Source: a virus
Lineage: Duplodnaviria > Caudoviricetes
Strand: one strand, 5' to 3'
Length of the DNA stretch: 51,631 nucleotides
IMG/VR virus record: IMGVR_UViG_3300032282_002376
Span: 1-51,631 of that record
Numbering within the stretch: the stretch's first letter is position 1; each line of letters opens with the position of its first letter. Under the pieces are notes generated by a model. The model made no database searches and was not told the DNA's origin. It saw nothing but the letters and a program-made list of their open reading frames with translations. The translations under genes were made by a program, and so were the position numbers. Positions 1 to 51,631 of this stretch are shown here, piece after piece.

Positions 1-252
1 TACATGGTGTACCACGTTCCACCTGAATTTAAGGATCTTTATAGCCGTGTAAACAAGATGATCGGACACATTGCCAACCAACAGCAACTGGCACGAAAAG
101 AGGAATCGGACAGAAAGAAGGCATTGGCATGGCAACGAAGACTGGTTATAAACCGAATCAAACACAGGGTGGTAATCGGGGGAATAACTACCCTAGTGAT
201 CCTGTGGACGTGGATGATGATACTGACGATGATTCCTTCTTCGTCATTGTGA
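1..252 (+). CDS. Hypothetical membrane-anchored protein, 5'-truncated by the window edge
   Basis: Open frame from the window start; coiled segment followed by a C-terminal hydrophobic helix (VVIGGITTLVILWTWMMILTMI); upstream of the lysis genes. Confidence 0.55.
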   Translation, partial: YMVYHVPPEFKDLYSRVNKMIGHIANQQQLARKEESDRKKALAWQRRLVINRIKHRVVIGGITTLVILWTWMMILTMIPSSSL

Positions 253-371
253 TTGTAATACTATTGGCGGTCATTTTGTTTTTTATGCCTGTGCTAATGT
301 GGATGTACATGGATATTAGGCAGACTGAGATCAAGGTTCAGAAACTAGTAAAGAAGTTGGAGAATAAATAA
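129..371 (+). CDS. Small membrane protein of the lysis region (true start probably further downstream)
   Basis: Acidic patch, one TM helix, basic C-terminus; stop overlaps the next ATG (TAATG). Confidence 0.55.
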   Translation: MATKTGYKPNQTQGGNRGNNYPSDPVDVDDDTDDDSFFVIVIVILLAVILFFMPVLMWMYMDIRQTEIKVQKLVKKLENK

Positions 372-877
372 TGTTGACACTACTTAGTACTTTGATATCT
401 TTCTTGATGGGGGGACTACCTAAGTTGCTAGATTTTTTTCAAGATAGAAGCGACAAAGCTCATGAGATAGACCTCGCTAACCTACAGATTCAACGTGAGT
501 TGGAGATGCGTAAAGCTGGGTTTGAAGCCCAAGAGCGTATAGAAGAAATACATACAGATCAAATGCAAATTCAAGCTCAAGCTGCTACACAGCAGTTTCA
601 ACTACAAGAGCGACAAGCTCTGTACGCCCACGACATCGCTATCGGGCAGGGTGCTTCTACATGGGTGATCAATGCAAGAGCTATGGTTAGACCTGCTTTA
701 ACCTACGGTATGTTTCTTCTTTTGGTGTTTGTAGATGTAGCAGGTTTTCTATATGCTTGGCATAGTAATGTCCCATTTAACGACTGCTTGGATCAGTTAT
801 GGGACAACGATACACAGCTGATTTGGGCAAGTATCGTTGCATTTTGGTTTGGCTCACAGGCGTTTGAGAAGAAATGA
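371..877 (+). CDS. Putative holin (3TM/GTA-holin-like)
   Basis: N-terminal hydrophobic helix, coiled coil, VRPALTY..TM..IVAFWFGS motifs; directly upstream of the endolysin. Confidence 0.65.
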   Translation: MLTLLSTLISFLMGGLPKLLDFFQDRSDKAHEIDLANLQIQRELEMRKAGFEAQERIEEIHTDQMQIQAQAATQQFQLQERQALYAHDIAIGQGASTWVINARAMVRPALTYGMFLLLVFVDVAGFLYAWHSNVPFNDCLDQLWDNDTQLIWASIVAFWFGSQAFEKK

Positions 878-1350
878 ACGTATCTGAAAGAGCTGTTTCA
901 GTCATTAAACACCACGAGGGGGTGCGGTTTAGACCATATCGTTGCCCTGCTAAATTGTGGACAATAGGAGTCGGACATGTTTTATACCCTGATCAAGGCA
1001 AAATTCCTCTCGATCAAAGAGATGGCTATCAACTTAAAGAACAAGATAATAAGCAGTTTACCCCAGAAGAAGTAGATGGAATTCTCAAGTTTGATCTTGA
1101 CCGATTTGAGCGAGGCGTGGAGAAGTTTTGTCCAATACCCCTTACACAAGGTATGTTTGATAGCCTTACTTCTTTTAGTTTCAACGTCGGTCTTGGAACA
1201 TTACAGCGTTCAACGCTTCGTCAGAAGTTGCTTCGTGGCGATAAAGAGGGTGCTGCGAATGAGCTCCTGAAGTACTGCATGGCAGGAGGTAAAATCCTCA
1301 AAGGACTTCAAAATCGTCGAATAGACGAGCGTGCTATGTTCATGTCGTAA
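874..1350 (+). CDS. Endolysin, phage lysozyme (GH24)
   Basis: HEG-x-PYRCPAKLWTIGVGH catalytic E-x8-C-x5-T triad; FSFNVG and GLQNRRIDE motifs. Confidence 0.93.
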   Translation: MNVSERAVSVIKHHEGVRFRPYRCPAKLWTIGVGHVLYPDQGKIPLDQRDGYQLKEQDNKQFTPEEVDGILKFDLDRFERGVEKFCPIPLTQGMFDSLTSFSFNVGLGTLQRSTLRQKLLRGDKEGAANELLKYCMAGGKILKGLQNRRIDERAMFMS

Positions 1351-1356
1351 AAGAGC

Positions 1357-1362
1357 TATAAT
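1357..1362 (+). promoter_or_regulatory. Sigma70-type -10 box upstream of the tail operon
   Basis: GAGCTATAAT in the intergenic gap; same motif family as before other operons. Confidence 0.5.
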
Positions 1363-1388
1363 TTAGCGAAAATTTGAGGTTTTATCTC

Positions 1389-2027
1389 ATGTCAACACCG
1401 TCTTTTGTACTTACTTATGATAGCTTGAGCTCCCTGGTGCTGCAGTACCTTGAGAGGCAAGATACGGCGGTCGTCAACTTTATACCAACTGCGATCACTC
1501 TAGCTGAATTTGAGATAGCCCAAGTTATTAAAACACTAGGACAGATGGAGGTAGTTGACTCCACGATGCTTATATCAAACCCAATCATCGCTAAACCCTC
1601 TAGATGGCGTAAAACGGTCTCTATGACCTTATCCACATCGAGCGGTAAGCAACCCGTACTACTAAGAAAATTAGAGTATCTAAATAACTATTGGCCAAAT
1701 GCTTCTACAACAGGGACTCCTCTTTATTACGCCGATTATGATTATGATCATTGGTTTGTCGCGCCGACTCCAGATCAAGCCTACGCGTTTGAAACGCTGT
1801 GCTACACTCGTTTACAACCACTCGCTTCGGATAATCAAACAAACTGGTTGACGCAAAACGCTCCAAATGCGATGTTATTTGGAACTTTGAAACAGACCGC
1901 TCCTTTTTTAAAAGACGACGCTAGACTTCAAGTTTGGGAGCAGCTATTTCAAGAAGCGATGGCTGCGTTAAAAACTGAAGACCAACTACGGTTGGTTGAT
2001 CGTCAAACTGTTGCACAGGATTCTTAA
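1389..2027 (+). CDS. Head-tail adaptor / tail tubular protein A-like
   Basis: ATG 1389 with GAGG RBS; TY..L..YL.R, AE..I, G.P.YYA, APTPD, NWL...AP..L.G.L motifs typical of podovirus adaptors. Confidence 0.65.
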   Translation: MSTPSFVLTYDSLSSLVLQYLERQDTAVVNFIPTAITLAEFEIAQVIKTLGQMEVVDSTMLISNPIIAKPSRWRKTVSMTLSTSSGKQPVLLRKLEYLNNYWPNASTTGTPLYYADYDYDHWFVAPTPDQAYAFETLCYTRLQPLASDNQTNWLTQNAPNAMLFGTLKQTAPFLKDDARLQVWEQLFQEAMAALKTEDQLRLVDRQTVAQDS

Positions 2028-2029
2028 TT

Positions 2030-3256
2030 ATGCCGACGTATACAAACCCTTTTACTGGACAAACGATATACCCATCGTCAGTCAGTTATGAGTCTATAAC
2101 CCTCAGTTCAAATATTACATTGCAGTGGCCGATCAATGGTAATACAAACACTCCAGTAAGTAGTATTATTGACGTTACAGCTTCAGCTTCTAGTTTATCT
2201 ATCACTCTTCCTCCCGCTACTCAGGTATCCACAGGACAATCAGTACTAATACGAAACGTAGGATCTAATCCTTTTTCTGTATTAAACAACACAGGCGGTA
2301 GTATTGTCACAGTCAGCTCAGGTATTTCTGAGTTTTTGTGGTTGACTGATAATACAAGTCTTGGAGGTATTTGGGCGTCTGTCGTCTTTGGAGCAGGCAC
2401 TTCTTCAGCTAATGCTTCTGATTTAGCAGGATACGGGTTAGCTGCTTCTGGGCTAACTCTAAATGAAAATAACCCAATAAGTTATATAAACTCAAGCGCA
2501 ACGATCAGTGCTACTTCTCAAGCGCAGTTTTTAGTGTGGAACACAGGAGCAGGGGCGCTCACATTACCTTCTGCTGCTACAGTAGGCAATGGATGGTTTT
2601 GTATCATAGCAAATAGCGGTACGGGTATCGTGACTTTAACACGCGCAGGTACAGACACAATTAACGGCAATACAACTCAACAGCTTCAATTGACTGAGTC
2701 TTTAGTGATCGTTTCTAATGGCAGCTCTGGGTGGAATACATACGGTTATGGGCGCTCTAATACGTTTGCGTATACACAGCTTGCCCTTACTGTTACAGGA
2801 GGCTCTTTAACGCTCACATCTGCGCAAGCTTCTAATACTATTCAAACCTACACAGGCGTTTTAACCTCTAATCAAATCATAGTTTTACCTTCTACGGTTC
2901 AATTATATTCATTTACAAACGGTACAACAGGTACATTCACTTTAACGTTCAAAACAGCGGTATCAGGGGGAGCAACTTTAGCGGTGGCTCAAAATCAAGC
3001 AGTGATCGCCATTTGTGACGGTACAAATGTATACAACGCAAATACAGGCTCAGCAGGTTCATTTACTAGCACTAGTATTACTTTAGCTTCAGGTACTGTA
3101 ACAACTCCAACGTTCAATTACATCGGTGATACTACAACAGGTTTTTATCATCCTGCAAGCGGTCAAGTCGCCGTAACTGTAAGTGGAGCAAATGTAGCTA
3201 CATTTTCATCAACTGGTTTAGCTTTACCTCTAGGTATTAGCGGAGGAACATTTTGA
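2030..3256 (+). CDS. Virion structural protein (tail/fibre-like, Thr/Ser/Gly-rich)
   Basis: Repeated TLP.A...G units, beta-rich composition, C-terminal ISGGTF; within the tail module. Confidence 0.6.
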   Translation: MPTYTNPFTGQTIYPSSVSYESITLSSNITLQWPINGNTNTPVSSIIDVTASASSLSITLPPATQVSTGQSVLIRNVGSNPFSVLNNTGGSIVTVSSGISEFLWLTDNTSLGGIWASVVFGAGTSSANASDLAGYGLAASGLTLNENNPISYINSSATISATSQAQFLVWNTGAGALTLPSAATVGNGWFCIIANSGTGIVTLTRAGTDTINGNTTQQLQLTESLVIVSNGSSGWNTYGYGRSNTFAYTQLALTVTGGSLTLTSAQASNTIQTYTGVLTSNQIIVLPSTVQLYSFTNGTTGTFTLTFKTAVSGGATLAVAQNQAVIAICDGTNVYNANTGSAGSFTSTSITLASGTVTTPTFNYIGDTTTGFYHPASGQVAVTVSGANVATFSSTGLALPLGISGGTF

Positions 3257-5022
3257 CCTCAAAAGTCGTTGCACTCACTCCTATGCCTGGGATACAAAGG
3301 GACGGTACTCAGTTCGACTCTAGCCGTTACGTTGATGGAGTGTGGACTAGGTTTCAACGCGGTCGCCCACGTAAAATTGGAGGCTATAAAGGCATATTTT
3401 TAAACGCTTCAGGGATATCACGAGGTATGCAAATGACCTCCACTAACGGACTCAATTATGTTGTTTCTGGTTACTCCGCTGGGTTGGAACAATGGCAGAC
3501 TGATAATGATGACGGTACTGGATTAGGTCCTACAGCTTACACATTAAGCAACTTTACATCAAGTGCCAATAACTTATGGCAGTTTGATATCGGGTATGAT
3601 TCCACAGGTGGAGGTAGTAATAATTTAGTAGCCCATCCTGGTCAAAACTTATCTGCTATCGACTCTACTGTAAACACTCCAGTTTTGTACGGACCTTTCC
3701 CAGGAACTTTTGGCAACCCTACAATGTCTAAAGTCGGCGTGTTTACCGTGACAGGAGGTGTTGTGAGCGGTAGCCCTACGTTGACGCTGGCTACAGCTAA
3801 TATACGCGTCGCTTTTGGACAAACCATATCAGGAGCTAATATCCCATCTGGGACTACAGTAACTCAAGTAGTCGGCACAGCCGTTACAATGTCTGCAAAC
3901 GCGACCAATACAGCTGCTTCTCAATCAGTTACATTTGATAACAATATCGCTGTGTCAGGTGGTTGCGTAATGATACACCCGTACTTATTTGTGTATGGAA
4001 ATAATGGGTTAATACAAAACTGCTCAGCAGGTGATTTTACTAATTGGGTTTCTCCCGATGCTAACTCCAACAATGTATCAACTGGTAAGATTGTAAAAGG
4101 CTTGCCGATACGTGGAGGTACAACATCTCCAAGCGGACTGTTTTGGGCATTAGATGCGTTGATAAGGGTTAGTTTTTCTCCTACAACGGCAGGAGGGCAG
4201 ACGTATTACTGGTCTTATGACCTAATCAGTAGCCAAACTTCAATCATGTCTTCTAGTAGCGTAGTTGAGTACGATGGTATTTATTATTGGGCAGGAGTTG
4301 ACCGTTTTTTAATGTATAACGGCGTTGCTCAAGAGATACCAAATGATATCAATCAAAACTACTTTTTTGATAATTTAAACTACGCTTATCGACAAAAAGT
4401 TTGGTGTACAAAAATACCTCGCTACGGTGAAATTTGGTGGTTCTATCCAAAAGGAACGGCTACTGAGTGCACCGATGCGGTCATATACAATGTTAGAGAA
4501 AAACTCTGGTATGACGCAGGAGAAGCTATAGGAGCTCGCCGTTCAGCAGGTGTATTTTCTGAAGTCTTTTTTAAACCTATCTGGGCTGGGAATGAGGCAA
4601 ACACAGCAGGAAACTACACTCTTTGGCAACACGAGTCTGGAGTTGACCAAGTTTATTTGACCAATGTTGACGCTATATACTCAGCTATCGAGACTCCTGA
4701 CCTAGGCACGCTGAGCGGTTTAGTCGGCACTGTACAACAGCCAGGAGACAATCTGTGGACTCGTATAGAGCGTATTGAGCCTGATTTTATCCAAGAAGGT
4801 GAGATGAGTGTGATTGTAACTGGTAAGGGTTATGCTGATGACAATGATCAAGTCTCTAGCCCTTATAATTTCACACAAGGAACTTTAAAGATTGATATGC
4901 GTGAGCAACGTCGTGAGATGCGTTTACGCTTTGAATCTAACACTTTTAATGGAACCTACCAGATGGGTAAACTCATAATATCTATGACTACTGGCGATGT
5001 TCGCGGAACGGGTAACCCATGA
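3253..5022 (+). CDS. Tail nozzle / DNA stabilisation protein (P22 gp10 / tubular protein B-like beta-propeller)
   Basis: 589 aa; PGIQRDGT, RF.RG.PRKIGG, YWAGVDRF.MYNG, EIWWFYP motifs; position after the adaptor. Confidence 0.7.
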   Translation: MTSKVVALTPMPGIQRDGTQFDSSRYVDGVWTRFQRGRPRKIGGYKGIFLNASGISRGMQMTSTNGLNYVVSGYSAGLEQWQTDNDDGTGLGPTAYTLSNFTSSANNLWQFDIGYDSTGGGSNNLVAHPGQNLSAIDSTVNTPVLYGPFPGTFGNPTMSKVGVFTVTGGVVSGSPTLTLATANIRVAFGQTISGANIPSGTTVTQVVGTAVTMSANATNTAASQSVTFDNNIAVSGGCVMIHPYLFVYGNNGLIQNCSAGDFTNWVSPDANSNNVSTGKIVKGLPIRGGTTSPSGLFWALDALIRVSFSPTTAGGQTYYWSYDLISSQTSIMSSSSVVEYDGIYYWAGVDRFLMYNGVAQEIPNDINQNYFFDNLNYAYRQKVWCTKIPRYGEIWWFYPKGTATECTDAVIYNVREKLWYDAGEAIGARRSAGVFSEVFFKPIWAGNEANTAGNYTLWQHESGVDQVYLTNVDAIYSAIETPDLGTLSGLVGTVQQPGDNLWTRIERIEPDFIQEGEMSVIVTGKGYADDNDQVSSPYNFTQGTLKIDMREQRREMRLRFESNTFNGTYQMGKLIISMTTGDVRGTGNP

Positions 5023-5258
5023 TAGTATATGACCATAGAAATCTAACATGGGAGTACTGGTGTGCTAGGATGGCAGAACTTTTTGCCGCAAATCAATTAG
5101 GTACAGTTGAAGAAGACGACTGGCGTATTTGGGCGAGCGGTGTAGCGTCTATCGGGTATTTCACGCAATCAGGATGTCCAGATCCTAGAGGTTTTGATAA
5201 TTGGAGAGATTGGGCAGCTCAATTAACTGGTTCAATGAATATAGTAAAACCAACGTAA
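5019..5258 (+). CDS. Hypothetical Trp-rich protein
   Basis: ATGA coupling to the previous gene; PDPRGFDNWRDWA motif. Confidence 0.65.
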   Translation: MIVYDHRNLTWEYWCARMAELFAANQLGTVEEDDWRIWASGVASIGYFTQSGCPDPRGFDNWRDWAAQLTGSMNIVKPT

Positions 5259-5266
5259 TTTAAATC

Positions 5267-6817
5267 ATGGCCATACAACCGATCCTCAGCCCACAAAGCA
5301 ATCCTTTAACAACGGCGGTTCCGTCAAAGTTTATCGGTACAACCAATCCAGGTTCTCCAGGTATGTTTATCGGTATGGCGGATTCAAATTTAATTGATCT
5401 AGCCAAAAAATCTTCTCCAGAAGTAATAGCTGGTTTACAAAATGGAACTTTGAAGTTTACAAATGATGGTGAACAACAATACTTAACAGATACAAAAACA
5501 GGTAACGTAGTACAAGGAGTTGATATTCGCCAAGACATGTATGGCAATCTTGCTGTTAATGTTCCGACGGGTAGTGGTGGAATAATTCAATTTTCTACAT
5601 CAGTAGGAGATGATGGAAAATTAAAACCTGCAGATGTTAATAATGCTTTTAATGTTGGCGTAAATAGTAGTGAGGGCGGTTTTGCTGGTGGATTAAGCAA
5701 TTTTACACCAGCAGCTAGAGCTGCCGCAATATTGTATGGCGGTAGTCAACTAATTGGTTCTTTGGCTGGCGCAGGGGCTGGGGCAGGAGCAGCTAGTTCA
5801 AGCGCTTTAGCCGACCAGATCGCTGCTGAACAATTAGCAGCCCAACAGACGGCAGCAGCCACGGCAGGGGGTGCCCTACCCGCAGCTGGGGCTGGCGCTG
5901 GGGCTGGCGCGCTAGATGTTTTGACTGCTCAAGATCTAGCAGCTGGCCATACCCTGACTGATAACGCTATCGCTTCTCAACTTGCCGCTGCTACTCCATT
6001 ATCTGAAACTGAAGCTCTAAATTTAGCTGCGCAAAGCTACACTGCTGGTATGACGCCAGAACAGATAGCTGCTATGGGTACAGGTACTGGAGCTGGTGTA
6101 GGAACTATAACAGCTGCAGGAGCAGCAGGTTTAACCGCAGCTCAACAAGCAGCTCAAGCAGCTGCTGCAGCAAAAGTTGTTAAAGATTTAGTTTCTCCAA
6201 GCTCAAGTCCAGGAGTCGCTTCAGTGCCTTCTGGAGGTACAATGGGAGGTTCTAGCTCAGGTCCTTGGAATCAATCTTTGAGCCCAGGAATAGCGACAAT
6301 CGGTAAATCAAACTTTTCTGGGTTTCAAGATCCTTTAAAAGATTTGATGGGTAATATCACTCCAAACTATGCTCCCAGTCAAACTGCTTTAAATAATATC
6401 ATGGCTCACCAGTATCAAGGTGAGTTTAGTCCTGCTTCAGGGTACGCAAAAGGCGGTAAAGTAGAAGATAAATTTGAGCCTGAATTTATAAAAATGATTA
6501 AAGAAAGATCAGGTGGAACGCCAGATCATGAGCACCCAAACTACAAGGGATCGCCTCTATTTAGGACAGGTGGTTCTGGCAAACACGTTCAAGGACCAGG
6601 AACTGGGCAAAGTGATGATATTCCTGCTATGTTAGCAGACGGAGAATACGTGTTTGATGCTGATACTGTATCGGCATTAGGCGATGGGTCTAATAAGGCT
6701 GGTGCTGCTGCTCTAGACGTTATGCGTAAAGCTATTCGTAAACATAAACGAAGCGCTCCTATAGACAAAATACCACCAAAAGCGAAAAATCCGCTATCCT
6801 ATTTAAAAGGTAAATAA
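5267..6817 (+). CDS. Internal virion / ejection protein
   Basis: Ala/Gly-rich central region; C-terminal GPGTGQSDDIPAMLADGEYV motif common in virion core and tape-measure proteins. Confidence 0.65.
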   Translation: MAIQPILSPQSNPLTTAVPSKFIGTTNPGSPGMFIGMADSNLIDLAKKSSPEVIAGLQNGTLKFTNDGEQQYLTDTKTGNVVQGVDIRQDMYGNLAVNVPTGSGGIIQFSTSVGDDGKLKPADVNNAFNVGVNSSEGGFAGGLSNFTPAARAAAILYGGSQLIGSLAGAGAGAGAASSSALADQIAAEQLAAQQTAAATAGGALPAAGAGAGAGALDVLTAQDLAAGHTLTDNAIASQLAAATPLSETEALNLAAQSYTAGMTPEQIAAMGTGTGAGVGTITAAGAAGLTAAQQAAQAAAAAKVVKDLVSPSSSPGVASVPSGGTMGGSSSGPWNQSLSPGIATIGKSNFSGFQDPLKDLMGNITPNYAPSQTALNNIMAHQYQGEFSPASGYAKGGKVEDKFEPEFIKMIKERSGGTPDHEHPNYKGSPLFRTGGSGKHVQGPGTGQSDDIPAMLADGEYVFDADTVSALGDGSNKAGAAALDVMRKAIRKHKRSAPIDKIPPKAKNPLSYLKGK

Positions 6818-6819
6818 TC

Positions 6820-7929
6820 ATGTCGCTCACAACCGCAGCTACAATCCCGACTACAACTGGGGCTACAAGCTCAAGCCCAACAACGATCGGTACTACATCA
6901 CAGATGCTACCAACACCGATCACGTTGGCTACCCCTGCTTCAGATGCTGGCTCCGCTACTCAAGGTGGAGCGTTGCCTAATATTACAACAACGCAAGCCC
7001 AAGCAACCTCAATTCCTCAGTTTTATCAAGATTACTTAAATAATATAGCAACTCAAGGGGCTACAAATTTAGGTAATATGGCGTATTCTGGTCCTACAAC
7101 AAATCAAAACGCTGCGTTTAGTGGAGTGCAAGCAGCGGGACAAGGTTTTCAACCAGGACTCACCCAAGCAGGTCAAACAACGCAGGGGGCATTAAGTTTA
7201 AATGGAGCCAACGCTGCGCAGCCATACTTAGCTCAAGGCACGCAAGCTTCAACGCAAGATATCAATCAGTATATGAACCCGTATACTAAAAATGTTGTTG
7301 ATCAAATCGGGCTTTTAAATCAGCAAAACATCGCTAACACGTTATCACCTGCTATCACATCGGGAGCTGTAGGCTCTGGACAGTTTGGTTCTCAGCGTGG
7401 AGCCCAAGCGCTTGCAGGAGGAATCGCCACTGCAGATATAGCAGCTCTAGCTCAACAAGCAGCAGCTGAACAATCAGGATACGGACAAGCTCTAACGGCA
7501 GCTCAACAGCAGAGAGCAAACCAGTTAGCAGCAGGACAAACTCTTGGATCTTTGACAAACACTCAGCAGGCAAATCAGTTAGCAGGTGCACAACAACAAG
7601 CAGCGATGGCTCAACAGCAGCAGACTGATGCGCTTGCAGCGATCAATGCAAATGCGACTATAGGTGCTCAAGAGCAAGCCCTTAACCAAGCGAAAGTTAA
7701 TTATCCAATGACGGCTCTGCAACAGTACGGTTCGTTATTACAAGGTCAAACTATACCTACCGCAACTTCTGGAACTTACACAGGACCTATCCCTGGAGCT
7801 TACAGCGCTTCGCCTTTGGCTACAGCTACAGGCACGGCAGCTGCGCTTACAGGTATTTTAAATTCAGGTGCAGACGCTGCGTCTAAGATACAAAAAATTA
7901 CAGATTTCTTTAAAACTTCATCTCCCTAG
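6820..7929 (+). CDS. Ejection (DNA pilot-like) protein
   Basis: Gln/Ala-rich; YMNPY..NVV and G.FGS.R motifs. Confidence 0.65.
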   Translation: MSLTTAATIPTTTGATSSSPTTIGTTSQMLPTPITLATPASDAGSATQGGALPNITTTQAQATSIPQFYQDYLNNIATQGATNLGNMAYSGPTTNQNAAFSGVQAAGQGFQPGLTQAGQTTQGALSLNGANAAQPYLAQGTQASTQDINQYMNPYTKNVVDQIGLLNQQNIANTLSPAITSGAVGSGQFGSQRGAQALAGGIATADIAALAQQAAAEQSGYGQALTAAQQQRANQLAAGQTLGSLTNTQQANQLAGAQQQAAMAQQQQTDALAAINANATIGAQEQALNQAKVNYPMTALQQYGSLLQGQTIPTATSGTYTGPIPGAYSASPLATATGTAAALTGILNSGADAASKIQKITDFFKTSSP

Positions 7930-7939
7930 AAAGTAACTA

Positions 7940-9670
7940 ATGGCTTTACCACTTTCTTCACCAGAAGCTGCTCCAGTAGATAAAGGCTGGGGCGGTTACG
8001 TCGCTGAGTACAACACTCTTAATCCAGACGCACCTATTACGGTAGCAAATGTAGCTCCTGCCGCTACTGCGCCAGCGCCGATGGCTGCTCCTGTCGCTGC
8101 GCCTATTCAGGCTCCTCAAGGCGCTTTACAGACGGCTGAGGTTAAACCTCCTGCGATGCCTGGTCCTATGCAAGAGTACATGAGTGCTTTAAATCAGTAC
8201 CAAGACGTTCTAGAAAAACAGGCTAATTACGGTAACAGAACGCCTTGGTTTTCATTAGCAGGGGCTTTATTAAATCCTGGTCGTACAGGTAGTTTTGGTG
8301 AAGCTGTAGGTAGCGCTGCTAATGTGATGGGTAAACATCAAGAAGAGCAACAAAGGATGCAGATTCCTTTGGCTCAAGCTAGACTTGGTTTGATAAAGTC
8401 TAAATATGAATTAGGTAAACAAGCTCAAGCTCAACAAGATTTTGCAGAGATTGCAAAAGGTCAAATTTCTCCAACGGCTACAATTGCAGGTTCTGTAGTA
8501 CCGACTAGCTCTGGTCTTCCAAACCCCTCAGCCCCTAATTCTCCTTCAGCTATCACGCTAGAAGGCGCTACAGCACACCCTAGAGATATTGCAACTGCTA
8601 AACCGATTACGATGAAAGACGTACTTGCGTTTGCTGCAACTCATCCTGAGGATAAAGAAAGAATCGCTGTATTAACTAAAGCAGCTGAGATGGCGCAACC
8701 TAGTTTCTCAACTTCAAATGGCGTTATTTTAAATAACAAAACAGGCTCAGTGTTTGGTTTTGTCCCTGGTCAAAAGCAAGAAAAGTTCACAACAGCTTTT
8801 GGCGATTTTATGCTACGTCCTCAAGATTACGAAACGATCAGTACATTACCTCCTGCAAAACAAATAGAAGCTTTAAAAGCTCTTGTAGGTACAAATGAGC
8901 ATGGAGCTCCTAGGTCTGTACATGATGTTGAGGCTGAGGCAGCAGGTCGTAAAGAGACGTCTACTGGACAAGCAAGAGCCGACGTTGCTGGAGCTCAAAC
9001 CCTATTGAACGATCGTCGAGCTGGTGAAGCTATGCTTCCTGTTTATGAACGTATTCAAACGATCTTAGGACAACCAGGAGTCAAAGAGCAGCTCGGTTTG
9101 TTCAAGAAAGGCGATGTGGCTGATGTTTTGACATCTTTCTTAACGAGTGACCATAGTGAAAAAGCAACTAGAAGTATGCAAGAGTCCATACGTAGAGTTG
9201 CTGCTAATAGTAAAGATGCAGACAATCTAATCAACGCTATTAACGATATTGACGGGCAACGCGGTATCGCTGAAGCTGAGTATATGAAAAGTATGCCTGG
9301 AAATGCTAGAGTTACAGACTTTAGATTGAAGTTTGCTCAAAGTTTACATCCCAGTTCTCAAGACGATATGTATGGCGCTTTTCAAGCTAAACTCAATGAG
9401 TTTAAAAATAGAGCTGCTTGGGATATTGAAAAGCATGACCTGTTTACTAATTTAAACAATAAACGAAATGTGACGTACACTCAGTTTTATACTCAACCTG
9501 AGTACGTAGAGTCTTATAATAAACACAGTAAAGCGTACGCTGCTGGTATGCCTACTAATGCTCCAACTCCTCAAGGTACAACTTCAACGGCACCTGCAGG
9601 ATCGGTAGCTCAGCGTTTAGCTGAAATAAGAGCAAAGCGTGATGCAGAAAAATTGCAAGCTCCTAAATAG
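7940..9670 (+). CDS. Ejection / internal core protein
   Basis: 576 aa helical protein with LL.PGRTGSFGE motif; lies between ejection genes. Confidence 0.55.
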   Translation: MALPLSSPEAAPVDKGWGGYVAEYNTLNPDAPITVANVAPAATAPAPMAAPVAAPIQAPQGALQTAEVKPPAMPGPMQEYMSALNQYQDVLEKQANYGNRTPWFSLAGALLNPGRTGSFGEAVGSAANVMGKHQEEQQRMQIPLAQARLGLIKSKYELGKQAQAQQDFAEIAKGQISPTATIAGSVVPTSSGLPNPSAPNSPSAITLEGATAHPRDIATAKPITMKDVLAFAATHPEDKERIAVLTKAAEMAQPSFSTSNGVILNNKTGSVFGFVPGQKQEKFTTAFGDFMLRPQDYETISTLPPAKQIEALKALVGTNEHGAPRSVHDVEAEAAGRKETSTGQARADVAGAQTLLNDRRAGEAMLPVYERIQTILGQPGVKEQLGLFKKGDVADVLTSFLTSDHSEKATRSMQESIRRVAANSKDADNLINAINDIDGQRGIAEAEYMKSMPGNARVTDFRLKFAQSLHPSSQDDMYGAFQAKLNEFKNRAAWDIEKHDLFTNLNNKRNVTYTQFYTQPEYVESYNKHSKAYAAGMPTNAPTPQGTTSTAPAGSVAQRLAEIRAKRDAEKLQAPK

Positions 9671-9678
9671 AGAATAAT

Positions 9679-11040
9679 ATGGCTGACGCAAAACAACCAC
9701 AAGTTTTTGATCCTGCTAAATTAGATGATACTCAGCTATACGTAGCTGAAGTGCTGACTAAAAAGCTTCTCTCTGAAGGGTTGAATCCTGATTTATTTGT
9801 ACCTCTCGCTTTTCATGAAAGCGGTTTACGTCCTAACGCCATAGGTCCAGAAATTGAAAGAGGACCCTTTAAAGGACAAAGAGCTCAAGGTTTGTTTCAA
9901 TACATGCCTGCAGTTGCTAAAGAAAGAGGTATAGATGATCCTTTAAACTTTGAGCAAAATATGAATGGAGCTATAAAAGATTTTAAAGCTCACATGCAAA
10001 ACCCAAAGATAGGTCTTGATGCTTCAAAACTTTTATCAGCTTGGAACGCAGGTCCAAACAATGACTACATAAAAACAGGAGATTTAGAAAAACTACCTGA
10101 CGAAACAGTCAATTATTTGATCAAAATGCATAGTAGTACTGGAGGAAATTTACCTACTCCTGTTGTAGAATCTACGGGTAAGAGCCCTGAAGCACCTCCT
10201 AGTCCATCTATACCTTCTACAACTTTAACTCCTACGGAAGCGATAACTGCAGGAACTGCTGGAGCTACAGCAGGTGCCAAGGTAGGTGCTGGCGTCCAGG
10301 CAGGTCTTGGGACAAAATACGCTTTAGATTATTATTTAAATCAAAACTCTCCAGCAAGTCTTCAACGATACTCTAATAGTCAGCTTGGCGATAAATATTT
10401 AAATGTTCCTCTTAAAGAACTTGAAAACTTAACAAACAGAACTATCGTTGCTCCACATGATGTTCAAGAAGCGATAAAAGATGTCCATGGACGACCGATC
10501 TATCCTAAGACAGTTAGAGTTGAGTCTGGCGCAGGTTATAAACAAATGCCTGTTGTAGATCCAATAGCTCAAAAAGTAATTCCTACGGGAATGTCTACCC
10601 CGATAGATATCAGTAAATATGAAGTAAAACCAGGAATGCTTGGAGCTGCGCAAAAAACAACTCAAGCAGCTTTACCAGTTTTAAAGAGCGCTACTAGAGT
10701 CGCAGGTTCTGCTTTAGGTGGAGCTGGGGCAGCTTTAGATGTAGCTGACGCTTTAAAACGCGCAAGAAGTGGTGACGTTACAGGTTCTGTTATATCAGGC
10801 ACTGGAGCAGGTTTAGGAACTTTAGGTACTCTAGGAGCGATGGGTTTATTGGCTCCTGAAATCGCTGTACCAGCAGCTGTTGGAGCTTTGGGTATGTCTG
10901 GGATAAACGCTGCTAGAGATATCTATAAGATGTCGCCTGATGAAAGACAACAGCTTATAGACAGAACTAAGAAAAACCTGATGCCCTCTACGGGTTCTGG
11001 AGGAAATGAGGCTCTATTTAACGCGATAGCAAACCAGTAA
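9679..11040 (+). CDS. Virion-associated lytic transglycosylase (SLT domain) ejection protein
   Basis: HESGLRPNA (catalytic Glu), AQGLFQYMP, AWNAGP, ETVNY motifs; hydrophobic Gly/Ala C-terminus. Confidence 0.85.
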   Translation: MADAKQPQVFDPAKLDDTQLYVAEVLTKKLLSEGLNPDLFVPLAFHESGLRPNAIGPEIERGPFKGQRAQGLFQYMPAVAKERGIDDPLNFEQNMNGAIKDFKAHMQNPKIGLDASKLLSAWNAGPNNDYIKTGDLEKLPDETVNYLIKMHSSTGGNLPTPVVESTGKSPEAPPSPSIPSTTLTPTEAITAGTAGATAGAKVGAGVQAGLGTKYALDYYLNQNSPASLQRYSNSQLGDKYLNVPLKELENLTNRTIVAPHDVQEAIKDVHGRPIYPKTVRVESGAGYKQMPVVDPIAQKVIPTGMSTPIDISKYEVKPGMLGAAQKTTQAALPVLKSATRVAGSALGGAGAALDVADALKRARSGDVTGSVISGTGAGLGTLGTLGAMGLLAPEIAVPAAVGALGMSGINAARDIYKMSPDERQQLIDRTKKNLMPSTGSGGNEALFNAIANQ

Positions 11041-11172
11041 CACAGCTACCAAGATAGCAAAGTATAACCCCAACCATAGCAGTGTTATAGGACTAGTTAC
11101 TGATAGATACACGATTACATAGAATAGAATATGGAATGGTAGTAGTATCGCGTTTTTAATTAGAGAAAGCAT
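11014..11172 (-). CDS. 52-aa two-TM membrane protein (absent from the ORF track)
   Basis: Read by hand as MLSLIKNAILLPFHILFYVIVYLSVTSPITLLWLGLYFAILVAVLLVCYRVK; AGGAG RBS 9 nt upstream. Confidence 0.6.
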   Translation of the reverse strand: MLSLIKNAILLPFHILFYVIVYLSVTSPITLLWLGLYFAILVAVLLVCYRVK

Positions 11173-11398
11173 AATTCCAATCTCCTACTCTAACGTAATA
11201 AAAAATCTCACTAGGATCGCTGTTAGGCATATCAGTCCAGATCTGTATGGGCGCTCCCCAACCATGCTCTTTCATAGCAGTCGCTATTTCATCGTGAATG
11301 CGCTCAGCTTCTGCCTCATTTTGGCAGCTTATTTCAAATTTGATCGGCTTACCGATCTTGGTTAACGTACCCATCAGTCGCCTCACCTTCTTTATCAA
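11156..11398 (-). CDS. Hypothetical protein
   Basis: ORF overlapping its neighbours in the - strand operon; start uncertain. Confidence 0.5.
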   Translation of the reverse strand: MIKKVRRLMGTLTKIGKPIKFEISCQNEAEAERIHDEIATAMKEHGWGAPIQIWTDMPNSDPSEIFYYVRVGDWNYAFSN

Positions 11399-11693
11399 GT
11401 TGCTGTATAAACTTACCCCCTACATGATCCTCAACTAAGAGCAGGTATCGACGTAAGTCACGAATATCATCGATAATACCCTCAGGGCGTAAGTCGTTAT
11501 TGACCGCCTCAAAGATATCATAATTATACTTTTTGACGTGATTCTCAAGCCTATCCCACTTACGGGCAAGCATCATGAAAGCGCCGACGCCCCCACGCTT
11601 TTTCCAAGAATCACCGTAAGACTTTTCAGCCTTAACCAAACCATCAATATCAGCAGCACTGATACCGTTCAAACCATTTATAAGATCAGACAT
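11349..11693 (-). CDS. DUF1599 / nucleotide-modification-associated all-alpha (MazG-like) NTP pyrophosphatase
   Basis: K..SYGDSW..RG, RKWDRL, D.IRDL..Y pattern; adjacent to the HD hydrolase. Confidence 0.7.
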   Translation of the reverse strand: MSDLINGLNGISAADIDGLVKAEKSYGDSWKKRGGVGAFMMLARKWDRLENHVKKYNYDIFEAVNNDLRPEGIIDDIRDLRRYLLLVEDHVGGKFIQQLDKEGEATDGYVNQDR

Positions 11694-12192
11694 CGTTGCG
11701 TTCCTTAATTAAATCTTCCAAAAGAGCTAACCCCACAGCATGGTCGCCTAAACCCGTGAGATATGTAACACCGCGATCGAAAACCTCACGCATTGTCGTG
11801 TTACCAAGCTCAAGCTCATCTATGCAACGATACAAAAGATCTAGCATATCAGCCCATTTTAATGCTAGCTGCTCATGCTCAGTTAAGTGAGGCAAGGCTA
11901 GATAATTATCATCAAGCATTTTACGTTCTAAATTATCACAAGCAAACTTCAACTCAGGCGAGCTCCACTTAGCAGTTGCAGGTATATCACCTGTCCACTG
12001 CTCAGCCGTATCGTGTAAAAGCGCAGCATAGATTAGAGATTTACTAGGCGAAGTTTCTAGCATAAGTAAAATAATTATTACATTTGCTGTATGCTCACCT
12101 ACGGTGTCAGTCGTTAGCATACGCCTTGTATGCCATCTTTTTACAGCGTTACCGTTTCTAACAGTTTTGATTACACTTGTTTTTACAGTCAT
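11686..12192 (-). CDS. HD-domain deoxynucleotide phosphohydrolase (YfbR-like)
   Basis: VKRWH, TVGEH, ALLHD.AE..TGDIP..K, KWAD motifs. Confidence 0.88.
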   Translation of the reverse strand: MTVKTSVIKTVRNGNAVKRWHTRRMLTTDTVGEHTANVIIILLMLETSPSKSLIYAALLHDTAEQWTGDIPATAKWSSPELKFACDNLERKMLDDNYLALPHLTEHEQLALKWADMLDLLYRCIDELELGNTTMREVFDRGVTYLTGLGDHAVGLALLEDLIKERNDV

Positions 12193-12221
12193 CTTTAGTT
12201 CCTAGTTATTGGTGTGATTAA

Positions 12222-12232
12222 ATTATAACCTA
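12222..12232 (-). promoter_or_regulatory. -10 box (TAGGTTATAAT) for the HD/DUF1599 operon
   Basis: Reverse complement of attataaccta, 30 nt upstream of the ATG at 12192. Confidence 0.55.
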
Positions 12233-12283
12233 CTTTTTTAGCGCTTCGTTAATTTAACGCTAAAAACCCCTGAATCGACTAAA

Positions 12284-12733
12284 CTATTCAGTCTTTAGAG
12301 GTGCTCTACGCGCCTTAGCAACCCCACGTGGGTACTTAGGTGTTTTTGGCTCAGCTTTACCGCGCCGTAAACCCCGATATGATGCAGCAGCTTCGCACGC
12401 TTCGACAGAACGACGGCGCTCATCCCAGAGTTCCAGAATCAAACCTGCTAGAGGTCGCATGCTGAACTTAGGATTAAGAGTTTCAAAATCAGCAGTTGTT
12501 TCCCACCCGTAAGCTTCAATGTAATGTATCCAACTGATCTTTAGTTTACGAAGCAAACCCTTGACAGCAGCGTCAGAAGGTCTAACATAAAACATCGGCA
12601 AGTTTACGCTCGCGTCACGCGCTAGATCAACCCAATGATCATCGTCAGCGTGTTTACGCGTATAGTGCTCTCTTTGTAAATCGACTTGAACTTTCGCTTT
12701 TGCGATCAAGCCAGCGTCAAATGGTTTGGGCAT
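12284..12733 (-). CDS. Hypothetical protein with basic C-terminus
   Basis: 149-aa ORF overlapping the end of the resolvase gene. Confidence 0.6.
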   Translation of the reverse strand: MPKPFDAGLIAKAKVQVDLQREHYTRKHADDDHWVDLARDASVNLPMFYVRPSDAAVKGLLRKLKISWIHYIEAYGWETTADFETLNPKFSMRPLAGLILELWDERRRSVEACEAAASYRGLRRGKAEPKTPKYPRGVAKARRAPLKTE

Positions 12734-13214
12734 TATCAGTTTCCTTTAAGTATGTTGCGATCAATAACGCTTCAGCGCGGTCGATGTGTTTTTTCAAATA
12801 TAATTCAACACCAGGGTATAGTTTTATAGCCAGCGCTCTGGCTTCCTCTTTTTCCTTAGTCAGCTTAAAATGCTTCTTCCAAGACATAGGGGTAACATAG
12901 ATCAAGGGAAGCTTAGAGAGCGTCAGTACTGAACGGCAAACTCCAAAAGAGTCACCTAAACTGAACGTTGATGAAGCTGATTGACCAGGCATAGAGTTGA
13001 CGCGTTCTAGAGCAGCTCTTGGATAAATTTTATTTCTTAAAGCTATACTTAGTATCATGTGCATACCACCAGGATCTATCTCATACTTTACAACTCCATC
13101 GCCCTTCTTCATTGTCGGTATATCGTGAACCTCAACCTTATCCCCACATATAATAGCAATCGCTCCGCTGAGTCCTGGGTCAACACCGACGTACGTTTTT
13201 AAAATGCCGTCCAT
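12717..13214 (-). CDS. RuvC-like Holliday junction resolvase
   Basis: YVGVDPGLSGAIA, LERV..MPGQ, P..WKK, DRAEALLIA motifs. Confidence 0.85.
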   Translation of the reverse strand: MDGILKTYVGVDPGLSGAIAIICGDKVEVHDIPTMKKGDGVVKYEIDPGGMHMILSIALRNKIYPRAALERVNSMPGQSASSTFSLGDSFGVCRSVLTLSKLPLIYVTPMSWKKHFKLTKEKEEARALAIKLYPGVELYLKKHIDRAEALLIATYLKETDNAQTI

Positions 13215-14035
13215 AGATCACATCCTTTTAGTTGTTTACCGTATTCTAAAGTTTCATTGAATTTCTCACAAAACCATGACCCCTCTTTGGAAGGAACAGA
13301 ATATTGACAAGAACGGCAATTTTGAAGTGGAGCCTCTTTACCCCAACATACGCCATGAGCATCACAGAACTTACAACGCCAATCAGTCTCTTTTTCCGCG
13401 ATACGGATAGGAGGCATGGTTGAAGTGATCAGTTTGTTTAGTTTGGCTTCTATTTCCGCTATCGTTGATTCGTCTTTATGTACACGCTCAATGTAAAACT
13501 TTTCGTCGTCTTTACAAATAGCGATGTATAACGCGCGAGTCAAGCCCGATAACCACATACCTGATTGCATCTGCCAATAGTGTTGAGGTTTAGCTTCTTT
13601 AACTCCCCTAGACTGAAGCTCCTTGAAGCCTTTTACATTAGATGATTTGATTTCGATGACATGGGGTGTTTTTTCTGCTGTAGGTACTCCACGAACCGCT
13701 CCGTCAGTTTTACAGACAAAATGCCCGTCAGCTGCCGTATAAGTCCACTGTTTACCAGTTTCAGGATTAACTTCCCATACCTCTAGACCTGCATCTTTTA
13801 AGTCTTGTACAACCCTATCTTCTTGAATGTAACCTGTCTTAAACAGTCTAAGCATCCTACCTTCGGGTTGTTCATTATGAAACCCACGCCAGTCGTACCA
13901 AATAGACCTGAGACACTCTTCACCTATACCAGACGCGCCGATACGTGTGAGCATAAGCTCTTTGCTATTCTTTTTCTCGTACGCTTGGTATATCAGGTTT
14001 TCCAGTGCTTCGGTTTCTTTTGGTATCGCTGCCAT
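13199..14035 (-). CDS. Cas4-like PD-(D/E)XK exonuclease
   Basis: IGASGIGEEC.R..WY, DG, EIKS, Q.Q motifs; C-terminal CKFC...C Fe-S-type cysteines. Confidence 0.85.
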   Translation of the reverse strand: MAAIPKETEALENLIYQAYEKKNSKELMLTRIGASGIGEECLRSIWYDWRGFHNEQPEGRMLRLFKTGYIQEDRVVQDLKDAGLEVWEVNPETGKQWTYTAADGHFVCKTDGAVRGVPTAEKTPHVIEIKSSNVKGFKELQSRGVKEAKPQHYWQMQSGMWLSGLTRALYIAICKDDEKFYIERVHKDESTIAEIEAKLNKLITSTMPPIRIAEKETDWRCKFCDAHGVCWGKEAPLQNCRSCQYSVPSKEGSWFCEKFNETLEYGKQLKGCDLWTAF

Positions 14036-14180
14036 TAGGTTCTTTCTTAATGATGACCGTTTCTTTAGTGGAAAAGAGGTGCCCGTTCGCGCATAACCTA
14101 CGTCTGTACAATGAGTTACTAGTAGTGCGCTTGCGGGTTTCTTTTACATCACTCCAAGAGTCACAAATAGGACAATTCAA
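13965..14180 (-). CDS. NrdR N-terminal-like zinc-ribbon protein
   Basis: CPIC...V.ETR...RRRLC.NGH.F.T.E pattern; TTG start. Confidence 0.65.
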   Translation of the reverse strand: MNCPICDSWSDVKETRKRTTSNSLYRRRLCANGHLFSTKETVIIKKEPNGSDTKRNRSTGKPDIPSVREKE

Positions 14181-14702
14181 TCAATCGTCCCAAGGAGCCT
14201 TCTTACCAGCAGGTTTAGAGGAACTCACAGGGGCTGAGGCAGCCACAGGAGGGGTAGGCTTCGCAGCTGCTGGAGCTGAGGGAGCTCTCGAATCGCCGTT
14301 TGGGGCTTTGAAAGCTGTAATGATATTTTGAGGACCGTAGTCACCAGAACCCTTTTCAGTTCCAACATCAGCACTGAAAGCGCGATTGATTAACTGATCA
14401 GAGTCAGCAGCGTTAGGAGTACCGCATGCTCGAGCCCAACCAGCCAACTGACGACGACCTATTTCCTCAGCTTTGGCGCTAGGATTGTGCGTATTAAAGT
14501 TCATGAAAATAATACGGTTCGCACTCGAAGGACCCAAGACACGAAATTTTGCACGGATATAATAACCCGTACCTGCTTTCGTTTGACGTTGCTCAGCTTC
14601 CTCACACATCAACTGATACTCACCATCAGGAATAGGTTCATAGTTACCAGAACCGCCAGCGTCAGCATCGACGCCCCCTAAATCAAATCCGAAGTTAGCC
14701 AT
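14181..14702 (-). CDS. Single-stranded DNA-binding protein (DUF669-like)
   Basis: ATG 14702 with GGAG RBS; YEPIPDGEY, TKAGTG.Y, AEEIGRRQL motifs; Pro/Ala linker and acidic-aromatic tail PWDD. Confidence 0.8.
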   Translation of the reverse strand: MANFGFDLGGVDADAGGSGNYEPIPDGEYQLMCEEAEQRQTKAGTGYYIRAKFRVLGPSSANRIIFMNFNTHNPSAKAEEIGRRQLAGWARACGTPNAADSDQLINRAFSADVGTEKGSGDYGPQNIITAFKAPNGDSRAPSAPAAAKPTPPVAASAPVSSSKPAGKKAPWDD

Positions 14703-14716
14703 TATAAATTCTCCAA

Positions 14717-15457
14717 TCAAAGTTTAACAGGAATGCTCTCGAGGAGCTTTTCGTACACCATTGGTATAGTGTCGGGACAAGCGTAGCGGTTTTTCGCTAC
14801 ATACGCAGGGTTTTCCACCAAGTGTAGCAGTCGCTCACCAGTGGTCACACCACGCGTAGTTTTATTGCCGAAGCCCGAGTCTGATTGCTTGATAATCACT
14901 CGGAACCCAGCAAACGCTAACACGTCGACCCACTCTTGAAGAATGGCATTACAACGATTAGGCAGTTTTGGTTGATAACGATCGTAAGGCTCTGAGCGTG
15001 GATCCTCATAACGAGTCACAGAAGCGTGAGCCAATAACACGACGTTCATATCACGTCTTTTACGTAAAGCGTCAAAGCCACTTAGTATTTCCCTAAAAGA
15101 CTCAGCGACCATAATTTGACCCTTGCCGTAGGCTAGAGACTTTTCATCATGACGGCTTTCAATATCAGATGTAATCAAAGGCTCAACTAACCAATCAGCT
15201 GTATCTAGTACAACAGTCTTGAAGTCATGTTCCTCTTTGATAAGAGTCTTGATATTACTAGCAACGTCTGCAATAGTTTCAGCACGAGGGAAAGACGTTA
15301 CGTCTAAAGACGCCAAGCCATCCTCAGTTGAAATAAAGATAGGACGAGGGAAAAGACTTGCTAAAGTGCTTTTACCTATACCGTGCCCTCCAAAAATACA
15401 GATGCGGGGAGGAAGCTCTTGCTTACCCTTTATCAATTGTTCTTGCCAATCACTCAT
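14717..15457 (-). CDS. Sak4-like AAA ATPase (recombination/annealing)
   Basis: G.HGIGKST Walker A, TEDG, TVVLDT.DWL Walker B, AKNRY; upstream of the SSB. Confidence 0.85.
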   Translation of the reverse strand: MSDWQEQLIKGKQELPPRICIFGGHGIGKSTLASLFPRPIFISTEDGLASLDVTSFPRAETIADVASNIKTLIKEEHDFKTVVLDTADWLVEPLITSDIESRHDEKSLAYGKGQIMVAESFREILSGFDALRKRRDMNVVLLAHASVTRYEDPRSEPYDRYQPKLPNRCNAILQEWVDVLAFAGFRVIIKQSDSGFGNKTTRGVTTGERLLHLVENPAYVAKNRYACPDTIPMVYEKLLESIPVKL

Positions 15458-15496
15458 TTAAAGTTCTCCTAGTTAAAAAAGTTATCCTGTCCGCTA

Positions 15497-15507
15497 ATTA
15501 TAACCTA
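15497..15507 (-). promoter_or_regulatory. -10 box (TAGGTTATAAT) for the recombination operon
   Basis: Same 11-mer as at 12222 and 32911. Confidence 0.55.
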
Positions 15508-15523
15508 AAAAATAACGTAGCGG

Positions 15524-15838
15524 TTAAAAACTTAAAAATAAACTGCTATAAGACAATTTATTTTTATCCCACCTAAGTATCATGCATCCTCCTAACAACT
15601 CAGCAGCTACGGTCACACAAATCGCGCATAGAGCGGGATCGCCAGCCATAACCAAGTAGTCATCAGGATGCATGTCACGTAGAGCCATTCTAGCATGTTC
15701 GATAGCTGCTTTGCCGTCAAAGTCTCGACCTATCGATGAAAATACATGCTTTACCTCGCCGTAAGCGTCTGCAGCTGAATAGTCGCGTCGCCTATCATAA
15801 CTGACGAGCCATACCGTAGGTATCCTAGTATCATTCAT
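15524..15838 (-). CDS. Hypothetical phage protein
   Basis: ATGA-coupled to the polymerase; DY..A..YGE, DDYL...GDP, LRWD pattern. Confidence 0.65.
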   Translation of the reverse strand: MNDTRIPTVWLVSYDRRRDYSAADAYGEVKHVFSSIGRDFDGKAAIEHARMALRDMHPDDYLVMAGDPALCAICVTVAAELLGGCMILRWDKNKLSYSSLFLSF

Positions 15839-17634
15839 TTAAGTTCTCCATATACTTTTCCAAATTTAACCTCTGCCTTAACTGGTAACTCACTCCACCA
15901 ATTAGGAGGGGTAGACATCACGTGCTCTACATAATCACGTGCTTTTTCAGCATCAGCTTCGTCCACTACAGCGACTAATTCATCATGAACTGTTAAAGCA
16001 ACTGGAAACTCTTGATGTACGATCAGTAGCTGCTCCATAACGATATGTCTAGCAGCTGATTGAACAATGTTCTCAGTGATAAGACCGCCATAGATACCTG
16101 AGCGCCCCTCGCCTCTGGCAGCGTAACTGTAGCGCCTCTCGCTTGAGTTGTAGCTTAAATCAGGATACAATAGGGGCAAACCAGTGGGTAAATCTATACG
16201 GTACTTACCCGTCTTAACAGGTATGTACTTACTAAGTAAGACCTCTGTACCCTCAGCCATAGCAGGTAGGGCTTTATCACAAGTATCCCAGAAGTCAACG
16301 ATTTTAGAATTTTTAAGTCTATATGCTTTGATAGCCTTCTCACACATCTCCATTGAAAGAGGTTTACCTTGCGTGCGTAAGAATTCAAAGAATGTTCTAG
16401 CCGACATACCGTAACCAGCGCCTAGCACCGTAACTTTTCCAAGCCAACGCTCATCCTCATCAGCTTTAGTGATATTCCTACCGTAGATGAAAGACGCCAT
16501 ATCGCAGTACGGGTCTAGCCCTTTGCGGAAAACTTCCATCAAATCTTGCTGACCAGCAACGCAAGCTAGAGCGCGAGCTTCAATCTGTGAGCTATCGCCG
16601 ACTACAAGCAACTTACCAGGAGGAGCTACAATACCTTTACGTAGCTTAGAACCTCGAGTCAAGTTCTGTAAGTTGATGCCCCCTCCACCGCTCATCCGTC
16701 CAGTGTGCGCTCCATAATAGACAAGAGGAACTGGAAGCAAGCCTGTCTTACCGATAGAGCTGAGCCTTGTAGCTCTAGTCTGTTCAATAGTAGATTTCAG
16801 CTTGAGTCTAGCACTGACTAGTTCTTGCACGCGAACGTCAGGATGGTCTAACAGGTCGGTTATACCCTTGTCCTGCTTAGAAAACGCGAATGTCGGCTTA
16901 CCAGTTCTAGGGCTGGTTTTCATAGGAGGGTTGACTCCCATTCTTTCCAGAGCTTCAGCAAACTTAGGATTTGACATGATAATATCAATCGTTATGCCGA
17001 CGTCCTTTAGCGTTTCTTCCCTACGCTTATCTAGCTCCTCTACATAGCGATCTAGCATCTTGTAATCTACAGCAAGCCTAGGAGTAGTGACCGCTTTTAT
17101 TGTCCATTGTAATAAAAGAAACTCAAACTTAGGAAATGTGTCTATCAGTTTTTTATAAACACTGTAGGTTAGATCGACGTCTCGAACGCAATACTCAGCT
17201 AAGATGTCACGCTCATAGTCTTGCAAATCCTCAAGTCTTTTACCCTTGGATACAGACAAGCCATCTAGCTTCTCACCAAATCCTAGACTTTTAGCGACTG
17301 AGTTTAGACTGTAAGAGTTCAATCTTAATTGAGAGCGAGCCAACCCCACTGTGTCAGTTATCTGTTCAGGAAACCAGTTGTAACGCCTAGCAGCGATAGC
17401 GCCGTCAAACTGAGCGTTATGACAGATAGCCCGAACCTGAGTACCGTAGTGCTTGAACGCTTTACCGATATCATCACCCCAAGCTAACGTAGTCGTTTCA
17501 TCATTTAGTTTGAACGCGCAACATATAGGCTGAAACCTAGAGTCTCGAATATACTCAGTTGAAGTCATCTTTGATAACGAGTACGTAGCAGGTTCGTAGT
17601 ACGTCTCGAAATCAATCGTTAAAGTGTCAATCAT
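15835..17634 (-). CDS. Family A DNA polymerase with 3'-5' exonuclease (APSE-like)
   Basis: Exo I DFET, Exo II HNAQFD, Exo III YCVRD; motif A DSSQIEAR, motif B R..GK...LGAGYG, motif C VHDE. Confidence 0.95.
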   Translation of the reverse strand: MIDTLTIDFETYYEPATYSLSKMTSTEYIRDSRFQPICCAFKLNDETTTLAWGDDIGKAFKHYGTQVRAICHNAQFDGAIAARRYNWFPEQITDTVGLARSQLRLNSYSLNSVAKSLGFGEKLDGLSVSKGKRLEDLQDYERDILAEYCVRDVDLTYSVYKKLIDTFPKFEFLLLQWTIKAVTTPRLAVDYKMLDRYVEELDKRREETLKDVGITIDIIMSNPKFAEALERMGVNPPMKTSPRTGKPTFAFSKQDKGITDLLDHPDVRVQELVSARLKLKSTIEQTRATRLSSIGKTGLLPVPLVYYGAHTGRMSGGGGINLQNLTRGSKLRKGIVAPPGKLLVVGDSSQIEARALACVAGQQDLMEVFRKGLDPYCDMASFIYGRNITKADEDERWLGKVTVLGAGYGMSARTFFEFLRTQGKPLSMEMCEKAIKAYRLKNSKIVDFWDTCDKALPAMAEGTEVLLSKYIPVKTGKYRIDLPTGLPLLYPDLSYNSSERRYSYAARGEGRSGIYGGLITENIVQSAARHIVMEQLLIVHQEFPVALTVHDELVAVVDEADAEKARDYVEHVMSTPPNWWSELPVKAEVKFGKVYGELK

Positions 17635-18617
17635 TTATCATTCTCTTTTGGGATGAGCCATGCCTTGCAAGCAGCACGCCAGTCTGTAGCGCGTATACTA
17701 TCAACATAGATCAACCCATTTCTAGCTCTTTTATGTTGCCACCAAACCATAGCCATCGGTTGAGCGACGTCTTGGAAGAACGCAGTCTTATAGATATGCT
17801 CATCTTGCGGGTCTAGCATGAAGCTTTCCAAATCTTTCTTCCAATCATTATGGTCGCAGTTTTCCATCAAAGGATATGGTGTAACTGCTAACTCAGCGTA
17901 GTCAGACTCATAGTAATCCAAAGGAACGTACGACGTGTCTTTCACTTTACCCCACACTTCTAAATTAGTATAGACATGCAAAGAGTCAGAAACTTGCGTG
18001 TAAGGACCGACTTTGTAACCGCATCTAGCAGCGACGTATTCTTGCAGCATACTGAAATGGACTACGTTGGCGCCCAGCTTTCCGTACAGCAAGTCATTAG
18101 AACGGCAGCATACTGTCATATAGAGCTCACCGTCACGAACCTTCCAATAGATATGAGTATTGCAGGGGTGATCAAGCATTGTTTTACCTAAGTCTAGGAC
18201 AGAGTCCCACATAGTGGTGACTACACGACGGTCGTCAGGATTTTTCTTTAGAAGTTCTATCGCTTTTTCTAGCTGATCGAAAGGTTGAGAATGCCTCAAC
18301 CGATGTCCGTACGCGCCGTAGAACGTATCGCCGTCATCGCTGTATTGCTTCATCTGTGAGTTAAAGTAGTCCAAGAACTCCACATCACGATAGCCTCCTA
18401 TGATCCAAAGACCCTCCATGCAATGGAAGAATGGATTACAGTTACGCTTCTCATTAAAGAGAACGCGCTCAGTTGGCTTCGCGTAGGTTGTAGCTACGGG
18501 TTCACAGAACTCTAGCACAGGACCGTTCCTGGAGCTACGCGGTTTACCTGAAGCTTTGATGCCGTTGATTTCAAGAGGGAAGGCGTGGTTAACATTTCTT
18601 ACGTTATAAGCTATCAC
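17631..18617 (-). CDS. Thymidylate-synthase-fold dUMP hydroxymethylase (5hmdUMP synthase)
   Basis: GTG 18617 with AAGGA RBS; SRNG, NPFFH..E..W, SDDG..GAYG.R, catalytic PCN, RSND..G..ANVVHFS.LQE (Asn at the dUMP-specificity position), SLHVY; clustered with aGPT-Pplases and kinases. Confidence 0.85.
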   Translation of the reverse strand: MIAYNVRNVNHAFPLEINGIKASGKPRSSRNGPVLEFCEPVATTYAKPTERVLFNEKRNCNPFFHCMEGLWIIGGYRDVEFLDYFNSQMKQYSDDGDTFYGAYGHRLRHSQPFDQLEKAIELLKKNPDDRRVVTTMWDSVLDLGKTMLDHPCNTHIYWKVRDGELYMTVCCRSNDLLYGKLGANVVHFSMLQEYVAARCGYKVGPYTQVSDSLHVYTNLEVWGKVKDTSYVPLDYYESDYAELAVTPYPLMENCDHNDWKKDLESFMLDPQDEHIYKTAFFQDVAQPMAMVWWQHKRARNGLIYVDSIRATDWRAACKAWLIPKENDK

Positions 18618-18627
18618 TGTTATATCC

Positions 18628-19524
18628 TTAGAATAAAGTTTCGGGAGAATAATTCGCACGCGGACGACCGCCGTTTGATGCGCGCATGTATTTATCAAAC
18701 TCACACATACAGTTCTGCCAATCATGCAGAGTTAAAGTGCTTAGATCAATTGTCGCCCAACTCTTGGATATTTCAAGAGTTTCCATCAGCTCCTCATTGA
18801 AACTGTCTTGGTGAGCGACTTGTTCTAGTGAGCGCCCATAGATACGGTTCAAACCTCTTGTAGACCCAGGACCTATTGGAGCAAACGAATACAAGTCTTT
18901 TGCGTCCTTTAATAGGGGGCAATACGTCATATCAGCTACAGCTTGCCCTGCCATGAAGGTACCCCAACCATAAATACCCTTAAAAAGCGCCAAAAGTTCC
19001 TCTATGGAGCGATCCTCAGGCTTCGTGTGGGTTAGGTAATGAGGTATCTCTTTATTGGAAAATAGAGGTTCTAGCATGTTTTTAGCAATAAAATACCCTT
19101 TACTCATACCTTTTGGTATATTTCTGCCCGTGATAAGGTAAGCGCCAGTCCAAGTTTTCAATCCTCGCTTCATACGGGCATCTATAACACTGCTAAATGC
19201 TGTAGCACTGAAAGACTCAACTGGCCACTCACCCTTGTCCATCAAGGCTTGTATAGTTGGAGGCCAGTTGATGTATCTAGCAATGCAAAGCATAATCCAT
19301 AACCATTCGTGGTCAAGATACTGGTCGATAACATTATTAACAATCCAAGCGGATACACGATCATCTTTGCGATGGATATTACAGAAACGGTACTTCCTCA
19401 ATATCTCATCCTCAGTCCAAGGTCTTTTCTGCTCAGGGTCTATGATCTTATTGTAAAAGATATTCTCACGCTCACTGACAAAATAAGCAAGCTTCCTGAT
19501 CATTATGTCTTTAGTTTCAAACAT
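18628..19524 (-). CDS. aGPT-Pplase clade 1 (HhH-glycosylase-fold, 5hmdU DNA kinase-associated helical domain)
   Basis: ER..I, PWT.D.IL..YRFCN..R.DDRVS, R.INWP, F.A.Q...D, GPGS.RGL, D.QNC.CEFDKY.R motifs. Confidence 0.88.
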   Translation of the reverse strand: MFETKDIMIRKLAYFVSERENIFYNKIIDPEQKRPWTEDEILRKYRFCNIHRKDDRVSAWIVNNVIDQYLDHEWLWIMLCIARYINWPPTIQALMDKGEWPVESFSATAFSSVIDARMKRGLKTWTGAYLITGRNIPKGMSKGYFIAKNMLEPLFSNKEIPHYLTHTKPEDRSIEELLALFKGIYGWGTFMAGQAVADMTYCPLLKDAKDLYSFAPIGPGSTRGLNRIYGRSLEQVAHQDSFNEELMETLEISKSWATIDLSTLTLHDWQNCMCEFDKYMRASNGGRPRANYSPETLF

Positions 19525-20083
19525 CGTAGCCGAGCCCTCTTAAAGCAATAGGAACTGCCTCATTGGAACTAACCCAGTGAGGGTTAAGACCTGCAGCATG
19601 AAGTTTTCTAGCTGATGATATGTTCTTCTTATCATTCGTTAGAATGTTATCCGTCTTTTCTATTGGACCTTTACCTTCAACTGCTCGACGAGCGTTCACA
19701 TTAGCGACGCATTGTTCGAAAGGGGTACTGAGGCAGATAGGTATCAGTGTAGCCCCCATCGCTTTTAGACGCGCGTTCAAGATCATTGTAGGCTCAAAGA
19801 CGTTTCCAACAATAACCCCCTCGTACAATACGTTCGTATAGTTAGAGGCTTCCACCACGGCGTCCCAAACCATTTGGGGCGTCTTTATAGTGTCACATCC
19901 ACCAGTTGGACGATCGTACTTTCCTAGAGCGACAAATGTTTTAAAGATATTTAACAGCACGCCGTTACTAGCTTCGCCTATCTTTATGAAGTCCTGAGCA
20001 GCATGCTCCATTATTCTCTTAGCAACCCAAGTCTTACCCGCGCCGTTGCTACCACGTATCGAAATTACATTGTATGTATTCAT
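19517..20083 (-). CDS. P-loop kinase, putative 5hmdU DNA kinase (copy 2)
   Basis: IRGSNGAGKT Walker A, GKY...GGCD, VLYEG, C..NV..RR lid. Confidence 0.8.
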   Translation of the reverse strand: MNTYNVISIRGSNGAGKTWVAKRIMEHAAQDFIKIGEASNGVLLNIFKTFVALGKYDRPTGGCDTIKTPQMVWDAVVEASNYTNVLYEGVIVGNVFEPTMILNARLKAMGATLIPICLSTPFEQCVANVNARRAVEGKGPIEKTDNILTNDKKNISSARKLHAAGLNPHWVSSNEAVPIALRGLGYDV

Positions 20084-20101
20084 AGCTTCGTTATCTAAAA
20101 G

Positions 20102-20695
20102 TTAAATTATAACGTTCTCAGCAGCGGTTTTCATATTAAATAGCTCAAGAGCTATAACTACTGCCTCACGTTGGCTTACTACTTTGGCGTCTAGTCCGTA
20201 GCTCTTTAGCTTCGCGTGCGCTAGCTCAACTGCTCTGTATTTAGGGATCAAAGACTTCTTAGGATCGAAAGGTTTTTCATTACCAACAATCGCCCTACGC
20301 TTCATTGTCTGTTCAATACATTTTTCTTTTGGAGTATCTAAAGTAAGCGCATGAAAGATCGCATACTCGGAGCAACCAGCAGCGATATCTACCGTCAGCT
20401 GTTGAAGTCCAGAAAGAAGTAAGCCCTCCATGACCACGCTTCCATACATTGATACCTCAGCTACAGCCTCTACTAGATCACGTACATTCTTTACACGATC
20501 AACCCCACCCGAAGCAGCGGAGTCGTACTTACCTATAAAAATTACAGGAGAAGCGTCTGTAGTTTTGTAAACATGAGTGAAGACGCCGTTTTGAGTCGTA
20601 TAGTCACGAACATGAGCCAGTCTAGACATGATAGCGCGAGCTGCTGTAGTTTTACCGCTACCATTCGTACCTCTAATATTTATGATGTGATTCAT
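20102..20695 (-). CDS. P-loop kinase, putative 5hmdU DNA kinase (copy 1)
   Basis: IRGTNGSGKTT Walker A, GKY....GGVD, VVMEG, C.....RR lid; paralogous to 19517-20083. Confidence 0.8.
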   Translation of the reverse strand: MNHIINIRGTNGSGKTTAARAIMSRLAHVRDYTTQNGVFTHVYKTTDASPVIFIGKYDSAASGGVDRVKNVRDLVEAVAEVSMYGSVVMEGLLLSGLQQLTVDIAAGCSEYAIFHALTLDTPKEKCIEQTMKRRAIVGNEKPFDPKKSLIPKYRAVELAHAKLKSYGLDAKVVSQREAVVIALELFNMKTAAENVII

Positions 20696-21465
20696 GATAT
20701 GATTTCCGTATCAAAAGGTTCTTCGGGCATATGCTTCAGTATCTCATCAGCGACGAAACCGTATCCCGTCAAGGCAAGACGTTTATCAACGATGTCTGCA
20801 CCTATCGCTTTACCGTTCTTATAGTAGCCCTTGATCATACAAGCTATGGTTTCAGCTTCTGCAACACCGCAGTCGCGAGTATAACGAGGTGGGGCTTTCA
20901 TCCATTTGATCTCGTTGACGACTTGTAATAAAGCGATATCTGAAGGCACGCCAGGAAATATGATGTTGAGCCCCTGTTTAGGAAGCTCAACCATATGTTT
21001 TTCAGAGTTTTTCCAGTCTACCGCATAGCCAAACACCGCCTCACGCAAGTCCATACACTTCCAAGTAAAGTACGTACCGATTTGTGGTATGTTTTTCTTA
21101 AGAAGCCCCATGAAAGAAGGTTGCATGCAGGCAGTAAAAAACTTTTCAGGAGTTTTGTACTCATTTACCCAGCGTTTCATCGCTTTTAACCCTGCTTGCC
21201 CCCTGAAATGACGCCTTTCAGCTGCTCTAGGTGCGGTATCATAGCAGTTAAAGAGCCCCTCCCAGAACTTATCACCTGTTAGCTCACACAGCTGAGAAGC
21301 TATACCCATGTGATAGTACGTCACGAAAGCCGTACACCATCGCATAAGCATATCCTCAGGAATATCTGATTTAGATAACGCTACATAAACAGGGTCTAAG
21401 TCGTCTGTACGAACGGTCTGCTTAGCAAACTCAGCCCAAGGTAAGTCAGGGTCATAGGTAATCAT
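20692..21465 (-). CDS. aGPT-Pplase clade 2, amino acid/amine:DNA transferase (AADT)
   Basis: DLDPVY, RW...F..YY..G.A, R.AERRHFRG, IG....WK..D, APP...R....EAET..C..K motifs. Confidence 0.85.
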   Translation of the reverse strand: MITYDPDLPWAEFAKQTVRTDDLDPVYVALSKSDIPEDMLMRWCTAFVTYYHMGIASQLCELTGDKFWEGLFNCYDTAPRAAERRHFRGQAGLKAMKRWVNEYKTPEKFFTACMQPSFMGLLKKNIPQIGTYFTWKCMDLREAVFGYAVDWKNSEKHMVELPKQGLNIIFPGVPSDIALLQVVNEIKWMKAPPRYTRDCGVAEAETIACMIKGYYKNGKAIGADIVDKRLALTGYGFVADEILKHMPEEPFDTEIIS

Positions 21466-21992
21466 GAGAATTGAACTGCCTTTAAGTAGTCAGAAGCGTG
21501 ATCATTGTAACCACCGAGCATGAACACGGGAACGCCACCATTACGCCATTTGGCAAAACTGGATTTATGCTTACGGTAATAGTTACGGTAAGCTGTAACT
21601 GCGTCACCCTCAACCTTGCAATCATCAGGCATAGCCTGAGGAGGCTCACGCCATAGATAGCCTTTAGCCATCAAAGCAGAAGGAGGTGAGCTTAACACGC
21701 CATTGATATATTTTTCGCAAGCGTGGCGTTTGTTGTAACGATTAGCATACTCACGGCAAAGGTAAGTACCTAAATCTTGAAGCCAGGAGTACTGAACTTT
21801 AGACTCAGCAGCCCATTTGACTGAAGGATGATTTTGATGAGTAGGTTTGTATGGAACGGCGTCGCCGTTACCATGAATATGATGCACAGTGCAAAGCATT
21901 TGAGCTGTTTCTAAAATCATTTTGACGACGTGGATATCACAATGCATAACAGCAGCGAGGGGGGCAGCGTGGTGTAGATAAAAGATATTCAT
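21462..21992 (-). CDS. Pyrimidine-dimer DNA glycosylase / endonuclease V (DenV)-like protein
   Basis: Start reassigned to MNIFYL; HCD.HVVKMILETAQML, YKPTH.NHPS..W, PPQAMPD, AYR.YY...K motifs. Confidence 0.75.
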   Translation of the reverse strand: MNIFYLHHAAPLAAVMHCDIHVVKMILETAQMLCTVHHIHGNGDAVPYKPTHQNHPSVKWAAESKVQYSWLQDLGTYLCREYANRYNKRHACEKYINGVLSSPPSALMAKGYLWREPPQAMPDDCKVEGDAVTAYRNYYRKHKSSFAKWRNGGVPVFMLGGYNDHASDYLKAVQFS

Positions 21993-21999
21993 TGTGATC

Positions 22000-22290
22000 T
22001 CACTTACGTGCAGTAATGCGTACAGTTGTAGACTCGCTGACTTTAGAGTTAGCACGAATGAACTGAGGTGATAGGTGAGCACGCACGGCATCCATATCAA
22101 GCGTTTCGCGTGTGCTGACACTAACCGAGCAGCGGAATGTTTTACCGTCATGAGCGCCGATGCCGATATCTGTGATCAGCGCATTTTTGAGGTCTTTTTC
22201 GTACAGCTCGAGATCAGCAATTTTAGCTTTGAGCTTACCAAGTGCATCAATCTTTTCTTCGATTGAAAGGGTAGAGATATCGTATGACAT
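22000..22290 (-). CDS. Hypothetical coiled-coil phage protein
   Basis: AAGGA RBS; first gene of the modification/polymerase transcript. Confidence 0.7.
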   Translation of the reverse strand: MSYDISTLSIEEKIDALGKLKAKIADLELYEKDLKNALITDIGIGAHDGKTFRCSVSVSTRETLDMDAVRAHLSPQFIRANSKVSESTTVRITARK

Positions 22291-22412
22291 ATAAAATCCT
22301 TAGTTAAGAGTTAGAAGTTAAACAGCGTTTTTTAAGCGCTGAGCTAATATTAAATCATTTTGCCGTCGCTGGCTAATTGTATTTTTATTATAGTTTTCTC
22401 CCGTTGATAGTT

Positions 22413-24776
22413 TTAACCTATTGGAACGAAACGCATCTTTAAAGACGGGTTCGTAGACATAATTTCTAAGCGATATTCAGTATCCCTGAATTCAAGTTCC
22501 GCTCCCCTGAGCGAGCCCAATGCTCTTCCTACAACGACGACTGAGCAGGCATATCCGTTACCTAGGCTTTTGACCATATCTTGCAGCTCAAGGTTCATAC
22601 CGATTTTATCGGATACTTCTTTTGAACTGAAGGCAACGGACGGACCAAACAAACCAATAAGCCAACTCAAGAATTCGTTTCTTTGAGTGGAGCTTTCATC
22701 TAAAGAGCCGTACTGCAAACGAAGGTTTGGATCCATAGGATCTTTCAAACCCAGCGCGATCACAGTTGTCCTGATAAGCTGATCCCACTCATAAAAACGT
22801 GAGGCTTCAAACCTAATTCTTTCTCGCTCTTCTGCAGGCATTTTTATACCAAACTCGAGTAACTTAAGAGCAGCTAGGATCAAAATCCTACGGTTCTTTT
22901 TGACGTGACTTAGTAATTGAGGATACTTGAACTCGGTAGTGTGCCTTTTGTTAAATACTAGAGTCAGCGACCTTGTAGCGATTTCATCATTAGGCGTGAT
23001 ATTGATACCGTTCAAAGTGATGAGCGCCTTTGGCATCAACCTGACTAGCTCATTACCTCCAAGCTTCCGTACGCTAAACGCTCCAGTAGTAACGATTTCA
23101 TTTAGAGCGCTAGACTTGAATCGCCCATTCTGATTGTCAAACACCATCACGTCAGGGTCATTCATGAAGTAAGTAGCGAGCTGTTTTGATTGTTCCTCAT
23201 CTTGTCTAGCCAGCGCATGCGTGTTAGCGTCGTTGGTCAATATCATTTGCGGTATCTGGCACCAAACAGTCTTACCGTCTGCAGGATATGGTGACGTGGC
23301 GATAAACATAGGAGCTAGAGGTAATATCTTTCTAGCTATAGCCGTTAGCATCGCCGTAATAGAGATAGACTTCCCCCATTCTGCGTTACTGAACGGAAAA
23401 TCGGAGTAAACATCAATGATCGTTTCTAGCGCCTTCTCAATAGTCATCAGCTTGAGGTCGTTAGATGTGATATCAACTGAGTCAGTTAAATAGAAGCCTG
23501 ATTCTGTATGGAAGCCTTGCTTGCTAAGTAGCTTACCATCATCCATTATGATAGGATACCTGAGCACGCCTTCTAGATTCGGTAGAAGTGTGTTGATACT
23601 AGGATCTTTAAGACGTCGTACGATAGACATATCCGTCCTAGCTACAATCTCCACCTTCTCTTTCTTATCAAACTGAATGAACTGGACGTAGCCTTCTAGA
23701 TGGTGAGCGAACGCGTCGTCATTAGGAGCGACAGGAGCTGCTATCATACCGCTCTTTGTAGACCTAGACTCTACGATCACGGCAGTGCCGTTGAAGTTGA
23801 ATAGCTTCTTTTCATCGTCAGGTACAGCAGCTAGAATCTTTACAACCTCATCAACTACTTCTCTAGGTTGTAGCTTGGAGATGTTGACTTTGGGCTTCGT
23901 GTCATCAGCTGCCTTGGCATGCTCGAGGTGTTTACTAGGAAGCCACGTGCGTATCCTATCAGTCTCCCAACCGAAAGCGTCCAATGATGCGAAACCAGAT
24001 ATGGTCTTGCCGTCTGCCAGTTTCTTGTAAGTATCATCGACCGCTCCGTCACGGTCAGCGTCTTCCTCATCACCAGTCAAGTATGATATAGCACGCATTG
24101 CTTTACGCGCCATTTCTATGGGTACTCCTGCTTTGGCGAAGCCACCAGCTACGCGTAAGAGGGCATCATGACGAATTCCAGGAGCGATGTTGTGCTTAAC
24201 CCATATGACGGTCATGAGAACGCCTAGAGCCATCTTTAGATCTTTTTCAGCTATCAGCGCTGGCTCGCCTGTGCAGTCAACCCAAGATACCGTCGATTCA
24301 TGTCTTGAAGGAGGGAAAGCCGTCTGCGCGTCATCACCTCGGTACTCAATACACTTGACTATCTTACCACCTGTTTCTTTCTTAGATAGCCTCCATTCAG
24401 CTGAGCTTTTTGTAGACCCCTCAACATAATAGATGTGATGTGATGCAATGATATCATCACTTTCGCCAGCGTACATACGTCCGAAGCGCCATGTTGTAGG
24501 AGGTAGAAACCAGTGAGCGATCTTTCTAGCGAGAGGGTGATCTAGGTCAACGTCAATCAAGTTTTTGGATACAGATCCAAGCTGTACGCCGATGTTAGCA
24601 AGTCCTTTGAAATTCTCAGCTTTAAATTCTTTGTCAGTCCAGTTTGTTACAGTCAAACTCTTTTTTCTTGCGTCTAACGGTAGGCATTTCCATCCTTTAG
24701 AAGTATAGGCAGCAAACGCTTTCTGGATCGAGTCCGCATGCGCGCGTGCTTCATCAAACGAGGCAGTTGTGTTCAT
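22413..24776 (-). CDS. Primase-polymerase (Prim-Pol) fused to a C-terminal P-loop helicase-like domain
   Basis: NIGVQLG...LIDVDLD, H.YY, QT.FPPS.H, G.RHD primase motifs; ADGKT and VMVFDN in the C-terminal part. Confidence 0.85.
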   Translation of the reverse strand: MNTTASFDEARAHADSIQKAFAAYTSKGWKCLPLDARKKSLTVTNWTDKEFKAENFKGLANIGVQLGSVSKNLIDVDLDHPLARKIAHWFLPPTTWRFGRMYAGESDDIIASHHIYYVEGSTKSSAEWRLSKKETGGKIVKCIEYRGDDAQTAFPPSRHESTVSWVDCTGEPALIAEKDLKMALGVLMTVIWVKHNIAPGIRHDALLRVAGGFAKAGVPIEMARKAMRAISYLTGDEEDADRDGAVDDTYKKLADGKTISGFASLDAFGWETDRIRTWLPSKHLEHAKAADDTKPKVNISKLQPREVVDEVVKILAAVPDDEKKLFNFNGTAVIVESRSTKSGMIAAPVAPNDDAFAHHLEGYVQFIQFDKKEKVEIVARTDMSIVRRLKDPSINTLLPNLEGVLRYPIIMDDGKLLSKQGFHTESGFYLTDSVDITSNDLKLMTIEKALETIIDVYSDFPFSNAEWGKSISITAMLTAIARKILPLAPMFIATSPYPADGKTVWCQIPQMILTNDANTHALARQDEEQSKQLATYFMNDPDVMVFDNQNGRFKSSALNEIVTTGAFSVRKLGGNELVRLMPKALITLNGINITPNDEIATRSLTLVFNKRHTTEFKYPQLLSHVKKNRRILILAALKLLEFGIKMPAEERERIRFEASRFYEWDQLIRTTVIALGLKDPMDPNLRLQYGSLDESSTQRNEFLSWLIGLFGPSVAFSSKEVSDKIGMNLELQDMVKSLGNGYACSVVVVGRALGSLRGAELEFRDTEYRLEIMSTNPSLKMRFVPIG

Positions 24777-26302
24777 TAAAATTTCTCAGACAATACGTCA
24801 TAGTAGGAACCCCGACGTCTCACCCTGATAGAGCGAGGTGCGGGTAGGGAATAGATCAAGGCTCTAGCCGTGCTAGCTGATCGCGGTACATTATAGGGGT
24901 ACCCCCTGCTCTTAAACCAATCTTCTGCCTTCTTTCTAGCGTATCCATCGTGCTCTACTAGTATAAAGTCGATGATGTCTACAAGTGTGTTGCTTGGAGT
25001 GATACACGAATAAAGAGCCATGAGCATGTTTTTATCAGATTTGGTGCTGCGTTTAGTTATATACTTCGTACTCATTACCGCAACGTCCATACCCCATACC
25101 GAAGTTGAACCAGCCATGGGGTCAACATCAGATACGGCGGTAGCTGTTTTTATAGTGCGGGGTGTAATTATAGTCTTTTTCGGTGCAGGTTTTGCAGGAC
25201 GCAACGACCCGTCAGGTCTTTCTTCTACAATTTCAGCCTTGGAAGCTATACCTCCATGCCGAGCTAGATTACCAGCAACGTCAAGTATCAAACAATCTTT
25301 CTTGCCCTCAGCCGTTCTAGCACCCCTTCCAAGTTTCTGCCTGTGCAAGCCGATTGATTGTGTAGGTGCGACATCAACGATGCAGTCTAGGTCAGGGCGA
25401 TCGAAGCCTGTAGTCAGAACTTTGCAGTTCGCCATTAGTACGAACTCGCCAGCCTTCCATCTCTCTAGTCTAGAAGCCCTATCATTATCACCACCATGTA
25501 CATACTCAGCGCTGATACCGATCTCAGTTGCTAGCTTCGCAGCCAGTTTTGCAGTTCGTACAGTTGGAGAAAATAACAAGATGGATTTACGATCTGGAGC
25601 GAGGCGTTTGACGGTTTGAAGAACCGCCTTCATCCACTCGTCAGTCATCCGCTCATCAACCTCAGCTGTATCGTAGTCGCCATTTGAGCGATGTATACCC
25701 TTCAGGTTGAGTTGTACTCGGGCTTGCAGACCTTTCAAAGGAGCTAGGAAGCCTTGATCAACCAAGTCTTGAACAGAGATGTCGACCGCTAGATCGTTGA
25801 ACCAAGGGTCATCACCGCTGTAGATCAGCCCTCCGCTTAGACGATACGGTGTGGCTGATAAGCCGATACGCCTTGCGTTTGGAAAACGCTTTAGCAACGT
25901 GTTATACATCTTGCCGTCTGACTCTTTTGGACTCACCCAGTGCGCTTCATCAATAATGATAGCATCAGGCTCTGGTAGCTTATTCAGGTTACGGTACATA
26001 GACTGAATGGAAGCGTAAGTTGCATGTGACCCTATCTTGTATGAGTCCAATCCCGCGCAATAAATACCAAGTCCCTCCGCGCCGAAAAAGCGCTCAAGCG
26101 CTGAGGCGTTCTGCTGAACAAGCTCCCTGTTGTGAGTCACCATTAACGTATATCCACCACGTTCACGAAAACGATCAACCAGCGAGGCGATGATTGCGCT
26201 CTTACCTGAACCCGTGGGTGCAGATATGACAGGGTTATTTCCCTTACGTAAACTCTCTAATGTGAGCGCCAGCGCATCCAGTTGATAATGCCTCAGCTTC
26301 AT
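24776..26302 (-). CDS. Superfamily 2 DNA helicase (RadD/UvsW-like)
   Basis: LRHYQ Q-motif, APTGSGKS, IIIDEAH, SAT, LTTGFD, Q.LGRG.R. Confidence 0.92.
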   Translation of the reverse strand: MKLRHYQLDALALTLESLRKGNNPVISAPTGSGKSAIIASLVDRFRERGGYTLMVTHNRELVQQNASALERFFGAEGLGIYCAGLDSYKIGSHATYASIQSMYRNLNKLPEPDAIIIDEAHWVSPKESDGKMYNTLLKRFPNARRIGLSATPYRLSGGLIYSGDDPWFNDLAVDISVQDLVDQGFLAPLKGLQARVQLNLKGIHRSNGDYDTAEVDERMTDEWMKAVLQTVKRLAPDRKSILLFSPTVRTAKLAAKLATEIGISAEYVHGGDNDRASRLERWKAGEFVLMANCKVLTTGFDRPDLDCIVDVAPTQSIGLHRQKLGRGARTAEGKKDCLILDVAGNLARHGGIASKAEIVEERPDGSLRPAKPAPKKTIITPRTIKTATAVSDVDPMAGSTSVWGMDVAVMSTKYITKRSTKSDKNMLMALYSCITPSNTLVDIIDFILVEHDGYARKKAEDWFKSRGYPYNVPRSASTARALIYSLPAPRSIRVRRRGSYYDVLSEKF

Positions 26303-26489
26303 CGGGTTTGTCCTTTTCAAAAATAGTTAATGAGTTATGCCTTATCACCGCACGCCTACCGTCTTTGTGCTTGAACCATAGCCCAAATCTAGGGTCCTCC
26401 TCATTCCTGCACATATAGGCGTGATCATTCTTGAAACCTTGACTGAGGATCTGTCTTTTCAGATTACGCCATGGTCCTTCCTTAATCAT
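26244..26489 (-). CDS. Hypothetical protein
   Basis: ATGA-coupled small ORF. Confidence 0.5.
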   Translation of the reverse strand: MIKEGPWRNLKRQILSQGFKNDHAYMCRNEEDPRFGLWFKHKDGRRAVIRHNSLTIFEKDKPDEAEALSTGCAGAHIREFT

Positions 26490-26743
26490 ACCTTTGCCTT
26501 TACCTTTCTTTTAGGCTTGGTTTCTATTTCAGGCTCAGGCTCAGGCTCTGCCTTAGTCGTGAAATCAAACTCAAATTGCACGGCGTCTGGGTCAGGGTCA
26601 GGTGGAAGAATTTCGTTGAGGTGCGTCAGAAGCTCTATACCTTGAGCGACGATAACCCTGTTAGGGTCACGTAAGCCTGAGCATGTAGATTCTAATGCGT
26701 TGATCAAGTTTTCCAAATTATCAATCGCGGTTGTTTTAAGCAT
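26486..26743 (-). CDS. Hypothetical protein
   Basis: Overlap-coupled; GAGG RBS; PEPEPE linker. Confidence 0.55.
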   Translation of the reverse strand: MLKTTAIDNLENLINALESTCSGLRDPNRVIVAQGIELLTHLNEILPPDPDPDAVQFEFDFTTKAEPEPEPEIETKPKRKVKAKV

Positions 26744-26993
26744 ATTTCAAGTCCTCTAATTTTAACATGTATCCTTGCTTGGTAAGCCCACGCCATGGTA
26801 AGTGCTGGTCTTCGCTGACGTGCTGTTCTTTGTAACTGATTACTGCCTCATCAGGTAAGTGCCCTACAAAATACCAAAGACTTCCGTCCCAGTAAGCGTA
26901 GCCCAAGCCTGACCTGTACTGACGTTCAAATACGCCGTGGGTTTCAGGCTTCTGATAAGACCAGTCAGAATGCGTTCTTTGCTCAAACATCAT
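26736..26993 (-). CDS. Hypothetical protein
   Basis: KPE..GV.ER, YAYWDG..W, WRGL pattern seen in small phage proteins. Confidence 0.6.
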   Translation of the reverse strand: MMFEQRTHSDWSYQKPETHGVFERQYRSGLGYAYWDGSLWYFVGHLPDEAVISYKEQHVSEDQHLPWRGLTKQGYMLKLEDLKYA

Positions 26994-27340
26994 GTGTTCT
27001 TCTCCTTGAGTTTGGCTTCAGTTATAGACACAGCATCTATTGGAACTTCCAGTGCGATCTCCTCCCGTTCCTCATCCGTCAGCCCTACCCATGTGCGCTG
27101 TGGTGATGTGTAGAGTTTTGTACCAATAGGCAATGCAGGCTCATGCCACCAAGAATGTGTTACGTTTGCCCCTGATTCAGATATTACTGTTGCCACAGGC
27201 TCATCTTTTGTTTCTAGTGTTTCTTTGATGGCGGTAATACAGGCGTACATTTCAGGCTCAAAGTCTGCCAATACCCATCCACCTCTGTTGATTCGTATTA
27301 TCAACTGCAGAGCCATTTCTAATGCTTTATCTTTGGTCAT
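26990..27340 (-). CDS. Hypothetical phage protein (PQRTWVGLTDEE family)
   Basis: EPVA...LYTSPQRTWVGLTDEE...EAKLKEKN modular pattern; GGAG RBS. Confidence 0.65.
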   Translation of the reverse strand: MTKDKALEMALQLIIRINRGGWVLADFEPEMYACITAIKETLETKDEPVATVISESGANVTHSWWHEPALPIGTKLYTSPQRTWVGLTDEEREEIALEVPIDAVSITEAKLKEKNT

Positions 27341-27445
27341 TCATCTTCTCCACAATCACGAATAAACATAAGCCGAATATACCGACAAGAACCAAGAAGC
27401 CAGCAGTGATGAGCGCCCAAGTTATGATATTCAAGATGTAATCCA

Positions 27446-27691
27446 TCACCGTTTCATCTCCCGAACGATAACAGCGAAGGATGCGGCAGTGTCAGTCATC
27501 GGTCTCATCGCTTCAAACTTCTGCGCTACTTCCTCAAGCAACTCATTTCTAACGTGACGCTCAAACTCGTCAATCATCAGCTTGTTGCCTTGTATTTCAG
27601 TGACCTCACGCTTACGCCAGCCTACAGTTCGTTGCACGGTCTGCTTTTTCATTAAGTCATCAAACGCTTCGTCTTCAGGTTCTTTCATCAT
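27446..27691 (-). CDS. Hypothetical protein
   Basis: RNE.LEEVA...DTAASFA..VR.MK pattern. Confidence 0.55.
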   Translation of the reverse strand: MMKEPEDEAFDDLMKKQTVQRTVGWRKREVTEIQGNKLMIDEFERHVRNELLEEVAQKFEAMRPMTDTAASFAVIVREMKR

Positions 27692-27864
27692 TGTCTAGCC
27701 CTCACTCTTAACATCGCGTCAGCGACGCGGTAAGCGTCCTCAGCGTCTTCCTCATATTCAGTTTCAGGGTTATTGACAAAAACAGGTAAGACCTGAATAG
27801 CGATGTAGTCGCGTATGTTTAAGTCTTCAAGTTCTGGCGACATCGCAATAGGTATATCATTCAT
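27688..27864 (-). CDS. Hypothetical protein (RDY.A...AY..ADAML family)
   Basis: Start reassigned to MNDIP after GAGGA; paralog of the next ORF. Confidence 0.6.
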   Translation of the reverse strand: MNDIPIAMSPELEDLNIRDYIAIQVLPVFVNNPETEYEEDAEDAYRVADAMLRVRARQ

Positions 27865-28129
27865 TGGGTTTGTCCTCAGTTGATTCAGTTGTTTCTTCAA
27901 CGACCCCTTCGTCCTCTTCAACGGCTTCTTCCTCAGGTTCAACTAGCGTGCCGTTGCTCGCCTCGATCATGGCGTCAGCCATTTGGTAAGCCCAAAGCGC
28001 AGTGCCTTCGGTGCGTAGCGTTTCTCCTGGTTGCAATGAGCTAACCATGCCGTGCATAGCGATCATTGCTGCCATGTCGCGGTAGTGCAACGTGCTTATG
28101 TTTTCTACAATTTCTTTAGGGATCGTCAT
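27857..28129 (-). CDS. Hypothetical protein (RD..A...AY..ADAM family) with acidic tail
   Basis: GAGGAG RBS; RDMAAMIAM...AYQMADAMIEA. Confidence 0.6.
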   Translation of the reverse strand: MTIPKEIVENISTLHYRDMAAMIAMHGMVSSLQPGETLRTEGTALWAYQMADAMIEASNGTLVEPEEEAVEEDEGVVEETTESTEDKPNE

Positions 28130-28242
28130 TTAAAGGTACTCCTCAGGGTTTAAGAAAGAACAACACATAGATTAGTAATGGACCGCCAAACAAGGCAGCG
28201 CATATCAAAGATAGTACGAAGTGGTAAACAGCGCGTTTCAGT

Positions 28243-28488
28243 TTAGCAAATATCATCATCATTCTCCTGCAAAGACAAGATATAAACATAGGCAGATTCT
28301 TCCAAGTCCCTAAAGACCCTGTCGTTTAGCATGTCAGTCATATCGACTGTGAGATAACGCACCGTGTTGATATAGATGCCAGCAGGTTCAAGAGGCTCAT
28401 TGAAGCCGTCGCCTGTTTCAGGCTCATACTCAAAGTCAATATCAAGGTACTGGTCAGTTTTTGGTATCTGGTATTTGAAATTAAACAC
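28243..28488 (-). CDS. Hypothetical acidic protein
   Basis: ORF in the early gene array. Confidence 0.55.
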   Translation of the reverse strand: MFNFKYQIPKTDQYLDIDFEYEPETGDGFNEPLEPAGIYINTVRYLTVDMTDMLNDRVFRDLEESAYVYILSLQENDDDIC

Positions 28489-28801
28489 GTGAGCCCCTTT
28501 TTAAAAGATCATAAACATGGTAGAGCGCCTTGCTAGACTTCCCGCCCACGTGCCATTGGGCTATGGTGTCGACGTCTTTTCCGGAAGCACCTAAGTAGTT
28601 CTTACCATCTTTCCAGTTGTAAACCACGGCAATGGTGCCGTCATCAAAGACGATATGCCATTCAGCGTCGGTCTTGTACCCGTCACCCTTGGTAGGCTCG
28701 CCAAACAGTTTGAAAAGGTCTTGAAAGTCGGCATCAATCGCGCCTACAAGACCGCATCCGTTGACCATGATGTCGGTGTCGTTGTGTGTTTTGTAAGCCA
28801 T
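28481..28801 (-). CDS. Hypothetical phage protein
   Basis: LFGEP...DGYKTDAEW...YNWK...WHVGG pattern; TAATG coupling. Confidence 0.65.
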   Translation of the reverse strand: MAYKTHNDTDIMVNGCGLVGAIDADFQDLFKLFGEPTKGDGYKTDAEWHIVFDDGTIAVVYNWKDGKNYLGASGKDVDTIAQWHVGGKSSKALYHVYDLLKRGSRV

Positions 28802-29070
28802 TACACCACCTCGTCGATTTGACCCATGATATCCTCAAGGGATGATATGGCGTCGTCAAGGTTGCTAGACGCGTCGTCAAGAGTGCTAAGACCTTCTTCC
28901 ATGGCTTGGCCACGGTCAGCCTGCTGAAGCCCCTCAGGCATGTTGTCGAAAGCTTCCTGCTCTTCGTTAATAACGCCCTCAAGTTCGTCTTTGGCGTTAG
29001 CTAAATCGCTCAAGGCGGATTCGATTCTAGAGCGGATGTTTTCTAATTCTTTACGGCGTGTGTCATTCAT
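28801..29070 (-). CDS. Acidic coiled-coil phage protein
   Basis: MN..RRK.L...EEQEAFDNMPEGLQ..DRG..M pattern; strong RBS. Confidence 0.7.
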   Translation of the reverse strand: MNDTRRKELENIRSRIESALSDLANAKDELEGVINEEQEAFDNMPEGLQQADRGQAMEEGLSTLDDASSNLDDAISSLEDIMGQIDEVV

Positions 29071-29201
29071 GATTTTCTCCTCGGAGTGAAGTTGTTAAGT
29101 TACTAGTTCAAGTCGGCTTTGTTGGCCTGTTTAAATTATAAGGCTGTTTAGGTCAGCGTGGCTAATTGTAATTATTAAACACGCGACCTGAGTTGATAGG
29201 C

Positions 29202-29402
29202 TTACGCTATCACCTCGTGTTCCTTGCCAAGGTCTTTCGACAGCTGGGCGTATACCGTTTTGCGGTTGCCCTTGTAGCCCATCTTTTTCAAGACGGCAAG
29301 AGCTGAAGAGCGAAACTTCAGTCCTTGGATCTCGAGCTTCAGCATTTTGTGCAAGGTGAGCATTCTAAAAAGCTCAATGTTGTCTGGTCCTGTGATCATC
29401 AT
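29202..29402 (-). CDS. Hypothetical basic protein
   Basis: Early gene array ORF. Confidence 0.55.
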   Translation of the reverse strand: MMITGPDNIELFRMLTLHKMLKLEIQGLKFRSSALAVLKKMGYKGNRKTVYAQLSKDLGKEHEVIA

Positions 29403-29404
29403 GT

Positions 29405-29638
29405 TTATACCCCTAGTGCGTAGTTACGAAGTGCGCGAACGTAAGGCTTGTACTGCCCTCTGCCGTGGTTCTTTGCGTTGTTATGCCAAGCCACCACGAT
29501 GGTGCCTGAGGGCTTGATGCCTAAGAAGCGACCCTTGGAAGAGGGCTCTCCTGCATAGACCCATTGTCCTGGTTGGAGGCTTTTGAGCAGGTACTGCCCG
29601 TGGGCGCTCCATATGTCGATTGCTTTACGAAATTTCAT
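29405..29638 (-). CDS. Hypothetical protein
   Basis: AAGGAG RBS; LQPGQWV motif. Confidence 0.6.
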   Translation of the reverse strand: MKFRKAIDIWSAHGQYLLKSLQPGQWVYAGEPSSKGRFLGIKPSGTIVVAWHNNAKNHGRGQYKPYVRALRNYALGV

Positions 29639-29649
29639 GTTAGTACTCC

Positions 29650-29883
29650 TTATGCAACTTGGGGTTCTTCTTCTTCGATCAGCTCAACCAGCGCTTTCAT
29701 TGCTTCAACGATCGTGTTAAAATAGCATTTCTTTTTGTCTGAGTCCTTCAAGAAGTAGCCTGAAATGGGACCTGTTGAAATCCAGACGCTGTAGACGGTC
29801 ATCCCGTCCTCGTCTAGCTCGTCACCGATCTGGTATGAGTTGAAAAGGTCTTCTGATTCTAGATTAACGATAACTGAATTCAT
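29650..29883 (-). CDS. Hypothetical acidic protein
   Basis: GGAG RBS; ATGA coupling. Confidence 0.55.
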   Translation of the reverse strand: MNSVIVNLESEDLFNSYQIGDELDEDGMTVYSVWISTGPISGYFLKDSDKKKCYFNTIVEAMKALVELIEEEEPQVA

Positions 29884-30122
29884 GATTTTTCTCCATTACA
29901 ATATTGGCAAGGGCATACTTCCACGTACTTGAGCGCGACGCGTATTTCACGCATATTGTCGAAGCCTCTGCAATGAGAAGCGTGTTTTTCATTTTCGTGA
30001 GCTTCAAAGGCGTAGGGCTTGTTCAGCCAAACGAAGTAATCAGTGGGACTGTCGATGATGATTTCATTTACTTTCTTCCGCATGTACTTTGGGATTTGAT
30101 CGCCTGTGACGTAATCAGTCAT
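29880..30122 (-). CDS. Hypothetical protein with C-terminal CPCQYC
   Basis: Start reassigned to MTDYV after AGGAGCACACC. Confidence 0.55.
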   Translation of the reverse strand: MTDYVTGDQIPKYMRKKVNEIIIDSPTDYFVWLNKPYAFEAHENEKHASHCRGFDNMREIRVALKYVEVCPCQYCNGEKS

Positions 30123-30141
30123 GGTGTGCTCCTGTTGGTAA

Positions 30142-30405
30142 TTAAATTTGTGGATCACCGTAAGGGTGATAGTCACCTAGGTCTTGGTCTTCAATCTCGG
30201 AACTAAAGTCGTACCCGAAAGCGATCAGGTTTTCAAGAAGGCTATCAGCTAACAGCTGCGCGTTCCTGTCTCCTGCAGGGAGGTCTTGTACTATGTTTTC
30301 ATAGTTGGCTTCGATGTGCGTGCGGAGGATGCTTTTGAATCCTTGCTCCTCCCAGTCACCGTGTGCGTTTTTGATGATGGAAAGGGTGAGTTCTTTGAAT
30401 TTCAT
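30142..30405 (-). CDS. Hypothetical protein
   Basis: Same AGGAGCACACC-ATG leader as the neighbouring gene. Confidence 0.55.
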   Translation of the reverse strand: MKFKELTLSIIKNAHGDWEEQGFKSILRTHIEANYENIVQDLPAGDRNAQLLADSLLENLIAFGYDFSSEIEDQDLGDYHPYGDPQI

Positions 30406-30415
30406 GGTGTGCTCC

Positions 30416-31012
30416 TTACTTTGCTTTTGTTGGTCTTTGAATAACAGTTTGCTTTACGCCGTCACGCACGCCGTGCTCTTTCACGGTGGCGGATATGGTG
30501 AAGGTGTCGCCTTTGCCACGAACGGTGCCTTCGGGTGTCCAAGCCATCACGTCAGAGTTGCCTTTGTAGATCACGATGTTTTGGTCGGCATCTTCCATGA
30601 TGTAAATGTAACTAGTGCCGTAAATGCCTTCCAAAGAAACAATGTGGCGGATTGTGAGGTTGAGTGTTATCTTTTGACCAACGGTTCCCAAGTGCTGACG
30701 GGTTGCGTCTAGAGCTGCTTTTTGATTAGCCCACTCTGCCTTGCGTGCGGCATGGGCGTCTATACCCTTGAGGACGGCTTGAGATTGCTTCTCTGACAGC
30801 TTGCCGTACTTGTCGTAGGCTTCAGCCACAGAGCCGATGAAGCTGTCTGTGTAGCCGTTGTTTGTGCGTCCTGCGTTCAAGGCTTCATCAATCTCTGATG
30901 CGCGAGGTGTGTTGGCGTACCAAGTTTTGTTAGCATTGGCGATGATGTTGCGTTTGATAGCGTTTTCATACGCCACTGGGTTTTCGATGATGGGGGAAAA
31001 GTTTCTAGCCAT
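30416..31012 (-). CDS. Phage protein with C-terminal OB-fold-like domain
   Basis: GKLSEKQ helix; HLGTVG.K...YG...MED...ATVKEH...GVKQT...RP pattern. Confidence 0.65.
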   Translation of the reverse strand: MARNFSPIIENPVAYENAIKRNIIANANKTWYANTPRASEIDEALNAGRTNNGYTDSFIGSVAEAYDKYGKLSEKQSQAVLKGIDAHAARKAEWANQKAALDATRQHLGTVGQKITLNLTIRHIVSLEGIYGTSYIYIMEDADQNIVIYKGNSDVMAWTPEGTVRGKGDTFTISATVKEHGVRDGVKQTVIQRPTKAK

Positions 31013-31033
31013 GAAGGTCTCCTCGGAGGTTGA

Positions 31034-31225
31034 TTAAAGTGCTAGCTCGGCTTGCTTGATGGCGATAGCGTAACCAAGAGCCTTGATGCCCTTGATTGCG
31101 TTGGCGGTGAGGGTCGTTGTAGAAGCGATAGCTGCGAATGCCTTGGCTGCGTCACACACAGGGTAGACTACCTGTTTGCCGTAGACTTCTTTGATTTCTA
31201 CTGTGATTTGAAGTGATGTTGTCAT
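31034..31225 (-). CDS. Hypothetical protein
   Basis: K.VYG...YP.C..A..FA.IA...TLT...IK.LGY pattern. Confidence 0.6.
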   Translation of the reverse strand: MTTSLQITVEIKEVYGKQVVYPVCDAAKAFAAIASTTTLTANAIKGIKALGYAIAIKQAELAL

Positions 31226-31416
31226 GCTGTCACCTCTTTTGACAAGATGGCTTGTAAACCAGCCAACAACTGCTGGGCTTCGTCGCGGGTCAGGAATGCG
31301 TAAGTGTCGCTTCTGTTTACGCTAATTTCTAGCCGAGCACCCCCGTCGTACCAATCAGAGATATTAACACGGGGAGTGTCTTGTGTGCGGATGGTGATGT
31401 CAATTTTATGTATCAT
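31222..31416 (-). CDS. Hypothetical protein
   Basis: GAGG RBS downstream of a TATAAT box. Confidence 0.55.
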   Translation of the reverse strand: MIHKIDITIRTQDTPRVNISDWYDGGARLEISVNRSDTYAFLTRDEAQQLLAGLQAILSKEVTA

Positions 31417-31551
31417 TTTGATTTCCTCAGAAAAGTTAAGAAGTTATGTATGGTGTTTTAAGCACCATGAGTTAATTATAAGTCAATTCGTTAACGAAAG
31501 GGGCGAAAATAAGCATTGTATTATTTAATCGCCCTTTGCGTCGTCATAGCG

Positions 31552-31701
31552 TCAAGCTAATGACCAATGTATATCGCGCACGTTGCGGTCCTTGGACAGA
31601 CGAGTGAGCGTGGCTTGCAGTTGCTTGGCGGTGCAATCAATTGCTCTGTGCTCGTGGTGATCGCCGTGTGTGCGTACGATAAATGTGATGGTGTAGTGCA
31701 T
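31552..31701 (-). CDS. 49-aa hypothetical protein (absent from the ORF track)
   Basis: MHYTITFIVRTHGDHHEHRAIDC...; AAGGAG RBS, TAATG coupling. Confidence 0.5.
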   Translation of the reverse strand: MHYTITFIVRTHGDHHEHRAIDCTAKQLQATLTRLSKDRNVRDIHWSLA

Positions 31702-32084
31702 TAGTTTGCTCCTTCAGTTGTTAAGGCTACCGCAAGTGCTGCGTTCAGCTCTTTTTCTGCTATGAACTTTTCGGCGTTCTCAATGTCCCATTGAAGACCT
31801 CGTATCACGACATAGATGTCGGCGTGCTTAACACGCTTCTTACCGATCAGGGCGGAGAGGTGGTTGGTGTAGAAGTAGTTCAAAGCACCGTAGGCGATGA
31901 TAGCTCCTGACATTGCCTTGCCTTCGTCAACGAGTGTGTCTATGCGTGCGTCAACGGCTTTCTTCTTTGCGTACAAGCCGTTCGGGTTGAAATAATGGAA
32001 CAGTGCCATTTCTCTATGCGTCCATGAGCGCTGAGTCTCAGTGGCCTTCTCTGTGATGAAGCGGTAGAATTTGTAGTCTGACAT
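31701..32084 (-). CDS. Hypothetical protein
   Basis: Start reassigned to MSDYKF after TAAGGAG. Confidence 0.6.
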   Translation of the reverse strand: MSDYKFYRFITEKATETQRSWTHREMALFHYFNPNGLYAKKKAVDARIDTLVDEGKAMSGAIIAYGALNYFYTNHLSALIGKKRVKHADIYVVIRGLQWDIENAEKFIAEKELNAALAVALTTEGAN

Positions 32085-32097
32085 GATGAAGGGCTCC

Positions 32098-32331
32098 TTA
32101 GATGAAAGTACAAGTAAGTTTCCAGCAGTCGCTAGCGAGTTCTTCGGTTTTTGTATTTCCACCGATGTATCCACCATGGAAGCCGTAAGCGTTTTCAAGG
32201 ATCAAAGTCGGGTTTTTGTATCCGCTGAGTTTGATTCCAATCACGATGCCTGATTGCTCGATGTCGCACTTGAAGCCTACGCTATCGCCTACTTTGATTT
32301 CATTACCGTCGATGTCTTTTGCTATGATCAT
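32098..32331 (-). CDS. Hypothetical SH3-like small protein
   Basis: D.DGNEIKVGD.V pattern; CTCCGAGGAG RBS. Confidence 0.6.
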   Translation of the reverse strand: MIIAKDIDGNEIKVGDSVGFKCDIEQSGIVIGIKLSGYKNPTLILENAYGFHGGYIGGNTKTEELASDCWKLTCTFI

Positions 32332-32351
32332 TTGATTCTCCTCGGAGTGGG

Positions 32352-32558
32352 TTAATTAGATTGGTCTTTTTTGTGGTTGCGTGCAAAGGTGCAAAGGGTT
32401 TCGTGGAGCTTTGAATCGGCACGAACCTTGCGTGGTGTATGTTGGTGGTGAACCTCGTCTGCGTCATACCTAGAAAGAAACACGCAATATTGAGTGCCTT
32501 CATGCTCAATGACGTAGTTAGTTCCACCTACGCTAGAGCTGATTTCTATGATGTTCAT
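32352..32558 (-). CDS. Hypothetical protein
   Basis: Start reassigned to MNIIEI after CTCTGAGGAGAACCAT. Confidence 0.6.
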   Translation of the reverse strand: MNIIEISSSVGGTNYVIEHEGTQYCVFLSRYDADEVHHQHTPRKVRADSKLHETLCTFARNHKKDQSN

Positions 32559-32629
32559 ATGGTTCTCCTCAGAGTTTGTTTGCTTAATACTAGCATCGCT
32601 GCTAGTTTCGCCCATTCAGGGCTCGTCAG

Positions 32630-32860
32630 TTAAGCTTCTACTTTTTGAATTGTCACGACGCAACCGTAAGTGCTTACACCGCGAACACAGCTCAAATTGT
32701 CAAAAGTGGGTGGGTTGTCCAAGTGATAAAATTGCTCAGAGATGGCGCACTCAACGCTGTAGCCTAGCATATCTTGGAAGCGTTTTAGAGCGGCACTCTT
32801 GGTCTTGTAAACACGCTTGTCAGATCCGTCGACGTCTCTTGTAGTTACGATGTATTGCAT
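32630..32860 (-). CDS. Hypothetical protein, first gene of the leftward arm
   Basis: CTCCGAGGAGAACCAT-ATG, with TATAAT 50 nt upstream. Confidence 0.6.
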   Translation of the reverse strand: MQYIVTTRDVDGSDKRVYKTKSAALKRFQDMLGYSVECAISEQFYHLDNPPTFDNLSCVRGVSTYGCVVTIQKVEA

Positions 32861-32910
32861 ATGGTTCTCCTCGGAGGTTGGTTAGTTATAAGTTGACTGC
32901 CTAAGAGTTA

Positions 32911-32921
32911 ATTATAACCTA
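32911..32921 (-). promoter_or_regulatory. Leftward early promoter -10 (TAGGTTATAAT)
   Basis: Repeated motif at the head of the - strand arm. Confidence 0.6.
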
Positions 32922-33110
32922 AAAAGGGCTTGCGCGCTAGTTTTTTAGCTGTTTATTAACGTGATTAATAAATACAATGATGACTTGGCGTCTGTGGGCT
33001 ACATAGGGGTAGGCTTTGGTGGTTTTGATAGGCTCTGCCTATGGCGTCGGTGGCTGGTTACGGATAAGCAATTTAAATTTTGTCTTAACACTATCGGAAG
33101 TGTGCCTGGA

Positions 33111-33213
33111 GCGGAACGATAGAGGAAGTTTTAGAAAGCAAGGTACGAGGTGCTTCGATCGTTAGTGCTCTAAGGGGTTAGCCAAGGGTCAAAGTGCGGA
33201 ACGATAGAGGAAG
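33111..33213 (+). repeat. Two perfect 18-bp direct repeats GCGGAACGATAGAGGAAG
   Basis: Copies at 33111-33128 and 33196-33213. Confidence 0.9.
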
Positions 33214-33516
33214 CGCACGTGTGGACGGGTGAATAGTAGGCTATAATAAGGGGTCTTTTGCAAAGTACAGGTAGCAGTTGCCTGCTTTTTAGGGCTGGTC
33301 TTCATGATGGGGGTCAGCCCTTCTTTTTGGGTAAAAGTGTGGGTGGTGTTAGGGATATAGGGATGTGTGGAGGAGCCCTCTATAATATTTAAAAATGGCA
33401 GGAGAGGCTAAACCTTTAGTTTTAATTTCTTATTTTCTACTACTTTTTCTCATAATCTTAATTAGATATATCCCTAGTTTCCTAAATAAAAGAAGCCCCT
33501 CCCCGAGAACTGATGG

Positions 33517-33643
33517 TTAGCAATGGTGTTAGCAATGGTCTAGCAATGTTAGCAATGGTGCTTAGGGTTTACACCTAGTGTGTTAGGGTTTCCCCGCCCC
33601 ACCATTGCTAACATCCCTAACACATCCCTAACACATCCCTAAC
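33517..33643. repeat. Iteron-like repeat cluster: TAGCAATG x4 plus one inverted copy, then ACATCCCTAAC x3
   Basis: Direct copies at 33517, 33529, 33541, 33549; inverted copy 33600-33612; perfect 11-bp tandem 33611-33643. Confidence 0.9.
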
Positions 33644-33757
33644 AGGACTTGCTTATGTAGGCGCCGATATAAGACGAGGTAATATCATAGCTTTTAGTTA
33701 TATAGAAAATCCTGCGGAGCACGCCCCTGATCGTGCACTGACGGCAAGGAGCGGTCT

Positions 33758-33768
33758 TAGGCTATAAT
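33758..33768 (+). promoter_or_regulatory. Rightward -10 box (TAGGCTATAAT) for the packaging genes
   Basis: 33 nt upstream of the TerS start; the same 11-mer occurs at 33237-33247. Confidence 0.55.
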
Positions 33769-33801
33769 AGCAGTATTTGGACTCTCGAAGGAGACTCGGC
33801 T

Positions 33802-34290
33802 TTGTACGACGAAAACCCCAACACAATGACAATCGAACAAGTGGAGGCTTGGCTTGCTGCTAAGCATCCCGCTCCCATCATGGAAGAGAAGGAGGAGTAC
33901 ACGGACTTCATGCAGCGCCAAGCTCACTATGCGCAGTACTACAACGCAGTACAGTCGCGCAAGGCAGAGCTAGAGCTCCAGCAGAAGCAGCTGCTCATCC
34001 CTCTCCCTCCAGTTGGCGAGGACATCGCTGCCGTCATTGACTGGGTGCAGGCCACGGGCACGACGCCAGTCGAGACGCTGACGCAGATCTACCGCAGCAA
34101 GAGCGAGCGGACGGCAGACAGGATCAATGCTGCGAAGGCAGTCATGGACCTCGTCCACCGCAGGATGCCGTCAGTGAGCGAGGTCATCACGCACGACGCT
34201 GGCGACGACGAGGAGCACCTCAACATGCTGCGCAAGATCGAGGCACTGCTCATCTCGGAGAAGACGTCCGCTCTACGGCGAGTAGCATGA
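33802..34290 (+). CDS. terS: Putative terminase small subunit
   Basis: Directly upstream of TerL; TP.E.L...RI.AAK..MD.VH oligomerisation-like helices; TTG start with AAGGAG RBS. Confidence 0.6.
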   Translation: MYDENPNTMTIEQVEAWLAAKHPAPIMEEKEEYTDFMQRQAHYAQYYNAVQSRKAELELQQKQLLIPLPPVGEDIAAVIDWVQATGTTPVETLTQIYRSKSERTADRINAAKAVMDLVHRRMPSVSEVITHDAGDDEEHLNMLRKIEALLISEKTSALRRVA

Positions 34291-34431
34291 CTCGCTGGTC
34301 CACCATTAGACACGCTGTCGTCGGCGCACTGAGGACTGCTGCTCTCGTAGCAGCTTCCTAGGTCGCGTCATGAGCTCGTCTGGCTGGTCCCCCATTGAGA
34401 GGCTCGCGATCCTCCCTGAGAGGACTTTCGC

Positions 34432-35871
34432 ATGACCCACCAAGCCCGATTCGAAACGATAGGGGGGGATGCTGGTGACGCCCGAAAATTTTTGAGTAAA
34501 CTCAACGAACTTCCCACCATCTACAGAAAAGCCCAACACCACAGAAATATTTGGATTGACCAGGCGCATAAGTACCAGCTGCCTGAGATGGAAAGCGAGT
34601 TTGACTGGGCGATCTACTTGCTACTAGCAGGACGAGGGGCGGGAAAAACGAGAGCTGCCGCAGAATGGATATGGTGGCAAGCGTTCACCAACCCAGGCAC
34701 ACGCTGGCTGGTTGCAGCGCCCACAGCAGCTGACCTGCGCGATGTTTGCTTCAAGGGCGACTCAGGAATACTCAGCGTATGCCCTAAGGAGCTCATAGAG
34801 AACTATGCGGTATCAACATCGGAGATCACGCTAGTCGGGGGTAGCATCATCAAGGGCATACCTGCTTCCGAACCAGAGCGCTATCGCGGACCACAGTTCC
34901 ATGGTGGATGGTGTGATGAGTTGGCAGCGTGGGAGCAACTAGACGAGGCATGGAATCAGATACAGTTCGGCATGCGTCTTGGACAGAACCCTAGAATATT
35001 ATGTACAACAACGCCACGACCCAAACCTCTGATCTTTGACTTGGTAGAACGCGACGGGCAGGACGTGTGTTATGTATCAGCGACCACGTATGATAATTTG
35101 GCCAACCTAGCGCCCACCTTTAAAAATCAGATTCTCCAGTACGAAGGTACCTCTTTGGGTGACCAGGAGATTAATGCGGTGTTGTTAGACCCTGAAGACT
35201 CAGGACTTATCAAACGCTCCTGGTTTCGCCTCTGGCCATCAGATAGAGCGTTTCCTAAGTTTACTTACATCATCCAGTCATACGATTGTGCAACTTCCGA
35301 GAAGACGGTCAACGACCCCACTGCCTGTATCGTGTTAGGGGTTTTTAAACCCGAAGACGGACCTACGTCAGTGATGGTGCTGGATTGTTGGTCTGAGCGG
35401 ATACAGTACCCAGAGCTAAGAAATAAAGTCGCGGATAATTATACTGAGGTCTATGGCGACCCTGATGAGTTTGGTTCAGGGAAAAAGACAGACCTTGTCT
35501 TGATAGAGGATAAGTCTGCGGGAATTTCTTTGATACAAGACCTGCAACGCACAGGGATGCCCGTTCGGGCGTATAACCCAGGAAGAGCTGATAAAGTAAT
35601 GAGAGCAAATATAGTGTCACCTATTATCGCTAGAGGCAGAGTTTATTTGCCTGAGTCAACGGCGAACCCAGGGACACCACGGACGTGGTTAACAGAAGCG
35701 CTCAATCAATGGTGTGCGTTTCCTGAGGTTCGTAATGATGATTACGTTGACGCGCTGACTCAAGCTCTGCGTTATTTACGCGATGCGGGTATGATTAATA
35801 TTGATCCTTTGGAGCAGCAAGAGTATCACGATAATGAGTTTAAACGCAAGGGCAATCCATACGCTCAATAA
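34432..35871 (+). CDS. terL: Terminase large subunit
   Basis: Q-motif HKYQ, AGRGAGKT Walker A, WCDE Walker B, TTTP, nuclease SYD/IEDK/DDYVDA. Confidence 0.95.
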   Translation: MTHQARFETIGGDAGDARKFLSKLNELPTIYRKAQHHRNIWIDQAHKYQLPEMESEFDWAIYLLLAGRGAGKTRAAAEWIWWQAFTNPGTRWLVAAPTAADLRDVCFKGDSGILSVCPKELIENYAVSTSEITLVGGSIIKGIPASEPERYRGPQFHGGWCDELAAWEQLDEAWNQIQFGMRLGQNPRILCTTTPRPKPLIFDLVERDGQDVCYVSATTYDNLANLAPTFKNQILQYEGTSLGDQEINAVLLDPEDSGLIKRSWFRLWPSDRAFPKFTYIIQSYDCATSEKTVNDPTACIVLGVFKPEDGPTSVMVLDCWSERIQYPELRNKVADNYTEVYGDPDEFGSGKKTDLVLIEDKSAGISLIQDLQRTGMPVRAYNPGRADKVMRANIVSPIIARGRVYLPESTANPGTPRTWLTEALNQWCAFPEVRNDDYVDALTQALRYLRDAGMINIDPLEQQEYHDNEFKRKGNPYAQ

Positions 35872-35875
35872 GCGC

Positions 35876-35881
35876 TATAAT
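35876..35881 (+). promoter_or_regulatory. -10 box directly upstream of the ART-like gene
   Basis: GCTATAAT 10 nt before the ATG at 35892, with no clear SD in between (near-leaderless). Confidence 0.45.
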
Positions 35882-35891
35882 ATCACACATC

Positions 35892-37637
35892 ATGCCAAAA
35901 GTAGACGTCCAAGACCCTGTAGAATTAGAGCGCTTCGCTCAGCTTGAGCGAGAGTCTGGACCCTACATCGGTTATCCTAACGTAAAAAAGCACACGGCTC
36001 CGCAAGGGGACGTTAACGCGCTGCCAGATCCAAGAACCTACGCAGCTGTATCGGGTTTTCTAGGAACGCCTACAGAAGAACAAGGTTTTAGCGTATTTCA
36101 CCCTGATCTTAAAAATATCAGAACTGCGGGTGACTTAGGGTATGGAGCAGGCATTGCAGCTAACTTACTACCTGCGTTGGGTCCTGCAGTCAAAGGAACA
36201 GCACGGCTTGTTGGACAGGCGCTGAGTGACGCGTCGATGGGTCAAGGTTATAAAGCACTACAAAACGTAGTACCTCAACCGATGTTTGCTGTACCACCTT
36301 CGTCGTCAAAACTTACTCATGACAAATTAGACCAGCTGCTCAGCAAAGTCAAACCTATTGATGAGCTTGGACCAAATGACTTCCCTGAGTATATCGCCGA
36401 ACCGCTGTCGCATAACACAACAGGTTATCATATTACACAGGATATCACTGCGCCAATCAAGGAAGGGTTGTTGACCAACCGAAGTGTTGGTAATAACAAC
36501 GTACAAGGCTATGTACCTGAACATGTTGGTGGTGCTTATTTCTGGTCACATCCTCAGGTGGCTAGAGTTCAACGCGAGCGTTTTTATGAGATGGACCCGA
36601 ACTTTGATGACTACCCGCATGAATTTCCTGTCATGAAATTCAAACTGAACAATAAAGAGCACAGCTTTTTGCCTGATGAAGACTCAGGTGTTAATAATTG
36701 GCGTGAAAGTTACAAGGGTGGGGCTTTTGCTACAAAAAATCCAATCAGCATAGATAATCTTGAGGCTATTTACACAGGTGATGTTGAAGGTACAAAAGCT
36801 CAAATACGCTCAGCTTTCCCCTCTAAAGTTGAAACTAGTAATAAACCTACTACGCCTATAACTCCAAAACAATATAATGAAAACTTAGCAAACTTCAATA
36901 AAAATAGCAAAGAAAAAGGAGCTTGGTATCACGGCACCGCAAGTGACGTAACAGAATTTAAACCAGAACTCGGTTTAGAAAAACCCAATCAAGCAGGAGC
37001 AGCTTTTTTAACTCAAGCTCCTGAATACGCTGAGAAGTATGCTTTAGACGCCCCGATCTATATGGCAAAAGAAGCTCATAAATATTTAACGCCTGAGCAG
37101 ATGGCGTCTGCGCAAGAAAAAGCAAAACAGTATTTTAAAAAAACATATAAAGATATGCCTGAGCATAGAGACTCCATGATCAAGTCTATTGAAGAAGGCA
37201 AAGCAGTAGGAGAAGCTGAAGATCAATTGATTGCAGAATATCAAAAACATCTTCCATCAGGTCCTAATATCATGAAGGTGCATCTTAATGTGGAAAACCC
37301 TTTTGATCCTGCCATTCCTGAGCATGTTGAAGCTCTTAAGGTTTTTAATCCTAAACTAGATCCTAAACTAACAGACCGTATCGGTGTTACCGCAGTGCTA
37401 GAGCATCCTGATATACAAGCAGCAATTAAAGGCTCAGGCTTTGACTCTTTCTATACCAATGAAGACGGTTACAGAAATATTGGTGTATTTGACCCTACTA
37501 GAATAAAATCAGCTATCGGAAACGAGGGGACTTTTGATCCCACCAATCCGGTAATTACTAAGAAAGACGGAGGCTCAGTTACAGTTGAAGATCCCGTCTT
37601 AATAGAACAAAAGCTAAAGCTCATGGGGCTTATTTAA
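35892..37637 (+). CDS. Polyvalent protein with C-terminal ART-PolyVal-like ADP-ribosyltransferase domain and a second ART-like domain
   Basis: C-terminal WYHGT...AFLT..P.YA..YA...NI..VHL..ENPFD...GFDS...VFDP..IKSAIGNEGTFD; middle GYHIT...IKEGLL...GAYFW. Confidence 0.7.
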   Translation: MPKVDVQDPVELERFAQLERESGPYIGYPNVKKHTAPQGDVNALPDPRTYAAVSGFLGTPTEEQGFSVFHPDLKNIRTAGDLGYGAGIAANLLPALGPAVKGTARLVGQALSDASMGQGYKALQNVVPQPMFAVPPSSSKLTHDKLDQLLSKVKPIDELGPNDFPEYIAEPLSHNTTGYHITQDITAPIKEGLLTNRSVGNNNVQGYVPEHVGGAYFWSHPQVARVQRERFYEMDPNFDDYPHEFPVMKFKLNNKEHSFLPDEDSGVNNWRESYKGGAFATKNPISIDNLEAIYTGDVEGTKAQIRSAFPSKVETSNKPTTPITPKQYNENLANFNKNSKEKGAWYHGTASDVTEFKPELGLEKPNQAGAAFLTQAPEYAEKYALDAPIYMAKEAHKYLTPEQMASAQEKAKQYFKKTYKDMPEHRDSMIKSIEEGKAVGEAEDQLIAEYQKHLPSGPNIMKVHLNVENPFDPAIPEHVEALKVFNPKLDPKLTDRIGVTAVLEHPDIQAAIKGSGFDSFYTNEDGYRNIGVFDPTRIKSAIGNEGTFDPTNPVITKKDGGSVTVEDPVLIEQKLKLMGLI

Positions 37638-37646
37638 GGAAAACAC

Positions 37647-40232
37647 ATGGCATTACCATTCCCTCAGGATCAGAACGCTGATCGTTATATAGACCCCGTA
37701 AGCTTCGTAGGCGAGATTGATGACCTTGAAGAGGCTGAAGAAGTCAGTTTAAATGATTTATTTACTGAAGACGGGCAGGAGGAGATTGAGGAGTTAGAGG
37801 ACGGCTCTGCGTTAGTCCATATATCTAATCTAAAAGGACCTGACGAAAATCCAGACTTCTATGCTAACTTAGCTGAGTCTATAGCTGACTATGAGCTATC
37901 AAGTATTTCTCAAAAGTTCTTAGAGTTGATTGAAAAAGACAAAGAAGCGCGTAAGAAACGTGACGAGCAGTACGAAGAAGGTATTCGTCGCTCAGGACTA
38001 GGTAATGACGCCCCAGGAGGCGCTCAGTTCCAAGGAGCAAGTAAGACAGTTCACCCAGTAATGGCTGAGTCTGGAGTTGACTTTGCCGCACGGGCGATGA
38101 AAGAGCTTTTCCCGCCTGACGGACCCGTCAAGTCTAAGATGATAGGTAGCTCCAATGATGATAAACAGCGTAAGGCTGACGCCAAACGCGACTTTATGAA
38201 TTGGCAGTGTACTGAACAGATTGTAGAGTTCCGTGACGAAGAAGAGCAAATGACAACTCAGCTGCCCTTCGGAGGTTCTCAATATCTAAAGATGTGGTTT
38301 GACCCTGAGTTACGTCGACCAAGGATTGAGTTTGTACCGATAGATAATATCTACCTGCCGTACGCTTCAGTTAATTTTTATACAGCATCTAGGGTTACAG
38401 AAGTTGACGATATCATTCAAGATACGTTTGATCAGCGTGTAGCTTCGGGTTTGTACCGTGATATTAACACGTACCAATCTTCAATGGAGCCTGAGTTGTC
38501 AAAAGCAGCAAAGGCTAATTTGAAGGTAGAAGGTAAGACGGACACAGGTGAAAACCCTGATGGTATCCGCCGTACGTTTAACATCTACACGTGGTTAAAG
38601 TTAGATGACGACTCTATTTCTAAAGGCGAACGCGCCCCTTACATCTTGATGATTGATGAGGACTCGCGTCAGGTTGTAGGTTTGTATAGAAATTGGGAAG
38701 ACGGAGATGACCGTAGAGCAAAGTTAGATTGGATTATTGAGTTTAAATTTATCCCTTGGAGGGGAGCATACGCAATCGGTTTACCTCATCTTATTGGAGG
38801 TTTATCTGCAGCTCTAACTGGTGCTCTTCGCGCACTCCTGGACTCAGCTCATATAAACACTGCGGCAACGATGCTGAAGTTGAAAGGAGCTAAAATTTCT
38901 GGACAGTCACAGAACATTGAGGTTACGCAAGTTACAGAGATAGAGGGTGCTCCTGGAGTTGATGACATCCGCAAGATTGCAATGCCTATGCCATTCAATC
39001 CTCCTTCTCCAGTCTTGTTCTCTTTGCTCGGCTGGTTGACTGACGCAGCCAAAGGAGTTGTAACTACAGCTGAAGAAAAGATCGCTGACATTTCTAGCAC
39101 GGCTCCAGTAGGAACTACGCAAGCGATGATCGAGCAGGGCGCGGTAGTGTTTAGCGCTATCCACGCTCGTTTGCACGCCTCACAAGCACGTTTGCTCAAA
39201 GTACTTGCTCGTTTAAATCGCTGGCACTTTGATGAGATGGATATTGATGAGATCATAGAGGAAATCCCAGTTAATAGGGACGACTTCTCTAAGATGAGCG
39301 ATGTAGTTCCCGTCTCAGATCCTAATATATTTAGTGACACACAACGCTACGCTCAAGCTCAGGCTATCGCTCAGCGTGCGCAGGTTAACCCTCATTTGTA
39401 TAATCAGCTTGCAGTTGAAAAACGCATTCTGCAAACAATGAAGGTTCCTAATATACAAGACATTCTACCTGATCCTAGTAAAGTGGAGGACATGAACCCT
39501 GCGCTTGAAAACGTGAGTATGACGATGGGTAAACCTGTTGGAGCATTTCCAGGACAAGACCATATGGCGCATATTCAAACCCATCTGGACTTTGCCACAA
39601 ACCCCATGCTCGGCGGTGGTTCTATCATGTCTAGCACATTTTTACCTGCAGTTATCAATCACGTTAAAGAACACCTGTCTTTCTGGTATTTGGATCAGAT
39701 GAAACGCGGTTCGCAGCTTGATATTTTGAAAGTTGAGCGTATACCTATTCCTATGCAAGCAACTCTAGCAGCGACTAGCGTTAATGTTAAGCAGTTGTCT
39801 CAACAAGATCTGGCAGACATAATGAAAGCGATGGCTCCAATCCAAGAGCAGGTACAAAAAATTGTACAACAACAGCAGCAATCTATACCTATTGATCCTA
39901 ACGCTCAAGGCTTGATTAACGCTCAAATGGCAGAGACGCAACGTAAAGCGCAACAGGATCAAGCAAACTCAGCTATAGCTCAAGAAAAATTAAAAATAGA
40001 AACGGCTGAAAAACAGCAAGAGTTGATATCTGAGAGACAACTTGAAGCAGCACGTTTACAAACACAAGTCGCTATCAGTGACGCAAGCAACGTAGCTCAA
40101 GAACGTATGAAAGGTATGCAATTATCAGTAGAGACTGAGAAGATTGATGCGGAGCAACAACGCATTATTCTAGAAGAGAAGCAAATGTTGCAAGACTTGT
40201 CTGAACCAAAACCTAAAGGAGAACCTATATGA
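37647..40232 (+). CDS. Portal protein (P22-like, long C-terminal barrel)
   Basis: F.GAS...HP..AE...F.A...ELFPP.GPVK, F.PW.G.Y..GL.HLIG, APVGTT.A..E.G..V.SAIH.RLH, PVSDPNI; Gln-rich tail. Confidence 0.9.
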   Translation: MALPFPQDQNADRYIDPVSFVGEIDDLEEAEEVSLNDLFTEDGQEEIEELEDGSALVHISNLKGPDENPDFYANLAESIADYELSSISQKFLELIEKDKEARKKRDEQYEEGIRRSGLGNDAPGGAQFQGASKTVHPVMAESGVDFAARAMKELFPPDGPVKSKMIGSSNDDKQRKADAKRDFMNWQCTEQIVEFRDEEEQMTTQLPFGGSQYLKMWFDPELRRPRIEFVPIDNIYLPYASVNFYTASRVTEVDDIIQDTFDQRVASGLYRDINTYQSSMEPELSKAAKANLKVEGKTDTGENPDGIRRTFNIYTWLKLDDDSISKGERAPYILMIDEDSRQVVGLYRNWEDGDDRRAKLDWIIEFKFIPWRGAYAIGLPHLIGGLSAALTGALRALLDSAHINTAATMLKLKGAKISGQSQNIEVTQVTEIEGAPGVDDIRKIAMPMPFNPPSPVLFSLLGWLTDAAKGVVTTAEEKIADISSTAPVGTTQAMIEQGAVVFSAIHARLHASQARLLKVLARLNRWHFDEMDIDEIIEEIPVNRDDFSKMSDVVPVSDPNIFSDTQRYAQAQAIAQRAQVNPHLYNQLAVEKRILQTMKVPNIQDILPDPSKVEDMNPALENVSMTMGKPVGAFPGQDHMAHIQTHLDFATNPMLGGGSIMSSTFLPAVINHVKEHLSFWYLDQMKRGSQLDILKVERIPIPMQATLAATSVNVKQLSQQDLADIMKAMAPIQEQVQKIVQQQQQSIPIDPNAQGLINAQMAETQRKAQQDQANSAIAQEKLKIETAEKQQELISERQLEAARLQTQVAISDASNVAQERMKGMQLSVETEKIDAEQQRIILEEKQMLQDLSEPKPKGEPI

Positions 40233-40399
40233 TTAAAGAAGCACCAAACGAACCACAACGCCAACACCATCGCCTAGCTACTGGAGCTCCTTTACAGGGG
40301 ATGAAGCAAGGTGGTAAGCCTGAGCATCATAAAGGGGCAAGCTACAAAGCAGCCCCAAAAGCAGCTCCTATGCGTAAATCAGCAGGGCGCGGACGTTGA
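40229..40399 (+). CDS. 56-aa basic protein with MKQGG motif (absent from the ORF track)
   Basis: AAAGGAGAA RBS, ATGA coupling; MIKEAPNEPQRQHHRLATGAPLQGMKQGGK... Confidence 0.7.
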   Translation: MIKEAPNEPQRQHHRLATGAPLQGMKQGGKPEHHKGASYKAAPKAAPMRKSAGRGR

Positions 40400-40578
40400 T
40401 TGAATCGTTAATCAACGAATTAAGGATAGCTCAGATGGAAATCGCGAGCTCCTTAGCAGAGGGTAACGCTTCGTCTTTTGAAGCGTATAAAGAGCTCACA
40501 GGTCGGTTCGCTGGCCTTGAGCAAGCCCTCACTATAATTGATAATTTATTACATCATCAAGAGGATGACGACAGATAA
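40396..40578 (+). CDS. Small protein between portal and GroES
   Basis: LA.G.A..FE.YK...G...GL..A pattern typical of this position in podoviruses. Confidence 0.65.
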   Translation: MIESLINELRIAQMEIASSLAEGNASSFEAYKELTGRFAGLEQALTIIDNLLHHQEDDDR

Positions 40579-40639
40579 GCTACTCGATGGTCGGGTAGCG
40601 ATAACCAAGCGCTGAAAAGTGCTTAGAAGGAGAAGCCTA

Positions 40640-41053
40640 ATGGCTGAAGCAAAGTGGACTGATGAGGATTTTTTCCCCTCGATAGAAGCTGGTGTCAAAC
40701 CAGTTGGTAATAGAATCTTAATACAGATTCGACAAACCCCTAAAAAGATGACCAGTAGCGGAATTCTCTTAGTTGAGGAAACCCGTGAGACTGAAAAAGC
40801 CCAAACGATGATCGCCAAATTGATTGCAGTAGGTCCTATTGCTTTCAAGAAACGTGACTCTGGAGAGCCTTGGCCAGAGGGGGTATGGGCATCACCAGGA
40901 GACGTCGTTAGAGTTCCGAAGTGGAACGCTGATCGTTTCTTTGTAGACAACCCAGCTGATCCAGACAATCCTGTCACTTTCGGTCTTTGTAATGACACAG
41001 AGTTAATCGCTGTTGTTACAGGAGATCACACCAAACAGAGGGCTTACTTATGA
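40640..41053 (+). CDS. groES: GroES-like co-chaperonin
   Basis: KPVGNRILI, T.SGILL mobile loop, AVGP, GDVV, NDTELIAV; AAGGAG RBS. Confidence 0.85.
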   Translation: MAEAKWTDEDFFPSIEAGVKPVGNRILIQIRQTPKKMTSSGILLVEETRETEKAQTMIAKLIAVGPIAFKKRDSGEPWPEGVWASPGDVVRVPKWNADRFFVDNPADPDNPVTFGLCNDTELIAVVTGDHTKQRAYL

Positions 41054-42048
41054 CGCCGAGTGATAAACTTGAAATGCAAGAAGCTGAGGACGGCTCAGCT
41101 ACAGTCACATTGCCTAAATCTACTGAAGAAGTAAAGGTTGAGGAAGAGTCTCCTGCTGAAGAGGTAGTTGCAGTTGAAGAAGAAGCTGACGAACGACCTG
41201 AGCCAGCAGAGCACCGTGAGACGCGTAACTTATCAGACGCTGATCGTGAAAAGTTACGTGAATCTAGACGCCTAGAGCGCCAGAACAAGAAGCACGCTCA
41301 ACGTAAAAAATTAGAAGACAGCGCCCATATCATTTCAGCTCTTAAAAGGCAGAATGATGAGTTGTCAACTCGTTTATTAAATGTTGAAAACAGAACTTCT
41401 GGTGCTGAACTAGCAAGGGTTGATAAAAGCATTGAAGACTCTCAACTTAGAGTTCAATACGCTCAGGGGAAAATATCTGAAGCGTTAAAAGCTCAAGACG
41501 GCGACGCTATGGTTAAAGCGCAAGAGATGTTGTATGAGTCTAAGAAAGCGCTTGAACAATTAGACGCTGTTAAGCACAACATGCTTAATGCTGCTAAAAA
41601 TCCTCAGCAAAATAACTTACAAGTCCCAGACGCTAGAGTTCAACAAAACGCAGCAGCTTGGATGAGTAAACATACATGGTATAGAGCTGATTTAAACAAC
41701 ACTGATAGTAAGATAGCTCATGCTATTGATGTTGAATTAACCAACGAAGGGTGGGATCCTGCTACTCCAGATTACTGGGATGAACTTGATGATAGATTGA
41801 GAGACCGTATGCCTAATCGTTTTGACTCTGATTACAATGAAACTCCTGCTCAAGCTCCAAGACGTAAGTCTGTAGTTACAGGTTCAGGTAGAGAAACTGC
41901 CTCAACTGAAAAAGCTGGTGTTTTTAAGCTAGATAAAGACAGAGTAGCAGCGATGAAGGAAACTGGAGCGTGGTTTGACCCAAAGCGTAAAGCTAAAATG
42001 GTTCAGTACTACATGGCGTATGACAAAGAAAACCCTAAAAGGAATTAA
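41050..42048 (+). CDS. Putative capsid scaffolding protein
   Basis: Acidic N-terminus, long coiled coil, W...H.WY and EG.DP...YW.ELD.R motifs; between portal and capsid genes. Confidence 0.7.
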   Translation: MTPSDKLEMQEAEDGSATVTLPKSTEEVKVEEESPAEEVVAVEEEADERPEPAEHRETRNLSDADREKLRESRRLERQNKKHAQRKKLEDSAHIISALKRQNDELSTRLLNVENRTSGAELARVDKSIEDSQLRVQYAQGKISEALKAQDGDAMVKAQEMLYESKKALEQLDAVKHNMLNAAKNPQQNNLQVPDARVQQNAAAWMSKHTWYRADLNNTDSKIAHAIDVELTNEGWDPATPDYWDELDDRLRDRMPNRFDSDYNETPAQAPRRKSVVTGSGRETASTEKAGVFKLDKDRVAAMKETGAWFDPKRKAKMVQYYMAYDKENPKRN

Positions 42049-42050
42049 AA

Positions 42051-42578
42051 ATGACTGACGACAGATTAATTAAGAGCAACGCAGGTCGTGAAAGCCGTGT
42101 TAAAGAGGACACAGTTCGTAAATCAGATGGTTTAGTTTCAACTACTCCTGAAAATATGCGCGCTATGATGGAAAAATTCATTCAGGAGGCTTTACCAGAA
42201 GCTCCAGAGGTTCCTGGCTTCCATACGTGCTGGTTATCCACCACTAGCCAGTACGATCCTATCCATAAAAGGGTAAGACTTGGATATTCTCCTGTTATAG
42301 CGGACGAGATTGTAGGATTTGACCATTTAAAGGTAAAATCAGGTGAAAACGTCGGCCATATTTCAGTAAATGAAATGGTTTTATACAAAATCCCTGAAGA
42401 TATGTATCAAGCTATCATGGCTCACTTCCATCATTATGCACCTAAAGAAGAAGCTGAAAAGCTCACAGTGCAACAGGACCAATTAGTCGGCGGTATGAGA
42501 GATAGTAAAGGTAGACCGCTGGTTCATCGTGAAGGCGATGGCCAGATAGATACCGCTGCCCCTGTACCGACGTTTTGA
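42051..42578 (+). CDS. Head-module protein of unknown function
   Basis: LP..P..PG.H.CWLST...R..LGY.PV pattern. Confidence 0.65.
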   Translation: MTDDRLIKSNAGRESRVKEDTVRKSDGLVSTTPENMRAMMEKFIQEALPEAPEVPGFHTCWLSTTSQYDPIHKRVRLGYSPVIADEIVGFDHLKVKSGENVGHISVNEMVLYKIPEDMYQAIMAHFHHYAPKEEAEKLTVQQDQLVGGMRDSKGRPLVHREGDGQIDTAAPVPTF

Positions 42579-42587
42579 GGTTATAAT
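42579..42587 (+). promoter_or_regulatory. -10 box (GGTTATAAT) of the capsid operon
   Basis: Same family as the other promoter boxes; followed by a ~150-nt structured leader. Confidence 0.55.
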
Positions 42588-42740
42588 TTCACCTAAAGCA
42601 GCGCCGTTAAAAAGGTGCTGCGAAAAAACCCAATTTGACACAGGGGCAAAACAGTGTCTTTAAAAAATCACGGTATGTGATTTGTACGCTTTGAATAAAG
42701 CACAAGCAAACAAAACCTCAACTTTTTTAAGGAAACCAAA

Positions 42741-43337
42741 ATGAGTGCATTATTGCAACCGTTCGGTTTGCGCCCTGCGTTTCATCCTTCTGGATTGGAT
42801 CGTGCTCAGGCGTTGGCTGGCGGAATTCCCTCAGGATATGCAAGCAATATCTTGAAAGGTCAACCCGTAGTGTACGGAACGACCGCTAACAGTGGCACGC
42901 TTGGAACTGTTCAACCTGCTCTAGTGACAGGTACCGTAACTGGTGCTTTCGCTGGCGTGGAGTGGACTGATACAACAGGTCGTCGCCGTGTCTCTAACTA
43001 CTGGCCAGCTTCTACTGCTTATCAAGCAGGTAGTTGCGTAGCTTACTTTTATAACGATAATAATATCGTTTATGAAATTCAAGCTGACGGCTCTATGGCT
43101 CAAACGACTATTGGTAACGAGTACATGTTTACTAATATCACGTCTGGCTCCACTACTACTGGATTGTCACAAGCCACTCTTGGTTCTGCGACAGCTGTTG
43201 GTAATGGTGTACAAGGCCAAATGAGAGTGGTTGATATCGGCCAAGGTGTTGATAACAACTGGGGTGACGCTTACACTATTGTCCGCGTCGTATTAAGCAA
43301 TTCGCAATTCTTCGGTGCATTCACCGCGATTGCATAA
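42741..43337 (+). CDS. Capsid decoration / minor capsid protein
   Basis: PFGLRP N-terminus, G.F.GVE.TD..G, Y.IQADG; directly upstream of the major capsid gene. Confidence 0.7.
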   Translation: MSALLQPFGLRPAFHPSGLDRAQALAGGIPSGYASNILKGQPVVYGTTANSGTLGTVQPALVTGTVTGAFAGVEWTDTTGRRRVSNYWPASTAYQAGSCVAYFYNDNNIVYEIQADGSMAQTTIGNEYMFTNITSGSTTTGLSQATLGSATAVGNGVQGQMRVVDIGQGVDNNWGDAYTIVRVVLSNSQFFGAFTAIA

Positions 43338-43356
43338 TTAAAGAAAGGACAAAGCT

Positions 43357-44271
43357 ATGGCAGCCCCAATGCGAAGTACGGACTTTAGATCGATTGTTGA
43401 ACCAATCCTTAATGAGTCTTTTGATGGTGTGTACGACCAACGTGCAGATGAGTGGAGTCAAGTTTTCCGCGAGGAAAATGGTATTCCCCGTAACTACCAC
43501 GAAGAACCTGTTCTTTATGGTTTTGGCGCAGCTCCACAACTCCCTGATGGTACTCCTGTATCATATCAACAGGGTGGCGTGTTGTTCCTCAAGCGTTACG
43601 TGTACCAAGTCTACGGTCTTGCTTTCGCTCTAACGAAAGTTTTGGTTGAAGACGGCGATCACGTTCGTTTAGGTCAAATCTATGCCAAACATTTGGCACA
43701 GTCTTTGGTCGAAACAAAGGAACTGTTATGCGCTAACGTGTTGAATTATGCCTTCAACAGCTCTTATGCTGGCGGTGACGGTGTTGCATTGAATAGTGCA
43801 TCACACCCAATCGTGAATGGTACGTTCTCCAATATTCTGGCCACGCCAGCTGCCTTGTCACAGACTTCTGTTGAGCAAATGCTTATTCAGATCCGTCAAG
43901 CAGTTGACAATAACCAGAAAAAGATCCGCTTACAGCCATTGAAACTCGTTGTCGCTCCTGGCAATGTTTTCCAAGCTGAGGTAATCTTGAAGTCAGTATT
44001 GAGAACAGGTACAGCGAATAACGACATCAACCCAGTTAAATCAATTGGTTTGATGCCCGAAGGCGCTGCTGTTATCAGCCGTTTGACTTCAGCTACCAAC
44101 TGGTGGATTCAAACTGACGCACCAGAAGGCATGAAGCTCATGATGCGCCGTGGTTTGGAGAAAACTATGGAAGGCGACTTTGAAACTGATTCAATGCGCT
44201 ACAAAGCAACTGAGCGTTATATTCCTGGGTTTACCGACCCACGCGGAATGTACGGCACTCAAGGCGCTTAA
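43357..44271 (+). CDS. Major capsid protein (HK97 fold, Mu gpT-like)
   Basis: 304 aa; EP.LN..F...Y, GFG.AP...G, ETKE...ANVLN.AF, GGDGV.L....HP, GDFET...RYKA.ERY..G..D.RG.YG; followed by a terminator. Confidence 0.9.
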   Translation: MAAPMRSTDFRSIVEPILNESFDGVYDQRADEWSQVFREENGIPRNYHEEPVLYGFGAAPQLPDGTPVSYQQGGVLFLKRYVYQVYGLAFALTKVLVEDGDHVRLGQIYAKHLAQSLVETKELLCANVLNYAFNSSYAGGDGVALNSASHPIVNGTFSNILATPAALSQTSVEQMLIQIRQAVDNNQKKIRLQPLKLVVAPGNVFQAEVILKSVLRTGTANNDINPVKSIGLMPEGAAVISRLTSATNWWIQTDAPEGMKLMMRRGLEKTMEGDFETDSMRYKATERYIPGFTDPRGMYGTQGA

Positions 44272-44277
44272 ACCTTT

Positions 44278-44310
44278 AGGGGGAGGGTAAAACCTCTCCC
44301 TTCTTCTTTT
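44278..44310 (+). terminator. Rho-independent terminator after the capsid gene
   Basis: AGGGGGAGG-GTAAAA-CCTCTCCCT stem-loop followed by a T-rich tract. Confidence 0.8.
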
Positions 44311-44343
44311 AACATAGATCAAACTTTTCATGGAGTAACGATC

Positions 44344-45591
44344 ATGCCCCAATTTTCAGACGACTTGTTTTTAGGTCCCGCCCAAACAGCCATGGGTACA
44401 GGGATTCGCCCTTACACTACAACCGCAACAGGCGGTACAGGTAGCGTTTCTTCAACAACTTTAACGATTACAGCGATTAATCAAGGTGCTCCAATTGTAG
44501 TTGGTATGTACGTTGATGGTACGAGCGTTACTGACGGTACTTATATCACAGCATTTGTGAGCGGTACGGGTACAACTGGCACTTATACGCTTAATCAAGC
44601 TATTAACATCGCTAATACAACCGCATTGACGTTGCATGGAAACATCGCTTTTGATGACCCTGCTCCAATGGACTTAGGTGTTGGACCTGTCGGTCGCATC
44701 TATGTATGGGATATAATCCCCCAGGCATTAATAGCAAATAACATTGCTGCTTCTCAAACTCCAACATCAGCCTCTGGTTTAACTCTAACTGCAGGAACTT
44801 CTACTAAGTCAGTTGTTCGTAACGACGGTACTACTGTAATTCAGTTGGATTGCCCACGTGCTGTTAAAGTAACTACTGGCACTGCAACAGGTTCTACACT
44901 TGCGAGTGTTATTATCGCTGGAACTGGTGGACAAATCACTTTTACCTCTAATTCAAGCGTGTTTACTGGTCAACGTATGACTATCTCTGGCACTTTAGGT
45001 GGTACAGGTACGATTACAGGTTACACTAGTCCAACGACGTATATCTTGACTGCAGTAACTGCAACAAGCGCAACTTTGACAACTACCGCAGGTGCCGCAG
45101 TTGTAACTACAGCAGGAACACCAACAGGTTTGACTTACACTTTGGGCGCTGCTCCTCAAGTCATTACCGTATCTGGTTATGACTACTATGGTCAAGCTAT
45201 GAGTGAAGCGATTACCTCTTCAGCTGCTGTATCAACAGCTGTTAATGGTAAAAAAGCGTTTTTTCAAATTAGCTCTATCACAACAGCTGGTGCAACAGGT
45301 ACAGCATTAACAGTTGGTACAACTGATATTCTCGGTATACCAGTGCGCGTGTTTAATGTAGCCTATATCGCTAGTGTTAAAACAAACAGCACCTTGGCTC
45401 AAGATACTGGAACGTTTGTCGCTGCTGATACTGCAACAGCTACTACAACCACTGGTGACGTTAGAGGAACTTACGTTCCTGGTACAGCATCAGATGGTAT
45501 TAACCGCACAGTGATGGGTATTTTGTTACCTGGCATCGCGGTAGGACCCAATGCAACTCGCACTGGCGCTATCGGTGTAACACAAGCATAA
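44344..45591 (+). CDS. Virion structural protein (Thr-rich, head or tail fibre-like)
   Basis: MPQFSDDLFLG start; G.DYYGQ.MSE.I, GKKAF and ATTTTGDVRGTY motifs. Confidence 0.65.
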   Translation: MPQFSDDLFLGPAQTAMGTGIRPYTTTATGGTGSVSSTTLTITAINQGAPIVVGMYVDGTSVTDGTYITAFVSGTGTTGTYTLNQAINIANTTALTLHGNIAFDDPAPMDLGVGPVGRIYVWDIIPQALIANNIAASQTPTSASGLTLTAGTSTKSVVRNDGTTVIQLDCPRAVKVTTGTATGSTLASVIIAGTGGQITFTSNSSVFTGQRMTISGTLGGTGTITGYTSPTTYILTAVTATSATLTTTAGAAVVTTAGTPTGLTYTLGAAPQVITVSGYDYYGQAMSEAITSSAAVSTAVNGKKAFFQISSITTAGATGTALTVGTTDILGIPVRVFNVAYIASVKTNSTLAQDTGTFVAADTATATTTTGDVRGTYVPGTASDGINRTVMGILLPGIAVGPNATRTGAIGVTQA

Positions 45592-45605
45592 CCTAGGAGT
45601 TAATC

Positions 45606-46235
45606 ATGGGACAATTTAAACCAATGGTAAAGATGGAGACCACAGAGCCTTCAGTTGAACTGAAACTCAAAAAAGGTGGGCATGTTAATCGTTTCGCTAT
45701 GGGCGGTAACGTAGAAAAAGAAGTTAAGATGGTTGAAAAAGAGTTGAAGCACCACGAAAGTGAAAAAGCTTCTAAAGCTCACCACGGTCTTAAAAAGGGT
45801 GGAGCAGTTAAACCGATGACTGCAGGTATTGAGGGACCAGGTTATAAGCACGGCGGTAAAATCATGCACAAAGCAGATGGAGGCGCTATTAAAGGCGTCC
45901 GCGGAAGCGAACCAAAAGCTACTAAGATGGTTGTTGAGCGCATGGTGCAGAATAAAGCCAAGGGTGGCAGTATCGCTCCTTTTGAAAACAAGCCCCATGA
46001 AGCTAAGCAAGTCAAATCTTTACACACTAAGACTGGCGGTTTAGAAGGACCAGGATATAAAGGTGGTGGTAAAATTATGAAGAAGAAAGACGGCGGTTCT
46101 ATCAAGAAGTTTGAATCTGATATAAACGGCTTCACTTCACATAAAGGCGGTAAGAAAACTGGAGAGATCAAACAAGCTCCCGCAGGTTATAAAACAGGCG
46201 GTATGGTTCGAACTTCTAAGAACTGCAATTACTAA
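45606..46235 (+). CDS. Lys-rich protein built of K-x-GG repeats
   Basis: About ten [KA]xGG-x-[VI] units; AGGAG RBS. Confidence 0.75.
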   Translation: MGQFKPMVKMETTEPSVELKLKKGGHVNRFAMGGNVEKEVKMVEKELKHHESEKASKAHHGLKKGGAVKPMTAGIEGPGYKHGGKIMHKADGGAIKGVRGSEPKATKMVVERMVQNKAKGGSIAPFENKPHEAKQVKSLHTKTGGLEGPGYKGGGKIMKKKDGGSIKKFESDINGFTSHKGGKKTGEIKQAPAGYKTGGMVRTSKNCNY

Positions 46236-46241
46236 TAAGAT

Positions 46242-46264
46242 GGGAGCTGCGGCTCCCTCTTTTT
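46242..46264 (+). terminator. Rho-independent terminator
   Basis: GGGAGC-TGCG-GCTCCC followed by TCTTTTT. Confidence 0.75.
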
Positions 46265-46275
46265 AAGGAAAAAAT

Positions 46276-47055
46276 ATGAGTAATAATGTAGTTTCGTCTA
46301 TAACTAGTAAAGGTGCGTATGAACCCTTTGAGCTTCAAGTTGCTCGAGGTCAGATCATGGGGCACTCCGCTGTAAATATTTTTGGATATAGCACTGCAGT
46401 AGGCTCTACAGCGCTCGGTCCGTTGTGGGAAGGTTTAACACTATCTGGCGGTGCGTACACGTACCCCAGTTCTGCGTCAACACTTACAATAGTTAGTGAT
46501 TCTGCATCAGATACTTCTGCTTTGAGCGTTCAGATTCAAGGTTTAGATTCTGGATATAATGCGATCACAGAAACGATTGCAATGAACGGTACGACTAACG
46601 TAACTACTACAAAATCATTTTTGCGTATCAACTTGATGACTACGACTAATGGTTTAAATGTAGGAAACATCACTGCAAAAATCAGCTCAACTACATACGC
46701 TAAAATTGCCGCAGGTATCGGTCAAACTCAAATGTCTTTGTATACTGTGCCTGCTGGGTATACATTCTACCTATCGTATGTTCAAGCTGATGCTAGTATC
46801 GGATTTACTTCAAGTAATTATATGAAGTACGCTGAGTACAACAAAGATAATGTAAGCGGAGAAGTTAACCTTTTGAATCAAACAACATATGTTCAAAGTT
46901 TAAATATTCCTTACTCTTATCCAATTCCTCACACAGAAAAAACAGATATTCAGTTTCAAGTTCTTACAAACACTGGAAGCCCTTTTGTAGCTAATATCTA
47001 TGCAGGCGGTATTTTAATTCAGAACAATAACAACGTAACTGGTTCAGGTACTTAA
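46276..47055 (+). CDS. Virion-associated hypothetical protein
   Basis: PF.LQVARGQI.GH, IQGLD..Y....E, GQTQM..YTVPAG, EKTDI motifs. Confidence 0.65.
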   Translation: MSNNVVSSITSKGAYEPFELQVARGQIMGHSAVNIFGYSTAVGSTALGPLWEGLTLSGGAYTYPSSASTLTIVSDSASDTSALSVQIQGLDSGYNAITETIAMNGTTNVTTTKSFLRINLMTTTNGLNVGNITAKISSTTYAKIAAGIGQTQMSLYTVPAGYTFYLSYVQADASIGFTSSNYMKYAEYNKDNVSGEVNLLNQTTYVQSLNIPYSYPIPHTEKTDIQFQVLTNTGSPFVANIYAGGILIQNNNNVTGSGT

Positions 47056-47056
47056 A

Positions 47057-47605
47057 ATGCCAGCAAAAAGCCAAGCTCAGTTTCGTTTTATGCAAGCTGT
47101 AGCTCATGATCCTACTGTTGCTAAAAAGGTAGGAATGAGTGCTAGACAAGCTTCTGAATACACAGAAAGCAATGTAGGTAAAAAAGCCTATAAAAACCTG
47201 CCAAAGCACAAAGCTTCTGGAGGCGGTCTTTACGCTAATATTCATGCAAAACAAGAAAGAATCAAACACGGCTCTGGTGAAAAAATGCGTAAACCAGGTA
47301 GCCCAGGAGCTCCAACAGCTAAAGACTTTAAAGACTCGTCTAAAACTGAAAAGATGAAAGACGGCGGTCCCTCTTTATCTATCAAACGCGGTGAAATCTT
47401 ACCAGCATCTAAAGGGGCAGGGTTAACCGAAAAAGGTAGAAATAAGTACAACGCAGCTACAGGTTCACATTTAAAAGCTCCTCAACCAGAAGGAGGACCA
47501 CGTAAAAATTCTTTTTGCGCCAGGATGGAGCCAGTAGCTAAAAAAAGCGAACCAGGTAGTAGAGCTAGAGCTTCCATGCAAAGATGGAAATGCCCAAATT
47601 GGTAA
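47057..47605 (+). CDS. Basic multi-module phage protein (DUF6321-like C-terminus)
   Basis: MPAKS.AQ.R.M.A.AH module, GLYANIHAK..R module and GL..KGR......LKAP...R..SFCARM...RW.C module. Confidence 0.65.
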   Translation: MPAKSQAQFRFMQAVAHDPTVAKKVGMSARQASEYTESNVGKKAYKNLPKHKASGGGLYANIHAKQERIKHGSGEKMRKPGSPGAPTAKDFKDSSKTEKMKDGGPSLSIKRGEILPASKGAGLTEKGRNKYNAATGSHLKAPQPEGGPRKNSFCARMEPVAKKSEPGSRARASMQRWKCPNW

Positions 47606-47613
47606 TATAACAA

Positions 47614-48684
47614 ATGGCAGTAACTTATTCAGGCACTGTAGGAACAACGACTATCACGGTACAATCTATGATAGATCACGCTGCTCGCGTATCTGGAAAA
47701 GTAGCTGAAGAATTAACCATAGAGCAAGTTCAAGCAGCAAAAGAAAACCTCTTTATGCTATTGAACAATATCGCCAACATGGGTATCAACTACTGGTGTA
47801 TACAGAAAGCCGTTATAGGACTTATACCAGAAACTTTTGAGTATGTACTACCTCTAGGAACTATTGACGTATTAAACACAAACTTCAGAACAGTAACTCA
47901 GGTCACAGGCGGTGGGTACGCTTCATCTGGTAACGTATCTATCGCGTATAGCGGTAACCCTAGTCCTCAATCTGTATTTACGCAGAGCGCTCCAAATGGA
48001 TACGTAGCTATAAACACAGGTACTAACAACCCAACGTATATAGCTACAGTAGGTATTTTACCTTCTATTAATTTAACTACAAACATTTTAATTCAAAGCA
48101 GTCCAGACGGAACTACTTGGACAACTGTTTACGCTCCAGGATCAGTTTCTTGGGTCGCTAATACTTGGGTTTATTATGACCTAGACCCTAGCAGTTCCCA
48201 GTCGTATTGGCGCATTATTGAGACAGGTGGGGCAACTCTTCAGATGTTGCAGTTACAATGGGGTACAGCTCCTTCAGAAGTACCTCTAGCGCGTATGAAT
48301 AGGGATGATTATACAAACCTACCAAATAAACAGTTTCTAGGTAATCGCCCCCTACAATTTTGGTTTAACCGAACGATACCTCAACCTAAGATGACCGTTT
48401 GGCCAACTCCAAACACTTATATGCCTCAGTTTACTGCATGGTATCATAGACAAATTATGGATGTAGGATCGTTAAGCGGTAATTTAGAGATGCCTGATCG
48501 TTGGTTGATGGCTGCTAAATGGATGCTATCTCATCAAACCGCTATAGAACTCCCTGGAGTTGACCTTGCTCGTATACAGTACATTGAAGGTCAAGCTGAC
48601 AAGTACTTTATGCTAGCCGAACAAGAAGAACGTGATAAGTCACCTATCATGCTTGCACCTAATATATCACCCTACACGAGGTGA
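47614..48684 (+). CDS. Head-tail connector-like structural protein with inserted discoidin-like domain
   Basis: A.R.G...A...L..L....AN.GIN.W; central QSS.DG..W...YWRI; R.NRDDY..LPNK..RP.QFW..R...WP.P. Confidence 0.65.
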   Translation: MAVTYSGTVGTTTITVQSMIDHAARVSGKVAEELTIEQVQAAKENLFMLLNNIANMGINYWCIQKAVIGLIPETFEYVLPLGTIDVLNTNFRTVTQVTGGGYASSGNVSIAYSGNPSPQSVFTQSAPNGYVAINTGTNNPTYIATVGILPSINLTTNILIQSSPDGTTWTTVYAPGSVSWVANTWVYYDLDPSSSQSYWRIIETGGATLQMLQLQWGTAPSEVPLARMNRDDYTNLPNKQFLGNRPLQFWFNRTIPQPKMTVWPTPNTYMPQFTAWYHRQIMDVGSLSGNLEMPDRWLMAAKWMLSHQTAIELPGVDLARIQYIEGQADKYFMLAEQEERDKSPIMLAPNISPYTR

Positions 48685-48685
48685 T

Positions 48686-49036
48686 ATGCCCATATTTCTT
48701 GATACTCGCGGTAACTCCTCATTAAGCATCTTTATCTGTGATCGCTGTAAAATGAAGCGAGCGTATGATGAGTTGCAACCTGATGGTAATTTACCTGGCA
48801 TCAAAGTATGCCAACAGGGTTGTAGTGATCAGTTTGACCCGTATCGTTTAGCTCCAAGACAACCAGAAAAAATATCTATACGTTTTCCGCGTCCAGATGA
48901 TAGTATTGCGGTCAATCCAGACGCTATAATAACTAGTAATCCAGATAGCCAATGGGCTCTTTCACCTGAACAAAATGTGCAGACTCCAGAGAACAATGGT
49001 AATCTGGATACACTTAGCCCCTCAGCAGGACAGTAA
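48686..49036 (+). CDS. Small Cys-containing structural-module protein
   Basis: ATG 48686 after GAGG; ICDRC...VC...C.D...PRPD. Confidence 0.65.
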   Translation: MPIFLDTRGNSSLSIFICDRCKMKRAYDELQPDGNLPGIKVCQQGCSDQFDPYRLAPRQPEKISIRFPRPDDSIAVNPDAIITSNPDSQWALSPEQNVQTPENNGNLDTLSPSAGQ

Positions 49037-50659
49037 ATGGCAAATGTACAAATATCGCAGCTACCTTCAGCCACTGGTTCGTTAACTGGAGCTGAACTTG
49101 TACCTATCGTACAGAATGGGCAGACCGTTCAAACCACGGTGGGAACTATCGCCAGTTCACCAACTCAAACGCAGACTTTTCTAACAGTTGGAAATCAATC
49201 TACACTAGCAAATAGTCGTTATCTAGCTACTAGCGCTGGCCTTTCTTTAACTGATGGAGGAGCGCAAGGAACATACACAGTCGGTTTAACTGGCGCTGCT
49301 TCTTCGTTACTTTCGTCACCTGTTGGGATACAGGTTAAAACAAGTACAAACACGTTAACCAGTGTATCTTTAGCAGTCAGTAATGGGCTATCTATCGCCA
49401 ATGCTAACGGTACGACGGGTAATCCGACGATATCGTTATCAGGTTTGATGTCTAATATAGCCTCTCAAACTGGCACAGGGTTGCTAGCCATCGCTGGAAC
49501 TTCAGCTACACCAGTTACTATAACAGGGACATCAGGTCAAATTTCTGTAGCAACTGGAAACGGCTCAGGGGGTAACCCAACCATTAGCCTAGCTACAACA
49601 GCTGTCACTCCCCAGTCTTACACCTATGCTAATATTACAGTAGACGCATACGGAAGAATAACTGCTGCGTCTAGTAATGTAGCAGCAACTGGAACCGTAA
49701 CTTCTATCACCGCTGGGTCAGGTTTAACAGGCGGTACAATAACGACCTCGGGCACTATCGCGTTAGCAACGGTAGGTACGTCAGGTACTTACGGTACAGC
49801 AAGCCAAGTACCTGTTATTACAACAAACGCGTACGGGCAAGTTTCCTCTGTAACAAATACAACAATCGCAATATCTGCATCACAAGTTACAAGTGGTACT
49901 CTGGCTATCGCTCAAGGTGGTACAAACTCATCATCAACTCCAACGGCAGGAGCTGTAGCTTACGGCACTGGAACATCTTTTGCTTTTAACCTTGCAGGTT
50001 CTCCAGGACAAGTTTTAACAAGCCAAGGTGCAGGAACTCCAACGTGGGCTACAGTTACAGGTACGGGTACTGTGACCACAGCCTCTGTTGTAACTGCAAA
50101 TGGCTTTGCTGGAACTGTAGCAAATGCAAGTACGACTCCAGCGATAACGCTGACAACAACGATAACAGGACTGCTAAAAGGTAATGGAACCGCAATCAGC
50201 GCTGCTACTTCTGGTACAGATTACGCTCCTGCAACCTCAGGCACATCGCTTTTGTACGGAAACGGCTCAGGCGGTTTCAGTAATGTAACTATCGGGACTG
50301 GTGTAACTTTTGCGGGTGGTACGTTATCAGCTACAGGTACAGGCTCTGTAACTTCCGTAGCAATGACGGTCCCCTCATTTTTGAGCGTTACAGGTTCACC
50401 TATCACAAGCTCAGGTACATTGGCGGTGTCGCTATCTGGCGTTGCGTTACCAGTAGCTAATGGAGGTACAGGCGTTACAACAACGCCAGCGAACGGCTCT
50501 CTATTGATCGGTGACGGTACTGGGTATACAAACGCAACATTAACAGCAGGTACGAATATAACCATCACAAACTCAAGTGGCGGTATTTCAATCGCGTCTA
50601 CAGGTGGCGGTTCATCAGCTGTATCACAAGCGTATGCTTGGTTCATATCAGGAAGGTAA
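49037..50659 (+). CDS. Tail fibre protein
   Basis: Thr/Gly repeats, ITVDAYGRITAAS, GTVTS, L.IA.GGT units. Confidence 0.75.
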   Translation: MANVQISQLPSATGSLTGAELVPIVQNGQTVQTTVGTIASSPTQTQTFLTVGNQSTLANSRYLATSAGLSLTDGGAQGTYTVGLTGAASSLLSSPVGIQVKTSTNTLTSVSLAVSNGLSIANANGTTGNPTISLSGLMSNIASQTGTGLLAIAGTSATPVTITGTSGQISVATGNGSGGNPTISLATTAVTPQSYTYANITVDAYGRITAASSNVAATGTVTSITAGSGLTGGTITTSGTIALATVGTSGTYGTASQVPVITTNAYGQVSSVTNTTIAISASQVTSGTLAIAQGGTNSSSTPTAGAVAYGTGTSFAFNLAGSPGQVLTSQGAGTPTWATVTGTGTVTTASVVTANGFAGTVANASTTPAITLTTTITGLLKGNGTAISAATSGTDYAPATSGTSLLYGNGSGGFSNVTIGTGVTFAGGTLSATGTGSVTSVAMTVPSFLSVTGSPITSSGTLAVSLSGVALPVANGGTGVTTTPANGSLLIGDGTGYTNATLTAGTNITITNSSGGISIASTGGGSSAVSQAYAWFISGR

Positions 50660-50662
50660 ATA

Positions 50663-51568
50663 ATGTTAGTCTTAGACACAGTAAATAAATCTATAACAGT
50701 CGCTATGTCTGGAGCAGCTGCTACAACAAATCCCGATTTTGTAACAGCATACTCAGATGATAACGGCACTACTTTTGTTGAGGGCTCTAGTGATGGAGCT
50801 CTAAATGGTACGAGCCAAGTTACTCTTGTATCAGCTCCAGCAGCTTCAACGCGTAGGCTCATTAAATCAATTTACATTGAAAATAAAGACACTGCGGCAG
50901 TCACTATTACAGTCACTTTGAATAGCTCAAGCACTTTACGTACTATTGCTAAAGTAACACTTCAAGTTGGTGATACTTGGTCAACTGATGGCACAACAGA
51001 TACAAACGGTAATATAAAAACAGTGCAAGGCGCTGTAAGTTTAACTACAGGTGTAACTGGGATTCTTCCAGTTTTAAACGGCGGTACTGGAGTCACGACT
51101 TCAACAGGGTCTGGCAATACTGTATTAAGTACAACACCCACCTTGATAACCCCAATCTTGGGGACACCTACAAGTGTTACGTTAACAAATGGAACAGGTT
51201 TACCTATTTCAACAGGTGTCAGCGGTTTAGGAACAGGCGTAGCAACTGCCCTTGCAATTAACACTGGCTCATCTGGTGCGGTTGTAGTGAATGGGGGTGC
51301 TTTGGGTACACCATCTAGTGGAACATTAACAAACGCCACAGGCTATACAACTGTTAATTTATCAGGCACTATAACAAACGCACAATTGGCTAATTCTACA
51401 ATTTCAGGCATATCTCTTGGAAGCAGCTTGGCTAATTTGACAGCAGGTTCAGGAATAACTTTTAGTTCTGGAACTACTTACAACGGCTCTACTGCGATCA
51501 CTATGACTGCAAGTGGCGGTGTTTCAACAGGTAAAGCCATTGCAATGGCGATGATCTTCGGATTCTAA
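50663..51568 (+). CDS. Tail fibre-associated protein
   Basis: LPV.NGGTG, LGTP.S..LTN.TG repeats; C-terminal GKAIAMAMIFG. Confidence 0.7.
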   Translation: MLVLDTVNKSITVAMSGAAATTNPDFVTAYSDDNGTTFVEGSSDGALNGTSQVTLVSAPAASTRRLIKSIYIENKDTAAVTITVTLNSSSTLRTIAKVTLQVGDTWSTDGTTDTNGNIKTVQGAVSLTTGVTGILPVLNGGTGVTTSTGSGNTVLSTTPTLITPILGTPTSVTLTNGTGLPISTGVSGLGTGVATALAINTGSSGAVVVNGGALGTPSSGTLTNATGYTTVNLSGTITNAQLANSTISGISLGSSLANLTAGSGITFSSGTTYNGSTAITMTASGGVSTGKAIAMAMIFGF

Positions 51569-51578
51569 GGAGTTTTAA

Positions 51579-51631
51579 ATGGCAAATCCTAATATAGTAA
51601 GCGTAACCAAGATATATGGCAACTCAAGCTA
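51579..51631 (+). CDS. Start of a further tail-module gene (MANPNIV...), truncated by the window
   Basis: AAGGAG RBS; open frame to the window end. Confidence 0.6.
   Translation, partial: MANPNIVSVTKIYGNSS

Follow-up and report, generated by a model that had tools for sequence, protein, structure and literature searches.

The question raised by this locus is whether a phage could hypermodify the thymidine of its DNA with a cassette that lacks the known tailoring enzymes, and whether such a system would be new. The window, which is the whole 51,631-nt stretch analysed (IMG/VR record IMGVR_UViG_3300032282_002376), belongs to a phage genome of freshwater source. Its minus strand carries, tightly packed, a DenV-like gene, an amino-acid(amine):DNA transferase (AADT), two P-loop kinases (K2 and K1), a clade-1 aGPT-Pplase (Pplase1), a TS-fold gene and PolA, with successive spacings from the DenV-like gene to PolA of -4, -4, +18, -8, +10 and -4 nt (Table 1). 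A first-pass annotation had described a contiguous, mostly overlapping run, and all of the genes that it named were confirmed, with PolA falling just outside the interval 17631-21992. The profile searches that it proposed bore it out as well: PF18723, PF18724 and PF18748 all scored over their cut-offs, and the family assignments of all five enzymes exceeded those of Pfam.

Table 1. Predicted features of the cassette and of the HD nucleotidase gene
Feature	Coordinates	Strand	Evidence and junctions
DenV-like (pyrimidine-dimer glycosylase / endonuclease V family) gene, 176 aa	21462..21992	-	phrog_624 1.8e-55
AADT (clade-2 aGPT-Pplase / amino-acid(amine):DNA transferase), 257 aa	20692..21465	-	PF18724, phrog_6364, PDB 8z2m/25qc
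K2, P-loop 5-hmdU DNA kinase paralogue, 197 aa	20102..20695	-	PF18748; 4-nt overlap with AADT stop
K1, P-loop 5-hmdU DNA kinase paralogue, 188 aa	19517..20083	-	PF18748; 8-nt overlap with Pplase1 start
Clade-1 aGPT-Pplase (Pfam HMUDK_hel), 298 aa	18628..19524	-	PF18723 149 bits
TS-fold enzyme, 328 aa from GTG	17631..18617 (open frame to 18725)	-	PF00303, phrog_5131
PolA, family-A DNA polymerase with 3'-5' exonuclease	15835..17634	-	PF00476, PF01612, phrog_17; 4-nt overlap with TS-fold gene
HD-domain YfbR-like 5'-deoxynucleotidase	11686..12192	-	PF12917 1.3e-16

A separate study yielded its own assembly of the region (run X2, contig of 7276 bp), which is collinear with positions 17146-24421 and differs at 111 letters without any gap; the cluster is therefore not an assembly chimera. 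Among related IMG/VR loci, homologs of K2, K1 and Pplase1 were present in 12 of 12 and a TS homolog in 11 of 12; the full cassette with intact catalytic motifs was found in 12/12 relatives. The gene set supports the earlier proposal of a 5hmdU-based thymidine hypermodification cassette. Judging from sequence, we consider it probable that the window encodes a working direct-transfer pathway of this kind without a tailoring step. In such a pathway, the TS-fold enzyme would produce 5-hydroxymethyl-dUMP, with the HD nucleotidase helping to shape the nucleotide pool, and the phage PolA would incorporate 5hmdU (from 5hmdUTP) into DNA. The 5-hydroxymethyl group would then be phosphorylated on DNA by a P-loop kinase, after which the Cys209 thiol of AADT and a bound metal (ligands E205/T206) would expel the phosphate of 5-phosphomethyl-dU. 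AADT would attach a free metabolite with an amine group to the exocyclic methylene, and the adduct would remain as installed.

The TS-fold enzyme, which probably starts at the GTG of position 18617, matched PF00303 (4.5e-23) and phrog_5131 (7.9e-104). It is 44.5% identical to M6 gp58 and 42.5% identical to PaMx11 gp51 (about 1e-85), and the modified bases of both phages are built on 5-hmdU. Among solved structures, its best match is to the CMP hydroxymethylase MilA (4.4e-19). In the HMMER alignment to MilA, the query 'GAN' stands opposite 'SD', which gives Asn at the base-specificity position, as the first-pass annotation had noted. We read the protein as a putative dUMP hydroxymethylase. Since sequence alone cannot strictly separate this activity from that of a thymidylate synthase, an ordinary synthase was also considered, with canonical T in the DNA and the kinase and Pplase genes inactive or serving another purpose. 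However, the strong similarity to the M6 and PaMx11 enzymes stands against only weak matches (about 1e-12) to canonical ThyA structures, and the complete cassette is conserved in all 12 relatives with its catalytic motifs intact, making this explanation highly improbable.

The HD nucleotidase is 35-36% identical to Rhodoferax gp17, PaMx11 gp52 and M6 gp59. In M6, PaMx11, Rhodoferax P26218 and a Manatee Spring podovirus, the TS-fold gene is followed by an HD gene, to which the nucleotidase gene corresponds; a role as nucleotide-pool accessory is likely. PolA matched PF00476 (1.6e-26), PF01612 (5.8e-6) and phrog_17 (4.6e-82). Pfam scans of the window found no recognisable dCMP deaminase or dUTPase/dTTPase, whereas the pathway of Acinetobacter phage SH-Ab 15599 uses both (PMC13458397).

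AADT matched PF18724 (5.6e-8; 33.2 bits, cut-off 26.2), phrog_6364 (6e-51) and two solved structures, 8z2m (PaMx11 glycinyltransferase, 1.6e-19) and 25qc (YuA AADT, 1.9e-14). Its conserved residues are D24, Y51, E83, Y132, K136, E205, T206 and C209; the enzyme retains its catalytic Cys and metal ligands as well as the conserved pocket residues. Every residue found essential by mutagenesis of 15599 Pplase2 (Cys226, E222/T223 and D25; PMC13458397) has its equivalent here, and so do D24, E96 and K159 of the YuA pocket (the last being K143 in 15599). The residue numbers from that paper were confirmed against the retrieved sequences.

At the four published specificity positions AADT has M210, G213, K219 and D224 (M/G/K/D), a mapping that the HMMER alignment to 8z2m also yields. 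The published pocket signatures are G/H/D/D for diamine enzymes, including PhiW-14 gp109, K/S/Y/D for glycine enzymes, including those of M6 and PaMx11, and W/K/R/D for serine enzymes. The window signature differs from those of all four tested classes, and Lys or Arg at the third position was seen in 0 of 145 other family representatives. Judged by its pocket, the enzyme is predicted to use a donor from none of the tested classes. Lys219 stands in place of Asp in diamine enzymes (D238 in 15599) and Tyr in glycine enzymes, and therefore favours a carboxylate-bearing amine, that is an amino acid, over a diamine as the candidate donor. There is a moderate chance that the adduct on the DNA would be new.

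In a tree of AADT with 60 rows and SH-aLRT supports, the window clade (7 rows, 100) lies outside both the glycine clade (23 rows, 99) and the clade of 20 rows in which the diamine enzymes fall (95), and another tree also excludes AADT from the glycine clade (99/98). The clade of Rhodoferax P26218 and the Manatee Spring podovirus is sister to that of the window (94). By phylogeny, AADT belongs to a third branch of the family without a characterised member. A constraint joining the window clade to the diamine group, which was named after the tree had been seen, was rejected (delta lnL 38.1, p-AU 0.007). The comparison with known transferases proposed in the first-pass annotation did yield a separate branch. 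The specificity positions vary within the window's own clade (MGKD, MAKD, GQTD, SYTD) and therefore may be less diagnostic here.

This variability leaves room for a known donor (putrescine, 1,3-diaminopropane, glycine, serine or glutamate), in which case the base would already be known, whether as final base or as pathway intermediate. By tblastn E-value, the best characterised relatives of AADT are PhiW-14 gp109 (2e-30) and 15599 Pplase2 (7e-27), and for the latter the abstract of PMC13458397 reports a broad in vitro substrate range. In addition, D224 is the Asp conserved in all classes (D243 in 15599), and the 15599 D238K mutant keeps ~20% of its activity with diaminopropane (PMC13458397), so that Lys does not exclude a diamine. 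Weighing these points against the unmatched signature, the uncharacterised branch, the rejected diamine grouping and the exclusion from the glycine clade, we regard a known donor as possible but rather doubtful.

Both kinases matched PF18748, K1 with 36.8 bits (3.6e-9) and K2 with 28.1 bits (1.7e-6), narrowly over the cut-off of 27, and they carry the Walker A motifs GSNGAGKT and GTNGSGKT, respectively. Being 32% identical, they are old paralogues. In the kinase tree, K1 forms its own clade (99/99), found in all relatives sampled, and the K2 clade has as its sister, with support of only 86/86, the lone kinase encoded after AADT in the Rhodoferax and Manatee Spring podoviruses. Within the cassette, the AADT/K2 (-4) and K1/Pplase1 (-8) junctions are separated by +18. 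Taken together, the junctions and the tree of the kinases point to two modules, AADT with K2 and K1 with Pplase1, which may work as coupled pairs.

Pplase1 matched PF18723 (2.3e-43, 149 bits) and groups with PhiW-14 gp72 (95/87); its invariant residues include C274, E275 and K278, a Cys-Glu..Lys motif. For its AlphaFold2 model (pLDDT 92.5), the best VIA-align chain was the clade-2 transferase PaMx11 gp46 (8z2n_B; rmsd 4.0 over 224 residues), with a Z of 10.2, in the range that the tool calls common among helical proteins, and an archaeal Ogg tied with it (Z 9.9). Comparison of the clade-1 and clade-2 profiles gave no significant similarity.

If the two pairs acted independently, as had been proposed, the clade-1 enzyme might add a second group or turn remaining 5-PmdU into thymine. 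The junction pattern is compatible with such a division, as are the retention of each paralogue in 12/12 related loci, the grouping of K2 with AADT-adjoining kinases of phages without Pplase1, and the kinase that precedes Pplase1 in M6, PaMx11 and the SP10 gp186 fusion. The invariant motif and tied fold match of Pplase1 point the same way, and SP10 makes glutamyl-T, yet no clade-2 gene was detected in it (PF18724 search; PMC5889632 Table 3). Nevertheless, reconstitution with M6 lysate needed only gp54 and gp51, with gp55 dispensable (PMC8989533), and the text of the papers cited here reports no enzymatic activity for any clade-1 enzyme. The lack of profile similarity and the commonplace Z argue likewise. 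Although the pairing of the genes gains some support, two separate products seem unlikely.

For the single direct-transfer pathway that we prefer, no tailoring gene had been recognised in the first-pass annotation, and Pfam scans of 69 window ORFs indeed found none of the PLP decarboxylase, radical SAM, flavin lyase and acetyltransferase families. A tailoring step could still be hidden in a small unknown ORF, a host enzyme or a gene in sequence that the contig lacks. For many ORFs of the window no family was identified, and CheckV completeness is about 90% rather than 100%. Moreover, most relatives have an additional SAM-methyltransferase-fold gene adjoining AADT that escapes both Pfam and PHROGs, so cluster-linked enzymes can be missed by profile scans. 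However, the window genome lacks this gene and has no room for a remnant of it, because the DenV-like gene and AADT overlap by 4 nt, and no unknown ORF of the replication module exceeds 198 aa. By comparison with a circular relative (MW202545.1), the sequence missing between the contig ends falls in the tail-fibre/lysis region, and the longest contig with an identical DenV-like protein (52,430 bp) exceeds the window by only some 800 bp. The contig is nearly complete, and we judge a hidden tailoring step to be quite improbable.

The DenV-like gene had been counted in the cassette. It gave no direct Pfam match at E<=0.1; its homologs of about 61% identity or less carry PF03013, one of them under the NCBI name 'pyrimidine dimer DNA glycosylase/endonuclease V'. 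The 618 phage records that contain the family, some of them from cyanophages and T4-like phages, are mostly of phages not known for T hypermodification. Though it heads the overlapping run, the gene is probably a neighbour and not a member of the pathway.

The first-pass annotation had further proposed an undescribed system, with characterised carriers only among sipho- and myo-type phages. The cassette without recognisable tailoring stands, but neither of these claims does. Delftia phage PhiW-14 (alpha-putrescinylthymine), whose pathway is likewise dUMP-HMase-based 5hmdU, has a P-loop kinase (gp37), Pplase1 (gp72) and Pplase2 (gp109, listed as putrescine:DNA transferase) and no PLP or rSAM enzyme (PMC5889632 Table 3, PMC8989533 Table 1), nor flavin or acetyltransferase tailoring. 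It differs in its genome of 157 kb, over which the genes are scattered, and in the single kinase detected. [quoted passage not shown]

Pseudomonas phages M6 and PaMx11 share the order AADT, kinase, Pplase1, TS-fold and HD, with PolA nearby, but have tailoring genes (PLP and rSAM in M6, FAD and acetyltransferase in PaMx11) between AADT and the kinase, the slot that K2 occupies in the window. Salmonella phage ViI resembles the window in its two kinases, both reported active, and both Pplase clades, and differs in its PLP decarboxylase and serine-type pocket; its gp243 has diverged strongly from K1 and K2 and sits on a long branch of the kinase tree.

As for podoviruses, AADT, kinase, TS and HD genes are present both in Rhodoferax phage P26218, a complete genome of 36 kb, and in a record of 38.5 kb labelled 'Podoviridae sp.', and HTVC023P-type podoviruses (pelagiphages) have TS and aG/PT-PPlase1 near PolA (PMC9599517). 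P26218 and the Manatee Spring podovirus MW202557 are, like the window, small podovirus-type genomes with no tailoring gene annotated, but they have no Pplase1, one kinase and the pocket V/Q/Y/R. Literature searches, which were not by phage name, found no chemical characterisation of either, and 'Rhodoferax' is absent from PMC5889632. A tailoring-free pathway is already established, for putrescinyl-T in PhiW-14 and diaminopropanyl-T in SH-Ab 15599, and podovirus-type carriers are already public.

The phage assembles normally out of short-read runs from several samples, which speaks neither for nor against a bulky DNA modification.

The cassette on the minus strand of the window is real and very probably functional. 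Between 15.8 and 22.3 kb of this linear whole virus contig (51,631 bp, about 90% complete by CheckV), we observed a gene run with almost no spacing. The putative amino-acid/amine:DNA transferase (AADT, a clade-2 aGPT-Pplase or Pplase2), the two paralogous P-loop kinases (K1 and K2), the clade-1 aGPT-Pplase (Pplase1), the TS-fold enzyme and PolA all scored above the curated Pfam cut-offs, with concordant PHROGs matches, and the DenV-like gene was recognized through homologs carrying PF03013; no entry in the gene list of the first-pass annotation was wrong. A separate study yielded a 7,276-bp contig collinear with window positions 17146-24421 (111 substitutions, no gaps), indicating that the arrangement is not an assembly artefact. 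No match to the cluster was found by blastn among 50,697 phage records, and neither tRNA genes nor terminal repeats were found in the window. Promoter-like sites showed no excess (28 seen, 28.4 expected from shuffles), and because the sites do not rise above the shuffles, the promoter candidate at 22416-22387, in the only sizeable intergenic gap, is taken as a mere pointer. The window's words made up small shares of freshwater and lake runs (X7-X14), from which no habitat is claimed.

Gene run in the window and the additional ORF of related IMG/VR loci
Feature	Location	Strand	Pfam
96-aa ORF, no family	in the 15.8-22.3 kb run	-	
DenV-like gene, 176 aa	21462-21992	-	
AADT (clade-2 aGPT-Pplase)	20692-21465	-	PF18724
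K2 P-loop kinase	20102-20695	-	PF18748
K1 P-loop kinase	19517-20083	-	PF18748
Pplase1 (clade-1 aGPT-Pplase)	18628-19524	-	PF18723
TS-fold gene	17631-18617, from a GTG that fits homologs	-	PF00303
PolA	15835-17634	-	
Additional ORF	L007:9250-10014		
Additional ORF	L008:9202-10014		
Additional ORF	L009:363-1121		
Additional ORF	L010:9202-10014		
Additional ORF	L012:9247-10014		
Additional ORF	L014:9178-10014		

By analogy, the cassette is placed in the known thymidine-hypermodification kind, as a predicted direct-transfer type like those of phages PhiW-14 and SH-Ab 15599 (hereafter 15599). The pathway architecture is already known, and this is no new kind of system. A Pfam scan of the 69 distinct window ORFs found no member of the PLP-dependent, radical-SAM, flavin-dependent or acetyltransferase families, which bears out the absence of tailoring genes previously noted, in a genome that is about 90% complete or more. 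We consider it unlikely that a tailoring gene is hidden in the missing bases, because a 52,430-bp contig carries an identical DenV-like protein and because the contig ends map to tail fibre and lysis genes in the circular 57.5-kb MW202545.1, which has its virion module in common with the window (major capsid 84% identical).

The same tailoring-free set had been put forward as the best candidate for an undescribed system, a proposal that is not supported on comparison with two precedents that likewise work by direct transfer without tailoring genes. For PhiW-14, the listed genes are a kinase, Pplase1 and Pplase2, and neither a PLP nor a radical-SAM enzyme is among them (Lee et al. 2018, PMC5889632, Table 3); gp109 is named as a putrescine:DNA transferase (Lee et al. 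2021, PMC8989533, Table 1). In 15599, alpha-1,3-diaminopropanylthymine is described as arising from a hydroxymethylase, a kinase and Pplase2 alone (Li et al. 2026, PMC13458397). Nor is a podovirus-like carrier new: Rhodoferax phage P26218 (36 kb) and MW202557 (38.5 kb, 'Podoviridae sp.') contain AADT, kinase, TS and HD genes, and HTVC023P-type podoviruses are described with TS and aG/PT-PPlase1 near PolA (PMC9599517). The Carin-5 paper (PMC12686479), whose text concerns SP-15-like sugar-modified phages, was set aside as not relevant to the cassette.

Outside the cluster, the only nucleotide-metabolism match was an HD-domain YfbR-like 5'-deoxynucleotidase (11686-12192). M6, PaMx11, P26218 and a Manatee Spring podovirus each have an HD protein after the TS-fold gene, and these share 35-36% identity with that of the window, which we count as a predicted enzyme within the hypermodification system. 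It stands in place of the pool-shaping dCMP deaminase and dTTPase/dUTPase of 15599, for which no Pfam family was matched in the scanned window ORFs. MW202545.1 (Manatee Spring, 57,457 bp) also has a portal and a TerL that are each 55% identical to those of the window, whereas its replication module differs, lacking TS and AADT and including an annotated 2OG-Fe(II) oxygenase and a ParB-like nuclease domain protein. One virion chassis is thus combined with different DNA-metabolism modules.

The TS-fold protein shares 44.5% identity with M6 gp58 and 42.5% with PaMx11 gp51 (E ~1e-85), enzymes of phages whose modified bases are built on 5-hmdU (PMC8989533). Its closest solved relative is the CMP hydroxymethylase MilA (4.4e-19), with canonical thymidylate synthases matching at 1e-14 or weaker. 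In the alignment to MilA we observed the motifs 'HPCNTH' and 'GAN', with Asn at the position of the MilA Asp. We take the first motif to mark the active-site Cys nucleophile and the Asn of the second to mark the base-specificity position; in the TS family, Asn or Asp here sets uracil versus cytosine specificity. Fold, active-site Cys, Asn and kinship to the enzymes of 5hmdU phages all agree with a dUMP hydroxymethylase, and this is the predicted function, although the product itself is not readable from sequence.

AADT scored 33.2 bits against PF18724 (cut-off 26.2) and matched PDB entries 8z2m (1.6e-19) and 25qc (1.9e-14). The sequences of the 15599 and YuA enzymes were fetched, and the published residue numbers were confirmed on the stated residues before alignment to AADT. 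Residues reported for 15599 Pplase2 are the catalytic Cys226, the metal ligands E222/T223, residue D25, and the specificity residues G227, H230, D238 and D243 (Li et al. 2026, PMC13458397); for the YuA glycine enzyme they are D24, E96, K159, K248, Y257 and D262, of which K248 and Y257 hold the glycine carboxylate (PMC13458397). AADT retains the conserved catalytic and common pocket residues (D24, Y51, E83, Y132, K136, E205, T206 and C209): C209, E205/T206 and D24 align with C226, E222/T223 and D25 of 15599, and D24, E83 and K136 align with D24, E96 and K159 of YuA. An HMMER alignment to the sequence of the PaMx11 crystal structure (8z2m) gave an identical mapping of positions.

Residues at the four specificity positions of AADT and related transferases
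Enzyme	First	Second	Third	Fourth
Window AADT	M210	G213	K219	D224
PhiW-14 and 15599 (diamine)	G	H	D	D
YuA, M6 and PaMx11 (glycine)	K	S	Y	D
ViI (serine)	W	K	R	D
Rhodoferax type	V	Q	Y	R

Which donor AADT uses, and so whether the base is new, is a testable question. As published mutagenesis shows, the metabolite attached to DNA depends on two residues of the transferase pocket, the G227K/D238Y swap converting the 15599 diamine enzyme into a glycine enzyme (PMC13458397). A full-library search yielded 510 family representatives at E<=0.001; of the 150 listed, 145 were aligned and five were left out because their length fell outside 200-330 aa. Among these listed matches, the catalytic Cys was present in 143 of 145 and the glycine-type signature K-S/A-Y-D in 87 of 145, while Lys or Arg at the third position occurred in none of the other representatives (0/145).

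In a tree of 60 AADT rows, the window clade (7 rows, SH-aLRT 100) lies apart from the glycine clade (23 rows, 99) and from another of 20 rows (95), to which PhiW-14, 15599 and other G/M-H-D-D proteins belong. The window clade forms a pair (support 94) with a group of 10 rows that includes the Rhodoferax type. No characterized member of this third branch, made up of the window and Rhodoferax-type clades, was found in the papers covered. A profile comparison of clades 1 and 2 (hhalign) was negative (probability 0.9%); the lack of a profile-level alignment makes a Pplase1-rooted AADT tree unreliable, and the groupings were used unrooted only. The window AADT does not match the glycine type of M6, YuA and PaMx11: it has M210 and K219 instead of Lys and Tyr and falls outside the glycine clade. 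Nor does it match the diamine type of PhiW-14 and 15599: the acidic pocket is lacking, and grouping with the diamine enzymes was rejected, since constraining the window clade to join them, a group named after inspection of the tree, cost 38.1 log-likelihood units (p-AU 0.007).

Lys219, at the position of the Asp required in diamine enzymes, would likewise argue against a diamine donor. By analogy with K248 for glycine, and perhaps with R299 of ViI, it would suit a carboxylate-bearing donor. This reading is weakened because D238K retains about a fifth of the activity in 15599 (PMC13458397), and because members of the window's own clade differ at the specificity positions (MGKD, MAKD, GQTD and SYTD). 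The pocket combination of the window AADT was seen in none of the 145 other representatives among the matches listed, and its branch is without a characterized member; the cassette is therefore a well-defined target for a further natural DNA base, and a small one that calls for just two or three genes together with 5hmdU DNA. The role of clade-1 Pplases could be probed with it too.

The first-pass annotation had further suggested that the kinases and transferases may act as two separate pairs. K1 and K2 are both predicted 5-hmdU DNA kinases with an intact Walker A motif (K1 GSNGAGKT, K2 GTNGSGKT), scoring 36.8 and 28.1 bits, respectively, against the PF18748 cut-off of 27 and sharing 32% identity; two active kinases are also reported for ViI (PMC8989533, Table 1). 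In a kinase tree that covers the window and five of its relatives, K1 (99/99) and K2 (98/94) fall into separate, well-supported clades. K2 groups (86/86) with the lone kinase that follows AADT in Rhodoferax-type phages, which are without Pplase1, and K1 falls in a poorly separated group with PaMx11 gp49 and PhiW-14 gp37. AADT and K2 overlap by 4 nt and K1 and Pplase1 by 8 nt; the two pairs stand 18 nt apart. A kinase immediately precedes Pplase1 in M6 and PaMx11, and the two are fused in SP10 gp186, from a phage whose product is glutamyl-T (PMC5889632); a PF18724 search detected no clade-2 gene in SP10. The pairing is reasonable because of these junctions, the K2 grouping, the kinase-Pplase1 association in the three phages and the glutamyl-T of SP10. 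Against it, no report of clade-1 enzyme activity was found in the portions of the pathway literature covered, and M6 gp55 is dispensable in lysates (PMC8989533).

Pplase1 scored 149 bits against PF18723 (cut-off 25), and its invariant residues across 11 and 44 sequences include C274, E275 and K278. No kinase fusion was present among its best 120 homologs (281-366 aa). The predicted model (pLDDT 92.5) had no Foldseek match at E<=0.001; by VIA-align, the PaMx11 transferase 8z2n_B ranked best (Z 10.2, rmsd 4.0 over 224 residues), tied with an archaeal Ogg (Z 9.9), in a Z range common for helical proteins; a helix-hairpin-helix, glycosylase-like fold akin to that of clade 2 is possible. A complex prediction for Pplase1 with K1 (score 0.00, mark 0.32) was neutral as to binding. 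In 15599, a clade-1 homolog 33% identical to that of the window (5.6e-49) lies directly upstream of the dUMP hydroxymethylase (L039:8961-9926); the main text of PMC13458397 nowhere uses the word 'Pplase1'. Taken as a whole, we regard it as possible, with the balance tilting somewhat against it, that the AADT donor would be new to DNA, with a carboxylate-bearing amine or amino acid, neither glycine nor serine, as the likeliest candidate, that the thymine adduct would then be new and unprocessed, and that K1 and Pplase1 would form a second, separately acting module.

The DenV-like protein gave no direct Pfam match at E<=0.1, and its assignment comes from homologs at 47-62% identity with precomputed PF03013 matches, one of which is named 'pyrimidine dimer DNA glycosylase/endonuclease V' at NCBI. 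Because its family occurs in 618 phage records, mostly cyanophages, vibriophages and T4-like Acinetobacter phages, compared with 99 for AADT, it is most likely a repair gene that merely heads the operon. PaMx11 gp45 was considered as a homolog and rejected as not homologous.

Homologs of K2, K1 and Pplase1 were present in all 12 related IMG/VR loci and a TS homolog in 11, the exception being L012. The exact gene order of the window was found in L004, L005 and L006 (AADT 70-86% identical). Six other loci (AADT 63-66% identical) have an additional ORF of about 254 aa, absent from the window, between the DenV-like gene and AADT; L011 and L013 have a truncated, unassigned ORF at this position, and L015 was not classifiable. 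The additional ORF had no match in Pfam, PHROG or PDB sequences and only 28 relatives in a large protein collection, and it is not an AADT paralogue. The ESM Atlas placed it among class I SAM methyltransferases, and its AlphaFold2 model (pLDDT 89.5) matched at least 500 solved chains at E<=0.001 by Foldseek, the top matches being led by nucleic-acid and small-molecule methyltransferases such as Trm1, Hen1, RlmCD, RumA and DNMT2. The modelled fold makes it a candidate for tailoring or DNA methylation linked to thymidine hypermodification in the relatives.

Other insertions were seen in these loci: a DHHA1-domain ORF between AADT and K2 (L012:10786-11697), a phrog_3704 'ferredoxin' ORF between the TS-fold gene and PolA (L009:4902-5564) and, upstream of the cluster, a 517-aa ORF with a weak glycosyltransferase-34 match (L010:4761-6314). 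At 13795-14166 of L010, between the TS-fold gene and PolA, lies a homolog of a 116-aa minus-strand window ORF without family (26990-27340). In contigs from the samples, the window ORF had a summed depth of 182-237, compared with about 10 elsewhere, and many alternative joints; it looks like a repeated or mobile small element common to many genomes in the samples. Elsewhere in the window, a 71-aa ORF with an NrdR-like zinc ribbon (13965-14180; PF22811, 9.3e-7) lies within the replication/recombination module, and a 581-aa protein adjoining the large terminase (35892-37637) has an ART-PolyVal domain (ADP-ribosyltransferase of polyvalent proteins, 5.2e-13). At 32316-32888, a 44-nt direct repeat occurs three times (64-75% identity to the reference copy, spacings of 227 and 302 nt) among small early ORFs, overlapping the start regions of minus-strand ORFs.
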